NCBI GenBank assembly: GCA_041744215.1 | Contig: JBGTLG010000026.1 | Location: 1-64,000 of the forward strand | Direction: 5' to 3' | Source of the DNA: Fimbriimonadales bacterium | GTDB taxonomy: Bacteria; Armatimonadota; Fimbriimonadia; Fimbriimonadales; ATM1 | Length of the DNA stretch: 64,000 nt | In this document: in pieces, positions 1 to 64,000 of the stretch | Layout of the letters: every line of letters starts with the position of its first letter | Position numbering within the stretch: position 1 is the first letter of the stretch | Position numbers and translations under genes: made by a program | The notes under the pieces: model-generated | The model's input: the letters and a program-made list of their open reading frames with translations, nothing else | The model's database searches: none | Told to the model about the DNA's origin: nothing

Positions 1-351
1 GCTGATCTAAGGCGAAGACACTTCGCACGCGACGACTTGAGACACCGCCAATCCCTCCGAATTTCAACCCTCAAAGCAAGAGCCGCAGCCACAGCTCAGA
101 AACAAACCCATTGCGACAGCCTTCTTGCCCCAGCCACCCCGACCAAACAATTCTTCCTTGTAGCCGACGTCACACCGATTGAGCAATCTGAGGTAAACCA
201 AGCTCCAGGCTGAATTGGAGCTGTCGAATGTCAACGAATTCACCCATGCCACCGACGACCGAAGGCTCTACCGGGCCACGCCCGCCGGTCAGGCGCGGGT
301 TGACGGCCGTAGCAGCGCAATACGAATGGTCGAGTGCAAAGATGTATCTGA

Positions 352-630
352 ATGGCGAAGTCGACTCGGATGGAGCTTTCGTCTCACGCGAACGTAGTCT
401 CAACAGGAGGACCAGTTGAGACATCTGAGGCTAAGTTTATATGTATGACGATGTTTCGAATGTCGTTTCGTGCAGCAGTGGAACAGATGATTGACGGGCG
501 GGTGGCCCGCCGCATCATGCCCGGCAATTCTGGCGCGTCAGACCCTCTCCACAGGGGCCCTTACGCCGTAGTGTTCTCAGGGAAAGGCAAGCCCATTCGC
601 ATACCTCTGGCAGGAAATCCGGCATTATAG
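352..630 (+). CDS. Hypothetical protein, possibly an orphan polymorphic-toxin C-terminal fragment
   Basis: 92-aa ORF ending RIMPGNSGASDPLHRGPY...RIPLAGNPAL, 19 nt upstream of an acidic small ORF; start uncertain. Confidence 0.3.
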   Translation: MAKSTRMELSSHANVVSTGGPVETSEAKFICMTMFRMSFRAAVEQMIDGRVARRIMPGNSGASDPLHRGPYAVVFSGKGKPIRIPLAGNPAL

Positions 631-649
631 GTAAAAAAGGTGATCAGCT

Positions 650-1012
650 ATGGCTTCGGGCTTCAGCGAAACGGAAAGAGAACTCCTGGAAATGGCATTC
701 GAGGACAGATACGGTCTATTCGAGTACGCGAACTCAAACTTTCCTGAGGACGCTGCAAGGATTCCGGCTGCATTGATCGCTCTTCGTGGATTGATTCAAA
801 GGGGATGGGTGACATTAGTGCGCTTCAAGCACATTCCAGAAGCAGAAGAGCTGATAGATGACGGAGCAGTCGATGCAATCCTCGCCGACCCGCGAGCGTG
901 GGCACTACCAGCAGAACTATCAGAATGGACAGTGGGATTCTATGCCACACCAGATGGAATAGAAGCAATGAACCGGATATGGGCAGAAGAGAAACAGCAG
1001 CCGTTGCAATGA
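650..1012 (+). CDS. Hypothetical acidic protein (possible immunity protein)
   Basis: 120-aa ATG ORF with AAGGTG SD-like element; D/E- and aromatic-rich. Confidence 0.6.
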   Translation: MASGFSETERELLEMAFEDRYGLFEYANSNFPEDAARIPAALIALRGLIQRGWVTLVRFKHIPEAEELIDDGAVDAILADPRAWALPAELSEWTVGFYATPDGIEAMNRIWAEEKQQPLQ

Positions 1013-1077
1013 AACGCAGCCAGCGCTAAAGGCCGTAGCGCTTCCCGCGGCAACCAAACCACTCCGCGAGCAGACTT

Positions 1078-1764
1078 TTAATCGAGGTTCGCTTGCCACG
1101 CCTCAGCAGACCGCACTTCGATAGCCTCGCCATCGCAAATCGCGTGCAGCTGTCCTTCATCGCCAACGCCGATGCTCTTGCAAACTCGGCCGTCTGGAAG
1201 TTGGTATGCCTTGCCCGCTGAGGAATCGCGAGCCGACCACAAGTCGCGAAGCGCAGCGAAGGAACTTGGCTTCGGGAGCCTGTCGAGTTTTTCCAAAATG
1301 CTCTCTGCCAACTCGAACGGATCGGGGATCTCGCGATCCGCAAGAAGCAGAGATGTTGCGCGGTCTGCAATCTCAGAGGGGAAGTCGGCGACCGTGAGGT
1401 TTGCGCCAATCCCGATGACCGCATACTTCTCCCGTGTTGGCGACGCTGCGGTTTCTGCGATCACGCCGCCTAACTTCTTGCCGCCAAGCGAGAGATCGTT
1501 TGGCCACTGCAAGTCGCAATCGAGAACCTTGGCCGCAGCGATCGCTGCCCACATGCCGACTAACTCTGCTCGCAAACCTGCGAGCGGTGTCCAAAAGGAG
1601 AACGCCAAGCATGAGCCTTTTGGGCTGAACCAACTTCGGCCGTGCCGTCCGTGCCCGTGCGTCTGCTCCAAAGCTGCGATGCCGCGAAAGGAGAAATCGC
1701 CAGCGCGAATTCTCTCGATCAACTCCGACTGTGTCGAGCCGACGGTTTCGAGCCGCAGGATCAT
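1078..1764 (-). CDS. birA: Biotin--[acetyl-CoA carboxylase] ligase (no N-terminal HTH)
   Basis: STQ, QTHGHGRHGRSWFSP, WPNDL, KKLGGVIAE and IGIGAN motifs. Confidence 0.92.
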   Translation of the reverse strand: MILRLETVGSTQSELIERIRAGDFSFRGIAALEQTHGHGRHGRSWFSPKGSCLAFSFWTPLAGLRAELVGMWAAIAAAKVLDCDLQWPNDLSLGGKKLGGVIAETAASPTREKYAVIGIGANLTVADFPSEIADRATSLLLADREIPDPFELAESILEKLDRLPKPSSFAALRDLWSARDSSAGKAYQLPDGRVCKSIGVGDEGQLHAICDGEAIEVRSAEAWQANLD

Positions 1765-2615
1765 CGAAACTCGAGATGAAAGGGAATCGCGGGCGCAGAG
1801 TGCGTCAGCATGCCAACGCTGATAAAGTCGATTCCTGTCGTCGCGTACTCTTTGACGTTATCGAGGTTTACTCCGCCGCTGACCTCGAGAAGCGCGCGCC
1901 CCTGCACGATGCTCACTGCGTCCTTGACTTCGCCGAGCAGCATGTTGTCGAGCATGATGATGTCCGCGCCGCAAGATAGCGCTCGGTCCACCTGGGCCAC
2001 TGTTGCGCATTCGACCTCGATTTTCATCGAGTGCGGCCCTTGCGACCGCACTCTGGTTACCGCTTCGACGATCCCGCCCGCAGCGCGGATGTGGTTGTCT
2101 TTCACCAGAATTCCATCGGAGAGGTTGAATCTGTGGTTGTGCCCTCCGCCGCAGCGAACGGCGTATTTCTCGACGTATCTGAGCCCTGGCAGCGTCTTTC
2201 GTGTGTCGAGGATTCGGACCTTCGTCCCTTTCACGGCGGCAACGAACTTAGCGGTCACCGTCGCGATCCCGGTTAGGTGCATCAGGAAGTTGAGCGCAGT
2301 TCGCTCTCTCTGGAGCAGTTCGCGGGTGTTGAGTCTCCCGACGTAGATCTGGTCGCTGGGGTAAACGCGGTCGCCGTCGCTCATGTGGTGCTCGGCGTAT
2401 TCGTCCTCGTCAGCGCCCACTGGCGGGGCGAGGAGGTCTTGGACGATTCCGAGCCCACAGACGACACCCTCTGCCTGGGCCTCGATGTAGAAGTCGGATT
2501 TGAGGTCATCTGGGACGGCAAAGCGGGTCACGTCGCCGAGCCCGAGGTCTTCGATGAGCGCGGCATCGACGAGTTCAGGCCAGCCGATCGGCTCATCCCC
2601 GAGGAATGGTTCCAC
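1761..2615 (-). CDS. nadC: Nicotinate-nucleotide diphosphorylase (carboxylating)
   Basis: ERTALNF, DTRKTLPG, NHRFNLSDGILVKDNH, IEVEC, MLDNM, SGGV. Confidence 0.96.
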   Translation of the reverse strand: MEPFLGDEPIGWPELVDAALIEDLGLGDVTRFAVPDDLKSDFYIEAQAEGVVCGLGIVQDLLAPPVGADEDEYAEHHMSDGDRVYPSDQIYVGRLNTRELLQRERTALNFLMHLTGIATVTAKFVAAVKGTKVRILDTRKTLPGLRYVEKYAVRCGGGHNHRFNLSDGILVKDNHIRAAGGIVEAVTRVRSQGPHSMKIEVECATVAQVDRALSCGADIIMLDNMLLGEVKDAVSIVQGRALLEVSGGVNLDNVKEYATTGIDFISVGMLTHSAPAIPFHLEFR

Positions 2616-2717
2616 GAGGTGAAGGATAGCCTATCCGGGCGGGGCGACGATAACCCCGCCGGGCCCAGGAGGGGGCGCCCAATCGGCGATCCATCCCGCA
2701 GATGGTGCGCTTCGGAC

Positions 2718-3254
2718 TCACACCTCCATGCACTCTATGGGGAGTTCGTCTGCCGCAAAGTACTCGAGGTCGTAGCCGTAGATGTGCTCGACACCGCGAT
2801 ACTGAAAGCCGAGTTTCCGTATCACGTTGATCGAGGCGGCGTTGTCGGCAAGCGCTACTGCCGCGATGCGAGGGAGGCCGACGACTTCGAATCCATGCCG
2901 GACTGCGCCGCGTGCGGCTTCGGTTGCGTAGCCGTTTCCCCACTCCGCGCGGCGGAGGTGATAGCCAACTTCATTTTCGTCGCGCCGGTCGAGCTGCTTG
3001 AGCAGAATCGCTCCGACGATGCGGTCATCTTCTTTCGCCTGCAAACACCAATAGCCGAGACCCGGCGTCTTTGCGTCGCGATCAAGAATCCGCTCGATTG
3101 TTTGCGTTGTTTTCTCGAGGCTTCGATCTTCGCCTTTCGCTGCGCCGAGGTAGCGGATCACTTCAGGGTCGCTGTACATCTCATGGACTTCGGGCGAGTC
3201 GTCGATTGTCCACTTTCGTGCAACGAGGCGCGGCGTAGCGAAAATGATCTCCAT
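2718..3254 (-). CDS. GNAT family N-acetyltransferase (RimJ/RimL-like)
   Basis: TPRL, EVGYHL..WGNGYATEAA, NAASINVIRKLGF; start set at ATG 3254. Confidence 0.88.
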   Translation of the reverse strand: MEIIFATPRLVARKWTIDDSPEVHEMYSDPEVIRYLGAAKGEDRSLEKTTQTIERILDRDAKTPGLGYWCLQAKEDDRIVGAILLKQLDRRDENEVGYHLRRAEWGNGYATEAARGAVRHGFEVVGLPRIAAVALADNAASINVIRKLGFQYRGVEHIYGYDLEYFAADELPIECMEV

Positions 3255-3369
3255 CCGGTGATGGGTTACTGTGGATGGCTCCCCTTGGGTTCCGGCTTTG
3301 CAGTTGTCGCCTCTGGGTCTGGGTCTTGCGGAGGAATTCTTTTGGGCACCGGCGAATCTGTTGTCAGAC

Positions 3370-4893
3370 ATGATTGCAAAGGTGAGGACGGCGGTCCTGC
3401 ACGGCATCGACGCCGTCGAGGTCACCGTTGAGACGAGCGTGTATGGCGGCTCGCCCTACTTTGCGCTTGTTGGTCTGCCAGACGCGGCAGTCAAGGAGAG
3501 CGGGGAAAGGGTCAAAAGTGCGATTCGGGACTCGTCATATGAGTTTCCACCGCGCAATATCATCATCAGCCTTGCGCCGGCCGACTTAAGGAAGGAGGGG
3601 CCGGCATTAGACTTGCCGATTGCGGTCGCCATTCTTGGAGCCAGCGGACAAGTGCCCATGGACGCTTTTGAGGAGACGATGGTTGCTGGTGAGCTGGGTC
3701 TCGATGGGTTGATTCGCCCGATCCCCGGCGCGGTCAACATGGCTCTGTATTGTCAGGCGCACGGGATCAAGCGGGTGATTCTGCCAGAAGAGAGCGCGCC
3801 CGAAGCGACTGTCGCGACAGATGTGGATGTTTTCGCGGTTTCACACCTGCGCGATGTTGTCGACATACTCCAAGACCCCGGTGTGCGCGACCCGTTGCCG
3901 AGAGGCGACTTTGCCAATGCAAGGCGACCTGAATACGACACGGACTTCAGCGACGTCAAAGGGCAAGGGCTCGCAAAGCGCGCTTTGGAGATCTCTGCTG
4001 CGGGTGGACACAACGTGATCATGGTTGGCAGTCCTGGCAGCGGCAAGACGATGCTTGCTCGAAGATTGCCGACGATCCTTCCGCCGCTGTCGACTGAGGA
4101 AGCGATCGAGGTTACGCGCATCTACTCCAGCGCAGGCATGATGGGCGGACGAAAAGGTTTGATTTGGGAGCGGCCGTTTCGTTCACCGCATCATTCTGCA
4201 AGTCATGCAGCGATCGTGGGTGGCGGGAAGTTTCCGCGCCCTGGACAAGTGAGCTTGGCGCACCACGGCGTTTTGTTCTTAGATGAGATGCCGGAGTTTG
4301 ATCGCAACGTGCTCGAGGGCTTGAGGCAGCCGCTCGAAGACGGCGTTGTTTCGGTCGCACGCGTGCAAGCGTCACTCGATTTTCCGGCGGAGCTGATCTT
4401 AATCGGCGCGATGAATCCGTGTCCGTGCGGTTACCATGGTGACCGGGAGAAAAAGTGTATGTGCTCACCGGAAGCAATTCGCCGATACATGGGGCGAATC
4501 TCAGGTCCGCTCATTGATCGAATCGACCTATACATCGATGTGCCGCGACTGACGCAGGACGAGTTGCTCTCTTCGAAGCCCGGCGAGCCGAGCGCTGCAG
4601 TTCTTGATCGCGTCATTCGAGCAAGAGAGCAACAGAGCAAGAGGCTGGGTGGCAGCAGGACGAACGCTAAGATCACAACCAAGGAACTGCGCGAATTGGT
4701 CCCGATGACCGACTCGCAAAAAGAGATCATGCGCAGCACGGCATCGCGCATGAACATCTCAGCGCGCGTGTTTGATCGACTGCTTAAAGTTTCGCGAACA
4801 ATTGCAGATTTAGAAGGTTGCGACACGATTGAGGATAAGCATTTGATGGAAGCCGTTCAATATCGAGAGCGGTACGGACTCAGCGGCGCGTGA
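3370..4893 (+). CDS. comM: YifB/ComM Mg-chelatase-like AAA+ ATPase
   Basis: VGLPDAAVKES, GSPGSGKT, PFRSPHH, LAHHGVLFLDE, MNPCPCG, SGPLIDRID. Confidence 0.95.
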   Translation: MIAKVRTAVLHGIDAVEVTVETSVYGGSPYFALVGLPDAAVKESGERVKSAIRDSSYEFPPRNIIISLAPADLRKEGPALDLPIAVAILGASGQVPMDAFEETMVAGELGLDGLIRPIPGAVNMALYCQAHGIKRVILPEESAPEATVATDVDVFAVSHLRDVVDILQDPGVRDPLPRGDFANARRPEYDTDFSDVKGQGLAKRALEISAAGGHNVIMVGSPGSGKTMLARRLPTILPPLSTEEAIEVTRIYSSAGMMGGRKGLIWERPFRSPHHSASHAAIVGGGKFPRPGQVSLAHHGVLFLDEMPEFDRNVLEGLRQPLEDGVVSVARVQASLDFPAELILIGAMNPCPCGYHGDREKKCMCSPEAIRRYMGRISGPLIDRIDLYIDVPRLTQDELLSSKPGEPSAAVLDRVIRAREQQSKRLGGSRTNAKITTKELRELVPMTDSQKEIMRSTASRMNISARVFDRLLKVSRTIADLEGCDTIEDKHLMEAVQYRERYGLSGA

Positions 4894-4905
4894 AAGGTAC
4901 GCTCT

Positions 4906-5883
4906 TTGTCTATGGTAAGAATCGTCGGCGACCCGCTTCCGAGCATTCCGTGGGAAGAGCGCGCGTCGCATTGCGAAGAATTGGTTTGGAGGTACTCAGC
5001 AAATCCGATCATTGAGAGGAATGCGATTCCGGGAAGCAACAGCATTTTCAACAGCGCGGCTGTTCCGTATGGAGACGGGTTCGCGGGTGTTTTTCGCTGC
5101 GATAGCAAGCGACGTGAGATGCGTCTGCACGCCGGGCTTAGCGATGATGGATTCTCGTGGGCGCTTTCGCCTGACCCAATCCAATGGAATCTGCCGGATG
5201 GAGTCGAGTATCCGGAGTACGGCTACGATCCGCGCGTCGTCTTTCTAGAAGGTAAGTACTGGATTACGTGGTGCAACGGTTTTCATGGTCCTTGCATCGG
5301 AATGGGCTGGACTGAGGATTTCTGCAGTTTTCACCTGCTTGAAAACGCGCTGATGCCTTACAATCGAAACGGCGTGCTGTTTCCACGGAAAATCGGTGGG
5401 CGATACATGATGCTCAGCCGGCCGAGCGATAATGGACACACTCCGTTTGGCGAAATCTTCTTGTCGCAAAGCGATGATCTGGTGCACTGGGGACGACATC
5501 GATGGGTGATGCGCGGTGAAATGCCTTGGGAGTCGACAAAAATCGGCGCAGGTCCTGTGCCGATTGAAACGACGGAGGGATGGCTGCTGTTTTATCACGG
5601 TGTGCTCACTTCGTGCAGTGGTTTTGTGTATCACTTTGGCGCAGCATTGCTCGACTTAGATCAGCCTTGGACCGTGATCGGGCGGACGAGTGATTATCTG
5701 CTTTCTGCGCAGGCGCCGTATGAGCAAATCGGTGACGTGCCGAATGTCGTCTTTCCTTGCGCGGCGCTCGCCGATCCTGCGACAGGGCGCATCGCGATCT
5801 ACTATGGCGGGGCGGACACGGTGACCTGTTTGGCGTTTTGCCAAGCGGAAGAGATCGTCGAACTCTGTCGGATCGGGACATAA
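4906..5883 (+). CDS. Glycoside hydrolase family 130 protein (beta-mannoside phosphorylase-like)
   Basis: SIFNSAAVP, YDPRV, NRNGVLFPRKI, KIGAGPVP, GDVPNVVFP, IYYGGADT. Confidence 0.92.
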   Translation: MSMVRIVGDPLPSIPWEERASHCEELVWRYSANPIIERNAIPGSNSIFNSAAVPYGDGFAGVFRCDSKRREMRLHAGLSDDGFSWALSPDPIQWNLPDGVEYPEYGYDPRVVFLEGKYWITWCNGFHGPCIGMGWTEDFCSFHLLENALMPYNRNGVLFPRKIGGRYMMLSRPSDNGHTPFGEIFLSQSDDLVHWGRHRWVMRGEMPWESTKIGAGPVPIETTEGWLLFYHGVLTSCSGFVYHFGAALLDLDQPWTVIGRTSDYLLSAQAPYEQIGDVPNVVFPCAALADPATGRIAIYYGGADTVTCLAFCQAEEIVELCRIGT

Positions 5884-5892
5884 TGATGCAAC

Positions 5893-6252
5893 ATGTTTAG
5901 CTTTTTGCTTACTGGTGCTATTCGTCGTGCTGACGAGTTCGAGCCTGGGTCGACGGCAACGCCGCATCCTGGCACGAACCTCAAATCGACCGAGTTCCGC
6001 ATTGCTGACGAAAAAATCGAAGCGTTGCGCTTGGCGTGCGCTGCAATGTGGAGTCTTGTGAAGGAAAAGCACGGCGCTACCGACCAAGATCTGATGGACC
6101 GAATCTTGGAACTTGACGCCGCGGACGGCAAACTCGACGGCAGGGTATCAGCCAGTCCGAACTGCTTGCAATGCGGTCACAGGATGTTGATGCGAGCGAG
6201 AGCGATCTGCGTGTGGTGCGGCGCGGAAACAAAGACTGCGGGGCCATTTTGA
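5893..6252 (+). CDS. Hypothetical protein with C-terminal zinc ribbon
   Basis: Helical core ending LDAADGKLDG, then CLQC...CVWCG; stop overlaps the next start. Confidence 0.65.
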   Translation: MFSFLLTGAIRRADEFEPGSTATPHPGTNLKSTEFRIADEKIEALRLACAAMWSLVKEKHGATDQDLMDRILELDAADGKLDGRVSASPNCLQCGHRMLMRARAICVWCGAETKTAGPF

Positions 6253-6641
6253 TGCCAAGCGTCGACATGATAGGGATCGTCGCAAGCAACCTTCAAGATT
6301 CCATTCGGTTCTATCGAATGCTGGGAGTTGATTTCCCTGAGCCTGAAGCTGGCAGCCCGTATGTAGAAGCGAAGCTGCCAAGTGGACTGCGGGTTTCGCT
6401 GAACGAACAGGAAATGATGAAGAGCGTGCTTCCGCACTGGGAGGAGCCGAAGGGGCACCGAATCGGGCTAGCGTTCTTGTGCAGCGGTCCCGAGGATGTC
6501 GACAAAGTTCATTCACAGATTGTGGCTGCGGGTTTTGAAAGCGCGAAGGAACCATGGGACGCGGTATGGGGTCAGCGCTATGCGCTCCTTTATGATCCTG
6601 ACAGGAACATCGTCGATCTCTTTGCTCCGCTGACGGATTAA
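6252..6641 (+). CDS. VOC/glyoxalase family protein
   Basis: SIRFYRMLG, EPWDAVWGQRYA..DPDRNIVDLF. Confidence 0.9.
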   Translation: MPSVDMIGIVASNLQDSIRFYRMLGVDFPEPEAGSPYVEAKLPSGLRVSLNEQEMMKSVLPHWEEPKGHRIGLAFLCSGPEDVDKVHSQIVAAGFESAKEPWDAVWGQRYALLYDPDRNIVDLFAPLTD

Positions 6642-7141
6642 GGGAGCGGCCACTCACGCACCACGACGTATTTGTGATCAGCTCCAAACTGAAGTGAGTT
6701 GATGAGCGTTACTTTGTCGACGTTCCACTCTATGGGCTCGAACTTCACTCGTGGCAATTCAACCGGTTGATTGAAACGAGCGATCGTAAGGTGTGGTTGA
6801 TCGATCGGGTGCATCGGGTCGGAAAGACGCTGCAGAATTCCGCTGAGTTCTTCATTCTCCTCGGGTTTCAGAAAGAGCACACGCTTCAAGCGCGACGCCG
6901 GAAATCCGCCGAGCTCCACGAGGCGAAGCGTGAACGCACTTGCGCGTGCTATCGCGGTTTCCGTCATTCGGATGCAATCGTCTTGACGAAACTCGTCTCC
7001 AAAGAACTTCAGCGTGATATGCATTCGGTCCGCTGTGACCCACGCGCCTTTCTGCTTGATGTCTCTGTGGGCCCGGGCCGCGATGGACTCTGCAGCCTCA
7101 AGCACTTGCTCCGGTGGCACCAGCGCTGCGAACAGTCTCAT
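6638..7141 (-). CDS. thpR: RNA 2',3'-cyclic phosphodiesterase (2H family)
   Basis: MRLFAAL start; two HxT motifs, HITLKFFG and PHLTIAR. Confidence 0.9.
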   Translation of the reverse strand: MRLFAALVPPEQVLEAAESIAARAHRDIKQKGAWVTADRMHITLKFFGDEFRQDDCIRMTETAIARASAFTLRLVELGGFPASRLKRVLFLKPEENEELSGILQRLSDPMHPIDQPHLTIARFNQPVELPRVKFEPIEWNVDKVTLINSLQFGADHKYVVVREWPLP

Positions 7142-7200
7142 GGCGCTATTTTGTCCCGAGTCCTTTACCCATCGTTCGCTATTGCGTCAAACTACAGGGC

Positions 7201-7695
7201 ATGCTTGCTCACGTAGCTCTCTTCAGCCTTCTGCTCGCGCCGCAAGCGGAGGTCGACAATCCTTTGCCTCCCGGCACTGCAATCGAGTTTGCCGCTCAAA
7301 CCATGACGGGCAACAGCGTTAGTTCGAACACGCTCAAGGGAGCGGCGTGTGTCATTCTCGTTTGGGGGGCTTGGTCGCAACCGTCCGTGCGTACATTAGA
7401 CTTGGCGCGCGAACTTCGTGTAGGTGGCCGCAAGATTCGGTTCATCGCTCTCGCGAGTTGGGACACCAAAGATGCTGTGGCCGCTGCGCTGGAGACAGAC
7501 AAGTCTGGGGCAGAAGTGTGGTGGGATCCGGCAGGCCGCGACAGACAAGATTCCATCGCGACAAAGGTGTTTAAGACACGGCGGTTCCCAACGATCTACG
7601 TAATGAACTCGTCAATGCTTGTGTTGAAGGGCTTCGTCGGATATCGCGCAACGGATCGAGATGCGCTTTTTGCGGCGATCGACTCAGCTGAGTAA
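7201..7695 (+). CDS. Exported TlpA/redoxin-fold protein with SxxS in place of CxxC
   Basis: Signal-like N-terminus, LVWGAWSQPS, FPTIYV cis-Pro loop. Confidence 0.75.
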   Translation: MLAHVALFSLLLAPQAEVDNPLPPGTAIEFAAQTMTGNSVSSNTLKGAACVILVWGAWSQPSVRTLDLARELRVGGRKIRFIALASWDTKDAVAAALETDKSGAEVWWDPAGRDRQDSIATKVFKTRRFPTIYVMNSSMLVLKGFVGYRATDRDALFAAIDSAE

Positions 7696-8826
7696 CTACC
7701 GGCCGAGCGGGTTCACAGGCCTTCCGTTCATCCGAACTTCCCAGTGCAGGTGCGGTCCCGTGCTGTACCCTGTCGATCCTACGGCTGCAATCGTCTTGCC
7801 CTGTGTTACGCTCTGACCCTGGCTCACGTACAGTTTGGAAGCGTGCGCGTAGAGGGTTGATAGTCCGCCACCGTGGTCAATGATCACGCAGTTGCCATAT
7901 CCACCTCTCCAGCCGGCGAAGATCACTCTGCCGGGGGCTGCAGCCCTGATTGGATCGCCTGTGCGGCCAGCGATGTCGACACCGTTATGCATCTTGTTGA
8001 CACCGGAGATCGGGTGTCGGCGCATCCCGAATCCGCTGCCAACTCTGCCGGGGACTGGCTGCATGAGTCGCCCTCGATAGATGGGCACATTGCTGCCGCC
8101 CGCCGCGTAGTATCTGGCCAGCTCGGCCTCGACCTTTCGGCTCTCTTTCTCAACCTCGTCGAGTTCGTGCTCAAGCTTCGCCTTGTCGCGGTTCAGCTCA
8201 GCCAGTAGGCTCTTCTTTCGTGAAATCGCACGGTCAAGCTGCTGCTTTTCGCTAACTTGCCTCTGCTTCAGCGACGAGATTCTCTTGACGACCTGATCCG
8301 CGGCGATCTTCTGTTCCGCGATGGTCTGTCTTGCTTCGCGGAGTTCGTGCACGACCGCTCGGTCTCGCTTGGCCATGAGCTCCATCACGAAAGCTCGCTC
8401 GGCGATGTCGGAGAAGGTTTCGGAGCCCGCTAGAATCGACATCGGCGTCGGGTCCCCTTGAAGGTAGTTTGCAAGCAGGCGATCCCCAATCTCGTTTTGG
8501 CAGGACTTGATCTTTTCCTCGGCTTTCCTCAACTTCGCAGCAATCTGGTTCTGCTCGCTTTGGGCCGCCGTCAATTTGGCGTTGGTTTCGCGGACTCGGT
8601 CCTGGGCGGCGTCGAGATCGGAGTCGATCTCCCGGATGTCCTCCATGACCGCACCGGCTTCGCGCCGTTTGACCTGAATCTCTTTGCGAATCTCAGCCGC
8701 TTGCTTCTGAGCGGCCGCTCGTTTCTGCTCGAGCGCCTTCTGACTTGGCTTCGACGTCTGTCCCACGGCGAACACCGCAAGGCTCAGCGTGAGCAGGCCG
8801 ACGAGTGCGTATCCAAGGTTCCTCAT
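7696..8826 (-). CDS. EnvC-like coiled-coil M23 peptidase family protein
   Basis: Signal peptide, long coiled coil, HNGVDI, YAH, STGPHLHWEVR; downstream of ftsEX. Confidence 0.9.
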   Translation of the reverse strand: MRNLGYALVGLLTLSLAVFAVGQTSKPSQKALEQKRAAAQKQAAEIRKEIQVKRREAGAVMEDIREIDSDLDAAQDRVRETNAKLTAAQSEQNQIAAKLRKAEEKIKSCQNEIGDRLLANYLQGDPTPMSILAGSETFSDIAERAFVMELMAKRDRAVVHELREARQTIAEQKIAADQVVKRISSLKQRQVSEKQQLDRAISRKKSLLAELNRDKAKLEHELDEVEKESRKVEAELARYYAAGGSNVPIYRGRLMQPVPGRVGSGFGMRRHPISGVNKMHNGVDIAGRTGDPIRAAAPGRVIFAGWRGGYGNCVIIDHGGGLSTLYAHASKLYVSQGQSVTQGKTIAAVGSTGYSTGPHLHWEVRMNGRPVNPLGR

Positions 8827-9713
8827 GCTCCCAGCCTCAAGTACTTCCGTACGGAGAGTGCGGCGGAGAGGATACCTAAACTTGCCCCGAGAACCAGGAG
8901 CGTCAAGATCACCGGGACTGCAGGAAACCCCATCTCCGCCGAGCGCCCGAGACCCAGCCAGTTGATCGATTGGCTCGCAATGTACGCCGAAATGCCCCAC
9001 AGCAGAAGTCCCGCGATCAGCCCGCCAAATGCTCCCTGGAAGCCGCCTTCTAAGAGGAACGGCCAGCGAATCGTCGCTCGGCTCGCGCCGACGAGCGCCA
9101 TGATCCGCAGTTCGTTGCGCCTCGACATAACGGTCAGCCGAACCGTGTTATAGATCAGAGTTCCCGCGGCGAAGAAGCTGAGGACGATCAGGATGCCGCC
9201 AACAAGGCGCACCAGCCCGAGGAGCCCGATCGCCAGCTCACGATCCTTGATGGCGTCTCGCACCCCGTGCTCTTGCAAAACGTTAGGGTGCTCAAGAAGC
9301 GCGGCTTTGACGCGGTCGGCATCCTCCAGTTTCTCGAGCCGAACGCGGAACTGATCGGGAAAGGGGTTTGGCTGGGTCGCGTACATCTCTGAGAGGTTCT
9401 GCTTCTCGACGTACTTTCTCCACTCCTCATCCCGGGGCAGCAGGACCACGTTGGCAACTCCCGGGATCGTGCGAAGCTCCTCCGCCATCTTGTGCTTCGG
9501 CCCGGCCGACAGTTCCCCGTCAATCGACACCGTCAGTTCAAACTCGCTTTGCAGCGATCCGAGGTACGTGACCAGCGAGAGGTAGGTGTGCCCAAGCCCG
9601 CCGAAGATGAGTAGCGCGATTGCCGCGGTGCTGATCGCCGAGACGGTCATCAGGCCGTTGCGCCGAAGAGCGACGACCGCCTCTTCGAGAATGAACTCGA
9701 TTCGGTCAAGCAC
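8823..9713 (-). CDS. ftsX: Cell division permease FtsX
   Basis: NPFPD, IYNTVRL..SRRNELRIMALVGA, PFLLEG. Confidence 0.92.
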   Translation of the reverse strand: MLDRIEFILEEAVVALRRNGLMTVSAISTAAIALLIFGGLGHTYLSLVTYLGSLQSEFELTVSIDGELSAGPKHKMAEELRTIPGVANVVLLPRDEEWRKYVEKQNLSEMYATQPNPFPDQFRVRLEKLEDADRVKAALLEHPNVLQEHGVRDAIKDRELAIGLLGLVRLVGGILIVLSFFAAGTLIYNTVRLTVMSRRNELRIMALVGASRATIRWPFLLEGGFQGAFGGLIAGLLLWGISAYIASQSINWLGLGRSAEMGFPAVPVILTLLVLGASLGILSAALSVRKYLRLGA

Positions 9714-10389
9714 CGGCGCCCCCAAGCCCGAACTCGTCTGAAATCACCCGACCATGCTCGAGTCGGACAACCCGCCGCTGGAACGCGCTGATCGTTTGGA
9801 AGTCGTGCGTCGCCATGATCACAGTCGTCCCACGCGTGTTCACTTGCTCAAGGACGCTGATGATGTCGAGGCTGGTCTCTGGGTCAAGGTGGCCGGTCGG
9901 CTCGTCGGCGACGAGCAGCTTCGGGTTGTTCACCAAAGCGCGCGCGATGGCGATTCGTTGCTGCTCGCCGCCTGAAAGCTCCCTCGGGTAAGCGTCTGAG
10001 CGAAGAATCAAGCCGAACCGGTCGAGGAGGTCGGGGACCCGCGTCCTCGCCTCGCGCCGCGTGTGCCCCGCCGCCCGCATAGCGTACATCAGGTTCTCGT
10101 AAACCTTCTTTTGAGGGAGCAAGCCGATCTCTTGCGGTACGAATCCGATTTGCCGCCGGAGCGACGGGATCCCCGCCTCGGTGATCGTACTCAGGTCGCG
10201 TCCCTCCAGCAGTACCCGACCACTCGTCGCCAGCAACTCCCGAATCAGCAGCTTCAGGAGCGTGGACTTCCCGGAGCCCGTCTGGCCAACCAGGAACAGG
10301 AACTCGCCCTGGACGACCGACAGATTGACGCCGTTGAGGCCAAAAATGGGTCCGGGGTACTCGACGCTAACGTTCTGAAACTCGATCAA
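9706..10389 (-). CDS. ftsE: Cell division ATP-binding protein FtsE
   Basis: GQTGSGKST, LSGGEQQR, ADEPTG, GTTVIMATH; upstream of ftsX. Confidence 0.92.
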   Translation of the reverse strand: MIEFQNVSVEYPGPIFGLNGVNLSVVQGEFLFLVGQTGSGKSTLLKLLIRELLATSGRVLLEGRDLSTITEAGIPSLRRQIGFVPQEIGLLPQKKVYENLMYAMRAAGHTRREARTRVPDLLDRFGLILRSDAYPRELSGGEQQRIAIARALVNNPKLLVADEPTGHLDPETSLDIISVLEQVNTRGTTVIMATHDFQTISAFQRRVVRLEHGRVISDEFGLGGAGA

Positions 10390-10462
10390 GCCCGCTAATT
10401 ATGACGGAACCCAGCGCCGCGCGAATACCCCGCCCGCCTCCCAACGGCCACAATCACAGGCG

Positions 10463-11014
10463 ATGGCAAACGTGGAGCTTCGGATGATCACGCGCGACGA
10501 CCCCATCGTAGGAGACCTTCCGCTCCTCATCCGGTTCGGGTATGCGTCCGAATACTTTTATGATCTTGAATCCCGGGAAACCGCAGCCGGGTTCAGCTGG
10601 TCGCTCATCCGCCGCCCCGCCAGCCCGCCGATCGCCAAGGAGCACCGCTGGATGCCGTTCGAGGATGCGCCGCCCAACGCCAGGGGCTACGTCGCGCTTG
10701 TTGACGGAGAGCCGGCCGGCTATGTGGAGTGCGCCCTCGAGGAGTTCACGAACCTGGTCCGCGTGCTGCACCTGTACGTCCGCCAGGGGTCGCGGCGCAT
10801 GGGCGTCGGGACAAAACTGCTCGAAGGAGTTGAGCAGGCGGCCCGGCATTTTCGGGCGCGCGGCGTCGTCATCGAGACGCAGACGGGCAACGTGCCCGCG
10901 ATCCAGTTCTACCAGAGCATGGGATACACGTTTTGGGGGGTGAACAGCGCGTTCTATACGAACGACGACGTCGCCAAGCGGGATGTCCGGGTTGATTTGG
11001 GCAAGACGCTGTAG
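10463..11014 (+). CDS. GNAT acetyltransferase (streptothricin acetyltransferase-like C-terminus)
   Basis: LYVRQGSRRMGVG, ETQTGNVPAIQFYQSMGY. Confidence 0.82.
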   Translation: MANVELRMITRDDPIVGDLPLLIRFGYASEYFYDLESRETAAGFSWSLIRRPASPPIAKEHRWMPFEDAPPNARGYVALVDGEPAGYVECALEEFTNLVRVLHLYVRQGSRRMGVGTKLLEGVEQAARHFRARGVVIETQTGNVPAIQFYQSMGYTFWGVNSAFYTNDDVAKRDVRVDLGKTL

Positions 11015-11053
11015 GTTCGGCGTTCCGCGTGCGGCTCGCTGCGTGCGGGGAAC

Positions 11054-11200
11054 GACTCCGTGGACCCAATGAGTGACTCCGTGGACGCAATGAGTGACTT
11101 CGTGGACGCAATGAGCGACTCCGTGAGCGCAATGAGTGACTCCGTGGGCGCAATGAGCGACTCCGTGAGTGCAATGAGTGACTCCGTGGGCGCAGTGAAT
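11054..11200. repeat. Tandem repeat, 7 x 21 bp (approx. GACTCCGTGRRCGCAATGAGY)
   Basis: Units start at 11054, 11075, 11096, 11117, 11138, 11159 and 11180; no spacers; between convergent genes. Confidence 0.95.
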
Positions 11201-11253
11201 CACTCGCTGGCGTCACCCCGTAGGGGCGGCAGGGCGGTGTGTTCGCCGACGAT

Positions 11254-12642
11254 TTAGCGGGCGAATCGAGCGAGGATCCAGTCGCTAATCGCCTTCAGGA
11301 CGGCGGGCGCGAAGGTCTCCTCGATGAGCCCGTATTCCCCAGGCGAACCGGTTTCTGCCGTCTGGAACAGGTGATTCAGGCCGGCGAACTCCTTGACCGT
11401 GACATCCTTGTTGCCGCCTTCTCGGAGCGCTTTCTCGATCTCGGGCAGGTTTTGCTTCGCGTCCACCTGGAGGTCGAGGCTGCCGTTGAGCGCGAGGACG
11501 GGGACGGTCACCTTGCGGAGCGCGAGCCTCGGATCGTGGAAGAGGAACGATTGGAGCCACGGCGTGAGCAGGCTGTCGACACCGGCGAGCCATTCGGCGC
11601 GGAGGACTTCGCGTGCTTCGTCCTCGTCGCAAAACGTGTTGACAACTCCGCGGATTTGGTCGGCTGTCGCGTCTTTTCCAGCGGTCTTCATATGGGCGAT
11701 GACGCGGTCCCAAAGGGCGGTTTGCATGTCGATGAGTTCTTGGGAGGCGCCCGCCGAGCCCGCAATGAGCCTTTGCTGGAGGCGCAGGATGTCGTGCCCG
11801 GGCACGCCGGTTCCCGCGAGGAGGATGATGAACGCCACGTTGGGCGATCTTGTGGCGGCGATGGGCGCAATGATGCCGCCTTCGCTGTGGCCGGCGATGC
11901 CGATCTTCTTCTTGTCGATCTCGTCGCGGCCCATGAGGAAATCGACCGCGGCGACGGCGTCGTTGGTGAAGCCTTCGCTTGTTGTGTTGGCGAAGACTCC
12001 GCCTGACTTGGCGACTCCTCGGTCGTCGTACCGGAGGACGGCGATTCCGCGGCGACTGAGGTGGTCGGCAATGATCAGGAATGGACGATGGCCGAGGAGG
12101 AATTCGTCGCGATCCTGTGGTCCGGAGCCTGAAACGAGGACAACGGCCGGAAACGGGCCTTCGCCTTCGGGGGTTGTGAGCGTCCCGGCGAGTTTGTGGC
12201 CTTCCAGCTTGTTCTCGAACTCAACGTCTTCTGCTTTGTACGGGAAGGGTGGAACGGGGTTCTGCGGTCGCTTGGGTTCGTCAACCTTGTCGGTCCGTTT
12301 GAGTTCGAGTGGGAATGTCATGCCGGCCTGCCGGAATTCTCCAGAGATCATCTGGCCGTCTTCGCTGAGCGTGCCTTCGAACTCGAAAGTGAGCACGGGC
12401 GCTGCGAGCTTGAGCTTTCGGTCCGCGAAAGACGTCTGCTCGACAGCGATGCCGGTAACGCCCTGATCGGGGCTGTCCATCGTGGTCTTGTAGCCGTCGC
12501 CATCTTTTGCGATGTGGAAGACGACCCGAAGCTTAATGGTTTGTATCTCGAGGGTGCCGAGCCAGGTGCCCGCTGGATTTGGCTGGGCGATCGAGGCCGC
12601 GAAGAGCGCTGCCGCGCTGAGGACGATGAGCAGTTTGAGCAT
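11254..12642 (-). CDS. Secreted alpha/beta hydrolase
   Basis: Signal peptide, [22 protein letters not shown] nucleophile elbow, GLNHLFQ. Confidence 0.9.
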
Positions 12643-12749
12643 TGTTGAGAGATTGTACGCGCTCGCTCTTTTGCGCGTTTCTGCTAAGGCCGCCAAACCT
12701 AAAGAGTTGCACGAAGTTTCCGACAATTTTGACAGGAGCGGAAGTTGCG

Positions 12750-13760
12750 TTGGCAAAGACGGCGTTTATCACTGGCATCACTGGACAGGACGGCTCATAT
12801 CTCGCAGAGCTGCTGTTGGGCAAAGGCTACGAAGTTCACGGTCTGATGCGCAGATCGAGCAGCTTCAACACAGGTCGAATAGACGAGATTTATGAAGACC
12901 CTCACGTTGACGACGCGAGACTGACCTTGCACTTCGGCGACCTGGGCGACGGGTCCAATCTTGCGCGGCTATTGACGAAGATTCATCCTGATGAAATCTA
13001 TCACTTGGGCGCGCAAAGCCATGTTCGTGTGAGCTTCGATATCCCGGAATACACCGGCGACGTAACGGGGATTTCCACGCTTCGGCTGTTAGAGGCGATT
13101 CGCGAAACAGAGATTCCTACCAAGTTTTACCAAGCGAGCAGCAGCGAGATGTTTGGCGCAGCGTTGCCACCGCAAAATGAGCTCACTCCGTTTCATCCAC
13201 GCAGCCCGTATGCTGTCGCCAAGGTGTATGCGTATTGGATCACAGTCAACTATCGGGAAGCTTACGATATGTTCGCGTGTAACGGCATTCTATTCAATCA
13301 CGAGTCGCCGCGACGCGGAGAGACGTTTGTAACGAGGAAGATAACGCGCGGGCTTGCGAACATTCTCGCCGGAAAGCAAGACAAGATTTACCTGGGCAAC
13401 TTAGAGGCGCGTCGCGACTGGGGTTATGCGCCTGAGTATGTCGACGCAATGTGGCGGATGCTTCAACACGACACACCCAACGACTACGTTATCGCAACCG
13501 GCGAAACGCATTCGGTTCGCGAGTTCCTCGAGATAGCATTCGGGATCGTGGGCCTCAACTATGAGAAGTATGTCGGCATCGACCCTCGTTACTACCGTCC
13601 GACAGAGGTGGACGTGTTGCTTGGAGACGCGTCGAAAGCAGAGCGAGACCTTGGATGGAAGCCGAAGACAACGTTCGCGGAGCTGGTGCGAATGATGGTT
13701 GAAGCTGACCTCAGGGCAGCTGGAGTGCAAACACCATGTCTCGAATCAGTCGCGGCATAG
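12750..13760 (+). CDS. gmd: GDP-mannose 4,6-dehydratase
   Basis: [43 protein letters not shown] start after AGGAG. Confidence 0.97.
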
Positions 13761-14695
13761 GGCGCGCACGCGTCGTAGTCACAGGCGGTACCGGGTTTCT
13801 CGGTAGGCACCTCGGTGAGTGCGCAAATCATCATGGCCTTGTCAACCTTCGCTTGCTCGGCTCAGCAGACTATAACTTGACAGATCCAAGCGAATGCCGA
13901 CGGCTCGTCGAGGAAGAGAAGCCAGACATTCTGATTCACGCTGCCGCGGTGTGTGGTGGCATAGGTGCAAACAGGCAGGAGCCCGGTCGGTTCTTCTTCG
14001 ATAACGCAGTGATGGGGATTCATTTGATCGAAGAGGCTCGTAAAGCAGGCGTTGCGAAGTTCGTGCAGCTCGGTACTGTATGCAGCTATCCAAAGTTTGC
14101 GCGGGTTCCGTTTCGAGAAGATGAGCTATGGAACGGATATCCTGAAGAGACTAACGCTCCGTACGGTCTGGCGAAGAAAATGCTCTTGGTGCAGCTCCAG
14201 GCGTACCATCAGCAATATGGTTTCAATGGCATTTACTTGATTCCTGTGAATCTATACGGCCCCTTCGACAACTTCGATCTTGAGACGAGCCATGTGATCC
14301 CCGCGTTGATTCGGAAGTTCGATGAAGCGCGACGCATAGGCGCGCGGCATGTCGTATGCTGGGGCGACGGATCCGCCTCACGCGAGTTTCTGTTTGCGAG
14401 GGATGCTGCGGAGGCGATCTTCCTCGCTGCCGCCGAATACAATGGCTCCGAGCCGATAAACATTGGAACCGGCGTAGAAGTGACAATCAAATCTCTAAGT
14501 GAGATGATCGCTGAGATGATCGGTTACAGTGGCGAAATCCTCTGGGACACCACAAGGCCAAACGGCCAACCTCGGCGAAGACTCGAAACGTCGAAAGCGT
14601 CACAGGAGTTTGGATTCTGCGCCGGGACGTCGCTTAAGGAAGGCCTTCAGCAAACGATTCGCTGGTTTCAAAATCACTCTGCGGTGGCTGCTTGA
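13736..14695 (+). CDS. fcl: GDP-L-fucose synthase
   Basis: [43 protein letters not shown]. Confidence 0.95.
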
Positions 14696-15954
14696 TGAAG
14701 CTATTGCTAATCAATCAGTACTTCGCGCCCGATGTTGCCGCTTCGGGGCAAATCGCTGCCGATATCTGTCGCTCACTTGCGGAAGACTATGACGTTGAAG
14801 TGCACGTGGTTACAGGGGAGCCAAGCTACACGAACGAACACATACCCGCGCCAAGTTATGAGTTGTGGCATGGCGTGCGCATTCATCGCATTCCGATGGG
14901 TCAGGCGCGCGGGAGAATGAAGTTGAGTACTCGCGCAAGGGGTTACCTTCACTTTCTTTCGAAGGCGTCGCGGCTTTCAGATCGTATTGCCCGCGAACAT
15001 AAGATCGACACCGTCATGACGATGACGAATCCGCCTTTTGCGGCGGGGCTTGGACGTCGTTTGAAGCGGCGAGGATTGCGATTCGTGTTCGTAGTACATG
15101 ACATCCATCCCGATGTCTTGATCGCGACTAACTGGGCAAAGCTGCCGAGGCCACTCTTGTCTTTGTGGAGCCATTGGGCGAAGAAGGTGCTGCGCTGTGC
15201 TGACGATGTTGTAGTGCTGGGCGATGTGATGCAGAGGACGATCGTCGAAGACAAGGGAGTTGATCCTTCGCGAGTTCGCGTGATACCCCTGTGGGGCAGG
15301 CCCGAGTTTGCACCGACACGGCCGGATCCAAGGGTCCGAGAGTCGCTTGGATACGGCGAAAGCGAGAAGCTGATCCTCTTTGCGGGAAACATGGGGGTCA
15401 TGCATCCGCTGGATCCGATACTTGATGCGGCAAAGGAACTGGAAAGTCAGGCCGTACGGTTTTTGTTCATCGGTGAGGGCGCGAAGAAGGCTCAGTTAAT
15501 CGACCAATGCCAAGGCATGCGACTACAAAACGTTTCATTCTTGCCTTATCAAGCCGAGGAACGATTCGGACAAATCCTTTCTGCATCCGATGCATGCATT
15601 GTAACGCTCGAACCTGGTTTAGAACGTCTCGCAGTACCGTCGCGTGCCTTCACATTCTTGTCGGCGGGCAAGCCTCTGATCGCGCTAATGGCCCCTGAGG
15701 CTTGTGTCGCCAGAATCGTTACGGAGCATGGATGCGGATGGGTCGTCGACGGAGCCAGAGACATTGCTGATGTTGTGAGGCGGTGTTCTCGCGAAGAGTT
15801 CGCCGACCGGGGATCGAAGAGCCGCCAAACTTATGAAGCCCGGTTTCAGAGGGAGGACGTCATACGCCAGTATGCCGAGCTACTGCTTGGGGCGAGTTAC
15901 GCCGCGGTCTCTAAGTGCTCGGATTCGAGCGAAGTTGGATCGGTCGCAGCCTGA
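14695..15954 (+). CDS. Glycosyltransferase family 4 (WcaI/WbuB-like)
   Basis: LLINQYFAPD, TNPPF, DIHPD, FAGNMG, VPSR..LSAGKPLIA. Confidence 0.88.
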   Translation: MKLLLINQYFAPDVAASGQIAADICRSLAEDYDVEVHVVTGEPSYTNEHIPAPSYELWHGVRIHRIPMGQARGRMKLSTRARGYLHFLSKASRLSDRIAREHKIDTVMTMTNPPFAAGLGRRLKRRGLRFVFVVHDIHPDVLIATNWAKLPRPLLSLWSHWAKKVLRCADDVVVLGDVMQRTIVEDKGVDPSRVRVIPLWGRPEFAPTRPDPRVRESLGYGESEKLILFAGNMGVMHPLDPILDAAKELESQAVRFLFIGEGAKKAQLIDQCQGMRLQNVSFLPYQAEERFGQILSASDACIVTLEPGLERLAVPSRAFTFLSAGKPLIALMAPEACVARIVTEHGCGWVVDGARDIADVVRRCSREEFADRGSKSRQTYEARFQREDVIRQYAELLLGASYAAVSKCSDSSEVGSVAA

Positions 15955-16610
15955 GAGTTCGACAGCAATATCGTTTCCGTCTTTGCTGGCCGAAGCCTTG
16001 CGACTGCGGTGATTGTCGAGACGACACACTTTACATCGGCAATGAGATTGCGATTTCGAACGTAAGCCTTATCCGACTCAATCTTCAATGGTAACAGTTG
16101 CTCGGTGTAAAACTTGATTGGATCTTGCTGCTCAGCAAGAAGCTCTTCTTCGTGCCGGAGCCACAACTGGGTCGGTCCTGTTACGCCAGGTCTGACGCTG
16201 AGAATCTGTCCGAGATCGGTTTCGCTGTAGCATGGGATGTAGCTGTAGGACTGCGGTCGTGGGCCTACAAGGCTCATGTCTCCGATGAGCACATTCCAAA
16301 GTTGAGGAAGTTCATCCAGTTTCGATTTTCGAAGTAGGCGGCCGACCCGGGTCACTCGATCATCATTGGCAACGGTTACTTCAGGACCAATCTTGATCGC
16401 CTGATGGACCATTGTCCTGAACTTCAGCATATGGAACGGTCGCCCACGGCGGCCTGCGCGCCGATGACGAAAGAAGACCGGTCCAGGCGAATCAAGCCTT
16501 ACGGCAATGGCTATGAGACCGAATAGCGGCACTGCAGCAAGGAGTCCACACGCTGCAATGGCGATGTCACCAACGCGCTTCGCCGACTGATCGAAAACGA
16601 GATAGCTCAC
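15897..16610 (-). CDS. Polyprenyl-phosphate sugar (priming) transferase
   Basis: KFRTM, SKLDELPQLWNVLIGDMSLVGPRP, RPGVTG. Confidence 0.92.
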   Translation of the reverse strand: MSYLVFDQSAKRVGDIAIAACGLLAAVPLFGLIAIAVRLDSPGPVFFRHRRAGRRGRPFHMLKFRTMVHQAIKIGPEVTVANDDRVTRVGRLLRKSKLDELPQLWNVLIGDMSLVGPRPQSYSYIPCYSETDLGQILSVRPGVTGPTQLWLRHEEELLAEQQDPIKFYTEQLLPLKIESDKAYVRNRNLIADVKCVVSTITAVARLRPAKTETILLSNSQAATDPTSLESEHLETAA

Positions 16611-16723
16611 TCTCTGATTCCTTAGAAACGCACGTAGAGCATCGCGGCCCGCAAGTTTCTCCCACTTGCATGGTCGGCAAGTTCGGGAAAGAACCTCAGG
16701 TCAGCGGTGAGGTTTAAGCTTGC

Positions 16724-17248
16724 TTAGGAAGCCTTGGATCTCTTGAATCTCATCCGTCTAAAGATAGGCACGAAGAAGATCCAAATTCCGGTGCACCCAA
16801 GGGTGAAAAGCAGGATCGCGATGATAGGCAGAATGTAAGTGTTCATTCCATCCGAGAACCAGCTCAGGTCGTGAAAGTCTTCCGCAATCTGGTCTGTTCT
16901 GAAGGCGACGTTGAGAGGCTCGCCGGTTTTCCCATCCACCTGAACTTCCATGTAGCCCTCCTTGCTTAGCACCTTGAAGATGTTCGACTTGGGCCGATAG
17001 TCAATGCGATCGACATCCGCAAGGGACTGGAGCTCAGGCACTCCTGCGGAAAATGCGCCCTCGGCAGCCATTTGGAGCGAGACGGCCTCGGAAAGACCTT
17101 CGATCTTTGTCCCCTTTTGTTCTGGAGGACGTACCCACCCGAAGCTGCCTTTGGTGGCGAGCAGAAAGCCCGTCGCTGCGATGAGGACCAGGAAGAGCGA
17201 CGAGAGTAATCCGGCCCAGCGGTGAATGGTTCGGAGGCGATGGTACAT
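16724..17248 (-). CDS. PepSY-associated TM helix protein
   Basis: IHRWAGL..TGFLL, DRIDYRP, EVQVDGKTGE, EDFHD plus C-terminal TM. Confidence 0.82.
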   Translation of the reverse strand: MYHRLRTIHRWAGLLSSLFLVLIAATGFLLATKGSFGWVRPPEQKGTKIEGLSEAVSLQMAAEGAFSAGVPELQSLADVDRIDYRPKSNIFKVLSKEGYMEVQVDGKTGEPLNVAFRTDQIAEDFHDLSWFSDGMNTYILPIIAILLFTLGCTGIWIFFVPIFRRMRFKRSKAS

Positions 17249-17325
17249 GGCGATGAGCGTTCGTACCCCAATTTCGGGCCTCGGTGAACTGGAAACCGCT
17301 GTATAATCCCTTGAGGTGAAAGCTG

Positions 17326-18477
17326 ATGGCTGATCGTGTCTACATTTTTGATACCACCCTCCGCGACGGCGAACAGAGCCCTGGGGTAGCTCTTAATGTC
17401 GCCGAGAAGCTCGAAATTGGACACGCATTGGTCGACCTTGGGGTTGACGTCATCGAGGCGGGGTTTCCGATCAGTTCACCGGGTGACTTTGAGAGTGTGC
17501 AGACTCTGTCCCGCGAGTTGAGAGGCGTTACGATTTGCGGTCTGACTCGCGCAAAGCGCGAGGACGTGGAGTGTGCCGGCGAGGCGCTCAAAGGCGCGGA
17601 ACGCCCTCGGATTCACACCGGACTTGGAGTCAGCGACCAGCACCTGGAACACAAACTGCGGATGACCCGCGACCAAGCGCTCGATGCAGGCGTAAACGCT
17701 GTCAAGCTTGCCCGTCAGTTCGCAGACGATGTTGAGTACTTCATGGAGGACTCTGGCCGTGCAGACCCGCAGTACGTGTACCGCGTGGTCGAAGCGGTGA
17801 TCGCGGCGGGTGCAACGGTGATCAATGTCCCCGACACGACCGGTTATACGTTCCCGACGGAGTACATGGCTCTGATAAGGGGAATCATCGAGAACGTCCC
17901 CAACAGCGACAAGGCGATCTTTAGCTGCCATTGCCACAACGACCTTGGCATGGCGACCGCTAACACTCTTGCAGGCGTTGTCGGCGGTGCGCGGCAGGTC
18001 GAGGTGACGGTCAATGGTATCGGTGAACGAGCCGGAAACACGGCTTTGGAAGAGATTGTCACGTCCTTCGAGATACGGAAGGACTTCTTCGGCGTCCAAA
18101 CAAACGTCCAGCTTAAGAAGCTGATGGAGATCAGTCGACTGGTCAGCAGGCTAACAGGAATGATGGTTCAGCGCAATAAAGCTGTGGTGGGCGCCAATGC
18201 CTACGCCCACAGCAGCGGGATTCATCAGGACGGGGTGTTGAAAGACCGTCTTAACTATGAGATTATCTCTCCGGAGTTAGTCGGCGCCGCTCGCAGTGAG
18301 ATCATTCTCACGGCCAGAAGTGGTCGGCACGGGGTGAAGCACCGGCTAGCGGAGATGGGTTTTTCGTTCACAGACGATCGTTTTGAGAAGATCTATGAGA
18401 ACTTCATAAAAGTCGCCGATACCAAGAAGGAAGTCACCGAGGACGACCTAAAAGAATTGGTAGATACGGTAAGGTAG
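17326..18477 (+). CDS. leuA: 2-isopropylmalate synthase, short form lacking the regulatory domain
   Basis: FDTTLRDGEQSPG, PDTTG, HCHNDLG, GIGERAGN, HSSGIHQDG; 383 aa. Confidence 0.85.
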   Translation: MADRVYIFDTTLRDGEQSPGVALNVAEKLEIGHALVDLGVDVIEAGFPISSPGDFESVQTLSRELRGVTICGLTRAKREDVECAGEALKGAERPRIHTGLGVSDQHLEHKLRMTRDQALDAGVNAVKLARQFADDVEYFMEDSGRADPQYVYRVVEAVIAAGATVINVPDTTGYTFPTEYMALIRGIIENVPNSDKAIFSCHCHNDLGMATANTLAGVVGGARQVEVTVNGIGERAGNTALEEIVTSFEIRKDFFGVQTNVQLKKLMEISRLVSRLTGMMVQRNKAVVGANAYAHSSGIHQDGVLKDRLNYEIISPELVGAARSEIILTARSGRHGVKHRLAEMGFSFTDDRFEKIYENFIKVADTKKEVTEDDLKELVDTVR

Positions 18478-18527
18478 GTGGTGCAGGTTAGAGGATCGAC
18501 TTTCTGAAGGTGAAGGTAGGCAACAAA

Positions 18528-18551
18528 AGGGCCCGTCGAGAGACGGGCCCT
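18528..18551. terminator. Intrinsic terminator hairpin between convergent genes
   Basis: AGGGCCCGTC-gaga-GACGGGCCCT with an A-run on the left (U-tract on the minus strand). Confidence 0.8.
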
Positions 18552-18579
18552 ACTACTTTCGCATGCGGTGTCCCCTGGC

Positions 18580-18996
18580 TTACTCCTTCACGAAGACCAT
18601 CGCGCCCTCTTTCTTGTCGACCGCGACGAGCTTCTTTCCGCCGTCTTCTATCGTGAAGACCATTGGTTTCTTGGCATCGGCCTTTTCACTGGGACTGGCG
18701 TCCTTGGTCATGTCCTCAACTGACATCCCCATCGCCTTCTCAAGATTGAGTGTGAGGGTCGATCCAGAGACGGTGTAGCTGCCTTCAAGGGGCACCATCA
18801 TGTTCATCGTGAACGTCTTGTCCGGCTTGAGTTCTAAGCTCAGATTTCCCATCATGCTCTGGGCAAGCGCCGCGGACATAGGATTGTCTGTATCCGTCCC
18901 CTCTAATGAGCCCTTGTACTTCCCGACAACGTTTGCTCCACCGCAACCGGCAACCAGCGTCACGGCAATCACCACAGAGATTAGGTATCGATTCAT
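18580..18996 (-). CDS. Small lipoprotein, predicted beta-barrel
   Basis: Lipobox LVAGC; VVGKY, LELKPDKTF, EGSY. Confidence 0.8.
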   Translation of the reverse strand: MNRYLISVVIAVTLVAGCGGANVVGKYKGSLEGTDTDNPMSAALAQSMMGNLSLELKPDKTFTMNMMVPLEGSYTVSGSTLTLNLEKAMGMSVEDMTKDASPSEKADAKKPMVFTIEDGGKKLVAVDKKEGAMVFVKE

Positions 18997-19064
18997 GAGG
19001 CTATGACGGAACTGCGGACCCCGAAGCCTCCACTGCGCGTGGGCCGGCCAAGTTTCAGCCGAGA

Positions 19065-19736
19065 CTATCTCGCAACGCGTTCGAAGATGTCGAGCCCAGC
19101 GGCGTTCCAGTCGTCGAGGAATCTCTTGAGCCCGCTGTCTGTCAGTGGGTGATTGAACAGTTGGTTCAATACCTTGAACGGCATGGTCGACACGTGTGCG
19201 CCGGCCTGGATCGCTTCGACGACATGCAGTGGGTGCCGGACGCTCGCGACGAGCACTTCGCTGGAAAAGCCGTAGTTTTCAACCATGGCGACCGTGTCTG
19301 CAACAGCCGACATTCCGTCGCCGCTGATGTCGTCGACTCGCCCAACGAAATTGCTTATGTAAGTCGCGCCCGCCTTGGCGGCCATTAGTGCTTGGGAAAC
19401 CGAAAACACGAGCGTGACGTTCGTTCGAATCCCTCGCTTAGAGAGCTCCTTTGTCAGCCGAACGCCATCGCGAATCATAGGAACCTTGACCACGATCTGC
19501 TCATGCCACGATGCGATCTCGAGCGCCTCCTTGAGCATATCATCGTAGTTCGTCGCGACGACCTCCGCGCTGATCGCACCGCCTGGCACCAGCGAGCAAA
19601 TCTCGAGGACCGTCTCTCGGAATCCTCTGCCAGTCTTAGCGATCAGAGTCGGATTCGTTGTGACCCCATCAATAACTCCCCACTCGGCGGCTTGCGCGAC
19701 CTCTGCAACGTCGCCGGTGTCGAGGAATAGCTTCAT
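19065..19736 (-). CDS. Transaldolase / fructose-6-phosphate aldolase family
   Basis: FLDTGD, GVTTNPTL, VVKVP, TNVTLVFS, LVASVRHP, HPLTD. Confidence 0.93.
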   Translation of the reverse strand: MKLFLDTGDVAEVAQAAEWGVIDGVTTNPTLIAKTGRGFRETVLEICSLVPGGAISAEVVATNYDDMLKEALEIASWHEQIVVKVPMIRDGVRLTKELSKRGIRTNVTLVFSVSQALMAAKAGATYISNFVGRVDDISGDGMSAVADTVAMVENYGFSSEVLVASVRHPLHVVEAIQAGAHVSTMPFKVLNQLFNHPLTDSGLKRFLDDWNAAGLDIFERVAR

Positions 19737-19756
19737 GCCTTCGATTCTACCGGAGC

Positions 19757-20155
19757 CTACTGCTTCACAAATCTAACCTTGAGGCCCGCCATTTGTTCTC
19801 CCTGTTCGTCCGACCACCTCGGAGTCAGGGTCTTCCCATCGCGAGAGGAGACAACGGTCAGGGCTAGCCCCTCGGGGGTAGGGGGCTGAATGACGATCGT
19901 GCTGCCATCGGCACTCCACGTCGTTTCGCGCTTATCTCCTTGGTGCGTTAGCGTCGCCTTTCCAGCCGCCTTGAGTTCGATTTTCAGTCCTTCGAAGAAC
20001 TCTCGCACCTCAGCGGCGTCTTCCTGCCGATCCATCGACGCTTCTGCCGATTCGACTTCGACCTCATAAGCTCCAATGTGCGTCGGGGCCGTCCTTCCGC
20101 ACGCAGCGAGCGCAAGAGCGATTGAGGCGATGAAGAAGGCGAGCAGTCGGGACAC
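19757..20155 (-). CDS. Small lipoprotein
   Basis: Lipobox LAAC; IGAY, IELKAAGKA, TWSADG. Confidence 0.7.
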   Translation of the reverse strand: MSRLLAFFIASIALALAACGRTAPTHIGAYEVEVESAEASMDRQEDAAEVREFFEGLKIELKAAGKATLTHQGDKRETTWSADGSTIVIQPPTPEGLALTVVSSRDGKTLTPRWSDEQGEQMAGLKVRFVKQ

Positions 20156-20182
20156 TGCCGATTATGGGCCCAAGTTATCGAG

Positions 20183-20701
20183 CTACGACGTCTTCTTGAA
20201 GAGAAGCTCGCCTTCGTCAGGGTCGTCGGACTTCAACCGGAGGGTCTGGCCGTCTGCTAACACATCCAGCCTCATGGGCTCGGAGTCGAACTTAGCCTCT
20301 CCGCCAGACTCTGCTGCTTGCTTCTTGAAGTCGGCCTCAGACATTCCCATGAATTTCGTCGGAGTCAGCGAAAGGGAACTGCCATCTCGCTTCCAGGTGC
20401 CTTCAATTGGCAGAATCATTGAGAGCGTGAATGTGCCGTCGTCGCGCAGTTCGAGCCACATGCTCCCAGCGAACGCCTTCGCCATTTCGAGCGCCATTCG
20501 CTCCGCTGGATCGTCGCCTTTGGCTTCAGGCATCACGATTTCGGCGGACCATCTACCCACGAGCCCTGAACTGTGCGACGCGGTCTTGGTGACCGCTCTC
20601 GATCCCAGGCTCGCTTGCGGTGCGTATTCATTGGTTGGACCGGACTTTGCACACGCGGCAAACACCAGCAGCGCGAGCGGCAAAGTGTGTTGAATCTTCA
20701 T
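20183..20701 (-). CDS. Small lipoprotein, paralog of 18580-18996
   Basis: Lipobox FAAC; LVGRW, LELRDDGTF..PIEGTW..GMS. Confidence 0.78.
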   Translation of the reverse strand: MKIQHTLPLALLVFAACAKSGPTNEYAPQASLGSRAVTKTASHSSGLVGRWSAEIVMPEAKGDDPAERMALEMAKAFAGSMWLELRDDGTFTLSMILPIEGTWKRDGSSLSLTPTKFMGMSEADFKKQAAESGGEAKFDSEPMRLDVLADGQTLRLKSDDPDEGELLFKKTS

Positions 20702-20728
20702 GGTTGACTACCCCCTGTACCCCGCAGC

Positions 20729-22096
20729 CTATTCCACGCGGGGCCTGTCTTCCAACCAAGTAGCGTAGCGGGCAGCGAGAACCTCGTTTCTTTCTCGGGA
20801 GGGCTCGAAGGACCGGTGAACGCGCACGACCTGACACGCGTCGTCGAGGCTGCTCCAAACCCCGGCAAAGACCCCTGCCAGAAGCGCGGCTCCCTGCGCA
20901 GGACCACCTTCTCCCATGACGGCGTCGAGTGGAACACCGAATGCGTCTGAGATCAACCGGAGCCAGTAGTCGCTCCTCACCCCTCCCCCAGTAGCCCTCA
21001 GCCGACTTACAGGCGATTTCCGAAGAGACTCGAGCGCCCTCAAGCCGTCGAACAGCGCGAAAGTTATGCCTTCGAAGACAGCCGCCGCAGTTTCTGCGCG
21101 CCCGTCCGACAGCGCGAGGCCGGACAGTCGCGCGCGTAGCTCCGGATCGTTGTGCGGTGTCCTTTCGCCAGCCAAATATGGATAGAACGCAGCGGTTGTC
21201 GCGCCCGACTGCCTCGCCTCGCGGGCCATCTCGTCAAAGTCCCGGAAGCGGAAGGTGTCGCGCGTCCAGCGAAGCGCACCTCCACAACTCAACATAACTC
21301 CCATCGAGTGCCACCCACCGTTCGCATGACAAAACGTCTGGACGCGGCCATGCGGATCGCAGGCGGCATCGTCTTGTGAGGCGAAGACGACTCCGCTTGT
21401 GCCGAGGCTAAGGTTCGCAATAGTAGGCGTGATCGACCCGACGCCGACTGCCGCCGCAGCCTGGTCGCCTGCGCCGGGCAGGTCCTTCGACTCGACCGAT
21501 CTTGGAAAGATCGAGGGGTCCAATTCCAGCTTCTCTATCAGGCTGGTCGCCCACCTCCGGTTGGGCACATCGAAGAGCCCCGTCCCGCTCGCGTCGCTGA
21601 CGTCAGTTAGCTTTTCGCCGGTCAGTCGGAACCGGACGTAGTCTTTCGGGAGCAGCACTGAGCGCAGGCGCGCGAAGTTTTGCGGTTCATTGTTTCTCAG
21701 CCATAGGATCTTTGGCGTCTGGAATCCCGAGATCGGCGGGTTGCAAGTCGCAGCGCGAATGGTATCGATTCCAAGTACCGCTTCCATCTCGCGCACTTCA
21801 TGCGCTGTTCGCTGATCGTTCCACAGCAACGCGGGTCGGATCACTTCGTCGTTCTCGTCTAAGAAAACCGAACCGTGCATCTGTCCGGAAAAGCCTATCG
21901 CGTCATATTCGCCAAGTTGAGCAATGCACGAACTCGCAGCATTCCACCAGTCTTCAGGGCTCTGTTCTGTCCACCCAGGTTGCGGAGTGTAAAGAGGATA
22001 TTCAATCGAACATTGATCAATCATCACGCCTTCATCATTAATGAGAACCGCTTTGCACGATGTCGTTCCCACGTCGATTCCAATCAGTCTTGCCAT
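20729..22096 (-). CDS. xylB: Xylulokinase (FGGY family)
   Basis: GIDVGTTSCK, SGQMHG, LWNDQRT, LPKDY, DASGTG, GDQAA, YLAGERTP. Confidence 0.88.
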   Translation of the reverse strand: MARLIGIDVGTTSCKAVLINDEGVMIDQCSIEYPLYTPQPGWTEQSPEDWWNAASSCIAQLGEYDAIGFSGQMHGSVFLDENDEVIRPALLWNDQRTAHEVREMEAVLGIDTIRAATCNPPISGFQTPKILWLRNNEPQNFARLRSVLLPKDYVRFRLTGEKLTDVSDASGTGLFDVPNRRWATSLIEKLELDPSIFPRSVESKDLPGAGDQAAAAVGVGSITPTIANLSLGTSGVVFASQDDAACDPHGRVQTFCHANGGWHSMGVMLSCGGALRWTRDTFRFRDFDEMAREARQSGATTAAFYPYLAGERTPHNDPELRARLSGLALSDGRAETAAAVFEGITFALFDGLRALESLRKSPVSRLRATGGGVRSDYWLRLISDAFGVPLDAVMGEGGPAQGAALLAGVFAGVWSSLDDACQVVRVHRSFEPSRERNEVLAARYATWLEDRPRVE

Positions 22097-22101
22097 GCGT
22101 G

Positions 22102-23823
22102 TTATCGAGTGAGCTTCTCCGCAAGCGCGACGCCCGTTGTGATGAAGTTTTGCAGAATGCGAGTCGCACCGGAGTATTCCGGTGTCAACATTGACTTGTT
22201 CAAAAGATACAGGTTTTCAATATCGGTTTCGCAGACATTCGGTCGGCATTGCCAATAGACAACATCGCCCGACCAGAACAACCGATTGAATTGAGTTCGT
22301 TCACGCGAGTTGCGCGGTGAAATGCTCCTGTAATCCATCGGATACATCATCCAATGGCTGCCCGATTCGGGCTGTTCTCGCTTAAAGTCAGCTCGAACGT
22401 AAGGGTATTGCGTCATGAAATGTGCGGTCGATTTGCGGACGTAGAACTGTTCCGGCATTCTTACTGTCAGGTTTGGATTGTTTGCCACATACCTGAGATA
22501 GGTCTGCAATTCGGGAACCTCGATCTCGCGCAGTGGCCGCAGTCGATCGTCTTCCGAAAGCGAGTGCGCATGTTGAAGTAAGGTGAACCCAAACGAGTAG
22601 CTGATGCTGTTGAAGTTTCCAGATCCGCCGTTCAGGGCGATGTTGAAGCCGCTCGTTCTTCGTGCTCGATTCAACATCTTGAGTCCCTCGCTATCGGAGT
22701 TGATCCCTTTGAGCTGCATATAGAAGTTGAATCCCTCAGCGACAGCCTTGAAACCGAGCCAGTAGTTTCCTCGGTCGTGTGCAAAGTCGGACGAGAGGTC
22801 TTTTCGAAGCTCCTCGAGCGACATCTTCGCCAAGTAATGCTGATCTACCCCACTCAGAGACCGCGAAGCGAACTCCGCTATCGAAGTCGGTGACAATCGA
22901 GGATTGCGAACGAGAGATTCGATATCTGCGCGGGTGATGTTAGGGATATCAAAGACGAGGCCGTAGGGGAGGTTAGGAGTCAGCGCGTCAAACTCCAAGC
23001 CTGCCTTTTCCGCAACTCGAGATTCTGGGTCGGTATCCAAAAAGACGTCTGCGTAAACCGACACACCAGCAGGGAGGTCGATGGAGGTGATTCGGGACCC
23101 GTCCATGTTCACACGCATCATCTCGTACGCGGGAACTTCCAGAATCTTGATTCGGTCCTTGTACTCGGCCTCCAAGAAAGAGCGAATCCGGCTGTCGATT
23201 CCTGCTGGCAGTGCCACAAAGTCGCCCATTTTCAGAGCCTTTCGATAGAGTTCGCGCTGCTCTTCGGGCCTCGGCGTCAGCCAGTAACCATCGAAAAATC
23301 TGAGATTGCCTCCATCGTCCGAGCAAAGCCCGCCTAGAGGCCCCGCGTGCAGGACCGCGACAGATTTGCTTCGCTTTGCGAATGCAATGGCGGTAGTGAT
23401 TGACTCCATTTCACCGCCGATCAATAAGACGTCAACTTTCTCAGTTGACTCTGCAGGGGGGAATCCCAACTCATCGACTGGCAGGAGGTCAATCGCTCCG
23501 CGTTCAACTGATACACGAAAGCGGAGGCACTGTGGATTCCGTCGTCGAGCATCCTCGATCAAGTCGACTGTCGCCAGCATTTTGGGGCGCTTTGGATCAG
23601 AGCGGTTTCCCGTGTCGAGACGATGTGTCAGGTCCTCGACGCGGTAGCGGAGGTCGCGCGTGTTGACTATCTGGCCGGGCACGAGGATATGGTCATCGAG
23701 CAGGACATCCTCGACCGACCTGCCGGTGATGGTCGTCGCCGGTTCGGGCACTGCTGGCGAGGTCCCTCGCCCGCAACCAAGAGCGAAGAACAGCGGCGGG
23801 AGGACAAGCAGCCAGCGCATCAT
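22102..23823 (-). CDS. Lipoprotein with a divergent FAD-dependent oxidoreductase-like domain
   Basis: Lipobox ALGC; DVLLIGGEMESITTAI..LGGL; FLDTDPESRVAEKAG. Confidence 0.6.
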   Translation of the reverse strand: MMRWLLVLPPLFFALGCGRGTSPAVPEPATTITGRSVEDVLLDDHILVPGQIVNTRDLRYRVEDLTHRLDTGNRSDPKRPKMLATVDLIEDARRRNPQCLRFRVSVERGAIDLLPVDELGFPPAESTEKVDVLLIGGEMESITTAIAFAKRSKSVAVLHAGPLGGLCSDDGGNLRFFDGYWLTPRPEEQRELYRKALKMGDFVALPAGIDSRIRSFLEAEYKDRIKILEVPAYEMMRVNMDGSRITSIDLPAGVSVYADVFLDTDPESRVAEKAGLEFDALTPNLPYGLVFDIPNITRADIESLVRNPRLSPTSIAEFASRSLSGVDQHYLAKMSLEELRKDLSSDFAHDRGNYWLGFKAVAEGFNFYMQLKGINSDSEGLKMLNRARRTSGFNIALNGGSGNFNSISYSFGFTLLQHAHSLSEDDRLRPLREIEVPELQTYLRYVANNPNLTVRMPEQFYVRKSTAHFMTQYPYVRADFKREQPESGSHWMMYPMDYRSISPRNSRERTQFNRLFWSGDVVYWQCRPNVCETDIENLYLLNKSMLTPEYSGATRILQNFITTGVALAEKLTR

Positions 23824-23948
23824 CAGCCAGGCTGGGATAGTGCCATATTCCTGGGCGTTCGAGGCGTTGTAAAATGAAGGGGTGCGACCGAAGCGCGCAC
23901 AAACCGTCTATATGATCGTAGACATACCTTTTGAGGAGGAGTGAATCA

Positions 23949-24662
23949 ATGAACAATTGGAGTGAAGGCAACTACGGAGAGACCGCGGCCTATGCATCGG
24001 TCGACAGTCGGGTCGAGTTCATTCGCAAGACGTACGGCCACCTCACGGCCGCGATCGGAGTGTTTGTCCTGCTGTCCTACGCATTTTTGGAAGGTGGACT
24101 CGGCGAGAGACTTGCCGAGATGGTCGTAGGTGGTGGGCGGTACGGTTGGCTACTGGTTCTTGGTGCCTTTATGATCGTCGGCTACTTCGCGAGTTGGATG
24201 GCTCAGTCGAGCCGGAACATCGGCATGCAATATGTAGGCCTGCTTGTCTACACAGTAGCTTGGTCGATCCTGTTTGCCCCGGTCATCTTCATCGCGACCA
24301 CATTCCCTGAGTACGCCGGCGTGTTGTCGCAGGCGGCGATCCTCACCTTGAGCACATTTGGTGCCCTGACTTTCTACGTGTTCGTGACCAAGAAGGACTT
24401 CTCATTCATGGGCCCGATCCTCGCGATCGTCGGCATCGTCGCCCTCGGGCTGATCGTTGGCGGAATCCTGTTTGGGTTCCATTTGGGCCTTTGGTTCAGC
24501 GGGCTTATGATCGTGTTCGCAGCGGGGGCGGTGCTCTACACGACGTCGAGAGTCCTGCACGAGTACGGAACCGACCAATACGTCGGCGCGGCCCTCGAGC
24601 TGTTTGCTGCGATCGCTCTGATGTTTTGGTATGTCCTTCGCCTTCTGATGGCTCGGCGCTAG
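23949..24662 (+). CDS. Bax inhibitor-1/YccA family membrane protein
   Basis: FIRKTYGHL, TKKDFSFMG, about 7 TM segments, YVGAALELF; GAGGAGG SD. Confidence 0.9.
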   Translation: MNNWSEGNYGETAAYASVDSRVEFIRKTYGHLTAAIGVFVLLSYAFLEGGLGERLAEMVVGGGRYGWLLVLGAFMIVGYFASWMAQSSRNIGMQYVGLLVYTVAWSILFAPVIFIATTFPEYAGVLSQAAILTLSTFGALTFYVFVTKKDFSFMGPILAIVGIVALGLIVGGILFGFHLGLWFSGLMIVFAAGAVLYTTSRVLHEYGTDQYVGAALELFAAIALMFWYVLRLLMARR

Positions 24663-24717
24663 CCCGGAACTCAAGGAATCTGCGCCCGCAAGCCGAGAGT
24701 GCCTGTGGCCGCAGAAA

Positions 24718-24754
24718 CGCAGACCCAGCGGTTTTGCTGGGTCTGCGGTTTTTT
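24718..24754 (+). terminator. Intrinsic terminator
   Basis: 12-bp stem CGCAGACCCAGC/GCTGGGTCTGCG followed by a T-tract. Confidence 0.85.
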
Positions 24755-24821
24755 GCAAAAAACTCCTCGGTGCCGCGCGATTCTGCGCACCATTTTTTGT
24801 GGATTTGCGTCAATATTCACG

Positions 24822-24942
24822 TAGCCGAATCCGGGTGACGCTCGGAGCGGGGGACCCAATAAAATGGGGTGAATCCCGGGAGACCGGGAAGGGTAGCTCA
24901 TGGCCCTAACCCGACAGCTAACCCCGTAGGCGGATCTTGAGC
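24822..24942 (+). ncRNA. Cyclic di-AMP (ydaO-yuaA) riboswitch
   Basis: Conserved blocks GCCGAATCCG...CGGAGCGGGGGACCCA...TGGGGTGAATC...AGGG...AACCCGACAGCTAACCCCGTAGGCG in canonical order. Confidence 0.9.
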
Positions 24943-24990
24943 GCCCGCCAGGCCGGACGCTCCATGAAGTAAATCCGTGGAGGTTGCCGT

Positions 24991-25284
24991 TTGCTAACGC
25001 GCAGAGACGTACTCGACCGACTGGAGAAGATCCAGGGGTCGCCCGATGACGTTGCCCATAAAGCCCGCCGGCTTCGAGAGCTCGAAGCGGCGGTCACCAC
25101 CGAAATCCATGATCTGGAGGCCGGTGTACTTTCCTTGCAGAACGAACTCACTCACAAAGCTCGTTCAAAAATGCTAGTCCGACTTGATCGGCTGCGTGCG
25201 TGTGTGGATGAGGTCCGCCGCTCGCAAGATGACGTTCTTCGCCGCGCCGATTTGCGGCTCACGGCAAACTCCTCGACTCCGTAA
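24991..25284 (+). CDS. Hypothetical small helical/coiled-coil protein downstream of the c-di-AMP riboswitch
   Basis: GGAGG SD at 24979-24983, TTG start, amphipathic helices, followed by a hairpin. Confidence 0.7.
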   Translation: MLTRRDVLDRLEKIQGSPDDVAHKARRLRELEAAVTTEIHDLEAGVLSLQNELTHKARSKMLVRLDRLRACVDEVRRSQDDVLRRADLRLTANSSTP

Positions 25285-25297
25285 AATGCTACTCCTG

Positions 25298-25324
25298 CGT
25301 TGGGAGGGATCCTCCCTCCCAACG
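25298..25324. terminator. Hairpin between convergent genes
   Basis: CGTTGGGAGGGA-tcc-TCCCTCCCAACG. Confidence 0.65.
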
Positions 25325-25328
25325 GGCA

Positions 25329-27071
25329 TTACAGTTCACCGTCGAATACACCGGTGCTAAAGGCGCGGTACATCCCCGCATAGGTTCCGTTTCTCTCCAG
25401 AAGTTCTTCGTGTGAGCCCACTTCCACCGTTTGCCCCCGGTTGAGCACTACGATCTTGTCGGCTCTGGCCGCTGTGTTCAGACGGTGAGCGATGAGCAGA
25501 GTTGTTCGCTCCTGCATTGCATCAGACAGCGCCTCTTGAACCTTTCTCTCGCTCAGGGGGTCGAGGGAGGAGGTAGCTTCATCGAGGATGAGCAGCGTTG
25601 GATCGATTAGCAGCGCTCGAGCGATTGCGACACGCTGCATCTCTCCTCCGGACAGCCGAGTTCCGCGCTCCCCGAGCTTGGTGTCGTACTTGTCCGGGAG
25701 TTTGTCTATGAACTCATCCGCATGCGCCATCTTCGCAGCGCCCACAATCTCGTCGTCGGAAGCGTGCGGGTTTCCGTAGCCGAGATTTTCCCTTAGCGAT
25801 GCAGCGAACAACATCGTTTGCTGCGGCACGACGCCAATGCGCTGCCTCAGCCAGTTTACGTCCAAGTCGCGAAGGTCGATGCCATCAAATGTGATCTTGC
25901 CTTCGGTGGGATCGTAGAAGCGGAGAATGAGGTCGGTTATCGTACTCTTGCCCGCCCCGCTCCTTCCGACAAGTGCGAGACTCTTTCCCGGTTCAATAGC
26001 AAAGCTGACGTTTTCAAGCGCGAGAGTGCCGTCGGGATAGCGAAACGTGACTTCATGAAACTCGATCCGTCCTTGGGGAGACTCGATCACTTTGTTTTGT
26101 CGCGATTCGGGGAGGTCGGAACTTACGTCGAGCACCTCGCGATAGACTCTGTCGACAGCGGCAACAATCTGACTGTAAGTGTTTGCCAAGTTGCCCAATC
26201 CATTGGCACCATTCTTAATCTTATCTAAAGTGAATCCAAACGCTAAAAGGTCCTTTATCGCCATCTCACCCTGTGAGATGAGCCAACCGCCAACAAACAT
26301 CGTTGCCGCAAGCGCAATTGCGCCGATTAGCTCTGTCGATGGTTTCAGCGCAGCGATGCGCCTTACCAGCGCCATGTTCTTTTCAAAATTGCGACGTAGC
26401 TGATTGCGAAATCTATGGACTTCTCGCTGCTCTGCGTTGAATGACTTCACAACCCTAACGGAGTTCAGCGACTCCTGCATCAAACTGGTCATCGAAGAAA
26501 GCTCGGACTGCACTTCGTCTTGCGCACGGCGCACCTTTTTCGCCGTTCTTCTTATCACGAACACAACAAACGGGAGAGCCAAGAGCGCGACGAAGGTGAG
26601 TTTCCAGCTTAGGATGAAGAGCGCAGCAATCCCTCCAACTACGAGAAGTGGCCCCGTGATCGCATCGCGAACGACGACGACGCCGTTCTGCACGACCATC
26701 ACATCATTCGTGATGACACTTTGGAGGGCGCCAACACGCTGGCGATTGAAGAATGAGATCGGGAGTGAGTGCAGTTTTTCAAACAGCTGCCCACGAAGAT
26801 CTTCAGTAGTCGCTTGTGCAGCCTTGCTTAGAAAATATGTTTGGCCAAACGTGAAGATGTACTTGACGCTGTACACCACCACCACACCGATACAGAGCAG
26901 GCCGAGGAGCCTCGGATCGCTACGTTCGATCGCGTCGATCGTCCAGTAGATGAACGCAATCGATGATAGGTCAAGCAGGCTGCTAACGCCTGAGCAAACA
27001 AGGCCGAGCAACAGCGCGCCGCGCTGTCGCTTGATTAGCGCAAGGAATCTGGGATCAAGCCTGCTTCGCAT
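25329..27071 (-). CDS. ABC transporter, fused permease/ATPase (MsbA-like)
   Basis: N-terminal TMD; GRSGAGKST, LSGGEMQR, ILDEATS, IAHRL. Confidence 0.92.
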   Translation of the reverse strand: MRSRLDPRFLALIKRQRGALLLGLVCSGVSSLLDLSSIAFIYWTIDAIERSDPRLLGLLCIGVVVVYSVKYIFTFGQTYFLSKAAQATTEDLRGQLFEKLHSLPISFFNRQRVGALQSVITNDVMVVQNGVVVVRDAITGPLLVVGGIAALFILSWKLTFVALLALPFVVFVIRRTAKKVRRAQDEVQSELSSMTSLMQESLNSVRVVKSFNAEQREVHRFRNQLRRNFEKNMALVRRIAALKPSTELIGAIALAATMFVGGWLISQGEMAIKDLLAFGFTLDKIKNGANGLGNLANTYSQIVAAVDRVYREVLDVSSDLPESRQNKVIESPQGRIEFHEVTFRYPDGTLALENVSFAIEPGKSLALVGRSGAGKSTITDLILRFYDPTEGKITFDGIDLRDLDVNWLRQRIGVVPQQTMLFAASLRENLGYGNPHASDDEIVGAAKMAHADEFIDKLPDKYDTKLGERGTRLSGGEMQRVAIARALLIDPTLLILDEATSSLDPLSERKVQEALSDAMQERTTLLIAHRLNTAARADKIVVLNRGQTVEVGSHEELLERNGTYAGMYRAFSTGVFDGEL

Positions 27072-27087
27072 TAGGTGTACCGAAAGG

Positions 27088-27780
27088 CTACCCTTCGGCA
27101 AGCCCTCCGAATGTTCTCGTCCGACTTGCGTACACATCGCACGCGGCCTGCAGATCGTCCACAGTGAACTCTGGCCACGACTTTTCAACAACGACGAGCT
27201 CTGAGTATGCGCCTTGCCAGAGCAGGAAATTGCTCCACCGCATTTCGCCCGCAGTACGAATCAGCAAATCCGGCTCTGGAATATCTGCGTTGTATAGACT
27301 CGAAGAGATTGCGTCTTCGCTCACGCTCGTCGCGCCATCTGCTATTAGGTGATTGACCGCATCGACAATCTCAGCCCGACCGCCGTAGTTGATGCAGAGC
27401 GTGAAGGTGATTCCTGTATTGTTCTTGGTCGTCTCCACGCCGCGCTCAAGCGCTTCACGCAATGAGTCGGGAACTTCGTGGATTCGTCCCGCGGTGCGGA
27501 TACGAATGTTGTTTTGATGCATGACGCGCAGTTCGTCGATTGCCGCTTGCGTGATAAGTTGCATGAGACCATCAACTTCTTCCTTTGGCCGACGCCAATT
27601 CTCCGCAGAGAAGGCGTAGACCGTCAGATAGCGAATGCCGAGCTTGTCGGCTGAAAGAATGATTTGACGGAGAGTGCGATAGCCTTCGCGGTGACCGACT
27701 AAGCGTGGCAGTCCTCGCTCTTCGGCCCATCGGCCGTTTCCGTCCATGATGATGGCGACGTGCGCAGGTGGCAAAATCAT
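27088..27780 (-). CDS. uppS: Polyprenyl (undecaprenyl) diphosphate synthase
   Basis: HVAIIMDGNGRWA, YAFSAENWRRP, NYGGRAEI, DLLIRTAGE.RWSNFLLWQ. Confidence 0.96.
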   Translation of the reverse strand: MILPPAHVAIIMDGNGRWAEERGLPRLVGHREGYRTLRQIILSADKLGIRYLTVYAFSAENWRRPKEEVDGLMQLITQAAIDELRVMHQNNIRIRTAGRIHEVPDSLREALERGVETTKNNTGITFTLCINYGGRAEIVDAVNHLIADGATSVSEDAISSSLYNADIPEPDLLIRTAGEMRWSNFLLWQGAYSELVVVEKSWPEFTVDDLQAACDVYASRTRTFGGLAEG

Positions 27781-27880
27781 ATGCTGGAACCGTGAGCAAG
27801 ATACCCCCAGCCACATTCGAGGCGATATTAACTCTAAGATATGGTAGTTATGGTTGGTGTTAGATGTAAGGGATAAGGCG

Positions 27881-28129
27881 ATGGAATACGATATGAACAC
27901 ATTCGAGGGAGTGCTGAGATCTCTCGGGCTATCGGGGCGGGAGGCACGGGTAACTATCGAAGTTGTCAGTGGAAAACTTGACAAAGAGATTGCGCTTACT
28001 CTCAGGCTATCCGTGAGAACTGTTAAGGAGTACGAACGAAGGGCCCGCCAAAAGTTGGGAGTTACGAATCGGGCAGGTCTGACATTTGCCGCGACACTTG
28101 CGTACTTCCAGGTCGGGGTGAACAAGTAG
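27881..28129 (+). CDS. Stand-alone LuxR-type HTH regulator
   Basis: LSGREARV..G..DKEIA..L.LSVRTVKEY..RARQKLGV.NRA.L. Confidence 0.82.
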   Translation: MEYDMNTFEGVLRSLGLSGREARVTIEVVSGKLDKEIALTLRLSVRTVKEYERRARQKLGVTNRAGLTFAATLAYFQVGVNK

Positions 28130-28194
28130 ACGCATGTCGGCTGACCGAAAGGACGACTTGCATTCCAGGTTCTTCGTTGATACACTAAGTCGGT

Positions 28195-28770
28195 ATGTTG
28201 AGAGGGCGATCTTCTGTGATCGTAGCTGGCGCTTTGTTCGCGCTAGGATGGTTCGCCCTGCTCGGGGCGTTTGTGGCATCTCCCGGATTCAACCATCGTT
28301 ACTCTATGCGATCGCACACTAATCTGAACAGCATCCAATTCGCTTACGATACTGCACGAGACCCAAGAATTGGGGACGTATTGGAACTCGGGGAATTGCC
28401 TGCGGCAAACAACGATCACCCGGGACCTGTGTTGATCGTAGCTATGGGTGATTGCCAAGGCTGTTCATCGAACGTGTTCAAACCGAACTTACTCGAAGTC
28501 GGATCCTACTCTCGTATAATACTAGTCCATTCCGGAGAGAAGGAGGAAAACTGGCGCCTTCGGGTCCCAGACGATGAGCGCTTCACCATCATCTCGGATC
28601 CACGGAGAATGCTTCATTCTTCGCTCAACGCTGCCTGGACCCCTCGATTCTATATATGTTCTAACGACTTGACATTATTGGCCATTCAAACAACACCATA
28701 CGAAACTCCTGATTTTGTCGTCGTCCGCGAGAGCGATCGGGCTGTTGAGGTTGAGAATCATGCGAGATAG
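28195..28770 (+). CDS. Membrane-anchored thioredoxin-fold protein (CxxC)
   Basis: N-terminal TM; VLIVAMGDCQGCS; NAAWTPRFY cis-Pro loop. Confidence 0.7.
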   Translation: MLRGRSSVIVAGALFALGWFALLGAFVASPGFNHRYSMRSHTNLNSIQFAYDTARDPRIGDVLELGELPAANNDHPGPVLIVAMGDCQGCSSNVFKPNLLEVGSYSRIILVHSGEKEENWRLRVPDDERFTIISDPRRMLHSSLNAAWTPRFYICSNDLTLLAIQTTPYETPDFVVVRESDRAVEVENHAR

Positions 28771-29350
28771 CAGGGGGTTCACTATCACAGAACTCGTAGT
28801 GGGGGTCGCGATCATGATGCTGATGGCAGCCATAACAATTCCTGTCGCTTTCAAGGTAAAGGAGAAAGCATCCATCACAAACAGCATTAGCAATCTCCAA
28901 CAGATCGGAATGGCGTTGAACATGTATAGGGCGTCCTACGACGGAGATGGTAAGTACGGATACTGGGCACAAATGGGCATGCCACCCCATGTGAGCACAC
29001 TGGTACCGACCGGCTACATTGAGTCTGGCCGCTTAGAGTGCACGGGCCTCCCCATTCCGACCAATCCCAACCGCGAAAGATATCATCCGGCATCGTGGAA
29101 AGCGGAAGACTGGAAGCACTTAGAATCAGAAGGTTTTCATCTAGAGTACTGGGGGCCGTATGTGGAGCGGTATCAAGAGAACGCGATAGCGGTATACGAT
29201 ATTCACCATCCTCGCGACGGATTCTCAGGGATTCCGTATTCTCCAATGGACTCGTGGAGATCCATAGGGCTGTATCTTGCAGGCTCGGTCAAGGTCAGAG
29301 TTCGTGCAGGCGATCCTGAGCGGCGCAAGTGGTGGCATGACGATTGGTAA
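28760..29350 (+). CDS. Prepilin-type N-terminal cleavage/methylation domain protein
   Basis: SRG|FTITEL class III signal plus hydrophobic helix; SNLQQIGMALNMY..YDG; C-terminal GLYLAGSVK. Confidence 0.85.
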   Translation: MRDSRGFTITELVVGVAIMMLMAAITIPVAFKVKEKASITNSISNLQQIGMALNMYRASYDGDGKYGYWAQMGMPPHVSTLVPTGYIESGRLECTGLPIPTNPNRERYHPASWKAEDWKHLESEGFHLEYWGPYVERYQENAIAVYDIHHPRDGFSGIPYSPMDSWRSIGLYLAGSVKVRVRAGDPERRKWWHDDW

Positions 29351-29380
29351 CGAGATGAGACAACAATAGGAGTCAATCGG

Positions 29381-29740
29381 ATGAAGAAGATGATTCGCAA
29401 GGTGACGTACTGCGTTATAGCTGGTGTTGTGCTTGGGACGATCCCTTCACTGCTCAATGCGCATGACTGTAATTCGCAAGCGGGGTGCCCTAATATTGAG
29501 TGTCCCGCATGGTGCACTGTGAGCCAAGAAGCGACTGTGGTGTGGAAATGCGTGACTTACGCCTCTACAACTACTCACTGCTGCGAGTGCAAATACAAGA
29601 TCTACGCTTGCATCGGCACGGATTGCGGTAGCACGGGCAAGCGCGAATACCAGGGTAACTGGCGCAACCACCAAGGTCCCGGAATTTGTTCGGGAGACAA
29701 CTGCGTCGGTTACGATCCCAACGATCCGCCAGGTGGATAG
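29381..29740 (+). CDS. Secreted cysteine-rich miniprotein
   Basis: AGGAG SD; Sec-type signal ending LNA; 12 Cys in the ~92-aa mature part. Confidence 0.8.
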   Translation: MKKMIRKVTYCVIAGVVLGTIPSLLNAHDCNSQAGCPNIECPAWCTVSQEATVVWKCVTYASTTTHCCECKYKIYACIGTDCGSTGKREYQGNWRNHQGPGICSGDNCVGYDPNDPPGG

Positions 29741-29743
29741 TTG

Positions 29744-30376
29744 ATGCGCACTCTGCTGTTGTCTGGCCTTGTCACATTGCATCTTGCCGGGACGGCGCTC
29801 GTTGTGTACCTGTTGCTTCCCGTCGACTTGAAGTCAGAGGCGCGTAAGCTCATGCAAGCAAGTCTGACCGGCGATACAGGGACCATGTACCGATACTGCG
29901 CAAACCACGAACGAAAAGCAGGCGGCCTAACAGAAGAAAAGTGGAACAGGGTGTATAACGAAGTTGTGCGCCCTCGACTTCAACCATTAGAAGTTAAGAG
30001 CATCGCAGATCCTTGGGGTGACTCGGGGCCTTCGGGACAAGCAGGGGTTGATGCTGAATTGATCGACGATCGAGGTCGCGTTTATGGTTGGTCGGTGCAG
30101 TTGAATTCGTCTGATCACGGACCCGCAATGCTACTAATGGACATGGTGACTCAGACGTGGACCATCGAGTACATTCGAGTGCATGGATCGGCTCCCAGCG
30201 ACGTGAAGAGCTTTTTCCAAGCGGGCCCCGACGGACTCGCGAAAGATCGCCCCTTGCTCGAATCAATCGGATTGACTGGGAAAGTCGGCACCGACCCAGA
30301 AAGTCCCGTCAAGACATGGGATGAACTGGAACAGTTTTACAGAAACATGATCGCATCCGCAGATTCCGAAGAATAA
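29744..30376 (+). CDS. Hypothetical membrane-anchored protein
   Basis: N-terminal TM; starts 3 nt after the Cys-rich gene. Confidence 0.7.
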   Translation: MRTLLLSGLVTLHLAGTALVVYLLLPVDLKSEARKLMQASLTGDTGTMYRYCANHERKAGGLTEEKWNRVYNEVVRPRLQPLEVKSIADPWGDSGPSGQAGVDAELIDDRGRVYGWSVQLNSSDHGPAMLLMDMVTQTWTIEYIRVHGSAPSDVKSFFQAGPDGLAKDRPLLESIGLTGKVGTDPESPVKTWDELEQFYRNMIASADSEE

Positions 30377-30379
30377 ACT

Positions 30380-30937
30380 CTAAACCTCCATCAATTCCGC
30401 GTCTTTCTTCTTTTGCAGATCATGGATTTCAGCGACAAACTTATCCGTTAACTTCTGGATCTCGTTCTCCAGCCGCTTCTTCTCATCTTCGCTCATTTCT
30501 TTGTCCTTCAGAGCTTTTTCGACATGGTGCAAGACATCGCGTCGAACGTTGCGAATCGCAACACATCCCTCTTCGCCTCGTGCGTGAACTTGCTTGACCA
30601 TCTCTTTGCGCCTATCCTCTGTCATCTGTGGGAAGTTCAATCGAATCCCTGTGCCGTCGTTGACAGGATTGATGCCCAGATCGCTTTTCATGATCGCTTT
30701 TTCAATCGCCGCAAACGCAGACTTATCGTAAGGCTTGATCAACAGTTGTCGCGGTTCGGGAACGCTGATGTCCGCAATTTGGTTGAGCGGGGTTTCGACG
30801 CCGTAGTACTCAACGTGAACACGGTGAAGTACTTGTGGGTTTGCTCGTCCCGTCCGATAGCTCGCGAAATCTCGCTGCGTTGCTTCGACGGCATGTTCCA
30901 TTCGGTTCTTTGCATCTTTGATGAATTGATCGGTCAT
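30380..30937 (-). CDS. frr: Ribosome recycling factor
   Basis: RTGRANP, PLNQIA, IRNVRRD, IQKLTD. Confidence 0.96.
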   Translation of the reverse strand: MTDQFIKDAKNRMEHAVEATQRDFASYRTGRANPQVLHRVHVEYYGVETPLNQIADISVPEPRQLLIKPYDKSAFAAIEKAIMKSDLGINPVNDGTGIRLNFPQMTEDRRKEMVKQVHARGEEGCVAIRNVRRDVLHHVEKALKDKEMSEDEKKRLENEIQKLTDKFVAEIHDLQKKKDAELMEV

Positions 30938-31668
30938 GATTCGCCTCCTACCCAAGTTCCGATTGTTTCGCCCATGACGGCTCTTCTCATCGCGCCTGCC
31001 TCCTGAAGGCTCAGGACGATGATCGGGAGACTGTGCTCCCGACAAAGCGTGAATGCGGTTTGATCCATCACCGCGAGTTGTTTGCTTATCGCCTCCTCGA
31101 AGGACACGGCGTCGTATCGCGCCGCGTCGTTATGTTTTCGTGGGTCCTTGTCGTAAACCCCGTCCACGCGCGTTGCCTTCACGACGGCCTGTGCGCCGAT
31201 TTCAAGCGCGCGAAGCACTCCAGCAGTATCTGTTGTGAAAAATGGGTTTCCTGTGCCCGCTGCGAGGATGACGATGCGACCCTTCTCAAGGTGCCTCAAT
31301 GCCCTTCGCCTGATGAACGGTTCACAGACAGCTTGGACATTGATCGCGCTCATGAGCCGCGAGGCAACGCCAAGCCTCTCGATGGCCTCCTGCAGAGCCA
31401 CTCCGTTGATAATCGTCCCGAGCATCCCCATGCTATCTGCGACGGCTTGGTCCATGCCCCCTGCTTCGTGCAAGATTCGACCTCTGACGAAGTTGCCGCC
31501 ACCGACTACGACCGCAGCCTGAACGCCCGCCTTGTGGACGGCGACGACCTCCTCGGCGATGTATCTGGCGGCACTGGGGTCGATGCCTTGACCCTGCTCA
31601 CCAGCGAGAGCCTCTCCGGAGAGCTTCAGGAGGACTCGGTCTAGCTTCTTTCGGAGAACGGGGATCAT
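30934..31668 (-). CDS. pyrH: UMP kinase
   Basis: LLKLSGEAL, VGGGNF, GNPFFTTDT, DGVYDKDP, VMDQTA. Confidence 0.96.
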   Translation of the reverse strand: MIPVLRKKLDRVLLKLSGEALAGEQGQGIDPSAARYIAEEVVAVHKAGVQAAVVVGGGNFVRGRILHEAGGMDQAVADSMGMLGTIINGVALQEAIERLGVASRLMSAINVQAVCEPFIRRRALRHLEKGRIVILAAGTGNPFFTTDTAGVLRALEIGAQAVVKATRVDGVYDKDPRKHNDAARYDAVSFEEAISKQLAVMDQTAFTLCREHSLPIIVLSLQEAGAMRRAVMGETIGTWVGGES

Positions 31669-31724
31669 GGGTGGCGGTAAGTCTACTCCACGGAAGCGGC
31701 GCACTCGCCAGTACCAATACTGGG

Positions 31725-31753
31725 TTGACGCTGGACAACATTTCCAGTACACT
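31725..31753 (+). promoter_or_regulatory. Putative sigma70 promoter of the PEP-CTERM gene
   Basis: TTGACG-N17-TACACT. Confidence 0.6.
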
Positions 31754-31795
31754 GAAACTGGTGCCTGGATTCAACCAGGCGCGAAAGGAGGCACT

Positions 31796-32641
31796 ATGAG
31801 ATTCGTTCTTGCTATCGTAGCCATTGCGACGGTCGGGTCGGCAAATGCCCAGCTAATCGTCGGCAACGATCAGTCGGGTACTGCTTCGATCTTTATGGTC
31901 GATGTCGCGACCGGCGTCGCAACACCTCTCTACTCGAGTTCAACTACAGCCGCAAAACCTTGGGGCATGGCTGCAGACAACGTGAACGGGATCCTCTATT
32001 GGAATAACGGCGGAAATCTGTTCCAAGCGTCGTTCGCCGACCTGCTGGGCGGAACTGCGAACCCGACGTCGATCGCGATGACGTTCAATGGCGCGTCCGT
32101 CAACTACGTTGGCCTCGGCTACAACCCGGCCACCGGAAAGCTGCTGGGGACTCGCAACATCGCGACAGAGGCAGTGTACGAGATCGATCCCGCGACTGGC
32201 GTCTCGACACAGTTGTATGTTTACAACTCTGCGTTCGATCATGGTGGACTTGACTTTGACGACGCTACCGGCAAGCTGTACGGCTTATCGGACACCGCGC
32301 CCGCGGGTCTCGTTCGCGGGCTGTATCACATCGACTATGTCGGAATGACGGAGATATTCATCTCGGGTTATCCCGCGGGAGAGACCGATATCGACGGACT
32401 CGCCGTTGGCGGGGGTCGGGCGTACTACGTTACCGATGGGCCAAACACGACCCAGGCGAATTTCTACGTCGTCGACATTGCATCAGGGGCTCACCTCGGC
32501 ACGCTGCCGTCACCGTTCACAGGCAGCGGGACGTTCAGCGCCGCGGCTTGGGCGCCGGGTCTGGTTCCAGAGCCGGCGACGATGCTTGTCCTCGGTGCCG
32601 GTCTCGCCGCGCTTGCAGCACGACGTCGACGAAGGCAGTAG
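31796..32641 (+). CDS. PEP-CTERM sorting domain protein (probably beta-propeller-like)
   Basis: AAGGAGG SD; signal peptide ending ANA; C-terminal VPEPATMLVLGAGLAALAARRRRRQ. Confidence 0.92.
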   Translation: MRFVLAIVAIATVGSANAQLIVGNDQSGTASIFMVDVATGVATPLYSSSTTAAKPWGMAADNVNGILYWNNGGNLFQASFADLLGGTANPTSIAMTFNGASVNYVGLGYNPATGKLLGTRNIATEAVYEIDPATGVSTQLYVYNSAFDHGGLDFDDATGKLYGLSDTAPAGLVRGLYHIDYVGMTEIFISGYPAGETDIDGLAVGGGRAYYVTDGPNTTQANFYVVDIASGAHLGTLPSPFTGSGTFSAAAWAPGLVPEPATMLVLGAGLAALAARRRRRQ

Positions 32642-32664
32642 TCAGTCGAAGTGTGACAAGAAAA

Positions 32665-32702
32665 GAGGCTCCGAGGATCAACTCCTCGGAGCCTCGCTTT
32701 TC
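32665..32702. terminator. Bidirectional intrinsic terminator
   Basis: 13-bp stem GAGGCTCCGAGGA/TCCTCGGAGCCTC flanked by an A-run and a T-run. Confidence 0.85.
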
Positions 32703-32709
32703 GCACAAG

Positions 32710-33576
32710 TTAGGCTTTCGCGCTGATGGGCTGCTTCCCAGCTTCTAGGCGCACGAACTCGACGACGGTGACGTCGCCACCTTGCTCCTTCAGTATTTCG
32801 CCGACCTTGCGGCTCAGCTCGGCGTACCAGGGCTGCTCTAAGAGGACTACCTGCTGCAGGAACTCCTTGCCAACCTTGCCTTGGGCGATTTTCTCAGCGA
32901 TCTCCTCAGACTTGCCCGAGTCGAGCGCAGCCTGCTTTTCGATCGCCAACTCTTTGCTCAGTCGCTCCTGGTCAACGTTGTCTTTAGAGATGTACTCTGG
33001 CGAGAACGCGACGATTTGCGTCCCAACCTTGTTGGCCAATTCCTGTTTGCCGTTCCCGCCGGCGCTCAGCACAACAATTCCGGCTTTCGCCTTATCATGA
33101 TGCAGGTACACGCCAACGCCTTCACCTTCAACACGGATGACCGAGCCGAGTTGAATGTTCTCCCGGATTTTGCCGACGGCATCTTCGACCAACTCCTTCG
33201 CAGAGCGTCCGTCAATCACGGCAGCCGAGGGGTCGTCGCCAGGCGGGTTTGCAACGAAGTGGTCGGCCAATCTCTGCGCGAGCGCCTGGAAGTCCTCGTT
33301 TCGAGCGACGAAGTCAGTCTCGCACAGCAGCGACACTGCTGCCGCGGCTTTTTCGCCCCGTGCAACTGCGATCACTCCGTGGGCAGTCTCGCGATCTGCT
33401 CTCTTGCCTGCGGCCATCTTTCCGGCCTCGCGAAGGATCTCTTTTCCTCGGGCCACCAGATCGTCGTCTCCTTGGACGCCTTCGCTCTCGGCTTGCTCAA
33501 GCGCTCTCTTGCACTCCATCATAGGAGCGTCCGTTTCTTCTCGTAGTCGTTTTACTAATGCTGCAGATATGGGCAT
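32710..33576 (-). CDS. tsf: Elongation factor Ts
   Basis: VKRLREET.APMMECKRAL, CETDFVARN, KIRENI, LLEQP. Confidence 0.96.
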   Translation of the reverse strand: MPISAALVKRLREETDAPMMECKRALEQAESEGVQGDDDLVARGKEILREAGKMAAGKRADRETAHGVIAVARGEKAAAAVSLLCETDFVARNEDFQALAQRLADHFVANPPGDDPSAAVIDGRSAKELVEDAVGKIRENIQLGSVIRVEGEGVGVYLHHDKAKAGIVVLSAGGNGKQELANKVGTQIVAFSPEYISKDNVDQERLSKELAIEKQAALDSGKSEEIAEKIAQGKVGKEFLQQVVLLEQPWYAELSRKVGEILKEQGGDVTVVEFVRLEAGKQPISAKA

Positions 33577-33579
33577 GGG

Positions 33580-34461
33580 TCAGTCCTCTTCTTCGTCCTT
33601 TGCTCGGGCTCGGCTTCTTGAGCGGTCGGCGCCTTCCAGGTCTTCTTCGAGCTGATACTTTTTGAGCATCTCCAGTTCCATCTCGCCGAGCGGAACTGCT
33701 TCTGGCTCTTCTTCCACGGGTACGGCCACGGCTTCCTCGACAGGTTCGCCCTCGATTTCGGCTTCGCCGGCGATTGCGTCGACTGGCCGAAGCTCAAGGA
33801 TCAGATCGGCGATCTTGCCGCTAATCAGGCGTACGGCCCGGATCGCGTCGTCGTTTCCAGGGATCACGTAGTCCGCATCGTCAGGATCACAATTAGTGTC
33901 GACGATGGCGACGATCGGAATCTTCAGTGTTCGAGCTTCCTGAACCGCTATAGCTTCCTTCTTGAGGTCGACGATGAACATGAGGTCGGGCTGACCATTG
34001 ATGTCCTTGATACCGTCGAAGTATCGGTGCAGCCGCTCGAGTTCCTTGAGGCGCATCATCATCTCTTTCTTCGTGAGGCGGGCCAAGTAGCCTTCCTCCT
34101 TCATGCGATCGAGCTCTTTCATGCGGGCAAGGCGCCCCTGCATCGTCTTCCAATTGGTAAGCAGACCGCCCATCCAACGCTCGGAGACGTATGGCATCTT
34201 GCAGCGTGTCGCTGCCTCGCGAATCGCTCCCTCGGTCTGCTTCTTCGTGCCGACAAAGAGAACGCTCCCGCCACCTTCGATGGTTTCCCGGACCTTCGCC
34301 ATCGCGTCCTCAAACAGCTTGATGGTTTGATGCAGATCGATGATGTAGATGCCGTTGCGCGCGCCGTAGATGTATCGCTTCATTTTCGGGTTCCACCGGC
34401 GCGTGGCGTGCCCGAAGTGAACTCCTGCTTCGAGGAGTTCCCTCATAGTTAAGGGTGTCAA
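33580..34461 (-). CDS. rpsB: 30S ribosomal protein S2
   Basis: [36 protein letters not shown]. Confidence 0.98.
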
Positions 34462-34471
34462 TTGTTGCTCC

Positions 34472-34537
34472 TAGGGTTTTTCCTCCGGCCTCAACGCACC
34501 CCTTCTCGGGGCACCCTCGGAAGGCGAGGCCGTGTGA
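34472..34537 (-). promoter_or_regulatory. rpsB (S2) autoregulatory leader RNA
   Basis: Minus strand reads CACAC-GGCCTC...GGGTGCCCC...GGGG...GAGGCC-GGAGGAAAAACC, the same architecture as the E. coli rpsB leader as I recall it. Confidence 0.7.
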
Positions 34538-34641
34538 GATGAGGCTATTTTACCCCCGAAACCAGCCCTTCAGGTTTGCGGATAATCGACCGATCTGGTA
34601 TACTGCGCGTCCGCCTCGAACCTGGCAAGGAGAAAGTAGTC

Positions 34642-34812
34642 TTGATCGAAGTCATCGTTCAATCGAACGAAAGCATAGATAGCGCCCTGAAGAGATTCAA
34701 CCAGCGAATCCAGCAGAGCGGCGTTTTGCGCCAGCTGAAAGAGCACATGCACTACGAGAAGCCCAGCGACAAACGACGCCGGATGAAGCGTCGAAGTCGG
34801 TCTCGCCGCTAG
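34642..34812 (+). CDS. rpsU: 30S ribosomal protein S21
   Basis: NESIDSALKRF..SGVL..HYEKPS; AAGGAG SD; upstream TTGCGG-N17-TATACT. Confidence 0.92.
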   Translation: MIEVIVQSNESIDSALKRFNQRIQQSGVLRQLKEHMHYEKPSDKRRRMKRRSRSRR

Positions 34813-34860
34813 ATTTCCAAGTCCCTGTGGTCTGCCGCCGACCCGAATCGGAGGCAACCT

Positions 34861-36447
34861 ATGAGTACTCTCCGACTAAAGTCACGACAGGTTTCGAAGC
34901 CCTCCGATGCGAAGAGGCTTCCGAAAGGCTTCGCCGTAGCAGTTGGCTACTTTTTTGGGGCGTCAGCCCTCTCCCTCGCGCTGCTCGCACACACTGTCCC
35001 TCCGTTCATGCCCGGCAAGATTTTGGGCGTTTTTGCGCTTGTGCTGATAACCATGCTTCTGCACGGCCTGCACTTGCGGCAGTATCCGGTCAAGGGTGTC
35101 AGCGGCTGGGTTACCGACCGGATCATCTGGACCTCTGTCTTCCTGGGCATTGTCGGAATGCAGTTGACCACTCACGCATTGGGTCGGGGCGTAGTCCAAA
35201 GCTCTGAGCTATCGCCTTTAGTCGTGGCTCCGATGCTGGCCGTAGGTTTGCTGGTGAGCGGCTTGCTTGGGCCCGCGAAGGGCATATTGGCCGTCTCACT
35301 TGCGGCGATGGCTGCAGTTCTGACGCAGGTGTGCCCGGTCGAGTTGATCGTCGGTGGATGGATCACCGCGTCCATTGGGGCGCATGCAGTCAATCCGCTA
35401 AGACAGCGAAACGACCTGATGCGGGCGACCTACGTCACGACCGGCATGTTCGCTCTGCTCGCGCTTGCGATTGCGATGATCACACAACTCCCTTGGCGAG
35501 AAGCTCTACTCTCGTCGTGCTGGGCGGCTCTCGCTGGGTTTGTGTCTGTAGCAGTCTTTTGGCTTTGCGTCGTGCCATTCGAGCGGGCGTTTGGCGTTGT
35601 TTCTGACTGGACCCTTTTGGACTTAATCAATCCAGAACACCCCATTTTGCGGGATCTGGTTATCAAGGCGCCTGGAACATACGCGCATAGCGTCATGGTT
35701 GGCAATCTTGCTGAGCATGCGGCACGCGCGATAGGTGCGAACGCGCTGCTTTGCAGAGCAATGGCTTACTATCACGATATAGGGAAGACCAAACGACCCG
35801 ACTTCTTCATCGAGAACAAAACCGGAGACAATCCGCACGACAGATTGACGCCAGCTCTTAGCGCAAAGATCATCTCTGCTCATGTCAAGGACGGGTTAAA
35901 GCTCGCCGAAGAACACCGGTTGCCGCCAACGATTCGCGATGGCATCGCAGAGCACCATGGCACAAGTCTTATCTCCTACTTTTACTATCTCCACAAGGAA
36001 ACGAATCGCGAGAAGGAGCGATCGACCGCGGTGATCGCCAAGGAGATCAGCACGAACGACCCGCTGATGGAGCAGCATTTTCGTTATCCAGGTCCCCGCC
36101 CCAAGACAAAAGAAACCGCTGTATTGTTGCTCGCCGACAGGGTCGAAGCGATAACACGCACCAGACCGCCAGGCTCTCCCGGCCGGGTGCGCGCGCTGGT
36201 ATGGGAGATCATTCAAGATGTACGCGAAGATGGCCAACTTGATGACAGCGAGCTGAACTTTAGAGATTTGCAAACTATCGTCGATTCTTTTGCGTCGTCG
36301 CTGGGAGCGCTAAGACACGAACGGATCGACTATCCTGGAGCGAACTTGGATGCAATTGAAGAGGAGTCATCGAGTCCTGGTGTCGAACAGAGTGAAAAAG
36401 GGGCTACGCACCCGGGGCCTGAAGACGGCAATAGCGAAGATGCTTGA
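34861..36447 (+). CDS. Multi-TM HD-family phosphohydrolase (PgpH/YqfF-like cyclic-dinucleotide phosphodiesterase)
   Basis: APGTYAHS, YYHDIGK, FFIEN, AHVKDG, EHHGT, FRYPGPRP, LADRVEA, HERIDYP. Confidence 0.88.
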   Translation: MSTLRLKSRQVSKPSDAKRLPKGFAVAVGYFFGASALSLALLAHTVPPFMPGKILGVFALVLITMLLHGLHLRQYPVKGVSGWVTDRIIWTSVFLGIVGMQLTTHALGRGVVQSSELSPLVVAPMLAVGLLVSGLLGPAKGILAVSLAAMAAVLTQVCPVELIVGGWITASIGAHAVNPLRQRNDLMRATYVTTGMFALLALAIAMITQLPWREALLSSCWAALAGFVSVAVFWLCVVPFERAFGVVSDWTLLDLINPEHPILRDLVIKAPGTYAHSVMVGNLAEHAARAIGANALLCRAMAYYHDIGKTKRPDFFIENKTGDNPHDRLTPALSAKIISAHVKDGLKLAEEHRLPPTIRDGIAEHHGTSLISYFYYLHKETNREKERSTAVIAKEISTNDPLMEQHFRYPGPRPKTKETAVLLLADRVEAITRTRPPGSPGRVRALVWEIIQDVREDGQLDDSELNFRDLQTIVDSFASSLGALRHERIDYPGANLDAIEEESSSPGVEQSEKGATHPGPEDGNSEDA

Positions 36448-36829
36448 ATCTGAAGATCAGCCTCCAGCTGAGATATCTGTGTTGATCGAGAACGCTGAAG
36501 AAATTCGGCGGCTAAATCGGGAGTTTCGAGGCATCGACTCGCAAACCGATGTCCTCTCTTTCCCTGTATCGGCTGCGCCGGAGGTCACTTCGCATCGCGT
36601 TCTTGGAGATATAGCAATCTCGCTTGACGCTGCGATTGCAGGCGCGAATGAGCGTAACACGGACTTAGAAACTGAGCTCGCGTGCCTGGCAGTGCATGGC
36701 GCGCTGCATCTCATCGGCTACGACGATGTTACCGACAGTTCTCGCGGAGTAATGATCTCGAAGATGAACGAGGCAGTCCGTGCTGCTGGTATGGAACCTG
36801 CGGAGGAGTGGGCATCACTTCCACATTAG
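36350..36829 (+). CDS. ybeY: rRNA maturation RNase YbeY
   Basis: LNREFRG, TDVLSFP, LGDIAIS, HGALHLIGYD. Confidence 0.92.
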   Translation: MQLKRSHRVLVSNRVKKGLRTRGLKTAIAKMLESEDQPPAEISVLIENAEEIRRLNREFRGIDSQTDVLSFPVSAAPEVTSHRVLGDIAISLDAAIAGANERNTDLETELACLAVHGALHLIGYDDVTDSSRGVMISKMNEAVRAAGMEPAEEWASLPH

Positions 36830-36831
36830 CT

Positions 36832-37539
36832 ATGGGACACAACTTCCTCAGGCCATTCGCTGTCGCAGTAAACGGAATCGTTTACGCGTTCAAAACTCAG
36901 CGTCACATGCGCTTCCATTTGTACGCTGTCGTCTCCGTGATCCTGCTTGGTATGCTCATGAACCTGCGACTTCGCGAAATGATGATCCTGCTGTTCATGA
37001 TTAGCTTTGTTGTTGTTGCCGAAATGTTTAACTCCGCTATCGAGGCAGTTGTGGATCTCGCCCACCCAACCTATCATCCACTTGCGAAGTTCGCGAAAGA
37101 CATGGCTGCAGGATCAGTCCTGGTGACAACAGTCTGCGCGCTTGTTGTTGCGTTGCTCCTTTTCGTAGGCGATGGCAGGTGGGAAGAGATTACTCTGCTG
37201 CTTGCCTCTCCCGAAGCGCAGCAAGGTTGGCTTGGGCGATTCTTCCTGGGTGGCCTTGCACTGTTTTTCTTGATCGTCATCGGAAAAGGGCTTGGCAAGA
37301 GAGGACAAGTACTCCGGGGGGGGTTAGTTTCAGGACATGCTGCGTACTCGTTTTTCTTTGCCGGGGCGGTGGTCTTCCTCAGTGGAAACGCTGCTGCCGC
37401 GGCTCTCGCGATTCTGCTAGCCGTTATGGTGGCGCAGAGCAGATGGGAGGCTCGTATTCACTCGTTGTTCGAACTCGGCACGGGCGCGACGCTCGGTAGC
37501 CTTATGTCGTTGGTGTTGTTTGGACTAGGTGCCAGATGA
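36832..37539 (+). CDS. dgkA: Diacylglycerol/undecaprenol kinase with a C-terminal PAP2-like domain
   Basis: EMFNSAIEAVVDL, KFAKDMAAG; C-terminal SGHAA...QSRWEARIH. Confidence 0.85.
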   Translation: MGHNFLRPFAVAVNGIVYAFKTQRHMRFHLYAVVSVILLGMLMNLRLREMMILLFMISFVVVAEMFNSAIEAVVDLAHPTYHPLAKFAKDMAAGSVLVTTVCALVVALLLFVGDGRWEEITLLLASPEAQQGWLGRFFLGGLALFFLIVIGKGLGKRGQVLRGGLVSGHAAYSFFFAGAVVFLSGNAAAAALAILLAVMVAQSRWEARIHSLFELGTGATLGSLMSLVLFGLGAR

Positions 37540-38966
37540 AGAAGATAAGGTTTGACTTTGGCTATGCGCTCGCTATTGCTTCGACTTTCCTAGCGATTGC
37601 CATGATGTTCCACCGTGGTAGCGAAGCGTTCATTGCATCCGCCTCAGGTTGGAACGTTACGTTTTCTGAGGCGAGCGTCGCAATTGCGCTGGTGTTTGCG
37701 CTCATGGTTGTGAATGCGCTCTTCCACGCAGCTGAAGCTGCTTTGACGGGTCTACGCAGATCTCGCATCGACGACCTAAAAGAGAACGGTGATCCCTCAG
37801 CAAAACGCCTTGAGCACCTTCAGCGCGAATCGCATGCGTACTTTGCGACGTGTCAAGTTGGATTTCAGGTCGCACGAGTGGGAATTGTCACCGCTGCGGT
37901 GCTTGCTGCGCCTCCATTGGCGATACTGCTTAGCGGGTCCAATCCGCCTGGGGCGGTCTGGATGGTCGTTGGGATACTGGTGCTGATAACGGCCGTCGCA
38001 CTCATCAATCTGGCGTTCGTTGAGTTGCTTTTCCGGGGAATTGCTCGCAAGAATCCTGAGAATTGGGGCCGCAGGCTGTACGGCTTCCTTCGCTCGATGC
38101 GCGTACTGCTCGCGCCGCTCGTATGGCTTGTCAAGGTCGTTGGTTCCGGGATCGCTCGGCGGTTTGGCATTGGGCCCCTCTTTGCCCCGGTGATGATTAC
38201 TGAAGAACAGTTGATCGAACTCGTCGAAGCTTCAGAGCAATCTGGTGAACTAATGGAAGACGAGAAGGAGATGATCCACTCGATCATCGAGTTCAGCGAT
38301 ACCGTCGCCCGAGAAGTTATGACCCCGAGGACAGACGTCGACGCAGTTGAAGTGACGGCCACACCGACCGAAGTTGCTAAAGTCATTAGAGACACAGGAC
38401 ACACCCGCATTCCAATATACGAGGAATCGATTGATCGAATCGTAGGAATCGTCCACGCAAAGGACCTGCTTCAGGCGTTACTCGAAGGGAACGGCGTGAG
38501 CCTCAGGGATATCATGCGCGAACCGTACATCATCCCTGAGAGCAAAGACTTGCATCAGCTACTTGGCGAATTTCGAAGCGGACGCACGCAGATGGCAATC
38601 GTACAAGACGAGTTCGGGGGAACCGCCGGCATTGTGACGATCGAGGATTTAGTTGAGGAAATCGTTGGCGACATCGTCGACGAGTATGACGTCGAGGAAG
38701 CGGATATCCAAGAAGTCGGTGAGGGATTGTGGCTGATAGACGGCCGGACACATGTCGACGACGTAAACGACGAGATTGGCTCTAAGTTTGAAAGCGAAGA
38801 GTTCGACACTATCGGTGGATATGTGTTCGGGCTTTTTGGCAGACAGCCGGAAGAGGGCGAGTGCATTGATTCCAATCTTTGGGAATTAGAAGTGGCCGAA
38901 ACTGACGGGCGGCGTGTTGTCAAAGTGCGCGCAAAGCGAAAACCGGCTGTGGAAAACCTTGTCTAA
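37536..38966 (+). CDS. Hemolysin family CNNM/CBS/CorC protein
   Basis: FHAAEAAL, AREVMTPR, HTRIPIY, DEFGGTAGIVTIEDLVEEIVGDIVDEYD, DTIGG. Confidence 0.92.
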   Translation: MKKIRFDFGYALAIASTFLAIAMMFHRGSEAFIASASGWNVTFSEASVAIALVFALMVVNALFHAAEAALTGLRRSRIDDLKENGDPSAKRLEHLQRESHAYFATCQVGFQVARVGIVTAAVLAAPPLAILLSGSNPPGAVWMVVGILVLITAVALINLAFVELLFRGIARKNPENWGRRLYGFLRSMRVLLAPLVWLVKVVGSGIARRFGIGPLFAPVMITEEQLIELVEASEQSGELMEDEKEMIHSIIEFSDTVAREVMTPRTDVDAVEVTATPTEVAKVIRDTGHTRIPIYEESIDRIVGIVHAKDLLQALLEGNGVSLRDIMREPYIIPESKDLHQLLGEFRSGRTQMAIVQDEFGGTAGIVTIEDLVEEIVGDIVDEYDVEEADIQEVGEGLWLIDGRTHVDDVNDEIGSKFESEEFDTIGGYVFGLFGRQPEEGECIDSNLWELEVAETDGRRVVKVRAKRKPAVENLV

Positions 38967-40014
38967 GTCGTCGGTCGTCGAGATTGACGGCACACACGGT
39001 GAGGGAGGTGGATCGGTTGTGAGGACTGCGCTCGCGATGTCGTCGCTGACTGGCCAGGCTGTAGCTATCAAGAGTGTTCGTGGCGGATTGCGAAAGCCAG
39101 GTGTGAATGCCGTCGATTGCGCGATTGCGGCCGCATTGGGATCCTCTACGGACGCAGAAGTCAGCGCTGGCTTGGGAGACGATGTCATTCTCTTCGCGCC
39201 TCGAAAGCACCTGTCGCCGTATCGTGATCGGCTCGATCTGAATCAGCTCGCGAAGGGAAGTCAGCCAGGCAGTGCGCCTCTTATACTGCAATCACTTTTG
39301 CCAGCTCTTGCGCGGGCAGGTGGGGTCAGCCGAGTCACCTGTCGCGGCGGCACACATGTTCCCTTTGCACCAACGTATGATTACTTCAGGCTCGTTGCGC
39401 TCCCTGCCATGGCTCGACTCGGAATCTATGCTGCTGCGTCGATTGAGTCTGCGGGGTACAGTCATAGAGGCGGTGGAGACGTATCGCTTGAGATCGAACC
39501 AAGCGCGCTGAACGGCTTCGAGTTTCAAAAGCGAGGCGAGTTGCTGTCGATTCGCGCCGCGGTCGTCATTAGCGAGTTGCCCGAAGCGGTTGGCATACGC
39601 GGAGTGAAACGCATCGAGGAGGTTGCGAAGCGACAAGCGCTTGATGTGAGGTGCGAGTTGCTTAAGATTCGATCGTCAACTCCCGGCGCGGCCGTCACTC
39701 TCGCTGCGGAGTTCGAGAATGGATTCGGAGGTTCGCAGTCGTTAGGAGAACGCGGGAAACCGATGGAAGATGTTGCGGATGATGCCATCTTTGAACTCGT
39801 TCACTGGATCAACTCCGACGCGGGTACAGACGAGTTTCTATCTGACCAGATCTTGTTGCCAGCAGTTCTAAGCCGTGAGAGTTGCGCTTTCACAACTTCC
39901 AGAGTTACGCCGACACTCACGACGACAGCGTGGGTCATCAAACAATTCATGCCGGCTAGAATCACGATCATCGGCAAAGAAGGAGAACGCGGCGAAGTGA
40001 CGGTCACGCCGTAG
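38959..40014 (+). CDS. rtcA: RNA 3'-terminal phosphate cyclase-like protein (catalytic residues diverged)
   Basis: IDGTHGEGGG..RTAL, RKPG, GGTHVPFAP, LGERGKP, FLSDQILLP. Confidence 0.8.
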   Translation: MSKSSVVEIDGTHGEGGGSVVRTALAMSSLTGQAVAIKSVRGGLRKPGVNAVDCAIAAALGSSTDAEVSAGLGDDVILFAPRKHLSPYRDRLDLNQLAKGSQPGSAPLILQSLLPALARAGGVSRVTCRGGTHVPFAPTYDYFRLVALPAMARLGIYAAASIESAGYSHRGGGDVSLEIEPSALNGFEFQKRGELLSIRAAVVISELPEAVGIRGVKRIEEVAKRQALDVRCELLKIRSSTPGAAVTLAAEFENGFGGSQSLGERGKPMEDVADDAIFELVHWINSDAGTDEFLSDQILLPAVLSRESCAFTTSRVTPTLTTTAWVIKQFMPARITIIGKEGERGEVTVTP

Positions 40015-40047
40015 CTTCGCGCTGCATGCGCATAGCACGCCTCGAGG

Positions 40048-42228
40048 CTACTCCGGCCCGCTCGCCGGGCAAATCTTTACAACAGATTTCTTAAACTCAG
40101 GAATCTTGCTCAAGGGGTCGAGCGCACGTTGGGTCAGGTTGTTTGCAGACCGTTTGCCAGGCCAGTGATAGGGAATGAAGATCGTGTCCGGGCGAATCGT
40201 CGTAACGACTTTCGCTTTTAGGACAACGTGACCGCGCCGACTCTCTACGCGCATCCACTCACCATCCGTAATGCCGTGCTCTTGCGCGAGCGTTGGATGG
40301 ATCTCCACATAAGGATCAGGGCACAGGTCGACAAGTCCGCCAATTCTGCGCGTTTGTGTCCCGCTGAGATAATGTGAGACGACGCGCCCAGTCGTCAGAA
40401 TAATTGGGTACTCATCGTCGGGCTCTTCTGCAGACGGTCGATGTGCGATCGGATGCAAGTGCGCCTTTCCGTCTGGCGTGTGAAACTTTAAGTCTTCAAA
40501 CAATCGCGGCGTGCCAGGATGACCAATCTCTGGGCACGGCCAGAACACACCCATCTCGGTCTCGATTCGCTCGTAGGTTATTCCGTAATAGTCCGCCGTA
40601 CCGCCTTTGCTCGCGACGCGAAGCTCATTGAAGATGTCTTCGGAGTTATTGTACTGGAAGTACTGTCCGCGACCCAATCGCTTTGCAAGTTCAAGAATGA
40701 TCTCAGTATCTGCCTTCGAGTCCCCAGGTGGATCAACAGCTTTTCTAATTCGAATCACCCGTCCCTCTGCGCTAGTACTCGTACCCTCTTCTTCTTCGTG
40801 CAGCGATCCGGCAAGTACGATGTCGGCGTGATGCGCGGTTTCGTTTAGAAAGAAGTCGATGGCCGTATAGTGCTCGAGTCTCGAAAGTGCTTCGCGCGTG
40901 AAATGTGAATCTGGAAGAGAGACAAGTGGATTGAAGCAGATCGAGATCAGCGCTTTGATTTCTCCGGCATGGATCATATTCATGATCTCTTGAGCTGTGT
41001 TGCCCTTCCCCGGAAGTTCTTCTTCGGGAATGCCCCACACTTCACAGATGTATTTTCGGTGTTCCGGATTCGTTATGTCCCGATTGCCGGGAAGTTGATC
41101 GCATTTGTGACCATGCTCTCGACCACCTTGGCCATTGCCTTGTCCTGTGATCGTTCCGTAACCGCAGCCGGGTTTGCCGAGTCTTCCTGTTGCAAGCACG
41201 AGGTTTATGCAAGCGAGCACATTGTCGACGCCTTTTGTATGATGTTCAATTCCCCGTGCGTGCAATAGAAAACTCGTTTTTGCCTCGCCCCACATTTTTC
41301 CGGCGCGAACGATGTCATCCACTTTTACTCCGCTGATAAGACTCGCATCTTCGAGCGATTGCGCGAGCGCGGCGGCTTTCGTTTCTTCCCATCCGCTCGT
41401 GTGCTGCGCAATGAACTCTTCATTCGCGTGGCCCTCTTCAATCATAACACGTAGAATCCCGATTAGTAGCGCCGAATCCGCGCCAGGACGTACCGGAAGG
41501 TGCAAATCGGCGGTCCGCGCCATCGGTGTCACCCGCGGGTCGATCATGATGAGTTGGGCGCCACGGTCGCGCGCGCGCCATATGTAGTCCGTTGTAATCG
41601 GAGCACATTCTGCGACGTTCGTGCCCGCACAGAGAATCACATCGGCGAGCAGAATGTCCTCCCAATAGTTTGCGGCGCGGTCGATACCAAATGCCTTTTT
41701 GTTTCCGGTGCCTGCGCTAACCATGCAGAGTCGCCCATTGTAGTCGAGCTCCTGTGTTTGAAGTGCAACACGCGCGAACTTGCCGATCAGATAGCTTTTC
41801 TCGTTTGTCAGTGAGACCCCTGAGAGGAGTGCAACCGCGTTCTTGCCGTACTGCTGCTGTACCCGCTGAATCTCGCGCACCGTGGTCGAAAAGGCCTCCT
41901 CCCAAGATATCGGCGCGAAGCCCGTTCCGTCGACTCGTTTCAGCGGACTTAGCAGCCGGTCGGGGTGATTGCCTTGCATGTATCGCTTCACACCCTTAGG
42001 ACAAAGTTTGCCTTTATTAAACGGAAACTCCTCCCAAGGTTCAAATCCAATCACCTTGTTGTCGCGAACCTTAAGCTGAATGCCGCACTGTTGACCGCAA
42101 AAGCAGCAGTGAGTCTTGATCAGCTTTTCGGGCGCGCCGCGCCCTCTCCAACCACCAGGCGGCTCATAGTTGAGGTGCGGTCCCCATTTTTCGACGAGGC
42201 TCTCGATTGCTACGGGCGGCTTTGCCAT
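40048..42228 (-). CDS. Molybdopterin oxidoreductase, NasC/NasA-type nitrate reductase catalytic subunit
   Basis: CFCGQQC..LCPKG [4Fe-4S] motif; NGRLCM; GQGNGQGGREHG.K.DQLPG; LTTGR; no Tat signal; narK and mobA nearby. Confidence 0.85.
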   Translation of the reverse strand: MAKPPVAIESLVEKWGPHLNYEPPGGWRGRGAPEKLIKTHCCFCGQQCGIQLKVRDNKVIGFEPWEEFPFNKGKLCPKGVKRYMQGNHPDRLLSPLKRVDGTGFAPISWEEAFSTTVREIQRVQQQYGKNAVALLSGVSLTNEKSYLIGKFARVALQTQELDYNGRLCMVSAGTGNKKAFGIDRAANYWEDILLADVILCAGTNVAECAPITTDYIWRARDRGAQLIMIDPRVTPMARTADLHLPVRPGADSALLIGILRVMIEEGHANEEFIAQHTSGWEETKAAALAQSLEDASLISGVKVDDIVRAGKMWGEAKTSFLLHARGIEHHTKGVDNVLACINLVLATGRLGKPGCGYGTITGQGNGQGGREHGHKCDQLPGNRDITNPEHRKYICEVWGIPEEELPGKGNTAQEIMNMIHAGEIKALISICFNPLVSLPDSHFTREALSRLEHYTAIDFFLNETAHHADIVLAGSLHEEEEGTSTSAEGRVIRIRKAVDPPGDSKADTEIILELAKRLGRGQYFQYNNSEDIFNELRVASKGGTADYYGITYERIETEMGVFWPCPEIGHPGTPRLFEDLKFHTPDGKAHLHPIAHRPSAEEPDDEYPIILTTGRVVSHYLSGTQTRRIGGLVDLCPDPYVEIHPTLAQEHGITDGEWMRVESRRGHVVLKAKVVTTIRPDTIFIPYHWPGKRSANNLTQRALDPLSKIPEFKKSVVKICPASGPE

Positions 42229-42302
42229 TTGTCTATCTTAGTCGATTTCTTTGAAACTCGACTCACTTACCGTGATAAAAAGTCGTGGTAGAACTGTGTG
42301 CG

Positions 42303-43655
42303 ATGCATGACGGAAGAGTACAATGGACGTCGAGACTAGTTTTCATACTCGCGGCTGCGGGGTCGGCCGTCGGCTTGGGCAACATTTGGCGATTTTCGTA
42401 TGCCGCGGGAACAGAGGGCGGCGGTGCATTCATTTTGATTTACCTCGCCGCGGCAGTATTCATAGGCTATCCGCTGTTGGTCACGGAGATTTCGATCGGA
42501 AGATCAACACGACGGAACCCAATCGGTGCGATCAAGGCCCTCGCCCCGGGCGCGCCTTGATGGCTGATCGGCGCAATCGGAGTACTCAGCGCTTTCGTAA
42601 TCCTGTCTTACTATTCCGTCGTCGCTGGCTGGGCGCTTGCCTACACGGTTGAATCTTTACGCGGGCTCTACTTGCCGGGAGTCGATCATGCCGAGCATTT
42701 CGCTAATCACACCAGGCAGCCGTTTGCACCGATTGCATGGCATGCGCTGTTTATGGCGATTACGATCGGCATCATTTCGATGGGTGTGGTGAAGGGAATT
42801 CAGCGTACTGTGCAAGTCTTGATGCCGATACTCTTTGTGCTGGTAGTTGTGATTATGGTTCGGTCAGTCACTCTCCCGGGCGCAGCAGAGGGAATCAGTT
42901 TCATCCTGCTCCCAGACTTTGGTGAGGTCACTCCGTTAACGTTTTTGCACGCAATTGCTCAAGCATTTTTTACGATTAGCCTTGGCATGGGCGCGATGAT
43001 CACTTATGGTAGTTACCTTCGCAAACAGGATGCCGTACCGAGCAGTGCAGGGGCAATCATTGGCATCGATACGGCAGTCGCTATCATCGCTGGGTTCGCA
43101 ATCTTTCCAGCCGTTTTTGCGTTCGGCTTCGATCCGGCGGCCGGCCCGGGACTTGCGTTCATCACCCTGCCAGGTGTGTTTACAGAGATGCCGCTCGGCG
43201 CACTCTTTGGCTTTCTGTTCTTTTTATTGCTCAGTATCGCCGCACTGACTTCCTCCATCTCGCTCCTGGAAGTCGTCGTTTCATGGCTAAAAGACGAGTA
43301 CAAGTGGAAGCGTGGAAAGGCGGCTCTCCTGGTCGGCATTGCTATGTTTCTCATCGGCATTTTGCCGAGCCTTGGATACAGCCTACTGAGTGATGTTCGA
43401 ATTCTTGGCATGGACATCTTAGACTCGTACGACTGGTTCGCTACCAGTGTTCTTCTGCCGCTGGGCGGGCTATTGACAATCCTATTCGCTGGCTACGTTT
43501 GGGGGGCGAAGAACCTAAGTGACGAAGCCAACATTGGCACAGGAAGGCTGCGGTTCGGCCCGGGGCGCGGATTCAGATTTCTAATCAAAGTCCTTGTCCC
43601 CCTCGCCGTGTTAGCGGTTTTGATTGCTGGGCTATACGAACGCTTTCATAGTTAG
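42303..43655 (+). pseudogene. NSS (neurotransmitter:sodium symporter) family transporter with an in-frame TGA at 42558-42560
   Basis: GSAVGLGNIWRF, GGGAF, LSYYSVVAGW, QAFFTISLG, AGPGLAF, AALTSSISLLE all in one frame, broken by one stop. Confidence 0.85.
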
Positions 43656-43915
43656 CGTGCAGACACGTCGCTATTTGAAGCGCATCATAGCGAAGGGGTA
43701 ACTGCGGAGTTGAGAATGGCCAGGAGACAGAACAAATGGCCGCAGGGCACCAAGATCATTCCGTAGCTAGATCGCCTGATGCAGCGACAGCGGATCAGCT
43801 CCCGTCGCGCGGAAGTGAATCCTTTCATTGGCATCTTCGCCTGGAAGGCGATGACTGAGACACCCGTCCATCCAGAAAGCAGACACTCAGCCCGATCGCA
43901 TTCCGTCAACTTAAC

Positions 43916-43929
43916 ATGATCGCGATCAT
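43916..43929. promoter_or_regulatory. Putative Crp/Fnr-family operator ATGAT-CGCG-ATCAT upstream of narK
   Basis: Perfect 14-bp palindrome; identical copy at 51223-51236. Confidence 0.75.
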
Positions 43930-43959
43930 ATCGCTGGGTCGTAAAGAGGCGATAGTCTT

Positions 43960-45453
43960 ATGACCGAAATGAGCGAAAGAGGGCCCGCGAATCGCGTTTT
44001 GTTTTTGAACACCCTCGCGTTCACGGTGTGCTTTGCCGTTTGGACGCTCTACGGCGTGCTGATCACCTTTCTTTCCGATCGTCAGGTGCTCGAACTCGAC
44101 AAAGCTCAGGTTGGGTGGCTGATCGGGATTCCCATCTTGTCCGGGTCGATTCTACGATTGCCGATCGGCCTCTGGACCGACCGATACGGAGGCAAGCCGG
44201 TGTACATCGGCGTGATGCTGTTCGCAGCCACTTCAGTGTTCCTGGTAAGTTTTGCAAACACATTTTGGGCGTTCTTCTTTGGAGGTCTCGCGTTTGGAAC
44301 TGCAGGCGCAGCGTTCGCGGTGGGGATTGCGTACTCGTCTGTTTGGTTCGCTAAGGAGAAGCAGGGAACTGCGCTCGGCATCTTCGGAATTGGAAACGCG
44401 GGAGCGGCTGTAACGACGCTCGCAGCTCCAGCGTTGCTTGCCGTGTTCACCGAAGGGGGCGCAAACCTTGAAGGTTGGCGCATGCTGCCCCGTGTGTACG
44501 CGATGGCACTCATCGTGATGACAGTCGTATTCGCGTTGCTTGCAGTCCCGCGCAAGGTCGAAGGCGCATCGGATCGAACCATCGGCGACATGCTCCGACC
44601 TTTACGAGACCTGCGAGTTTGGCGCTTCGGTCTCTATTACTTTCTCGTTTTTGGCGCGTTCGTTGCTCTCGCACAATGGCTTGTCCCTTACTATCTCAAC
44701 GTATACGGCATGTCTCTCGCGATGGCTGGATTGATGGCTTCTATCTTCAGTTTTCCGTCCGGTGTCGTTCGTGCACTCGGAGGATACATTAGCGACAAGT
44801 TCGGTGCGCGGTCGACGATGTACTGGGTTCTCGCGACGTGTGTTTTGTTTAGTCTGATGCTTGTTGCGCCGCGCATGGATATTAAGTCACCCGGTGAAGG
44901 AGTCATGGCAGAGAGAGCCGGCGTTGTGACCGGCGTTACCGAATCCACGGTTTCAGTCGATCAAAAGACCTACCCGCTGAAAATCCGCCCCGAGCAGGAC
45001 TCTCGCCTCATGGAGGAAGGAACGCTCGTGTTCCCAACTTTTGAGTCATGGCAGGAACCCGCGGTCGCTGTCGGGCAAGAAGTGAAAAAGCGCGAGCTTG
45101 TCGCCCGGGGCATCACGCATGTCTACTTCCAAGCCAACGTATGGATCTTCACTGCGCTGGTTTTTCTGCTCGGGATCTCGATGGGTATTGGTAAAGCCGC
45201 AGTGTATAAGCATATCCCCGAGTACTTCCCAAAAGATATCGGAGTCGTAGGCGGCATAGTCGGAGTCATAGGTGGGCTGGGAGGATTCTTCTGCCCGATC
45301 CTCTTCGGCTACATGCTCAAAGCAACGGGCGTTTGGACGACGTGTTGGCTCTTCCTGGGAATCATCGGGATCGTCAGCCTAGTGTGGATGCATATGGTTA
45401 TTCTAAAGATGACACGCGGCATGACCCCACCGGGTCCCCTGGACAAGAACTAA
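43960..45453 (+). CDS. narK: NarK-family nitrate/nitrite MFS transporter (NarK1-like) with a large loop insertion
   Basis: GSILRLPIG..TDRYGG, GTALGIFGIGNAG, RALGGYISDKFG, GIGKAAVYKHIP, GGLGGF. Confidence 0.9.
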   Translation: MTEMSERGPANRVLFLNTLAFTVCFAVWTLYGVLITFLSDRQVLELDKAQVGWLIGIPILSGSILRLPIGLWTDRYGGKPVYIGVMLFAATSVFLVSFANTFWAFFFGGLAFGTAGAAFAVGIAYSSVWFAKEKQGTALGIFGIGNAGAAVTTLAAPALLAVFTEGGANLEGWRMLPRVYAMALIVMTVVFALLAVPRKVEGASDRTIGDMLRPLRDLRVWRFGLYYFLVFGAFVALAQWLVPYYLNVYGMSLAMAGLMASIFSFPSGVVRALGGYISDKFGARSTMYWVLATCVLFSLMLVAPRMDIKSPGEGVMAERAGVVTGVTESTVSVDQKTYPLKIRPEQDSRLMEEGTLVFPTFESWQEPAVAVGQEVKKRELVARGITHVYFQANVWIFTALVFLLGISMGIGKAAVYKHIPEYFPKDIGVVGGIVGVIGGLGGFFCPILFGYMLKATGVWTTCWLFLGIIGIVSLVWMHMVILKMTRGMTPPGPLDKN

Positions 45454-45465
45454 GGAATGTAACGA

Positions 45466-46803
45466 ATGTCGAATAAGCAAGAATCTGCAAAGGGCAATGC
45501 CGGATGGAACCCGGAAGATGTTTCATTCTGGCAATCACAAGGAAGCAAAATCGCGTGGCGCAGTCTTTGGTTGACTACGTTTTGTTTGATCCTCTCATTC
45601 GCAACATGGTTCATGGTCAGCGCAATTGTAGTGAAGCTGTCCGGAATCGGCTTCAAGTTCACCGAATCGCAGCTGTTCTGGTTGAATGCAATGCCGGGAC
45701 TCGCCGCAGGCTCCCTTAGAATTGTCCACACGTTTTTGATTCCAATCTTTGGTACGCGACTAACCGTCACGATCTCGACTTTGCTGCTGCTTGTTCCTTG
45801 CATCGGTTGGGGCATGGCTGTCCAAAATCCAGACACAAGCTATGCGACTTTTATGGTTCTCGGGTTTCTGGCCGGGCTCGGAGGAGGCAACTTCAGCTCT
45901 TTCATGCCAAGCACGAGCCTGTTCTTCCCAAAGCGTCTTCAAGGCTCCGCGCTTGGAGTCCAAGCTGGAATCGGGAACTTTGGCGTGAGTGTCGCGCAAT
46001 TCACAATCCCCTGGGTCATCGGCTTCTCGATGATCGGGAGCCTTGGCGCAGCCCAAACTTTCACACAAGACGGCAAAGTCACAGAAATCTGGTTGCAAAA
46101 CGCGGCATATCTTTGGGTTCCATTTGTTGTCTTAGCAGGAGTACTCGCGTGGATCTCTTTGCGGAGCGTCCCCGTCAAGGCGACGTTCCGTGAGCAACTC
46201 GACATCTTCAAAGACAAGCACACATGGCTAATGACATCGCTCTACATGATGACGTTCGGCTCATTCAGCGGCTATGCGGCTGCGTTTCCGCTCTTGATAA
46301 GAAACGTTTATGGGAAGTTCGACGGAGCGCCTGAGCCCCTTGCGTACGCGTTTCTCGGACCGCTAATTGGCGCGGGCATTCGAGCTGCCTTTGGGCCAAT
46401 CAGCGATAAGCTCGGTGGAGCGAGAGTGACGATGCTGAGCGCTATCGGGCTGTTCGTTTGTGCGATTGGCGTCACCTTTTTTACGAATCCAAACTCTCTC
46501 GACCAGTGGCCCGGATTCCTTGCATTCATGCTGGGGCTGTTTCTATTCAGCGGAATCGGCAATGCCTCTACCTTCAAGCAAATGCCGATGATCTTTCCGC
46601 CGAGGCAAGCGGGAGGTGTGATCGGTTGGACCGCAGCAATCGCAGCTTACGGTCCCTTCCTGTTCTCGGTACTTTTCGGCGCGGTCATCGCATCGACTGG
46701 ATCTCCAACTGCATTCTTTTACGGCGCAGCAGCGTTCTATGCGATCAACCTGTGGATTAACTGGTGGTTCTATATGCGCAAGAACGCGGAGAAGCCATGT
46801 TGA
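45466..46803 (+). CDS. narK: NarK-family nitrate/nitrite MFS transporter (NarK2-like)
   Basis: WNPED..FW, GLGGGNFSSFM, AGIGNFGVS, FGSFSG, SGIGNASTF. Confidence 0.9.
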   Translation: MSNKQESAKGNAGWNPEDVSFWQSQGSKIAWRSLWLTTFCLILSFATWFMVSAIVVKLSGIGFKFTESQLFWLNAMPGLAAGSLRIVHTFLIPIFGTRLTVTISTLLLLVPCIGWGMAVQNPDTSYATFMVLGFLAGLGGGNFSSFMPSTSLFFPKRLQGSALGVQAGIGNFGVSVAQFTIPWVIGFSMIGSLGAAQTFTQDGKVTEIWLQNAAYLWVPFVVLAGVLAWISLRSVPVKATFREQLDIFKDKHTWLMTSLYMMTFGSFSGYAAAFPLLIRNVYGKFDGAPEPLAYAFLGPLIGAGIRAAFGPISDKLGGARVTMLSAIGLFVCAIGVTFFTNPNSLDQWPGFLAFMLGLFLFSGIGNASTFKQMPMIFPPRQAGGVIGWTAAIAAYGPFLFSVLFGAVIASTGSPTAFFYGAAAFYAINLWINWWFYMRKNAEKPC

Positions 46804-47142
46804 TGTTAGTGCACGGACCCGCTTATCTCGCGGTGATGGGCAACAGCTTTTCAAGTACTGTTTCCGTGGGCATTTCTTCTCACATGATCATCGGCTTCGA
46901 GATGCGAGTGATTGCGAAGACGAATGACCTCGACGTGCGCCGCCTTGTTCCGCTCTGGACTGCTTTCGTTCCGCTAAACCTTGGACACGGTATGCGGGCT
47001 GGTCTCGCGCTTATGACAGACTATGCGACAACAGCCTTCATACCGACGGGTGTGGCAGGGTTCATAGTAGCGAGCGTACCAGTAATCTGCGCAGTTGATG
47101 TCTCCCGCCCACTCGCTCCGAAAGGGCTTAGAAGGACGTACA

Positions 47143-47874
47143 GTGTCACCTAAAAAGTCAACATCGACCAATCCAGCCAATGGAGCGCAGCCAAGTGTGC
47201 TGCAAGCATTGCAAGCTTGCTCGCTTTTGAACGCCTTGACGGATGATGAGCGGCTGGCGCTCGCGGAGAAGTCCTACCTGGCTTACGCTGAACGAGGAGA
47301 GGCGATTTGGGTTGCCGGTGCGCCTTCCCATTTCGTGGCCATTGTCGGGCAAGGCTTTGTAAAGATGACCAGAACAACGCCGCAGGGATCCGAAGTTGCG
47401 ATGGAGCTGCTTGGACCCGGACAGTGCTTCGGTCTGTTTGCTGCCCTTGAGGGTCGTTCCTATCCGCTGGCTGCGGTTGCCGTTACCAACACCTGGTACG
47501 CAAAGATTCCGACTCGGGAATTGATGGAAGTTTACAACCGGAGTTCAGGGTTCAAGGATCAAGCTGTCAGGTCTCTCGGCCCAAGGTTGCGCCGCGCACA
47601 CGACATGATGGCCAGAATGTCAACGGGAAAAGTTGATCAGAGAATCGCCGCCGTGTTGTTGATCCTCATGGATGCCTACGGGGAAAAAATCGACGGTAAG
47701 GTTAGGATCAGTGTTCCGTTGACGCGACAGGACCTGGCCGAAATGGCGGGCACGACTGTGGAGACTTCGATTAGGGTGATGAGTCGATGGCAAAAGGAAG
47801 GCATTGTCGCGACGGACCACCAGGTAATCACCATTGTCGATCCGATAGCGCTCGATGAGTCACTGTTGATGTAG
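47143..47874 (+). CDS. Crp/Fnr family transcriptional regulator
   Basis: cNMP-type barrel GQGFVK..GPGQCFG; HTH LTRQDLAEMAGTTVETSIR; no Fnr N-terminal Cys cluster. Confidence 0.92.
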   Translation: MSPKKSTSTNPANGAQPSVLQALQACSLLNALTDDERLALAEKSYLAYAERGEAIWVAGAPSHFVAIVGQGFVKMTRTTPQGSEVAMELLGPGQCFGLFAALEGRSYPLAAVAVTNTWYAKIPTRELMEVYNRSSGFKDQAVRSLGPRLRRAHDMMARMSTGKVDQRIAAVLLILMDAYGEKIDGKVRISVPLTRQDLAEMAGTTVETSIRVMSRWQKEGIVATDHQVITIVDPIALDESLLM

Positions 47875-48435
47875 CAAAGCGCTCAGCTCTGCGGGGGTGT
47901 TTGCTCCCAGTACACAGCGTGGGTCTAGGCGAGAATCTCGAAGATCGTCTTCATGTACAACCTGTACGTTCAGAGATCCAATCCACTCCATTACGCGTCG
48001 TTCTCCGCTCTCAACAAGACTGCGAGCTTCACTTAGGGTACGCGATGAGTAGAGTGCGCAAAGCGGCTGCAAACGACCACTAATCTCGGGAACCGCTGCG
48101 TCCGATTCTCCGATACGTTCTGACAGAAATGTGACTATGCGGGGGTCGAAAAGGGGAATGTCGCAAGAACAAAGAAAAAAACACTTCGCGTGCGGGTCAA
48201 ACGAAGCGATCGCGGTCAAAGGTCCGGAATGCGGCTCGGCGTCGGGAATCTGATCGAAATCGGTGGACGCTAGCTGGCCAAGCACAGTCAAGCTGTATCC
48301 AGCTTCCACCAGCAGCCTCGCGATCCGCACCCCGATAGGCTCACCCTCTATCAGCGTAGATGCCTTGTCCCGGCCCATGCGAGAACTTCGTCCACCCGCA
48401 AGCAGAACGCATTGAACAGTTTGGCACTTGCTCAC
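47860..48435 (-). CDS. mobA: Molybdenum cofactor guanylyltransferase
   Basis: LLAGGRSSRMGRDKA, GPL, CDIP, QPLCALY, ANTPAEL. Confidence 0.92.
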   Translation of the reverse strand: MSKCQTVQCVLLAGGRSSRMGRDKASTLIEGEPIGVRIARLLVEAGYSLTVLGQLASTDFDQIPDAEPHSGPLTAIASFDPHAKCFFLCSCDIPLFDPRIVTFLSERIGESDAAVPEISGRLQPLCALYSSRTLSEARSLVESGERRVMEWIGSLNVQVVHEDDLRDSRLDPRCVLGANTPAELSALLHQQ

Positions 48436-48439
48436 CAAG

Positions 48440-48455
48440 TGTGACCACCGTCATA
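48440..48455. promoter_or_regulatory. Degenerate Crp/Fnr-type site in the divergent mobA/CMD promoter region
   Basis: TGTGA-CCACCG-TCATA, same TGA-N6-TCATA geometry as the two perfect boxes. Confidence 0.5.
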
Positions 48456-48489
48456 GAGAAAAGGCGTACAATGCAGGAATAGAAGACAC

Positions 48490-48810
48490 ATGGGCGAACT
48501 TCCAAAACAGTACCGCAGATTCCTCGAGGATTATCCCGGAGTGGGCGAGGCATACCATGCTCTCGGCCAAGCCGTAGGCTCGGCAGGGCCGCTTGACGCA
48601 AAGACGCGGGAGCTGATCAAGATCGGCATCTCGCTGGCCGCGCGACAAGAGGGCGGCCTGCGGAGCCATGTGCGCAAGGCGCGCGATGCGGGCGCTACTG
48701 CCGATGAGATCCGACACGCGATTCTGCAAGCGACGACGACCGTCGGATTCCCCAACATGATGGCCGGGCTCTCATGGGCAAACGAGGTGATCGAAGAAGA
48801 TGATGCGTAG
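48490..48810 (+). CDS. Carboxymuconolactone decarboxylase (CMD) family protein
   Basis: GPLDAKTRELI, SHVRKA..GAT.DEI, TVGFP; no CxxC. Confidence 0.88.
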   Translation: MGELPKQYRRFLEDYPGVGEAYHALGQAVGSAGPLDAKTRELIKIGISLAARQEGGLRSHVRKARDAGATADEIRHAILQATTTVGFPNMMAGLSWANEVIEEDDA

Positions 48811-49837
48811 CAGCAAGCGATCGCAATGGATATCACTTGGGACCGGATTTGCGGCTGCAGCACTAGTGGTCGCTGGCATTTACTTTGGATCAGGGGGTCT
48901 GACTCGGTTTGATTCTCCGCTCGCTGCCTATGCAGCAGCGACAGTTTTTGCGGCGTTCGCCGTCGTCTACCGTTACACCATGTGGATTCAGCGCCCGCCC
49001 ACGTGGCGGTACTTCAAATCAGGATGGAAGCTCTTCTTGAAGCCGACCAGACTCCTTCCTAACATAGTCAAGTTTGTTGGGTTGCTCTGGCACAACATCA
49101 TTGCTCAGAGATTCATTGAAAAGCGTAGCCCTCAGCGCTGGATGGCGCACATGTGCATCGCCTGGGGTTGCATGATTGCGTTCGCCATAACGTTTCCGCT
49201 GAGTTGGGGATGGATACAATTCAATTCGGCGGAGAATGGAAAAGACTACGTCGTGGAGTTCATGGGAAGGGGGATAATCGCGTTTTCGCCAGATGGGCTG
49301 CTCGGATTTCTTTTCTTTAATGGACTGAACATTAGCGCGGTTCTGGTTCTCACCGGAGTCGCTCTCGCGATGCATCGGCGTGTTTTTGAACACGGGGCGC
49401 AAGCAGTCCAGTCTATCGCTTCCGATATGATTCCATTGTTCATTCTTTTTGCAGTCTCGGTAACTGGATTGATGCTGACAGCTAGTTACAAATTGATGGG
49501 AGGAACTCACTTCTCTTTCCTCTCGCTGCTCCACGCGTTCACCGTCATCGTCTTCCTGCTTTATCTGCCGTTTGGCAAGTTCTTCCATGTCATTCAGCGC
49601 CCCGCGCAATTGGGAGTGGCTTACTATAAGGAGGAAGGGTTGAGGGGAGAAATGGCGACATGCTTGAGATCACATGAACCTTACCAAACTCAATTGCATC
49701 ACGACGACTTGGTTGATGCGATGAAGGAGATAGGGTTCGATTTCGGGGCCCACCAAGATCTCTCTCCGGCTATAAAGCGCAAACTGATCGCACTCAATCA
49801 ATCTTCAGCGATTGACGGTGTGCCGTTTGTCGGGTGA
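48803..49837 (+). CDS. Integral membrane protein, NarI/nitrate reductase gamma-like (putative heme b anchor)
   Basis: About 6 TM segments; RWMAH, SVTGLML, LLH..LLYLPFGKFFHVIQRP. Confidence 0.7.
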   Translation: MRSSKRSQWISLGTGFAAAALVVAGIYFGSGGLTRFDSPLAAYAAATVFAAFAVVYRYTMWIQRPPTWRYFKSGWKLFLKPTRLLPNIVKFVGLLWHNIIAQRFIEKRSPQRWMAHMCIAWGCMIAFAITFPLSWGWIQFNSAENGKDYVVEFMGRGIIAFSPDGLLGFLFFNGLNISAVLVLTGVALAMHRRVFEHGAQAVQSIASDMIPLFILFAVSVTGLMLTASYKLMGGTHFSFLSLLHAFTVIVFLLYLPFGKFFHVIQRPAQLGVAYYKEEGLRGEMATCLRSHEPYQTQLHHDDLVDAMKEIGFDFGAHQDLSPAIKRKLIALNQSSAIDGVPFVG

Positions 49838-50071
49838 TCAATCTGCAGAATCTAAGCGATTGATGCCGACTAACATCCAGACGTTTATCAGCAGAATCGC
49901 GACGCTCGCAATACCGGCAGGTAGCGCAACTTCGTAATGCCCGGCAAGCATGTTCTCAAAAGCCGCCACGAATAGCCAAAGCTGAAGCATCACGAGAATG
50001 AGGATGAACGCGAGCAGCGCCCCGAATACGATGGACTTTTGTTCCTGACGCCCTGGGTGCTGTGAGTTCAA
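49838..50071 (-). CDS. Small 2-TM membrane protein (resembles DUF6755 from recall)
   Basis: LQLWLF motif; start overlaps the Rieske stop codon. Confidence 0.7.
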   Translation of the reverse strand: MNSQHPGRQEQKSIVFGALLAFILILVMLQLWLFVAAFENMLAGHYEVALPAGIASVAILLINVWMLVGINRLDSAD

Positions 50072-50562
50072 GATCCCTCCTTCAGCGTGACGCCTACCGC
50101 CCATATCTCGCCATTGCGCTCTTCAATCAAAATGCTCGGTAGCGGATGGGGAGGCGGCCCTTGAAGCACGCTGCCGTCGTCGACCGCGAACGCGCCGTTG
50201 TGACAGGGGCAGTAAAGGCGATTCTTGTCCGGCTCGTAATTGACGGGACAGGAAAGGTGCGTGCAACGACGTGAGTAAGCAACCAACTCACCGCTCGGCT
50301 TTCTCACCAAAATACACAGGTCATGCTGACGCGGATAACGGAACGACATCGCGGCGCCTGGGAGAAGAGCCCCTCCACCAACAATGTGCATCGGCTCGAA
50401 TCTACGCTCCTCCCGCGGTATCTTTGACCAAATGGCCATCGTCGCCGAACCAAGAGCCAGGCCTCCACTCGCGAGCGTGAGAAACTTGAAAAACTCGCGC
50501 CGACTGACATAGTTGTCCTCTTCCCAATCAATCGGAAAATCCTGTTGCAGCTTGCCTTCCAT
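50068..50562 (-). CDS. Rieske [2Fe-2S] protein with a twin-arginine signal/anchor
   Basis: SRREFFK plus hydrophobic helix; CTHLSC and CPCHNG; GPPPHPL. Confidence 0.92.
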   Translation of the reverse strand: MEGKLQQDFPIDWEEDNYVSRREFFKFLTLASGGLALGSATMAIWSKIPREERRFEPMHIVGGGALLPGAAMSFRYPRQHDLCILVRKPSGELVAYSRRCTHLSCPVNYEPDKNRLYCPCHNGAFAVDDGSVLQGPPPHPLPSILIEERNGEIWAVGVTLKEGS

Positions 50563-51161
50563 CAATTCGTCCTCGCAGTTTGGAGCAGATCACTCTTTCG
50601 AATCAATGGGTCGGACTGCACGGTCATGCGCTTCGTCCCGGACGGCATCATCAAGTGAACTTTGGTGTGGATCGTTCGGCCTCCAAAGTCAAATTCGTTG
50701 ATTGGCGTGCCTCCCCTGAAGGTAGCAATTTCTTCAGGAGTACCGAAGAACAGCGCCTGCGATGGACAGACGGTCGCACACATCGGTTTCTTTCCTGCCG
50801 AAGTGCGATCGTAACACATGTCGCACTTCATCATCTGATCGATTGCAGAGTCGTACTTCGGAACTCCAAACGGGCACGCGTACACACAGTTCGTGCAGCC
50901 AATACATCGCGGCTTCAATGAGGATTGAACGACTCCGTCCGGAGTCCGCTTGATTGCATCGGCTGGGCATACGGCGGCGCACGCAGGTTCGCTGCAATGC
51001 ATGCAGATAATGGGTGTGGTCTGAACCGTGTCACCTCGCATGATGGTTTCGAGATGAATCATGGAGACGCCTGCGTGTGTCTCGCATTCAGCGCAAGCCT
51101 CCACGCAGGCATTGCAGCCAATGCATCGACTCGGATCTATGTAGAACTGGCGCTCACTCAT
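50562..51161 (-). CDS. 4Fe-4S dicluster protein (DmsB/NrfC-like)
   Basis: [48 protein letters not shown]. Confidence 0.93.
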
Positions 51162-51222
51162 TGCAGATCACACGCTGTCAACATAAGATACCCATAGTCC
51201 TCCAACCAGCACCGACCAGACC

Positions 51223-51236
51223 ATGATCGCGATCAT
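51223..51236. promoter_or_regulatory. Putative Crp/Fnr-family operator upstream of the Fe-S/Rieske operon
   Basis: ATGATCGCGATCAT; the 16-mer CATGATCGCGATCATA is identical to 43915-43930. Confidence 0.75.
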
Positions 51237-51542
51237 AGCCTCCAGGCTCAGAGAGGAAATCCTAACCCTGTGCTCATCATAGGAGTCCCCCTGGCGCCCG
51301 TTTTCGACGTGCAGCCGGCTTCCGACTGGCCTATGCGAATGTTGCCCTGGCGTTTCTTCGAATCTCCGGGGTCGACGGCGCGCTGACGGCCGGCAGGAAT
51401 TCGGAGCTTTCGAGTTCGATGTCGACGCGGCTTTACTGTTTCGGCACTGAGGCGGTGCCTGGCATAATCAACGAGCAGGTCTGGATCGCACAACGCTTCG
51501 ACGTGCGGAACAACGATCTGCAAGCTTTGAAAAAGATTTCAC

Positions 51543-53306
51543 ATGGGAAGTCGGACTCCGCTACCACGCGCATGGATCAGATCACCAGTCAACGACTGTT
51601 GGTTTGAGTACTCGGATCTGTCGCATGTTTGCGTCGCGCGCGAGCCAAATGAAATCGGACCGCTGCTTTCCGAGGTTGAAGATGCAAGCAAGCAAGGCCT
51701 CTTCGCCGCAGGGTTTATCTCCTACGGTGCAGCAACTGCTTTCGATTCAAAGCTGACGGCTCAGCAGTCGACTCGATTCCCCTTGGCGTGGTTCGGGATC
51801 TTTCGCCAGGTTGAAAAGCTACAGTCACTTTCACCCGCTAACGATCTCAGCGTAAACGTTGAATGGCACGCATCGACATCAACGGAACAATACTTTCATC
51901 ACCTGGGCGCGATCCGCGACTATCTGGAAAGCGGGGACGCATACCTTGTCAACTACACATTTAGGCTCCGATCGAATTCCGAAGCCGATCCGTTCGCGCT
52001 GCTTCACCGGATTACGTCACCGAGCCCGCCACCTTACTCTGCGTTCATCGAGACCGACGAATGGGCGATTTGCAGTGGATCGCCGGAACTGTTTTTCAGT
52101 GTTGACGGAGAGCTGATTTCGTCGCGACCGATGAAGGGAACCGCGCCCAGAGGGCTTTGGTTCGATGATGACGTACGCCAAGCACACGAATTGCGCAGCT
52201 CGATCAAGGAGCGCGCAGAAAACTTAATGGTCGTCGACATGGTAAGAAACGACTTAGGCCGGATCGCAAACCCAGGGACGGTCCACGTTTCCGAGTTGTT
52301 TTCGCTGGAACGCTATCCAACTCTCTGGCAGATGACGTCGACGGTTCAGGCGGAAACGGAAGCTTCGCTGCAAGAGATCTTCGCTGCGCTCTTCCCCCCA
52401 GCTTCTGTAACCGGGACGCCTAAGCGTCGCGCGATGGAAATCATTAGCGAACTCGAAACGGAACCGCGCCAACTCTACACGGGTGCAATCGGATTCGTCC
52501 ATCCGAATCGACAGATGCAGTTCAATGTGGCCATCCGCACCGTACTGGTCGATCTGCAAGCCAGCCAGCTTGAGTACGGCGTCGGCGGAGGCATCGTATG
52601 GGATTCGGACCCAAACGAGGAGTTTGAAGAGTGTCTGATTAAGGCCAACATTCTCGAACCGTTAGACAGTTCGTTTGAACTGATCGAAACGATGCGTTGG
52701 TCACCCGACACAGGCTTCTTGCTCCTACCCCTCCATCTCAAGCGATTGCGCGAGTCATCGGTCTACTTCGGATTCAACTTCGACGCGGAGCGCGTGTTGC
52801 AAAGCTTACAAGAGTTGGAGGCTTCTCTTGCAAGCGAGACATATCGCGTTCGCCTCTCTCTGCGCCGTGATGGCAACGTTTGCTTCGAGGCGATCTTCTT
52901 AGATCAAAAGGCTCGACTCTTCGCGGATGTCTGCCTCTCTGCGAATCCGATAGAAAGCAACCATCCGATGCTATATCACAAAACTTCCGACCGCAGCGTT
53001 TATGAAAGGGCCCTACTTGAATCAGGAGGCGGTGAGGATGTCCTGCTGTTCAATGAGCGCGGCGAGGTTACAGAGTCCACGATCGCAAACTTTGCTTACG
53101 AGCTCGATGGACAACTTTACACTCCGCCAATCGAATGTGGCCTGCTTCCCGGGATCTATCGAGCGTGGTTGATTGAGCAAGGTCAGCTTAAGGAGCGCGC
53201 GATTAGTGTCGAGGATGCGCTGAAACTGCCGCACATCTTTCTGATGAATTCAGTGCGTGGGCTGCAGAAAGTTCAGCTTCATCGACTTGCTGCGTCGGAT
53301 CGGTAG
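51543..53306 (+). CDS. pabB: Aminodeoxychorismate synthase component I fused to a class IV aminotransferase (ADC lyase-like) domain
   Basis: SPELFF, RPMKGT, KERAENLMVVDMVRNDLG, NVAIRT, GGGIVWDS; then HKTS.R, TESTIAN, GLLPGI.R, NSVRG. Confidence 0.9.
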   Translation: MGSRTPLPRAWIRSPVNDCWFEYSDLSHVCVAREPNEIGPLLSEVEDASKQGLFAAGFISYGAATAFDSKLTAQQSTRFPLAWFGIFRQVEKLQSLSPANDLSVNVEWHASTSTEQYFHHLGAIRDYLESGDAYLVNYTFRLRSNSEADPFALLHRITSPSPPPYSAFIETDEWAICSGSPELFFSVDGELISSRPMKGTAPRGLWFDDDVRQAHELRSSIKERAENLMVVDMVRNDLGRIANPGTVHVSELFSLERYPTLWQMTSTVQAETEASLQEIFAALFPPASVTGTPKRRAMEIISELETEPRQLYTGAIGFVHPNRQMQFNVAIRTVLVDLQASQLEYGVGGGIVWDSDPNEEFEECLIKANILEPLDSSFELIETMRWSPDTGFLLLPLHLKRLRESSVYFGFNFDAERVLQSLQELEASLASETYRVRLSLRRDGNVCFEAIFLDQKARLFADVCLSANPIESNHPMLYHKTSDRSVYERALLESGGGEDVLLFNERGEVTESTIANFAYELDGQLYTPPIECGLLPGIYRAWLIEQGQLKERAISVEDALKLPHIFLMNSVRGLQKVQLHRLAASDR

Positions 53307-53724
53307 CCATGTTGGTTGACCCGGTTCGTATCGAATTGTTAACGGCTCATCGAACTCACTGTGCTCATCGAACTCATCACTGTTTACTATTGTTAACGCG
53401 GTCTTTTGAACTCGCTGGATGAGTTGGGTGGTGCGGTGCGAGTGGTTCGGACGCGTTCTTTCGTGGATGAGAGTTCCGTCGGTTAAGTCTTTGGGGCGGC
53501 AAAAGTCAACCTGTTATAAGATTTCGAGCCAGATCGGCCGTGTTGTCTGAGATGGGATGCTGCCCGGTGCCGTTCACGGACAGATTTTTTGGGAGCAATG
53601 CGTTTGAGGAGGTTGCTGAAGTATCTGTCAGTGCCACCCGTCTCCCATACTCAGGGGTGTGAACGATACGCCTGGATGGGGTACACCATGCCACCCGCGG
53701 AAAATCGCAGTAAGCTGTCCACTA

Positions 53725-55773
53725 ATGATAGATACAGCCCACGCAAGGCCAAAAAGCGTGCTTGTCACGGGCGCGACGGGATACGTGGGTGGTCGTGTGG
53801 TGCGCCGCCTTTCAGATCAAAACGTAAAAGTTCGAGTCTTGGTGAGGGATGCGAGTCGGGTTACGGGTCGATTTGGGGAGACGGTCGAAGTGGCTCAAGC
53901 AGACGTCTTAGAGCCAGCGACGCTCGCCGCCGCGCTCGCAGACGTTGACACCGCCTACTACTTGATTCATTCAATGGGAGCAACGGACGATTTTGAGAGT
54001 CGGGATCGAGCGTCTGCACAGAACTTTGCAACCGCAGCTAAGGAATCGGGAGTGCGGCGCATCATCTACCTCGGTGGTCTTGGAGATGCGTCTCAAGACC
54101 TGTCCCCACACTTGCGCAGCAGACATGAAGTTGGCCAAGTTCTTCGTTCTACGGGTGTCGAGGTGATTGAGTTTCGCGCTTCGATCGTGATCGGTTCCGG
54201 TAGCCTTTCGTTTGAGATGGTGCGAGCGCTAGCGGAACGCCTGCCTGTCATGATCACGCCGCGTTGGGTCGGGGTTCTAGCCCAGCCTATCTCGATTGGT
54301 GACCTGTTGAGTTATCTTACGCTTGCGTTAGAATTGCCGTCAGGAGAAAGCAGAGTCTTCGAGATCGGCGGAGCGGATCAGGTGACATACGGTGACATGA
54401 TTCGTGAATATGCGAAACAGCGTGGTTTGCGACGATTTATCATTCCCATTCCGCTGTTGACGCCTCGATTGTCGAGTCTTTGGCTCGGCTTGGTCACACC
54501 TTTGTATGCTCGCGTTGGAAGAGCGCTAATCGACAGCATTCAACATCCTACAATTGTTCGCGACAACGAAGCGCGTCACGTGTTTTCTGTGAATCCAGTC
54601 GGTGCGTCAGAAGCAATAGCCCTTGCGCTCAGAAACGAGGACCGGGAGATCGCTGAGACAAAGTGGTCGGATGCTGTTTCGTCGTCAGCCTTGTCCTCCC
54701 GTCCTTGGGGAGGTGTGCGCTTTGGAAACCGGTTGGTCGATTCACGAACCGTTGATGTGCCGGTCGCGCCACGACGGGCTTTCGCGCCGATCCAGCGGAT
54801 CGGGGGAGGCGTTGGTTGGTACTTTGCAGACTGGTTGTGGAAGCTGCGTGGCTCCGTTGACGTTGTCTTCGGCGGGGTAGGAATGCGGCGTGGTAGGCGC
54901 GACCCTCAAACCGTACGTGTCGGCGATGCACTTGACTTCTGGCGCGTCGAAGTCGCCGACGAAAACAGGCTGCGGCTTCGTGCAGAAATGAAGGTTCCTG
55001 GCCGCGCATGGTTGGAGTTTGAAGTGACGGAGATCAACGGCGGGAGCAGAATTCGGCAAACAGCCGAATTCGATCCGTTGGGAGTTTGGGGGCTCATCTA
55101 TTGGTACGGCATTTACCCATTGCATAGGATTGTCTTCTCTGGAATGATTCGAGCAATCGCAGTCGAAGCGACGGGTGGAAAGCGACCGCCTTCGGCTGCT
55201 GCGCAAGCCGTCGCGCTCATCGGATTCTTCGTGGGCACGTTCTGCGCAGCCGCCATCGGAGGACTTGCAACGGCGGCGTCAGTTACGTCGTGGTACGCTG
55301 ATCTCGCAAAGCCTGCGTGGACTCCTCCTAGCTGGGTCTTCGGCCCGGTATGGGGCGTGCTCTATTCCTTGATGGCGGTCGCAGCATGGTTAGTCTGGCG
55401 TCTGCGGCCAACGTCCGAGCGACCGATGATCGCCTTTTGGACTCAACTCGTTCTCAATGTCCTTTGGTCAGTCTGCTTCTTTGGGCTTCGATCGCCGGGT
55501 TTAGGATTGATTGCGATAGGCGCGCTTCTCGTTGCGATTATCGTCACCCGCAATGCATTCGCGTCGGTCTCGCGCCTCGCAGGCTGGCTGCTTGTGCCTT
55601 ACCTCTTGTGGGTTGCCTACGCCGCAACCTTGAATGCTGGCATTTGGTGGCAAAACGCAGAGGGGGTTCAGGCAAGCACCAGCGCGCGGCAAGAAAACGA
55701 CTTGCCAATCCCGTCGAGTGGCTTGTTTCTGCGATTTTGTGTTCTCCCGTCGACCATCTTGCATATGGTGTGA
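53725..55773 (+). CDS. YbjT-like NAD(P)H-binding/DUF2867 protein fused to TspO/MBR
   Basis: VTGATGYVG, AYYLIHSM; RLRAEMKVPGRAWLEF; C-terminal WYADLAKPAWTPPSWVFGPVWGVLY...LVPYLLWVAYAATLN. Confidence 0.85.
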   Translation: MIDTAHARPKSVLVTGATGYVGGRVVRRLSDQNVKVRVLVRDASRVTGRFGETVEVAQADVLEPATLAAALADVDTAYYLIHSMGATDDFESRDRASAQNFATAAKESGVRRIIYLGGLGDASQDLSPHLRSRHEVGQVLRSTGVEVIEFRASIVIGSGSLSFEMVRALAERLPVMITPRWVGVLAQPISIGDLLSYLTLALELPSGESRVFEIGGADQVTYGDMIREYAKQRGLRRFIIPIPLLTPRLSSLWLGLVTPLYARVGRALIDSIQHPTIVRDNEARHVFSVNPVGASEAIALALRNEDREIAETKWSDAVSSSALSSRPWGGVRFGNRLVDSRTVDVPVAPRRAFAPIQRIGGGVGWYFADWLWKLRGSVDVVFGGVGMRRGRRDPQTVRVGDALDFWRVEVADENRLRLRAEMKVPGRAWLEFEVTEINGGSRIRQTAEFDPLGVWGLIYWYGIYPLHRIVFSGMIRAIAVEATGGKRPPSAAAQAVALIGFFVGTFCAAAIGGLATAASVTSWYADLAKPAWTPPSWVFGPVWGVLYSLMAVAAWLVWRLRPTSERPMIAFWTQLVLNVLWSVCFFGLRSPGLGLIAIGALLVAIIVTRNAFASVSRLAGWLLVPYLLWVAYAATLNAGIWWQNAEGVQASTSARQENDLPIPSSGLFLRFCVLPSTILHMV

Positions 55774-55852
55774 TCAACTGGCATTGGATTTCTTCCGCTC
55801 TAATTGTAAAAACTGCGCGCGTGGATGGGGTAAACCAGGCAACCAGCCGCTC

Positions 55853-56212
55853 ATGAGCGTCGAAAACACCGTCACGATGTATCGCCCCACGGGACCTAAC
55901 GAACTCGCCCTCGTGGAGGACAGCGGCTTTCGTCGTTGGCCACCCAGACTCCCGGAGCAGCCGATCTTCTACCCGGTCACGAACGAGGAATACGCGAGGG
56001 AAATCGCGAGGAAATGGAATGTTCCAGACAGCGGCGTCGGCTTCGTGACGAGGTTCCGAGTCAGACGAGAGTTTGCCGATCAGTTCCCCATCGAGAAGGT
56101 CGGAGCCGCGTACCACACGGAGTGGTGGATACCTGCTGAGCGACTCGAGGACCTTAACGACAACATCGTCGGCCTGATCGAGGTGATCGCAGAGTTTCGC
56201 CGGGAAGAGTAG
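55853..56212 (+). CDS. Conserved hypothetical protein (PPRLPEQPIFYPV family)
   Basis: YRPTG..EL, WPPRLPEQPIFYPV.NE.YA..IA..WN, EWWIPAE. Confidence 0.8.
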   Translation: MSVENTVTMYRPTGPNELALVEDSGFRRWPPRLPEQPIFYPVTNEEYAREIARKWNVPDSGVGFVTRFRVRREFADQFPIEKVGAAYHTEWWIPAERLEDLNDNIVGLIEVIAEFRREE

Positions 56213-56228
56213 TAAGTGAAGGTGATAC

Positions 56229-56304
56229 TGGTGGAGATGATGGGATTCGAACCCACGACCTCTGCAGTGCGATTGCAGCGCTCTCCCAGCTGAGCTACAT
56301 CCCC
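56229..56304 (-). tRNA. tRNA-Ala (anticodon CGC)
   Basis: GGGGATGTAGCTCAGCTGGGAGAGCG CTGCA ATCGCAC TGCAG AGGTCGTGGGTTCGAATCCCATCATCTCCACCA; 76 nt, G3:U70 pair, encoded CCA. Confidence 0.97.
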
Positions 56305-56396
56305 ACGGGGAGCCGATGGTACCCGACGTCGGACACAATTGGGCCCTGCGGTGAAACCTCTCATACTCATCGCGGGTAACCGTTCCACCAATTCAA

Positions 56397-57719
56397 ATGT
56401 CCACTCGCGCTTCGCACGTGCTATCGATCCGGCCCTTTCGCAATCTCTGGGTCGGGCAACTCATCTCGCAGTTTGGAGATGTGCTCTATAGCCTCGTGTT
56501 TATGTGGATGGTCCTGGAGGTGACTGGGGAGCCCAAGTATGTCGGCTATGTGATGGCTTGTGGTGCACTCCCATACGTGCTGTTTGCGCTGTACGCGGGG
56601 ACCCTCGCCGATCGGCTGGACCGCAGAATGCTGTTAGTTCTCAGCGACATTCTTTCAGCCGCTTTGGTGACTGTATTCCTTGTTGTGATCCTCTTCGATC
56701 CAGCGCCACCGCTAATCTTAATCTGTGTGATTGCATTCCTGCTCGGTACGTCGAATGTCATTGCTGCGCCTGCACGTGCGGCGATTACGCCGAGGCTTGT
56801 CCCGGAAGATCGGCTTCAGGAGGCGATTGCGCTGAATTCTATGTCGCAGGGCCTGATGCCGTTCCTGGGCGCAGTATTGTCCGGCGCAGGCTTGGCTCTT
56901 CTACACTTAATCTCGCGTACGTTCACTTATGCGCTCGCGTTTGGGCTAAATGCGATCACGTTTATCGTTTCCGCGCTCTTCATGGCGTCGTTGCCCAAGG
57001 TTGTCGCCGAGAGGACTGAGGAGCCGAAGTCGCCATTTCGCGATGCGGTCGATGGTATCCGGTTCATCTTTTCGCATAAAGCGCTTGCGGTTGCGATCCT
57101 TATCGCGGTCGGCATGAATTTCTTCGTTGCGCCGTTTATGCCGGTTTACACGTACATCGCGAAAGAAGTGTTCAAAGGAACACCCGCGACGCTGGCGTTC
57201 TTGGAAGCTGGATTCTTTCTGGGCATGGTCTGTGGTTCGCTGGCTGCGATGAAGATTCGCACGAAGAAGCCGGGCTTATCGTTCGCATTCTTTCTTGTTC
57301 TGGCTGGCCTTATGATTGTGCCGATGGGATTCGTCACAAACTTCTGGGCATTCATGGCGCTCAATTTTCTCTGTGGAGTTTTCATTCCGCCAGCCAGCAT
57401 TCCGATGGGGACTTTTATTCAATTGCAGACAGCGGACGAGTACAGGGGCCGGGTCAACTCCGCTATGGGCACGATGTCGGCTATGGTCATGCCGGTCGGT
57501 ATGGCGATGAGCGGCCTGCTGCTTAAGTGGCTGACGCTGCCTGGCCTGTTCATCTTTATGGGTGGCGGTATGGCGCTTTGCGCAAGCTTCGGATTTCTAT
57601 CGAAGCCCCTTCGGACCGCGACTCTTCCTGCTAGCGCGCCGACCCTCGAGGAAGATCCTCCTTCCGAAGAATCATTGGAAACATCGCCCAGTTCGCAGCC
57701 AGTTGCGCCTGATCTGTAG
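56397..57719 (+). CDS. MFS transporter (DHA3/macrolide efflux-like)
   Basis: FRNLWVGQLISQFGD, GTLADRLDRR, YRGRVNS; about 12 TM segments. Confidence 0.9.
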   Translation: MSTRASHVLSIRPFRNLWVGQLISQFGDVLYSLVFMWMVLEVTGEPKYVGYVMACGALPYVLFALYAGTLADRLDRRMLLVLSDILSAALVTVFLVVILFDPAPPLILICVIAFLLGTSNVIAAPARAAITPRLVPEDRLQEAIALNSMSQGLMPFLGAVLSGAGLALLHLISRTFTYALAFGLNAITFIVSALFMASLPKVVAERTEEPKSPFRDAVDGIRFIFSHKALAVAILIAVGMNFFVAPFMPVYTYIAKEVFKGTPATLAFLEAGFFLGMVCGSLAAMKIRTKKPGLSFAFFLVLAGLMIVPMGFVTNFWAFMALNFLCGVFIPPASIPMGTFIQLQTADEYRGRVNSAMGTMSAMVMPVGMAMSGLLLKWLTLPGLFIFMGGGMALCASFGFLSKPLRTATLPASAPTLEEDPPSEESLETSPSSQPVAPDL

Positions 57720-59874
57720 CATGGACGGAAGAGCGATCTTCCGAAACGCCGGGGGGGGCGACCCAACGCCCTCTTGGAGTTTGCCAAAGCTCAACAACCT
57801 GGATGTAGGTGCCTCGATCTCCATACACGATCTCAGGACAGCCGGGCAGTGTGATTCTGCCCGCTCGGTACCTCCAAAGCGCAGGGTCATCCCCGCGCGA
57901 ACTTTTTAATCTGTCGACGGCCTTAACGAAGGCTGAGCGCGCAATCTCATCAAGAGGTCGGCCATTGGTGTAGTCGACTGAAGTTTGTTTGCGCATTGCG
58001 CGCAGCACGACCGATGGCTGGATCACCTGCCGGAAGTTATCCAGGCTCAAGAAGTTTCCAGTTTTCCAGAGGAACAGCTCTTCCTGAAGTGCTGAAAACC
58101 ACTCGTTGTAAAGTGTCCGGGATACAGAGCCATCCAGTCTCTCGCCGTCCCAGTGTGACAAGTACGCGTGCGCGGCCATGCCTTCGGGCGCAGAGATTTC
58201 GGTTATGTATGGCGCAAGGTGCAGCGCAGTGATGTCGGTGGTTGCGATAGTCCTCGCGAATCGCTCTAAATCTTGAGTTGCCAACACCTCCTTTGACCCC
58301 ATCAGCGCCGTCAAGTTTTCATTTCGGAAGACTGCTCCCCACACTGGCGTGTCGAAGTTCGGCCACCAAGCTACGGGCTTGTTGTTCCAGTTCGCGAACC
58401 AACCTTGCGTTGGGTTGATGCTGTAGGGCATCTTGTCCGTCGGAACCATTCCGATCCAATCAAAGTCCTTTCCCGCAGGAGATGGAAAGCGCGGGTCTAC
58501 TTTTGGAGAGCGGATGGGGACTGAGCCAACATAGAAATACGCTATCCCGTCTGTGTGACTTGCCACGAACGCATTCATGTTCGCGGTGACCTTGGAAGTC
58601 GCTGACTTCAAGTCGGAGAAGGTCGCCGATTGCGCAATTGCCATAGCGCCTTCCATGCTTGCTACTTCCTTCATCCAGAGCGAAGATCTTCGAACGTATG
58701 CGACGCCGGTTCCTGCGCTCTTCAAGATGACTGGGCCATAAATCGTCATCTCGCGTTTGCCTGATGTCTCCTCTTCTCCGCGCACCTTAATCGGCACGTC
58801 GATAATCTGAAAATCGTGTTCGACGCCATCGACTACGTACTTGCTTGGGTCGCCTTCCTTTAGCCGAACGAAGACGACATCGTCTGTGTCTGCAACGCCC
58901 GATGTCAATCCCCATGCAAGGTGCCGATTGTGACCAACGAGAATGAAAGGAAGTCCGGGGACGCTGAGCCCAGCAACAGAGTATCCAGGGCTGTCGACGC
59001 TTGTTTGCCTGGCAATGCTCGGCGAAGAGAAACCCATTTGTGGGCCTGATAGGAGGATCGGAACACCGATCGCAGATTTTGCCGCAGACGCAACCATTGC
59101 ATAGCTGCCCCACTTGTTTGGTAAGCCCATTTCCGCCGATAGTTCATTCAAATCCGCTTGCTCAGCGATTCTTATCGCCGGCAGCAGTTCGAGGAGGTTA
59201 ACACGCGGCAGCAGCTTGAGGTGATTCGCCAATGCATCAAGCTCTATAGCTGGAAAGGGCGACACACCTCGGTGCGGATCGTCTATCTCGGAAACGGTGC
59301 AGATCGCATCGGGGTCGTTCTGCCACGATAAGTCGTTCATAACGTCGACCGCTTCTTCCTTAAGCCGATCAGTCAGATACGTGTACAGAACCAGATTGCG
59401 AACTTCCCCTGCGCCCCCTCGTCCGAACTGCCGAATGAGCTGAACCCATATTGCGAGAACATCGCGCACACTCCACGGTTGGGGCCTGGTACCTTGAAAT
59501 GTGGGAGGCAGTGGATCGATGCTGACAACTCGAGCATTGATGCCGCTGACGTATGCGTTGATGGCGCTGCGCACTTCTTGGCGCAGCGATTCAAACATTC
59601 GATCATATTCGTCTGGCGTGTATCCAAAGCGGATCGCGTCGCGATCGCTCGCCACTGCTGTACGACCAACTATCTCTGCCAGCTTGCCTTGCGCGCTGCG
59701 TCGCGATAGCTCCATTTGCCACAGGCGGTCTTCGGCTGCGGCATGCCCCGACCAAAAGAATCCGCCTTCGAAGGACTCGGAATAAACATGCGCGACCCCG
59801 AAAGGGCCGCGGACAATCTCGCCTGGCAGTTGGGAAGAGAAGGTCATGGCAGCACACAAAGCGAAGCTAAGCAT
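57631..59874 (-). CDS. Penicillin acylase family (Ntn hydrolase, peptidase S45)
   Basis: GVAHVY, AEDRLWQM, G|SYAM nucleophile, GPQMG, GHNRHLAWGLT, FANWNNKP. Confidence 0.88.
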   Translation of the reverse strand: MLSFALCAAMTFSSQLPGEIVRGPFGVAHVYSESFEGGFFWSGHAAAEDRLWQMELSRRSAQGKLAEIVGRTAVASDRDAIRFGYTPDEYDRMFESLRQEVRSAINAYVSGINARVVSIDPLPPTFQGTRPQPWSVRDVLAIWVQLIRQFGRGGAGEVRNLVLYTYLTDRLKEEAVDVMNDLSWQNDPDAICTVSEIDDPHRGVSPFPAIELDALANHLKLLPRVNLLELLPAIRIAEQADLNELSAEMGLPNKWGSYAMVASAAKSAIGVPILLSGPQMGFSSPSIARQTSVDSPGYSVAGLSVPGLPFILVGHNRHLAWGLTSGVADTDDVVFVRLKEGDPSKYVVDGVEHDFQIIDVPIKVRGEEETSGKREMTIYGPVILKSAGTGVAYVRRSSLWMKEVASMEGAMAIAQSATFSDLKSATSKVTANMNAFVASHTDGIAYFYVGSVPIRSPKVDPRFPSPAGKDFDWIGMVPTDKMPYSINPTQGWFANWNNKPVAWWPNFDTPVWGAVFRNENLTALMGSKEVLATQDLERFARTIATTDITALHLAPYITEISAPEGMAAHAYLSHWDGERLDGSVSRTLYNEWFSALQEELFLWKTGNFLSLDNFRQVIQPSVVLRAMRKQTSVDYTNGRPLDEIARSAFVKAVDRLKSSRGDDPALWRYRAGRITLPGCPEIVYGDRGTYIQVVELWQTPRGRWVAPPGVSEDRSSVHATDQAQLAANWAMFPMILRKEDLPRGSAR

Positions 59875-59913
59875 GCTGCCTAATATACGACTTCTGAACT
59901 TGCGATTGCGCGA

Positions 59914-60114
59914 TCAGGGCAGGCTGTTTCGCTTCCCGCCAAGGGCCTTGCGCGATACAACTGCGTAGACGACCAGGGCGATTCCAGCGATGATCCCGAT
60001 TGGTACGACCAGTCCCCAAACGAAGCTGACAGCGCTAAAAACGAACTTGAGCGCCAAGCCTCCGAGGATGACGACGGCAAGGATTGTGAGGCCAAGTTTC
60101 AAAGGATCTTTCAT
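59914..60114 (-). CDS. Small 2-TM membrane protein
   Basis: GGAGG SD, two hydrophobic helices, basic tail. Confidence 0.7.
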   Translation of the reverse strand: MKDPLKLGLTILAVVILGGLALKFVFSAVSFVWGLVVPIGIIAGIALVVYAVVSRKALGGKRNSLP

Positions 60115-60192
60115 TTCTTTCCTCCGACGGTTCTGACGATAGCACGGGCGACGAGCCCAATCCGTTGCATTATGGGCCGTTCGGCCCCTTCT

Positions 60193-61695
60193 TCAGACCC
60201 CGTCCGGCATCCATAAGCCGGACGCCTCGACTCGCATCGACAGGTGATCCTGCACTTCGGCCGCTCGGTCAACGTCGAGGTCAACGATGGAAGGCGATCC
60301 CAGCTGTGCTCCGATCACTGCCGCGGTGCCAACGTCGAGATTCGCGATTCGGTAACGTCGCTGAATCGGACCTTGACTCAAGGAGAGCCATTGCAGCTTG
60401 CCATGTGGCGCGACATGAATCTTCTGATAGAGGATGCCCTCGCGAGTCAAGAGGAAGCCGTCAGTGAGCGCGTAACCGAGTGCTTTGTAGCGCGCGTATC
60501 CGTACCAGAGGGCGATCGCCGCAATCGGTACAAGGCCAACGAGATGAAGAGTTGCGCCGCTATATAAGACCCAGCCCACCAGGGCAAGACTGGGCACGAG
60601 CGCGAAACGAAACGCTCCTCGGCGTATCGCAATTCGGCTCACCGGTTGCCACTCCACAGCGCCAATATCAAGATGTGGGAAAACCCTTCGCACATACTCC
60701 GCGATTTTTTGCCGCTTTACCAAGAGGCACAACGCAGATGTCCCGCCGTGTTGATCACTGATGTTGACCGATCCTGCAAGCCCGGCGTGGATCGTCGCGT
60801 ACCCGAGCATCCTCCTCAAAAATGGTGCTTCTATGCAGAGCGTTTGAATTCGCGGTAGCGGAACAACGGACTCGACGATAGTGAAGAGACCATAGTGCCG
60901 CTGAAACTGGCCGTCTTGATATCGAAGCGCAAAGTTGTGATACTTGATCGCAGTCGTCACGATCGATGCTATCCAACCAAACAGCAACACAGCGAAGAGT
61001 ACCCACACTCCGATAACAATCGCGTTGTCTCCCATTCCCCGAACAGATTCGAAGAGCGCTGGCGCGATTCTTTCGAAGAGGTTATCTGAGAATCGTTCAG
61101 CAATGAAGACCGGAGCCAAAAGGACGCCGATGATAAGGATGGCGCGGTTCTCCGTGGCACCCAATATGAGGAGGTCCTTCAGTGTTGCGGCCCAGACGGT
61201 CTGCCTTCGTGGAGGAGGGGGCGGAGCCTCTCCGATCGCCGGCACATCGGGTTGTTTCGCACGAAGCAAGTACTCCTTCAGTCGCTGCGCTTCGGACACG
61301 CTTAATGCGGACAGATCACCCTCCGCTTGAGCCCCTCCCGCAGTCTCGATCTTTAAGTCGGCGATGCCCAGAAGCTGATGCAAGACTCCGCGCTTGATTT
61401 CGACGTTTTGTATTCTTGCTAGCGGAATGGTGCGGACTTGTCGAAAGATCACTCCGGTTCGTATCACCATGTTGGTCGAATCAAGCGAGTACTTAGTGAA
61501 GTAATAGCGCAGTACCGCGGCCGCAATACTCAATGCTCCAAAAGCGCCGAGTGTTAGTTCGAGCGCATCGAAACCTCCACCTGATGCTCTTGTGACCAAC
61601 AAGATGATGATAACGTATCCGAACTTACCCACGAAGCGAACCGTTTCGACGACAATCGTTAACGGATGGATTCGATGAGAAATCATGCTATCCAT
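60193..61695 (-). CDS. YdbT-like membrane protein with bacterial PH domains
   Basis: HRIHPLT, IPLARIQNV, L.IETAGG, repeated bPH_2-like units. Confidence 0.88.
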   Translation of the reverse strand: MDSMISHRIHPLTIVVETVRFVGKFGYVIIILLVTRASGGGFDALELTLGAFGALSIAAAVLRYYFTKYSLDSTNMVIRTGVIFRQVRTIPLARIQNVEIKRGVLHQLLGIADLKIETAGGAQAEGDLSALSVSEAQRLKEYLLRAKQPDVPAIGEAPPPPPRRQTVWAATLKDLLILGATENRAILIIGVLLAPVFIAERFSDNLFERIAPALFESVRGMGDNAIVIGVWVLFAVLLFGWIASIVTTAIKYHNFALRYQDGQFQRHYGLFTIVESVVPLPRIQTLCIEAPFLRRMLGYATIHAGLAGSVNISDQHGGTSALCLLVKRQKIAEYVRRVFPHLDIGAVEWQPVSRIAIRRGAFRFALVPSLALVGWVLYSGATLHLVGLVPIAAIALWYGYARYKALGYALTDGFLLTREGILYQKIHVAPHGKLQWLSLSQGPIQRRYRIANLDVGTAAVIGAQLGSPSIVDLDVDRAAEVQDHLSMRVEASGLWMPDGV

Positions 61696-62191
61696 CTGGC
61701 GCCTTGGTTCCGATCAACTGCTCACGAATGGCCTCTGCGCGCACCGGTGTCATGCCGGGAATGGTTGCTACTGCACCCATGGATCCTGCTGTGTACACAC
61801 TCATGTGAACGAGCCCAAGCATCCTGTCAATGGGCCCTGAGTTGATATCGACATGCTGAATCCTGAGCCGCGGCACACAGCGTCGAATCCTCCACACAAC
61901 GCCGTATTCAACCAAGACGTCATCAGGTCTGATCGCATAGCCCCACCGCTCAAACTGCAGGCGAGGCATGATCAGCGCCAGAGGATAAAAGACGAGTGCA
62001 ACAATGCCACCAATCTGCAGCGTAGGCAGCGGCCACTGAGGAATGCTTCGCGAGACTGCGTACTCCGCCGCAACCACGATCCCAACGAAGACGGTGGTCG
62101 ATACCAACGACGAGAAAAGCCAGACCTTCTTGACATTCGGGTGCAGCGACTGCATTTCTACGTTTGACTCTGTACCATCAGGTTGCGTCAT
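61688..62191 (-). CDS. YdbS-like PH domain protein
   Basis: 2 TM plus GVVWR...VPRLRIQHVD..GPIDR.LGL..YTAG. Confidence 0.88.
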   Translation of the reverse strand: MTQPDGTESNVEMQSLHPNVKKVWLFSSLVSTTVFVGIVVAAEYAVSRSIPQWPLPTLQIGGIVALVFYPLALIMPRLQFERWGYAIRPDDVLVEYGVVWRIRRCVPRLRIQHVDINSGPIDRMLGLVHMSVYTAGSMGAVATIPGMTPVRAEAIREQLIGTKAPDG

Positions 62192-62298
62192 TGAATCTCC
62201 TAGTCTGAACGAGTTTCGACATCCAGAGGTGGACTCCTGCTTTTGCCCTTCCTCCTTGACTCTTCTGCTGATTCTCACCCAAACTGCCAAGCGTAGGC

Positions 62299-64000
62299 AT
62301 GGACCCTCTCTCTCGGCTCGGTCGCAAGGATAAGTGGTTTCTCGGCGGTGGCGGTGGGGCCGTCTCTGCCCCACCGTTCCCGAGGTGGCTTCTCACTCCC
62401 GGCTTCTGGGATGAGTGTCACTTTGCCGACATACGCATAGATCGGCTTTTCGCGCTGCTTGTTTTTCGGGATGGCAAACCTCTGCGATTCTCCTCTTATC
62501 TAAAGGGGTGGCGACCGGATCGGCTAACGATAATGCATGTCGCTGGGCGTGTTGTTATTCGCGAGATTCGCTGCGTTACCGAGCAAAACGTTTGGGTTTC
62601 GCAGCTGGACTTGGTTACAGACGTTGGATCCGTCGACGTCCTTTTGTGGACGCTCCACCAAAGAAGACCGCCAGGCAGTGGTACGCCCTGGACATCGGTG
62701 GAAGGTCACGAAATCAAAGAGTCATTGTTGAGTTTTGAGTATCGCGTCGCTTGGCCTGACGATTTGCCTGTTGATCGGAGCGGTTTCGAGCGCCGGGGCT
62801 CGATCGAGGGATCCGTCGCTACAAATGCAGGCTCGATCTTTCTTTCGGTCGGAGCGAACTCAGATCTGCTTGGCACGTGCGTCTTGACGGCAGAGGCGCA
62901 CGATGAGTCACCCGACGTGGCAGCATCGCCAGCGAGCGATTTCTTCCAGGAAGGCTCCCTTGCTAACGGTCCTGGAGTTGTCGGCTCTGGATTTGTACAC
63001 ACACTTCAGCACTTCCGGCTGACAGACAGGAAGCCCATCCAGTTTGCTTGCGCCGCAGCGGTAACGAGGAGCGAGGCGATGGCACATTTGGATAGCGAGT
63101 TATCTCGAGATGCTGTGCTTGCCTCTCAAAAGTCTTGGCGGGACTATTTTAGTGGCGTTCCACAGTTTGACTGCAGCGAAGAACTCCTTACAAATCACTA
63201 TTGGTATCGCTGGTATGGCCTCCGATTGCAGACCGTCGACGTGCGACTTCCTCGCTACCCAAGCGCTTGTGTCTTCGAAGGGATTGGTGCATTTCGGAAT
63301 CTGATCAGCTACTCGGCGCATTGTCACTTGCGAGAGGTTGCGTGGATGCATGATCCCTCACTTGCCCGAGGAATTCTGCAGAACTACGTTTTCAATCAAC
63401 GTGCAGACGGCTCATTTCCTGGCCACATATATTCATTCCGTCCCGAACGCGACTTCTACCATGCAAACTGGGGCGATTCAGTATTGCGGTTGATTGCTAT
63501 ACATGGACTTGGCAACGAAAGCAGCTCTATCATCGAATCGCTCTGTTATTATGCGGAGTACCTTCAACGCGAACGCGACCCAGAAGGTAGCGGCCTGATT
63601 TCTGTATGGGATCAAAACGAGACGGGTCAAGAATACTCATCCCGATATCTTTTTGCCGATGCGCGAGCAGATGAATGGGGGCGTATCGACCTAAAGGGAG
63701 TCGATGCGACGTTTTATGCTACGCGCCTCAACTTCGCTCTCAGTCACCTGGGTGAGCCAGTGGCGTTTCTTCAAAAGTGTAAAGACGCGTTGGAGTCGCT
63801 CTGGGATGCGGACCATGGAATCTACAAAGACGCACTTCTGAACCCCATGAGGTTGTCGCCGTATATGTCAGCAGTCGGCTTCTATCCTCTGGCTTGTGGC
63901 GACGCTCGTTCGGAAGCGCTCACGCTTTCTTTTTACAACGAAGAGCATTTCCAAACTCCATTCATGATTCCGACAAGCCCCGTCTCGGACCCTTTCTTCT
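62299..64000 (+). CDS. MGH1/GH63-like (alpha/alpha)6 glycoside hydrolase, runs off the window
   Basis: My translation (not in the ORF track): MDPLSRLGRKDKWFLGGG...PGFWDE...YWYRWYGLRL...FEGIG...DQNETGQEYSSRY...GVDAT. Confidence 0.7.
   Translation, partial: MDPLSRLGRKDKWFLGGGGGAVSAPPFPRWLLTPGFWDECHFADIRIDRLFALLVFRDGKPLRFSSYLKGWRPDRLTIMHVAGRVVIREIRCVTEQNVWVSQLDLVTDVGSVDVLLWTLHQRRPPGSGTPWTSVEGHEIKESLLSFEYRVAWPDDLPVDRSGFERRGSIEGSVATNAGSIFLSVGANSDLLGTCVLTAEAHDESPDVAASPASDFFQEGSLANGPGVVGSGFVHTLQHFRLTDRKPIQFACAAAVTRSEAMAHLDSELSRDAVLASQKSWRDYFSGVPQFDCSEELLTNHYWYRWYGLRLQTVDVRLPRYPSACVFEGIGAFRNLISYSAHCHLREVAWMHDPSLARGILQNYVFNQRADGSFPGHIYSFRPERDFYHANWGDSVLRLIAIHGLGNESSSIIESLCYYAEYLQRERDPEGSGLISVWDQNETGQEYSSRYLFADARADEWGRIDLKGVDATFYATRLNFALSHLGEPVAFLQKCKDALESLWDADHGIYKDALLNPMRLSPYMSAVGFYPLACGDARSEALTLSFYNEEHFQTPFMIPTSPVSDPFF

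Follow-up and report, generated by a model that had tools for sequence, protein, structure and literature searches.

A NasC-like molybdoenzyme gene set with Rieske, DUF6755 and NarI-like proteins in a Fimbriimonadales bacterium: a putative membrane-bound nitrate reductase

Gene content of the locus

The window analysed here is a stretch of 64,000 nucleotides (contig JBGTLG010000026.1, positions 1 to 64,000) from a Fimbriimonadales bacterium whose assembly (GCA_041744215.1) comprises 2.68 Mb with a completeness of 93.2%. Profile searches and translations recovered every gene named in the original prediction in its place, mobA and the CMD gene included (Table 1). Five of these genes, encoding a molybdenum (Mo) subunit, an FeS protein, a Rieske protein, a DUF6755 protein and a NarI-like membrane protein, are referred to below as the cassette, and in the window they are split over three transcription units. 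The predicted operon comprises no more than the FeS, Rieske and DUF6755 genes, which overlap: the NarI-like gene is co-transcribed with the CMD gene on the opposite strand, convergent with the FeS-Rieske-DUF6755 operon, and the Mo gene lies 8 kb from that operon.

Table 1. Genes and candidate operators of the nitrate reduction locus (positions in the window)
Feature	Position	Strand	Details
Mo-bisPGD catalytic subunit, NasC-like	40048..42228	-	726 aa; Pfam/NCBIfam matches, translation
Perfect palindrome ATGATCGCGATCAT, candidate operator of the Crp/Fnr-family regulator	43916..43929		centre ~37 nt upstream of narK1 start
NarK-family MFS transporter 1	43960..45453	+	497 aa; MFS_1 E 3e-44; TIGR00886 186.7 bits
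NarK-family MFS transporter 2, NarU/NarK-like	45466..46803	+	445 aa; NarU NF011608 E 4e-91; TIGR00886 303.5 bits
Crp/Fnr-family regulator	47095..47874	+	cNMP_binding and HTH_Crp_2; start codon uncertain
MobA-like molybdenum cofactor guanylyltransferase	47860..48438	-	NTP_transf_3 E 7e-24
CMD/AhpD-like small protein without Cys	48490..48810	+	PF02627 E 1.6e-21; overlaps NarI-like gene start
6-TM NarI/QmoC/EtfD-like putative cytochrome b	48800..49837	+	QmoC NF038018 E 4e-11; predicted cytoplasmic tail ~80 aa
DUF6755 small 2-TM hairpin protein	49838..50104	-	PF20540 85.4 bits (cut-off 27)
bc-type Rieske [2Fe-2S] protein	50068..50565	-	PF00355; one TM helix; CTHLSC...CPCHNG
DmsB/NarH-type four-cluster FeS protein	50562..51161	-	Fer4_11; TIGR02951 E 3e-30; no signal peptide
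Palindrome ATGATCGCGATCAT, second exact copy	51223..51236		centre ~68 nt upstream of FeS gene start

The catalytic subunit

The Mo subunit contains the Pfam domains Molybdop_Fe4S4, Molybdopterin and Molydop_binding, and its top NCBIfam match is NasC (NF047855) with 837.7 bits, a score below the curated cut-off of 1100; Fdh-alpha scores 594 and NapA 272. Its N-terminus carries a four-Cys FS0 motif and no signal peptide and, in agreement with the predicted lack of an export signal, the twin-arginine motif is absent from it, as from all 25 aligned Mo-subunit N-termini. Both motifs on which the original prediction had relied, YNGRLCM and GQGNGQGGREHG, were seen in the translation, and DYNGRLCMVSAG is invariant among 25 Mo-subunit sequences. 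In an alignment to F420-dependent formate dehydrogenase, RLCM stands opposite RLXH, giving Cys-Met at the Mo-ligand position, whereas formate dehydrogenases have Sec/Cys-His there. Cys-Met at the Mo ligand is a mark of nitrate reductases known from Desulfovibrio desulfuricans NapA. A comparison with solved structures by sequence puts formate dehydrogenases first (E 2.7e-140 to 2.4e-133 for the best three), with further formate dehydrogenase structures matching at E about 1e-113 to 1e-99. Since the only other PF00384 match in the whole assembly is NuoG, the Mo subunit is the sole catalytic Mo-bisPGD enzyme of this 93%-complete genome.

FeS, Rieske and DUF6755 proteins

The DmsB-like character foreseen for the FeS protein is borne out by its TIGR02951 match; all 16 cluster Cys are invariant among 18 sequences from two phyla, and an export signal was seen in none of the 18. 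The Rieske protein, whose translation contains the expected twin-Arg motif (SRREFFKF), has a conserved N-terminal tail and, in sets of 20 and 17 sequences, shows no variation at its cluster ligands, the extra bc-type Cys pair or the RR; its homologue in F. ginsengisoli (P0102) is 63% identical. The invariant RR and the bc-type Cys pair suggest that the Rieske head is Tat-inserted and lies outside. TatC was not found in the source assembly, likely due to the incompleteness of the latter; of 41 genomes from the order, 40 contain it. One fusion protein that reads cleanly (P0315) runs from FeS through the tail, the RR and one TM helix to the Rieske head, an order that would set FeS and Rieske head on opposite sides of the membrane, a weak argument given the single sequence. 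With the Rieske head outside and the FeS subunit inside, the two could not exchange electrons directly, despite the translational coupling of their genes: the FeS stop overlaps the Rieske start in the window, and the most frequent spacing between their hits is 0 nt (14 of 70 loci).

The genome encodes a single other Rieske protein, a ring-hydroxylating oxygenase subunit, and the one in the cluster is its only bc-type Rieske protein. Elsewhere on C15 there is a cytochrome b-cytochrome c fusion without a Rieske neighbour. The DUF6755 gene is present in a single copy, and Q41, W43 and L44 of its product, at the outer end of TM1, are conserved in an alignment of 31 sequences.

The NarI-like membrane protein

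The similarity of the membrane protein to QmoC is significant (Table 1); Pfam NarI gives 16.5 bits (E 0.0068), below its cut-off of 22.9. The His residues that had looked conserved ('AH', 'LLH' and 'PFGKFFH') are H117, H245 and H263, which are retained in at least 95% of 44 sequences and invariant in a set of 30. H245 and H263 pair with positions 187 and 205 of Escherichia coli NarI in a weak alignment (E about 1.3). The conserved His fall near only three of the four NarI positions that we take to be haem ligands; the counterpart of the fourth, H66, is Ala and, as this position has no His, a two-haem wire remains putative. The AF2 model (pLDDT 76.7) matches the folds of EtfD (9ojn_A; Z 9.0, rmsd 5.0, 210 aligned) and NarI (1q16_C; Z 7.3, rmsd 5.1, 185 aligned), both Z scores being in the chance range of helical bundles. 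Fusions of MFS and NarI-like proteins occur in three representative clusters (P0127, P0174 and P0189) and argue for a NarI-like N-terminus on the inside and, with six TM helices, a C-terminus on the inside too. At 13 of the 17 loci holding both, the NarI-like gene directly follows the CMD gene in the same orientation.

Transporters, MobA and regulator

Both transporters predicted as NarK are indeed NarK-family MFS proteins, with scores short of the TIGR00886 cut-off of 311.7 bits (Table 1). The mobA product matches MobA models (E 2e-27 to 3.5e-20), in no case reaching the cut-off. The predicted Crp/Fnr regulator has the domains of that family and is not an FNR-type oxygen sensor, since it has only two Cys; oxygen sensing of the FNR type rests on the FNR Cys cluster. 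Within 10 kb, narK1 was found at 33 of 70 related loci, and a Crp-family gene likewise at 33 of 70. The 14-nt palindrome ATGATCGCGATCAT occurs in two exact copies in the window, every other site having at least two mismatches. Upstream of narK1, 11 of 33 related loci carry the pattern TGAT-N4-ATCA, for which the background is 0.014 per 250 nt; 15 of 69 have it before the FeS gene. The regulator probably binds these palindromes before narK1 and the FeS operon.

Conservation of the gene set

Co-occurrence was followed in 70 Fimbriimonadales loci found via the Rieske protein, 36 of which are flanked by 8 kb or more on either side, and in a second phylum (that of genome G001), where 301 genomes were searched for DUF6755 and 18 regions were fetched; because related genomes are kin, the counts of loci and genomes are not independent. 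The FeS gene is beside the Rieske gene in all 70 Fimbriimonadales loci and DUF6755 is found in 68, the same number in which the triad is contiguous. In the 36 fully flanked loci, the Mo gene is found within 10 kb in 31 and the NarI-like gene in 25; where the latter was absent from this flank, it lay 11-15 kb off (five of five such genomes). All five genes are co-directional in 15 Fimbriimonadales loci, making up a single operon there, and the NarI-like stop precedes the Mo start by 4-59 nt in 15.

In the second phylum, DUF6755 was detected in 33 of the 301 genomes (26 above the cut-off), and the genes form a tight operon in the order NarI-like, Mo, FeS, Rieske, DUF6755, with frequent overlaps of 1-4 nt. 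Mo, FeS and Rieske genes are contiguous in 17 of the 18 regions, together with the NarI-like gene in 15, the remaining three being cut by contig ends; a NarK-like gene is present in 11. The single-contig genome G517 has FeS-Rieske-DUF6755-NarK1-NarI-like-Mo, all on one strand. Only 12 of 23 genomes of family f2 have the triad, which is thus accessory rather than housekeeping; a small Rieske gene adjoins DUF6755 in all six sampled cassette-positive genomes of this family and is lacking in four of six cassette-negative ones. Judging from these neighbourhoods, the gene set is widely conserved, and the co-occurrence of the subunit genes in two phyla lends support to the earlier reading as a membrane-wired nitrate reductase.

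Nitrite reductases and quinones

The absence of narGHJ, napB and nirB, noted for the window, extends to the whole assembly. NIR_SIR, NirK and NrfA were looked for in the genome and none was found; the lack of a siroheme nitrite reductase agrees with the lack of a NasB/NirB-type partner noted earlier. Of the 13 genomes of the order that carry the cassette, 11 likewise lack the siroheme reductase (NIR_SIR), and 10 of these 11 are 98-99% complete. Outside Fimbriimonadales it is present in 17 of 19 cassette-bearing Armatimonadota genomes, and in family f2 it occurs in just two genomes, both with the cassette, which may have an assimilatory role in other hosts. For F. ginsengisoli, menaquinones MK-10 and MK-11 are reported, which fit a menaquinol donor, as is a lack of anaerobic growth, which speaks against the respiratory reading (Hu et al. 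2014, PMC4072686).

Weighing the alternatives

It is fairly probable that the five cassette proteins assemble into a single membrane-bound nitrate reductase, and most likely the gene set serves nitrate respiration rather than assimilation. An assimilatory enzyme after all, with the FeS and Rieske proteins as alternative donor chain for NasC and an unrecognised or unassembled nitrite reductase assimilating the nitrite, is unlikely. NasC is the top family of the Mo subunit, a 93%-complete assembly leaves room for an undetected nitrite reductase, the distribution of NIR_SIR outside the order and in family f2 would fit, and the linkage of nasC with FeS-protein and Rieske genes in Bacillus bataviensis is read as an alternative assimilatory system by Heylen and Keltjens (2012, PMC3475470). 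However, NIR_SIR is missing here and in most cassette-bearing relatives within the order, and a soluble assimilatory enzyme would have no need of a 6-TM cytochrome-b-like protein, a membrane-anchored bc-type Rieske protein of the Tat type and a 2-TM protein. Nitrogen control is typical of Nas systems; the NarK pair and the Crp/Fnr-family regulator suit respiration better. We consider it quite improbable that the catalytic unit is periplasmic, its signal-less Mo and FeS subunits hitch-hiking on the Rieske Tat signal, with the NarI-like protein as quinol dehydrogenase or anchor only and possibly a Q-cycle-like loop as proposed for haloarchaeal pNar. Tat hitch-hiking has a precedent in arsenite oxidase (AioAB), the Rieske protein bears the only export signal of the set and is translationally coupled to FeS, and in haloarchaea a Rieske/cytochrome b module was proposed to feed an outward-facing Nar (PMC3509893). 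Against this stand the NarK linkage in both phyla and the three MFS/NarI-like fusion clusters, which argue for intracellular nitrate use, the NarI-like gene directly preceding the Mo gene, the predicted inside location of the NarI-like C-terminal tail and, weakly, the single P0315 fusion.

The separation of the Mo gene from the triad in the window, in a transcription unit of its own, together with the sole bc-type Rieske protein of the genome being in the cluster and the cytochrome b-c fusion on C15 having no Rieske neighbour, could also mean two unrelated neighbours, the triad with or without the NarI-like protein being a complex-III-like quinol oxidase of general respiration and the Mo enzyme a free-standing soluble NasC. 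Such a coincidence is very improbable given the five-gene single operons with overlapping genes in the second phylum, the 15 similar Fimbriimonadales loci, the accessory distribution of the triad and the lack of any other Mo enzyme in the genome as partner. Just as remote is another substrate or direction (e.g. formate, chlorate, selenate or nitrite oxidation): the formate dehydrogenase structures, the unmet NasC cut-off and the fact that high-potential Rieske centres usually take electrons from substrates or quinols would favour it, but the ligand position is Cys-Met and not Sec/Cys-His, DYNGRLCMVSAG is invariant and the recurrent neighbours are NarK-family transporters.

Proposed mechanism and comparison with NarGHI

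The gene set is best read as encoding a menaquinol:nitrate reductase that sits in the membrane, has its active site in the cytoplasm and leaves the export of nitrite to NarK; the NasC match, the Cys-Met ligand, the signal-less Mo and FeS sequences and the adjoining NarK genes all point to cytoplasmic nitrate reduction. We postulate that NarK1 and NarK2 would import nitrate. In the membrane, the NarI-like protein together with the DUF6755 hairpin and the Rieske head, inserted via Tat, would form a module whose outer face oxidises menaquinol, releasing protons outside. The b haem(s) would carry the electrons across the membrane to the FeS subunit in the cytoplasm, whose four [4Fe-4S] clusters would hand them on via FS0 to the Mo-bisMGD centre; there, in the likewise cytoplasmic NasC-like subunit, the reduction of nitrate to nitrite would consume protons inside, completing a redox loop. 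The Rieske/cytochrome b pair of the original prediction is a putative route of energy conservation. As the genome shows no nitrite reductase, nitrite would exit through NarK. MobA would provide the guanine dinucleotide cofactor, and the Crp/Fnr-family regulator could exert shared control of narK1 and the FeS operon. The cassette encodes no outlet for the Rieske electron.

The complex would thus operate in the manner of NarGHI from different parts; NarGHI itself functions without a Rieske protein.

Organization of the locus

Every motif on which the original prediction relied was found in the window, and the observation itself is therefore confirmed. The proposed layout held only in part: all the genes are present, but the five putative subunit genes (the cassette), encoding a Mo subunit, an FeS protein, a Rieske protein, DUF6755 and a NarI-like membrane protein, are distributed over three transcription units and not one. 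The gene map was drawn from the ORF listing together with family scans, and in it the FeS, Rieske and DUF6755 genes (the triad) constitute one operon convergent to the NarI-like gene, which in turn is translationally coupled to the CMD/AhpD-like gene. Both transporters assigned to the NarK family of the major facilitator superfamily (MFS) score below the TIGR00886 cut-off.

Genes and candidate operators of the locus (positions in the window)
Feature	Position	Strand	Remark
Mo-bisPGD subunit	40048-42228	-	726 aa
SNF-type transporter	42303-43655	+	one in-frame TGA
Candidate operator ATGATCGCGATCAT	43916..43929		14 nt
NarK-family MFS transporter 1	43960-45453	+	
NarK-family MFS transporter 2	45466-46803	+	
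Crp/Fnr-family regulator	47095-47874	+	
mobA	47860-48438	-	
CMD/AhpD-like protein	48490-48810	+	overlaps start of NarI-like gene
NarI-like membrane protein	48800-49837	+	345 aa
DUF6755	49838-50104	-	
Rieske protein	50068-50565	-	
FeS protein	50562-51161	-	
Candidate operator ATGATCGCGATCAT	51223..51236		14 nt

The gene for the SNF-family sodium-dependent transporter has a single frame broken by a TGA at 42558-42560. Since both the probable source run and a contig from a second one (X3, record 9) carry the same letters, this TGA is not a one-off assembly error, and the gene could represent a pseudogene or a recoding event. Four DNA runs contain the stretch, all of them from one study.

Co-occurrence of the cassette genes in two phyla

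Scanning one genome per species with the Rieske alignment yielded 73 loci, 70 of them close relatives, which belong nearly all to Fimbriimonadales/Armatimonadota, four standing under other, probably mis-binned, labels. The other three (L075-L077) were discarded as cassette relatives, as they hold only distant Rieske proteins (34-37% identity); L075 is an ordinary locus of cytochrome b, Rieske and multihaem c genes. According to tblastn with the window proteins, the FeS gene lies beside the Rieske gene in 70/70 close loci and DUF6755 in 68/70. Among the 36 Fimbriimonadales loci flanked by at least 8 kb on both sides, 31 have the Mo gene, 25 the NarI-like gene, 24 NarK1, 21 Crp, 12 MobA and 11 CMD, and five genomes without a NarI-like gene in the flank all carry one 11-15 kb away. 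All five cassette genes are found on one strand, in the order FeS-Rieske-DUF6755-NarI-like-Mo, in 15 Fimbriimonadales loci, and the NarI-like stop codon lies 4-59 nt upstream of the Mo gene in 15. Of the 17 Fimbriimonadales loci with both a CMD and a NarI-like gene, 13 show the Cys-free CMD gene directly ahead of the latter. The triad, the Mo gene and, at 67% identity, a NarK1 homologue are all present in locus L025 (CP021423.1, Uphvl-Ar1), from an organism described in its genome announcement as unable to take up nitrate.

In a second phylum, that of an Aminicenantes genome (a group placed in Acidobacteriota in GTDB), DUF6755 was detected in 33 of 301 sampled genomes, 26 of them above the cut-off. 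From these, 18 regions were fetched, omitting two of the 20 best matches (short contigs) and the 13 weakest, and by construction DUF6755 is present in all 18. The Mo, FeS and Rieske genes are contiguous in 17/18 of these regions, a NarI-like gene stands in front in 15/18, the remaining three ending at contig edges, and 11/18 include a NarK-like gene; adjacent genes commonly overlap by 1-4 nt. In two of the regions (L122 and L123) CMD genes were seen close to NarK. The possibility that the subunit genes would not co-occur elsewhere, which would have spoken against the original prediction, is thus contradicted by the recurrence of the cassette in Fimbriimonadales and in the second phylum. A protein atlas includes DUF6755 clusters in which Chloroflexota, Bacteroidota or Acidobacteriota is the commonest phylum, and among Armatimonadota genomes the domain was found in 32/251, including 12/23 of a Fimbriimonadales family (f2) and 0/2 of the other genomes of the window's own family.

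Mo, FeS, Rieske and DUF6755 proteins

The best NCBIfam match of the Mo subunit is NasC (NF047855), at 837.7 bits against a curated cut-off of 1100, followed at a distance by Fdh-alpha (594 bits) and NapA (TIGR01706, 272 bits, cut-off 930), and the NarG model is absent among the best 25 of 27 matches. RLCM is invariant in the aligned Mo subunits, and DYNGRLCMVSAG is conserved across 25 sequences from the two phyla, which also keep an N-terminal extension of about 35 residues with an FGPH motif.

The FeS protein (199 aa) has four [4Fe-4S] motifs, whose 16 Cys do not vary among 18 aligned sequences; no signal peptide was found in any of the 18, and the score of 44 bits against the NarH model TIGR01660 (cut-off 524) places it outside the NarH type. 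In the Rieske protein the boxes CTHLSC and CPCHNG are of bc type, extra Cys pair included, and a single hydrophobic helix is present; the twin arginine (RR), the cluster ligands and the Cys pair are all invariant. A tail ahead of the RR (W-R/K-x-DFP-I/V-D/E) is conserved in the cassette Rieske proteins and missing from the ordinary bc-type Rieske protein of L075, in which ligands, Cys pair and RR are alike. DUF6755 (PF20540; 85.4 bits in the window scan and 84.9 in the genome search, cut-off 27) is a hairpin of two transmembrane (TM) helices, the first of which has conserved Q, W and L at its outer end, and no function is on record for this domain.

Longer relatives of the FeS protein number 64 at E <= 1e-30 (P0296-P0359), many of them with Mo, Rieske, DUF6755 or MFS domains in precomputed Pfam assignments. 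These Mo-FeS, FeS-Rieske and FeS-DUF6755 proteins were rejected as true fusions, given that six of the seven translations examined contain out-of-frame stretches; such proteins in the metagenome collection mostly result from gene calling that ran over frameshifts where operon genes overlap tightly. No longer, fused relatives of the Rieske protein were found at E <= 1e-10.

NarI-like membrane protein

Matches of the NarI-like protein to NCBIfam models include QmoC (E 4e-11) and TcuB, and more weakly TmcC and DsrM, and its match to the Pfam NarI family PF02665 is weak (E 0.0068, 16.5 bits, cut-off 22.9). With a profile of 30 homologues, the last helix aligned with helix V of E. coli NarI at an E of about 1.3, an alignment that places H245 and H263 at positions 187 and 205 of NarI, which are haem ligands there. 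H117 and H192 are conserved as well, and Ala occupies the position expected to match NarI H66, so that the predicted outer haem appears to lack its second conserved ligand.

The AF2 model (pLDDT 76.7) comprises six TM helices and a C-terminal domain. In a wide VIA-align search the nearest fold was M. smegmatis EtfD (9ojn_A; Z 9.0, rmsd 5.0, 210 residues aligned), and the NarI fold gave Z 7.3 (rmsd 5.1, 185 aligned), both middling values within the range reachable by chance among helical bundles; Foldseek against the PDB returned no match at E <= 0.001. The family is large, with 1108 representative clusters (50% identity) at E <= 0.001 and 205 at E <= 1e-30, and its named members come from Binatia, Planctomycetota and Elusimicrobiota. 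A CxxC...CxxC site in the C-terminal tail (window 49640-49837) is present in 12/13 second-phylum copies and absent from 43/43 Fimbriimonadales copies, in which one Cys and three His are still conserved, and the site is hence dispensable.

Membrane topology and the Tat system

In three representative clusters (P0127, P0174 and P0189), of which P0127 reads cleanly, an MFS (NarK-like) domain is fused ahead of the NarI-like domain. Because the C-terminus of MFS proteins is cytoplasmic, the N-terminus of the NarI-like domain should be inside in these fusions and, with six helices, the tail should be inside too; the Mo gene is encoded next to this tail. Unfused NarI-like relatives (P0272, P0284 and P0286) are named 'MFS transporter' by NCBI, a label probably carried over from these genuine fusions. 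P0264, a NarI-like plus Mo protein, was rejected as fusion evidence owing to garbled ends and out-of-frame stretches.

The Rieske protein, judging from its sequence, has the features of a Tat-inserted protein with an outward-facing head. In P0315, a fusion with a clean reading, FeS domain, tail, RR, one TM helix and Rieske head follow in this order, a faint hint that the FeS domain and the Rieske head may lie on opposite membrane sides, faint because most of the fusions examined are frameshift artefacts. Neither a profile search nor tblastn with two TatC proteins of the order detected TatC (PF00902) in the window's genome (G000). It occurs in 40 of the order's 41 genomes (39/40 without the unpublished genome G582), including the two that share the genus, and in 5/5 other carriers. 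Its absence from G000 is probably an assembly gap in a metagenome-assembled genome that is 93% complete, and a Rieske head staying inside for want of TatC was dropped as the main reading in view of that tally.

Candidate regulatory sites

The perfect palindrome ATGATCGCGATCAT occurs exactly twice in the 64 kb, all other sites having at least two mismatches; the centre of one copy is about 37 nt ahead of narK1, that of the other about 68 nt ahead of the FeS gene. In related loci, TGAT-N4-ATCA was detected within 250 nt upstream of narK1 in 11/33 cases, of the FeS gene in 15/69 and of the Mo gene in 4/47, against a background of 0.014 per 250 nt, an enrichment that is overstated because many of the loci are close kin. 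The pattern was absent upstream of CMD (0/17) and of the NarI-like gene (0/40) in these loci, and in the window no FNR-type box within two mismatches precedes the Mo gene or CMD/NarI-like. The palindromes would fit as candidate sites for control by the neighbouring Crp/Fnr-family protein. FNR senses oxygen through a [4Fe-4S] cluster held by an N-terminal Cys cluster, and the Crp/Fnr-family ORF as read contains two Cys only, so that it is not an FNR-type oxygen sensor. An inverted repeat distinct from ATGATCGCGATCAT, AGTCGA-N12-TCGACT, was noted at 42240-42263, 12-35 nt upstream of the Mo gene start codon.

Genome context

The G000 assembly totals 2.68 Mb over 42 contigs, with a completeness of 93.2%. 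Only two of its proteins match PF00384, the NasC-like Mo subunit and NuoG; NarG is accordingly absent from this assembly. The lack of nirB, noticed originally in the window, extends to the whole genome, since NIR_SIR (PF01077) gave no match in this assembly. Neither was NirK found in it. A weak NrfA-like match turned out to be a 216-aa multihaem protein of the c7/c3 type and was discarded, and a NirS-family match is marginal (25.7 bits, barely at the cut-off, 100 of 368 profile positions covered).

The Rieske protein of the nitrate cluster is the only one of bc type in the genome, the other Rieske protein being an oxygenase subunit. The small Rieske gene stands beside DUF6755 in 6/6 cassette-positive f2 genomes of a sample that includes G582, and four of the six cassette-negative f2 genomes lack it, which indicates that this protein travels with the cassette and is not housekeeping. 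We also noted a 414-aa fusion of a b6-like cytochrome b N-terminal domain and a C-terminal cytochrome c on another contig (G000:C15:149819-151063; L080:1465-2709). It is the sole PF00033 gene of the genome, adjoins PilZ and proteasome-type genes and has no Rieske neighbour; the NarI-like protein does not match PF00033.

Proposed function and alternative explanations

The best-supported reading of these sequence comparisons is a NarGHI-like redox loop assembled from NasC-, DmsB- and NarI/QmoC-type parts, with a Rieske protein and DUF6755 in addition, and the comparative evidence thereby favours the membrane-coupled interpretation put forward originally, that of a quinone-coupled nitrate reductase fitting none of Nar, Nap or Nas. 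The electron donor would be menaquinol, and the nitrite formed would be excreted by the organism. MK-10 and MK-11 have been reported in Fimbriimonas ginsengisoli (Hu et al. 2014, PMC4072686), which seems to be a cultured carrier of the cassette, the Rieske homologue P0102 coming from this species by its NCBI name; the same paper describes F. ginsengisoli as not growing anaerobically, a weak point of a respiratory reading.

An assimilatory role of the enzyme seems rather unlikely to us. Thirteen genomes of the order, G000 among them, bear the cassette; 11 of these lack NIR_SIR, and ten of the 11 are 98-99% complete; the only two NIR_SIR-positive f2 genomes both have the cassette, which counts against the non-assimilatory reading, and carriers in other Armatimonadota families have NIR_SIR in 17/19 cases, the domain being near-universal there anyway. 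That the cassette encodes an exported, Aio-like enzyme is less probable still. The AioB model matches the cassette Rieske protein (E 7.8e-12), and the Mo subunit falls outside the AioA type (TIGR02693, 151.8 bits, cut-off 359). A twin-arginine motif was found in none of 25 Mo-subunit N-termini from the two phyla, nor in the window copy.

Another substrate for the Mo enzyme is highly improbable. Formate dehydrogenases rank first among its matches to solved structures, ahead of D. desulfuricans NapA (E 6e-101), and the alignment has Cys-Met at the Mo-ligand residue pair versus X-His in formate dehydrogenase, Cys-Met being the mark of Nap/Nas-type nitrate reductases. We regard as equally remote the idea that two unrelated systems merely lie near each other, as the separate transcription units of the window might suggest; given that the Mo subunit is the sole PF00384 protein besides NuoG, the FeS/Rieske module has no other Mo partner in the genome, and mobA has no other client.

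Beyond the redox loop, we consider with considerable doubt that the cassette could add to the Nar, Nap and Nas classes of prokaryotic nitrate reductase a fourth one of its own architecture, endowed with a Rieske/NarI-fold Qo-like site. The bc-type Rieske head and the outer haem of the NarI-fold cytochrome b would then form this site on the outer face, where menaquinol oxidation would be split or gated, and one electron path would lead across the membrane to the cytoplasmic NasC-type enzyme; the Rieske cluster might replace the missing distal-haem ligand set or feed a second, periplasmic acceptor. If such a class exists, its proton yield per electron would be unlike that of NarGHI, and it would be common among phyla of soils, sediments and hot springs, in which surveys count it as 'assimilatory'.

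The cassette is widespread and mis-annotated, and a search of the open full-text literature found no account of the five-gene system or of DUF6755. Should many NasC/NasA/NarB genes, a sizeable share, encode subunits of a membrane-bound, probably respiratory enzyme, surveys of soils, sediments, bioreactors and hot springs would need to correct their counts of dissimilatory nitrate reduction, and the list of likely nitrite producers and evolutionary scenarios for nitrate respiration would have to be revised too. For bioenergetics, a nitrate reductase of this kind that includes a Rieske centre raises a clean question as well.

Comparison with known systems

With E. coli NarGHI the cassette shares a cytoplasmic Mo subunit with FS0, a four-cluster FeS protein and a membrane subunit of putative NarI fold, as well as NarK beside the genes, the aligned His at positions 187 and 205 and the expectation of a redox loop. 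It differs in that its Mo subunit belongs to the NasC/NapA/FdhF clade with a Cys ligand and not to NarG, its FeS protein is far shorter than NarH (roughly 500 aa), its membrane subunit has six TM helices plus a tail and no His equivalent to H66, and Rieske and DUF6755 are extra. Nap possesses a NapA with a Tat signal and NapB/NapC partners, whereas the cassette Mo subunit has no RR and scores below the NapA cut-off. AioAB is alike in combining a Mo-bisPGD subunit without signal with a bc-type Rieske subunit bearing a Tat signal; however, Aio has neither a four-cluster subunit nor a membrane cytochrome b, is periplasmic and oxidises its substrate. The Rieske boxes CTHLxC...CPCHxx and the Tat-type anchor are those of bc1/b6f complexes, but a PF00033/PF13631 partner is missing.

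QmoC, DsrM, TmcC and EtfD, the closest relatives of the NarI-like protein in sequence and fold, although their curated cut-offs are far off, belong to modules in which membrane cytochromes b join cytoplasmic FeS proteins to the quinone pool, and they pair with CCG/HdrD-type or Qmo subunits and not with a Mo enzyme, Rieske or DUF6755. The NasC/NarB/NasA enzymes, which use soluble donors, are probably of the same catalytic class, being cytoplasmic, without signal peptide and with a Cys ligand, but the cassette gene travels with NarK and four membrane/redox partners, a context in favour of membrane coupling, and no siroheme nitrite reductase goes with it. According to Wells et al. (2023, PMC10100899), this class is cytoplasmic and serves assimilation exclusively, and NasC/NasA/NarB-type proteins made up about one fifth of the MopB-family sequences in one survey given there. 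For B. bataviensis, Heylen and Keltjens (2012, PMC3475470) reported a 729-aa NasC linked to genes for an FeS protein and a Rieske protein, a linkage 'shared with other species' that they took to be an alternative system of assimilation. Their gene set and the cassette are probably one and the same, although their account of the linkage names neither a NarI-like subunit nor a small membrane protein.

The nearest functional analogy is offered by haloarchaea, in which Baymann et al. (2012, PMC3509893) describe genes for a Rieske protein (NarB) and a cytochrome b (NarC) beside those of pNar and propose that nitrate reduction is thereby coupled to the oxidation of quinol. As described there, that enzyme is of NarGH type and outward-facing, with a bc1-type cytochrome b, whereas in the cassette a NasC-type subunit without signal is accompanied by a putative cytochrome b of NarI/QmoC type.
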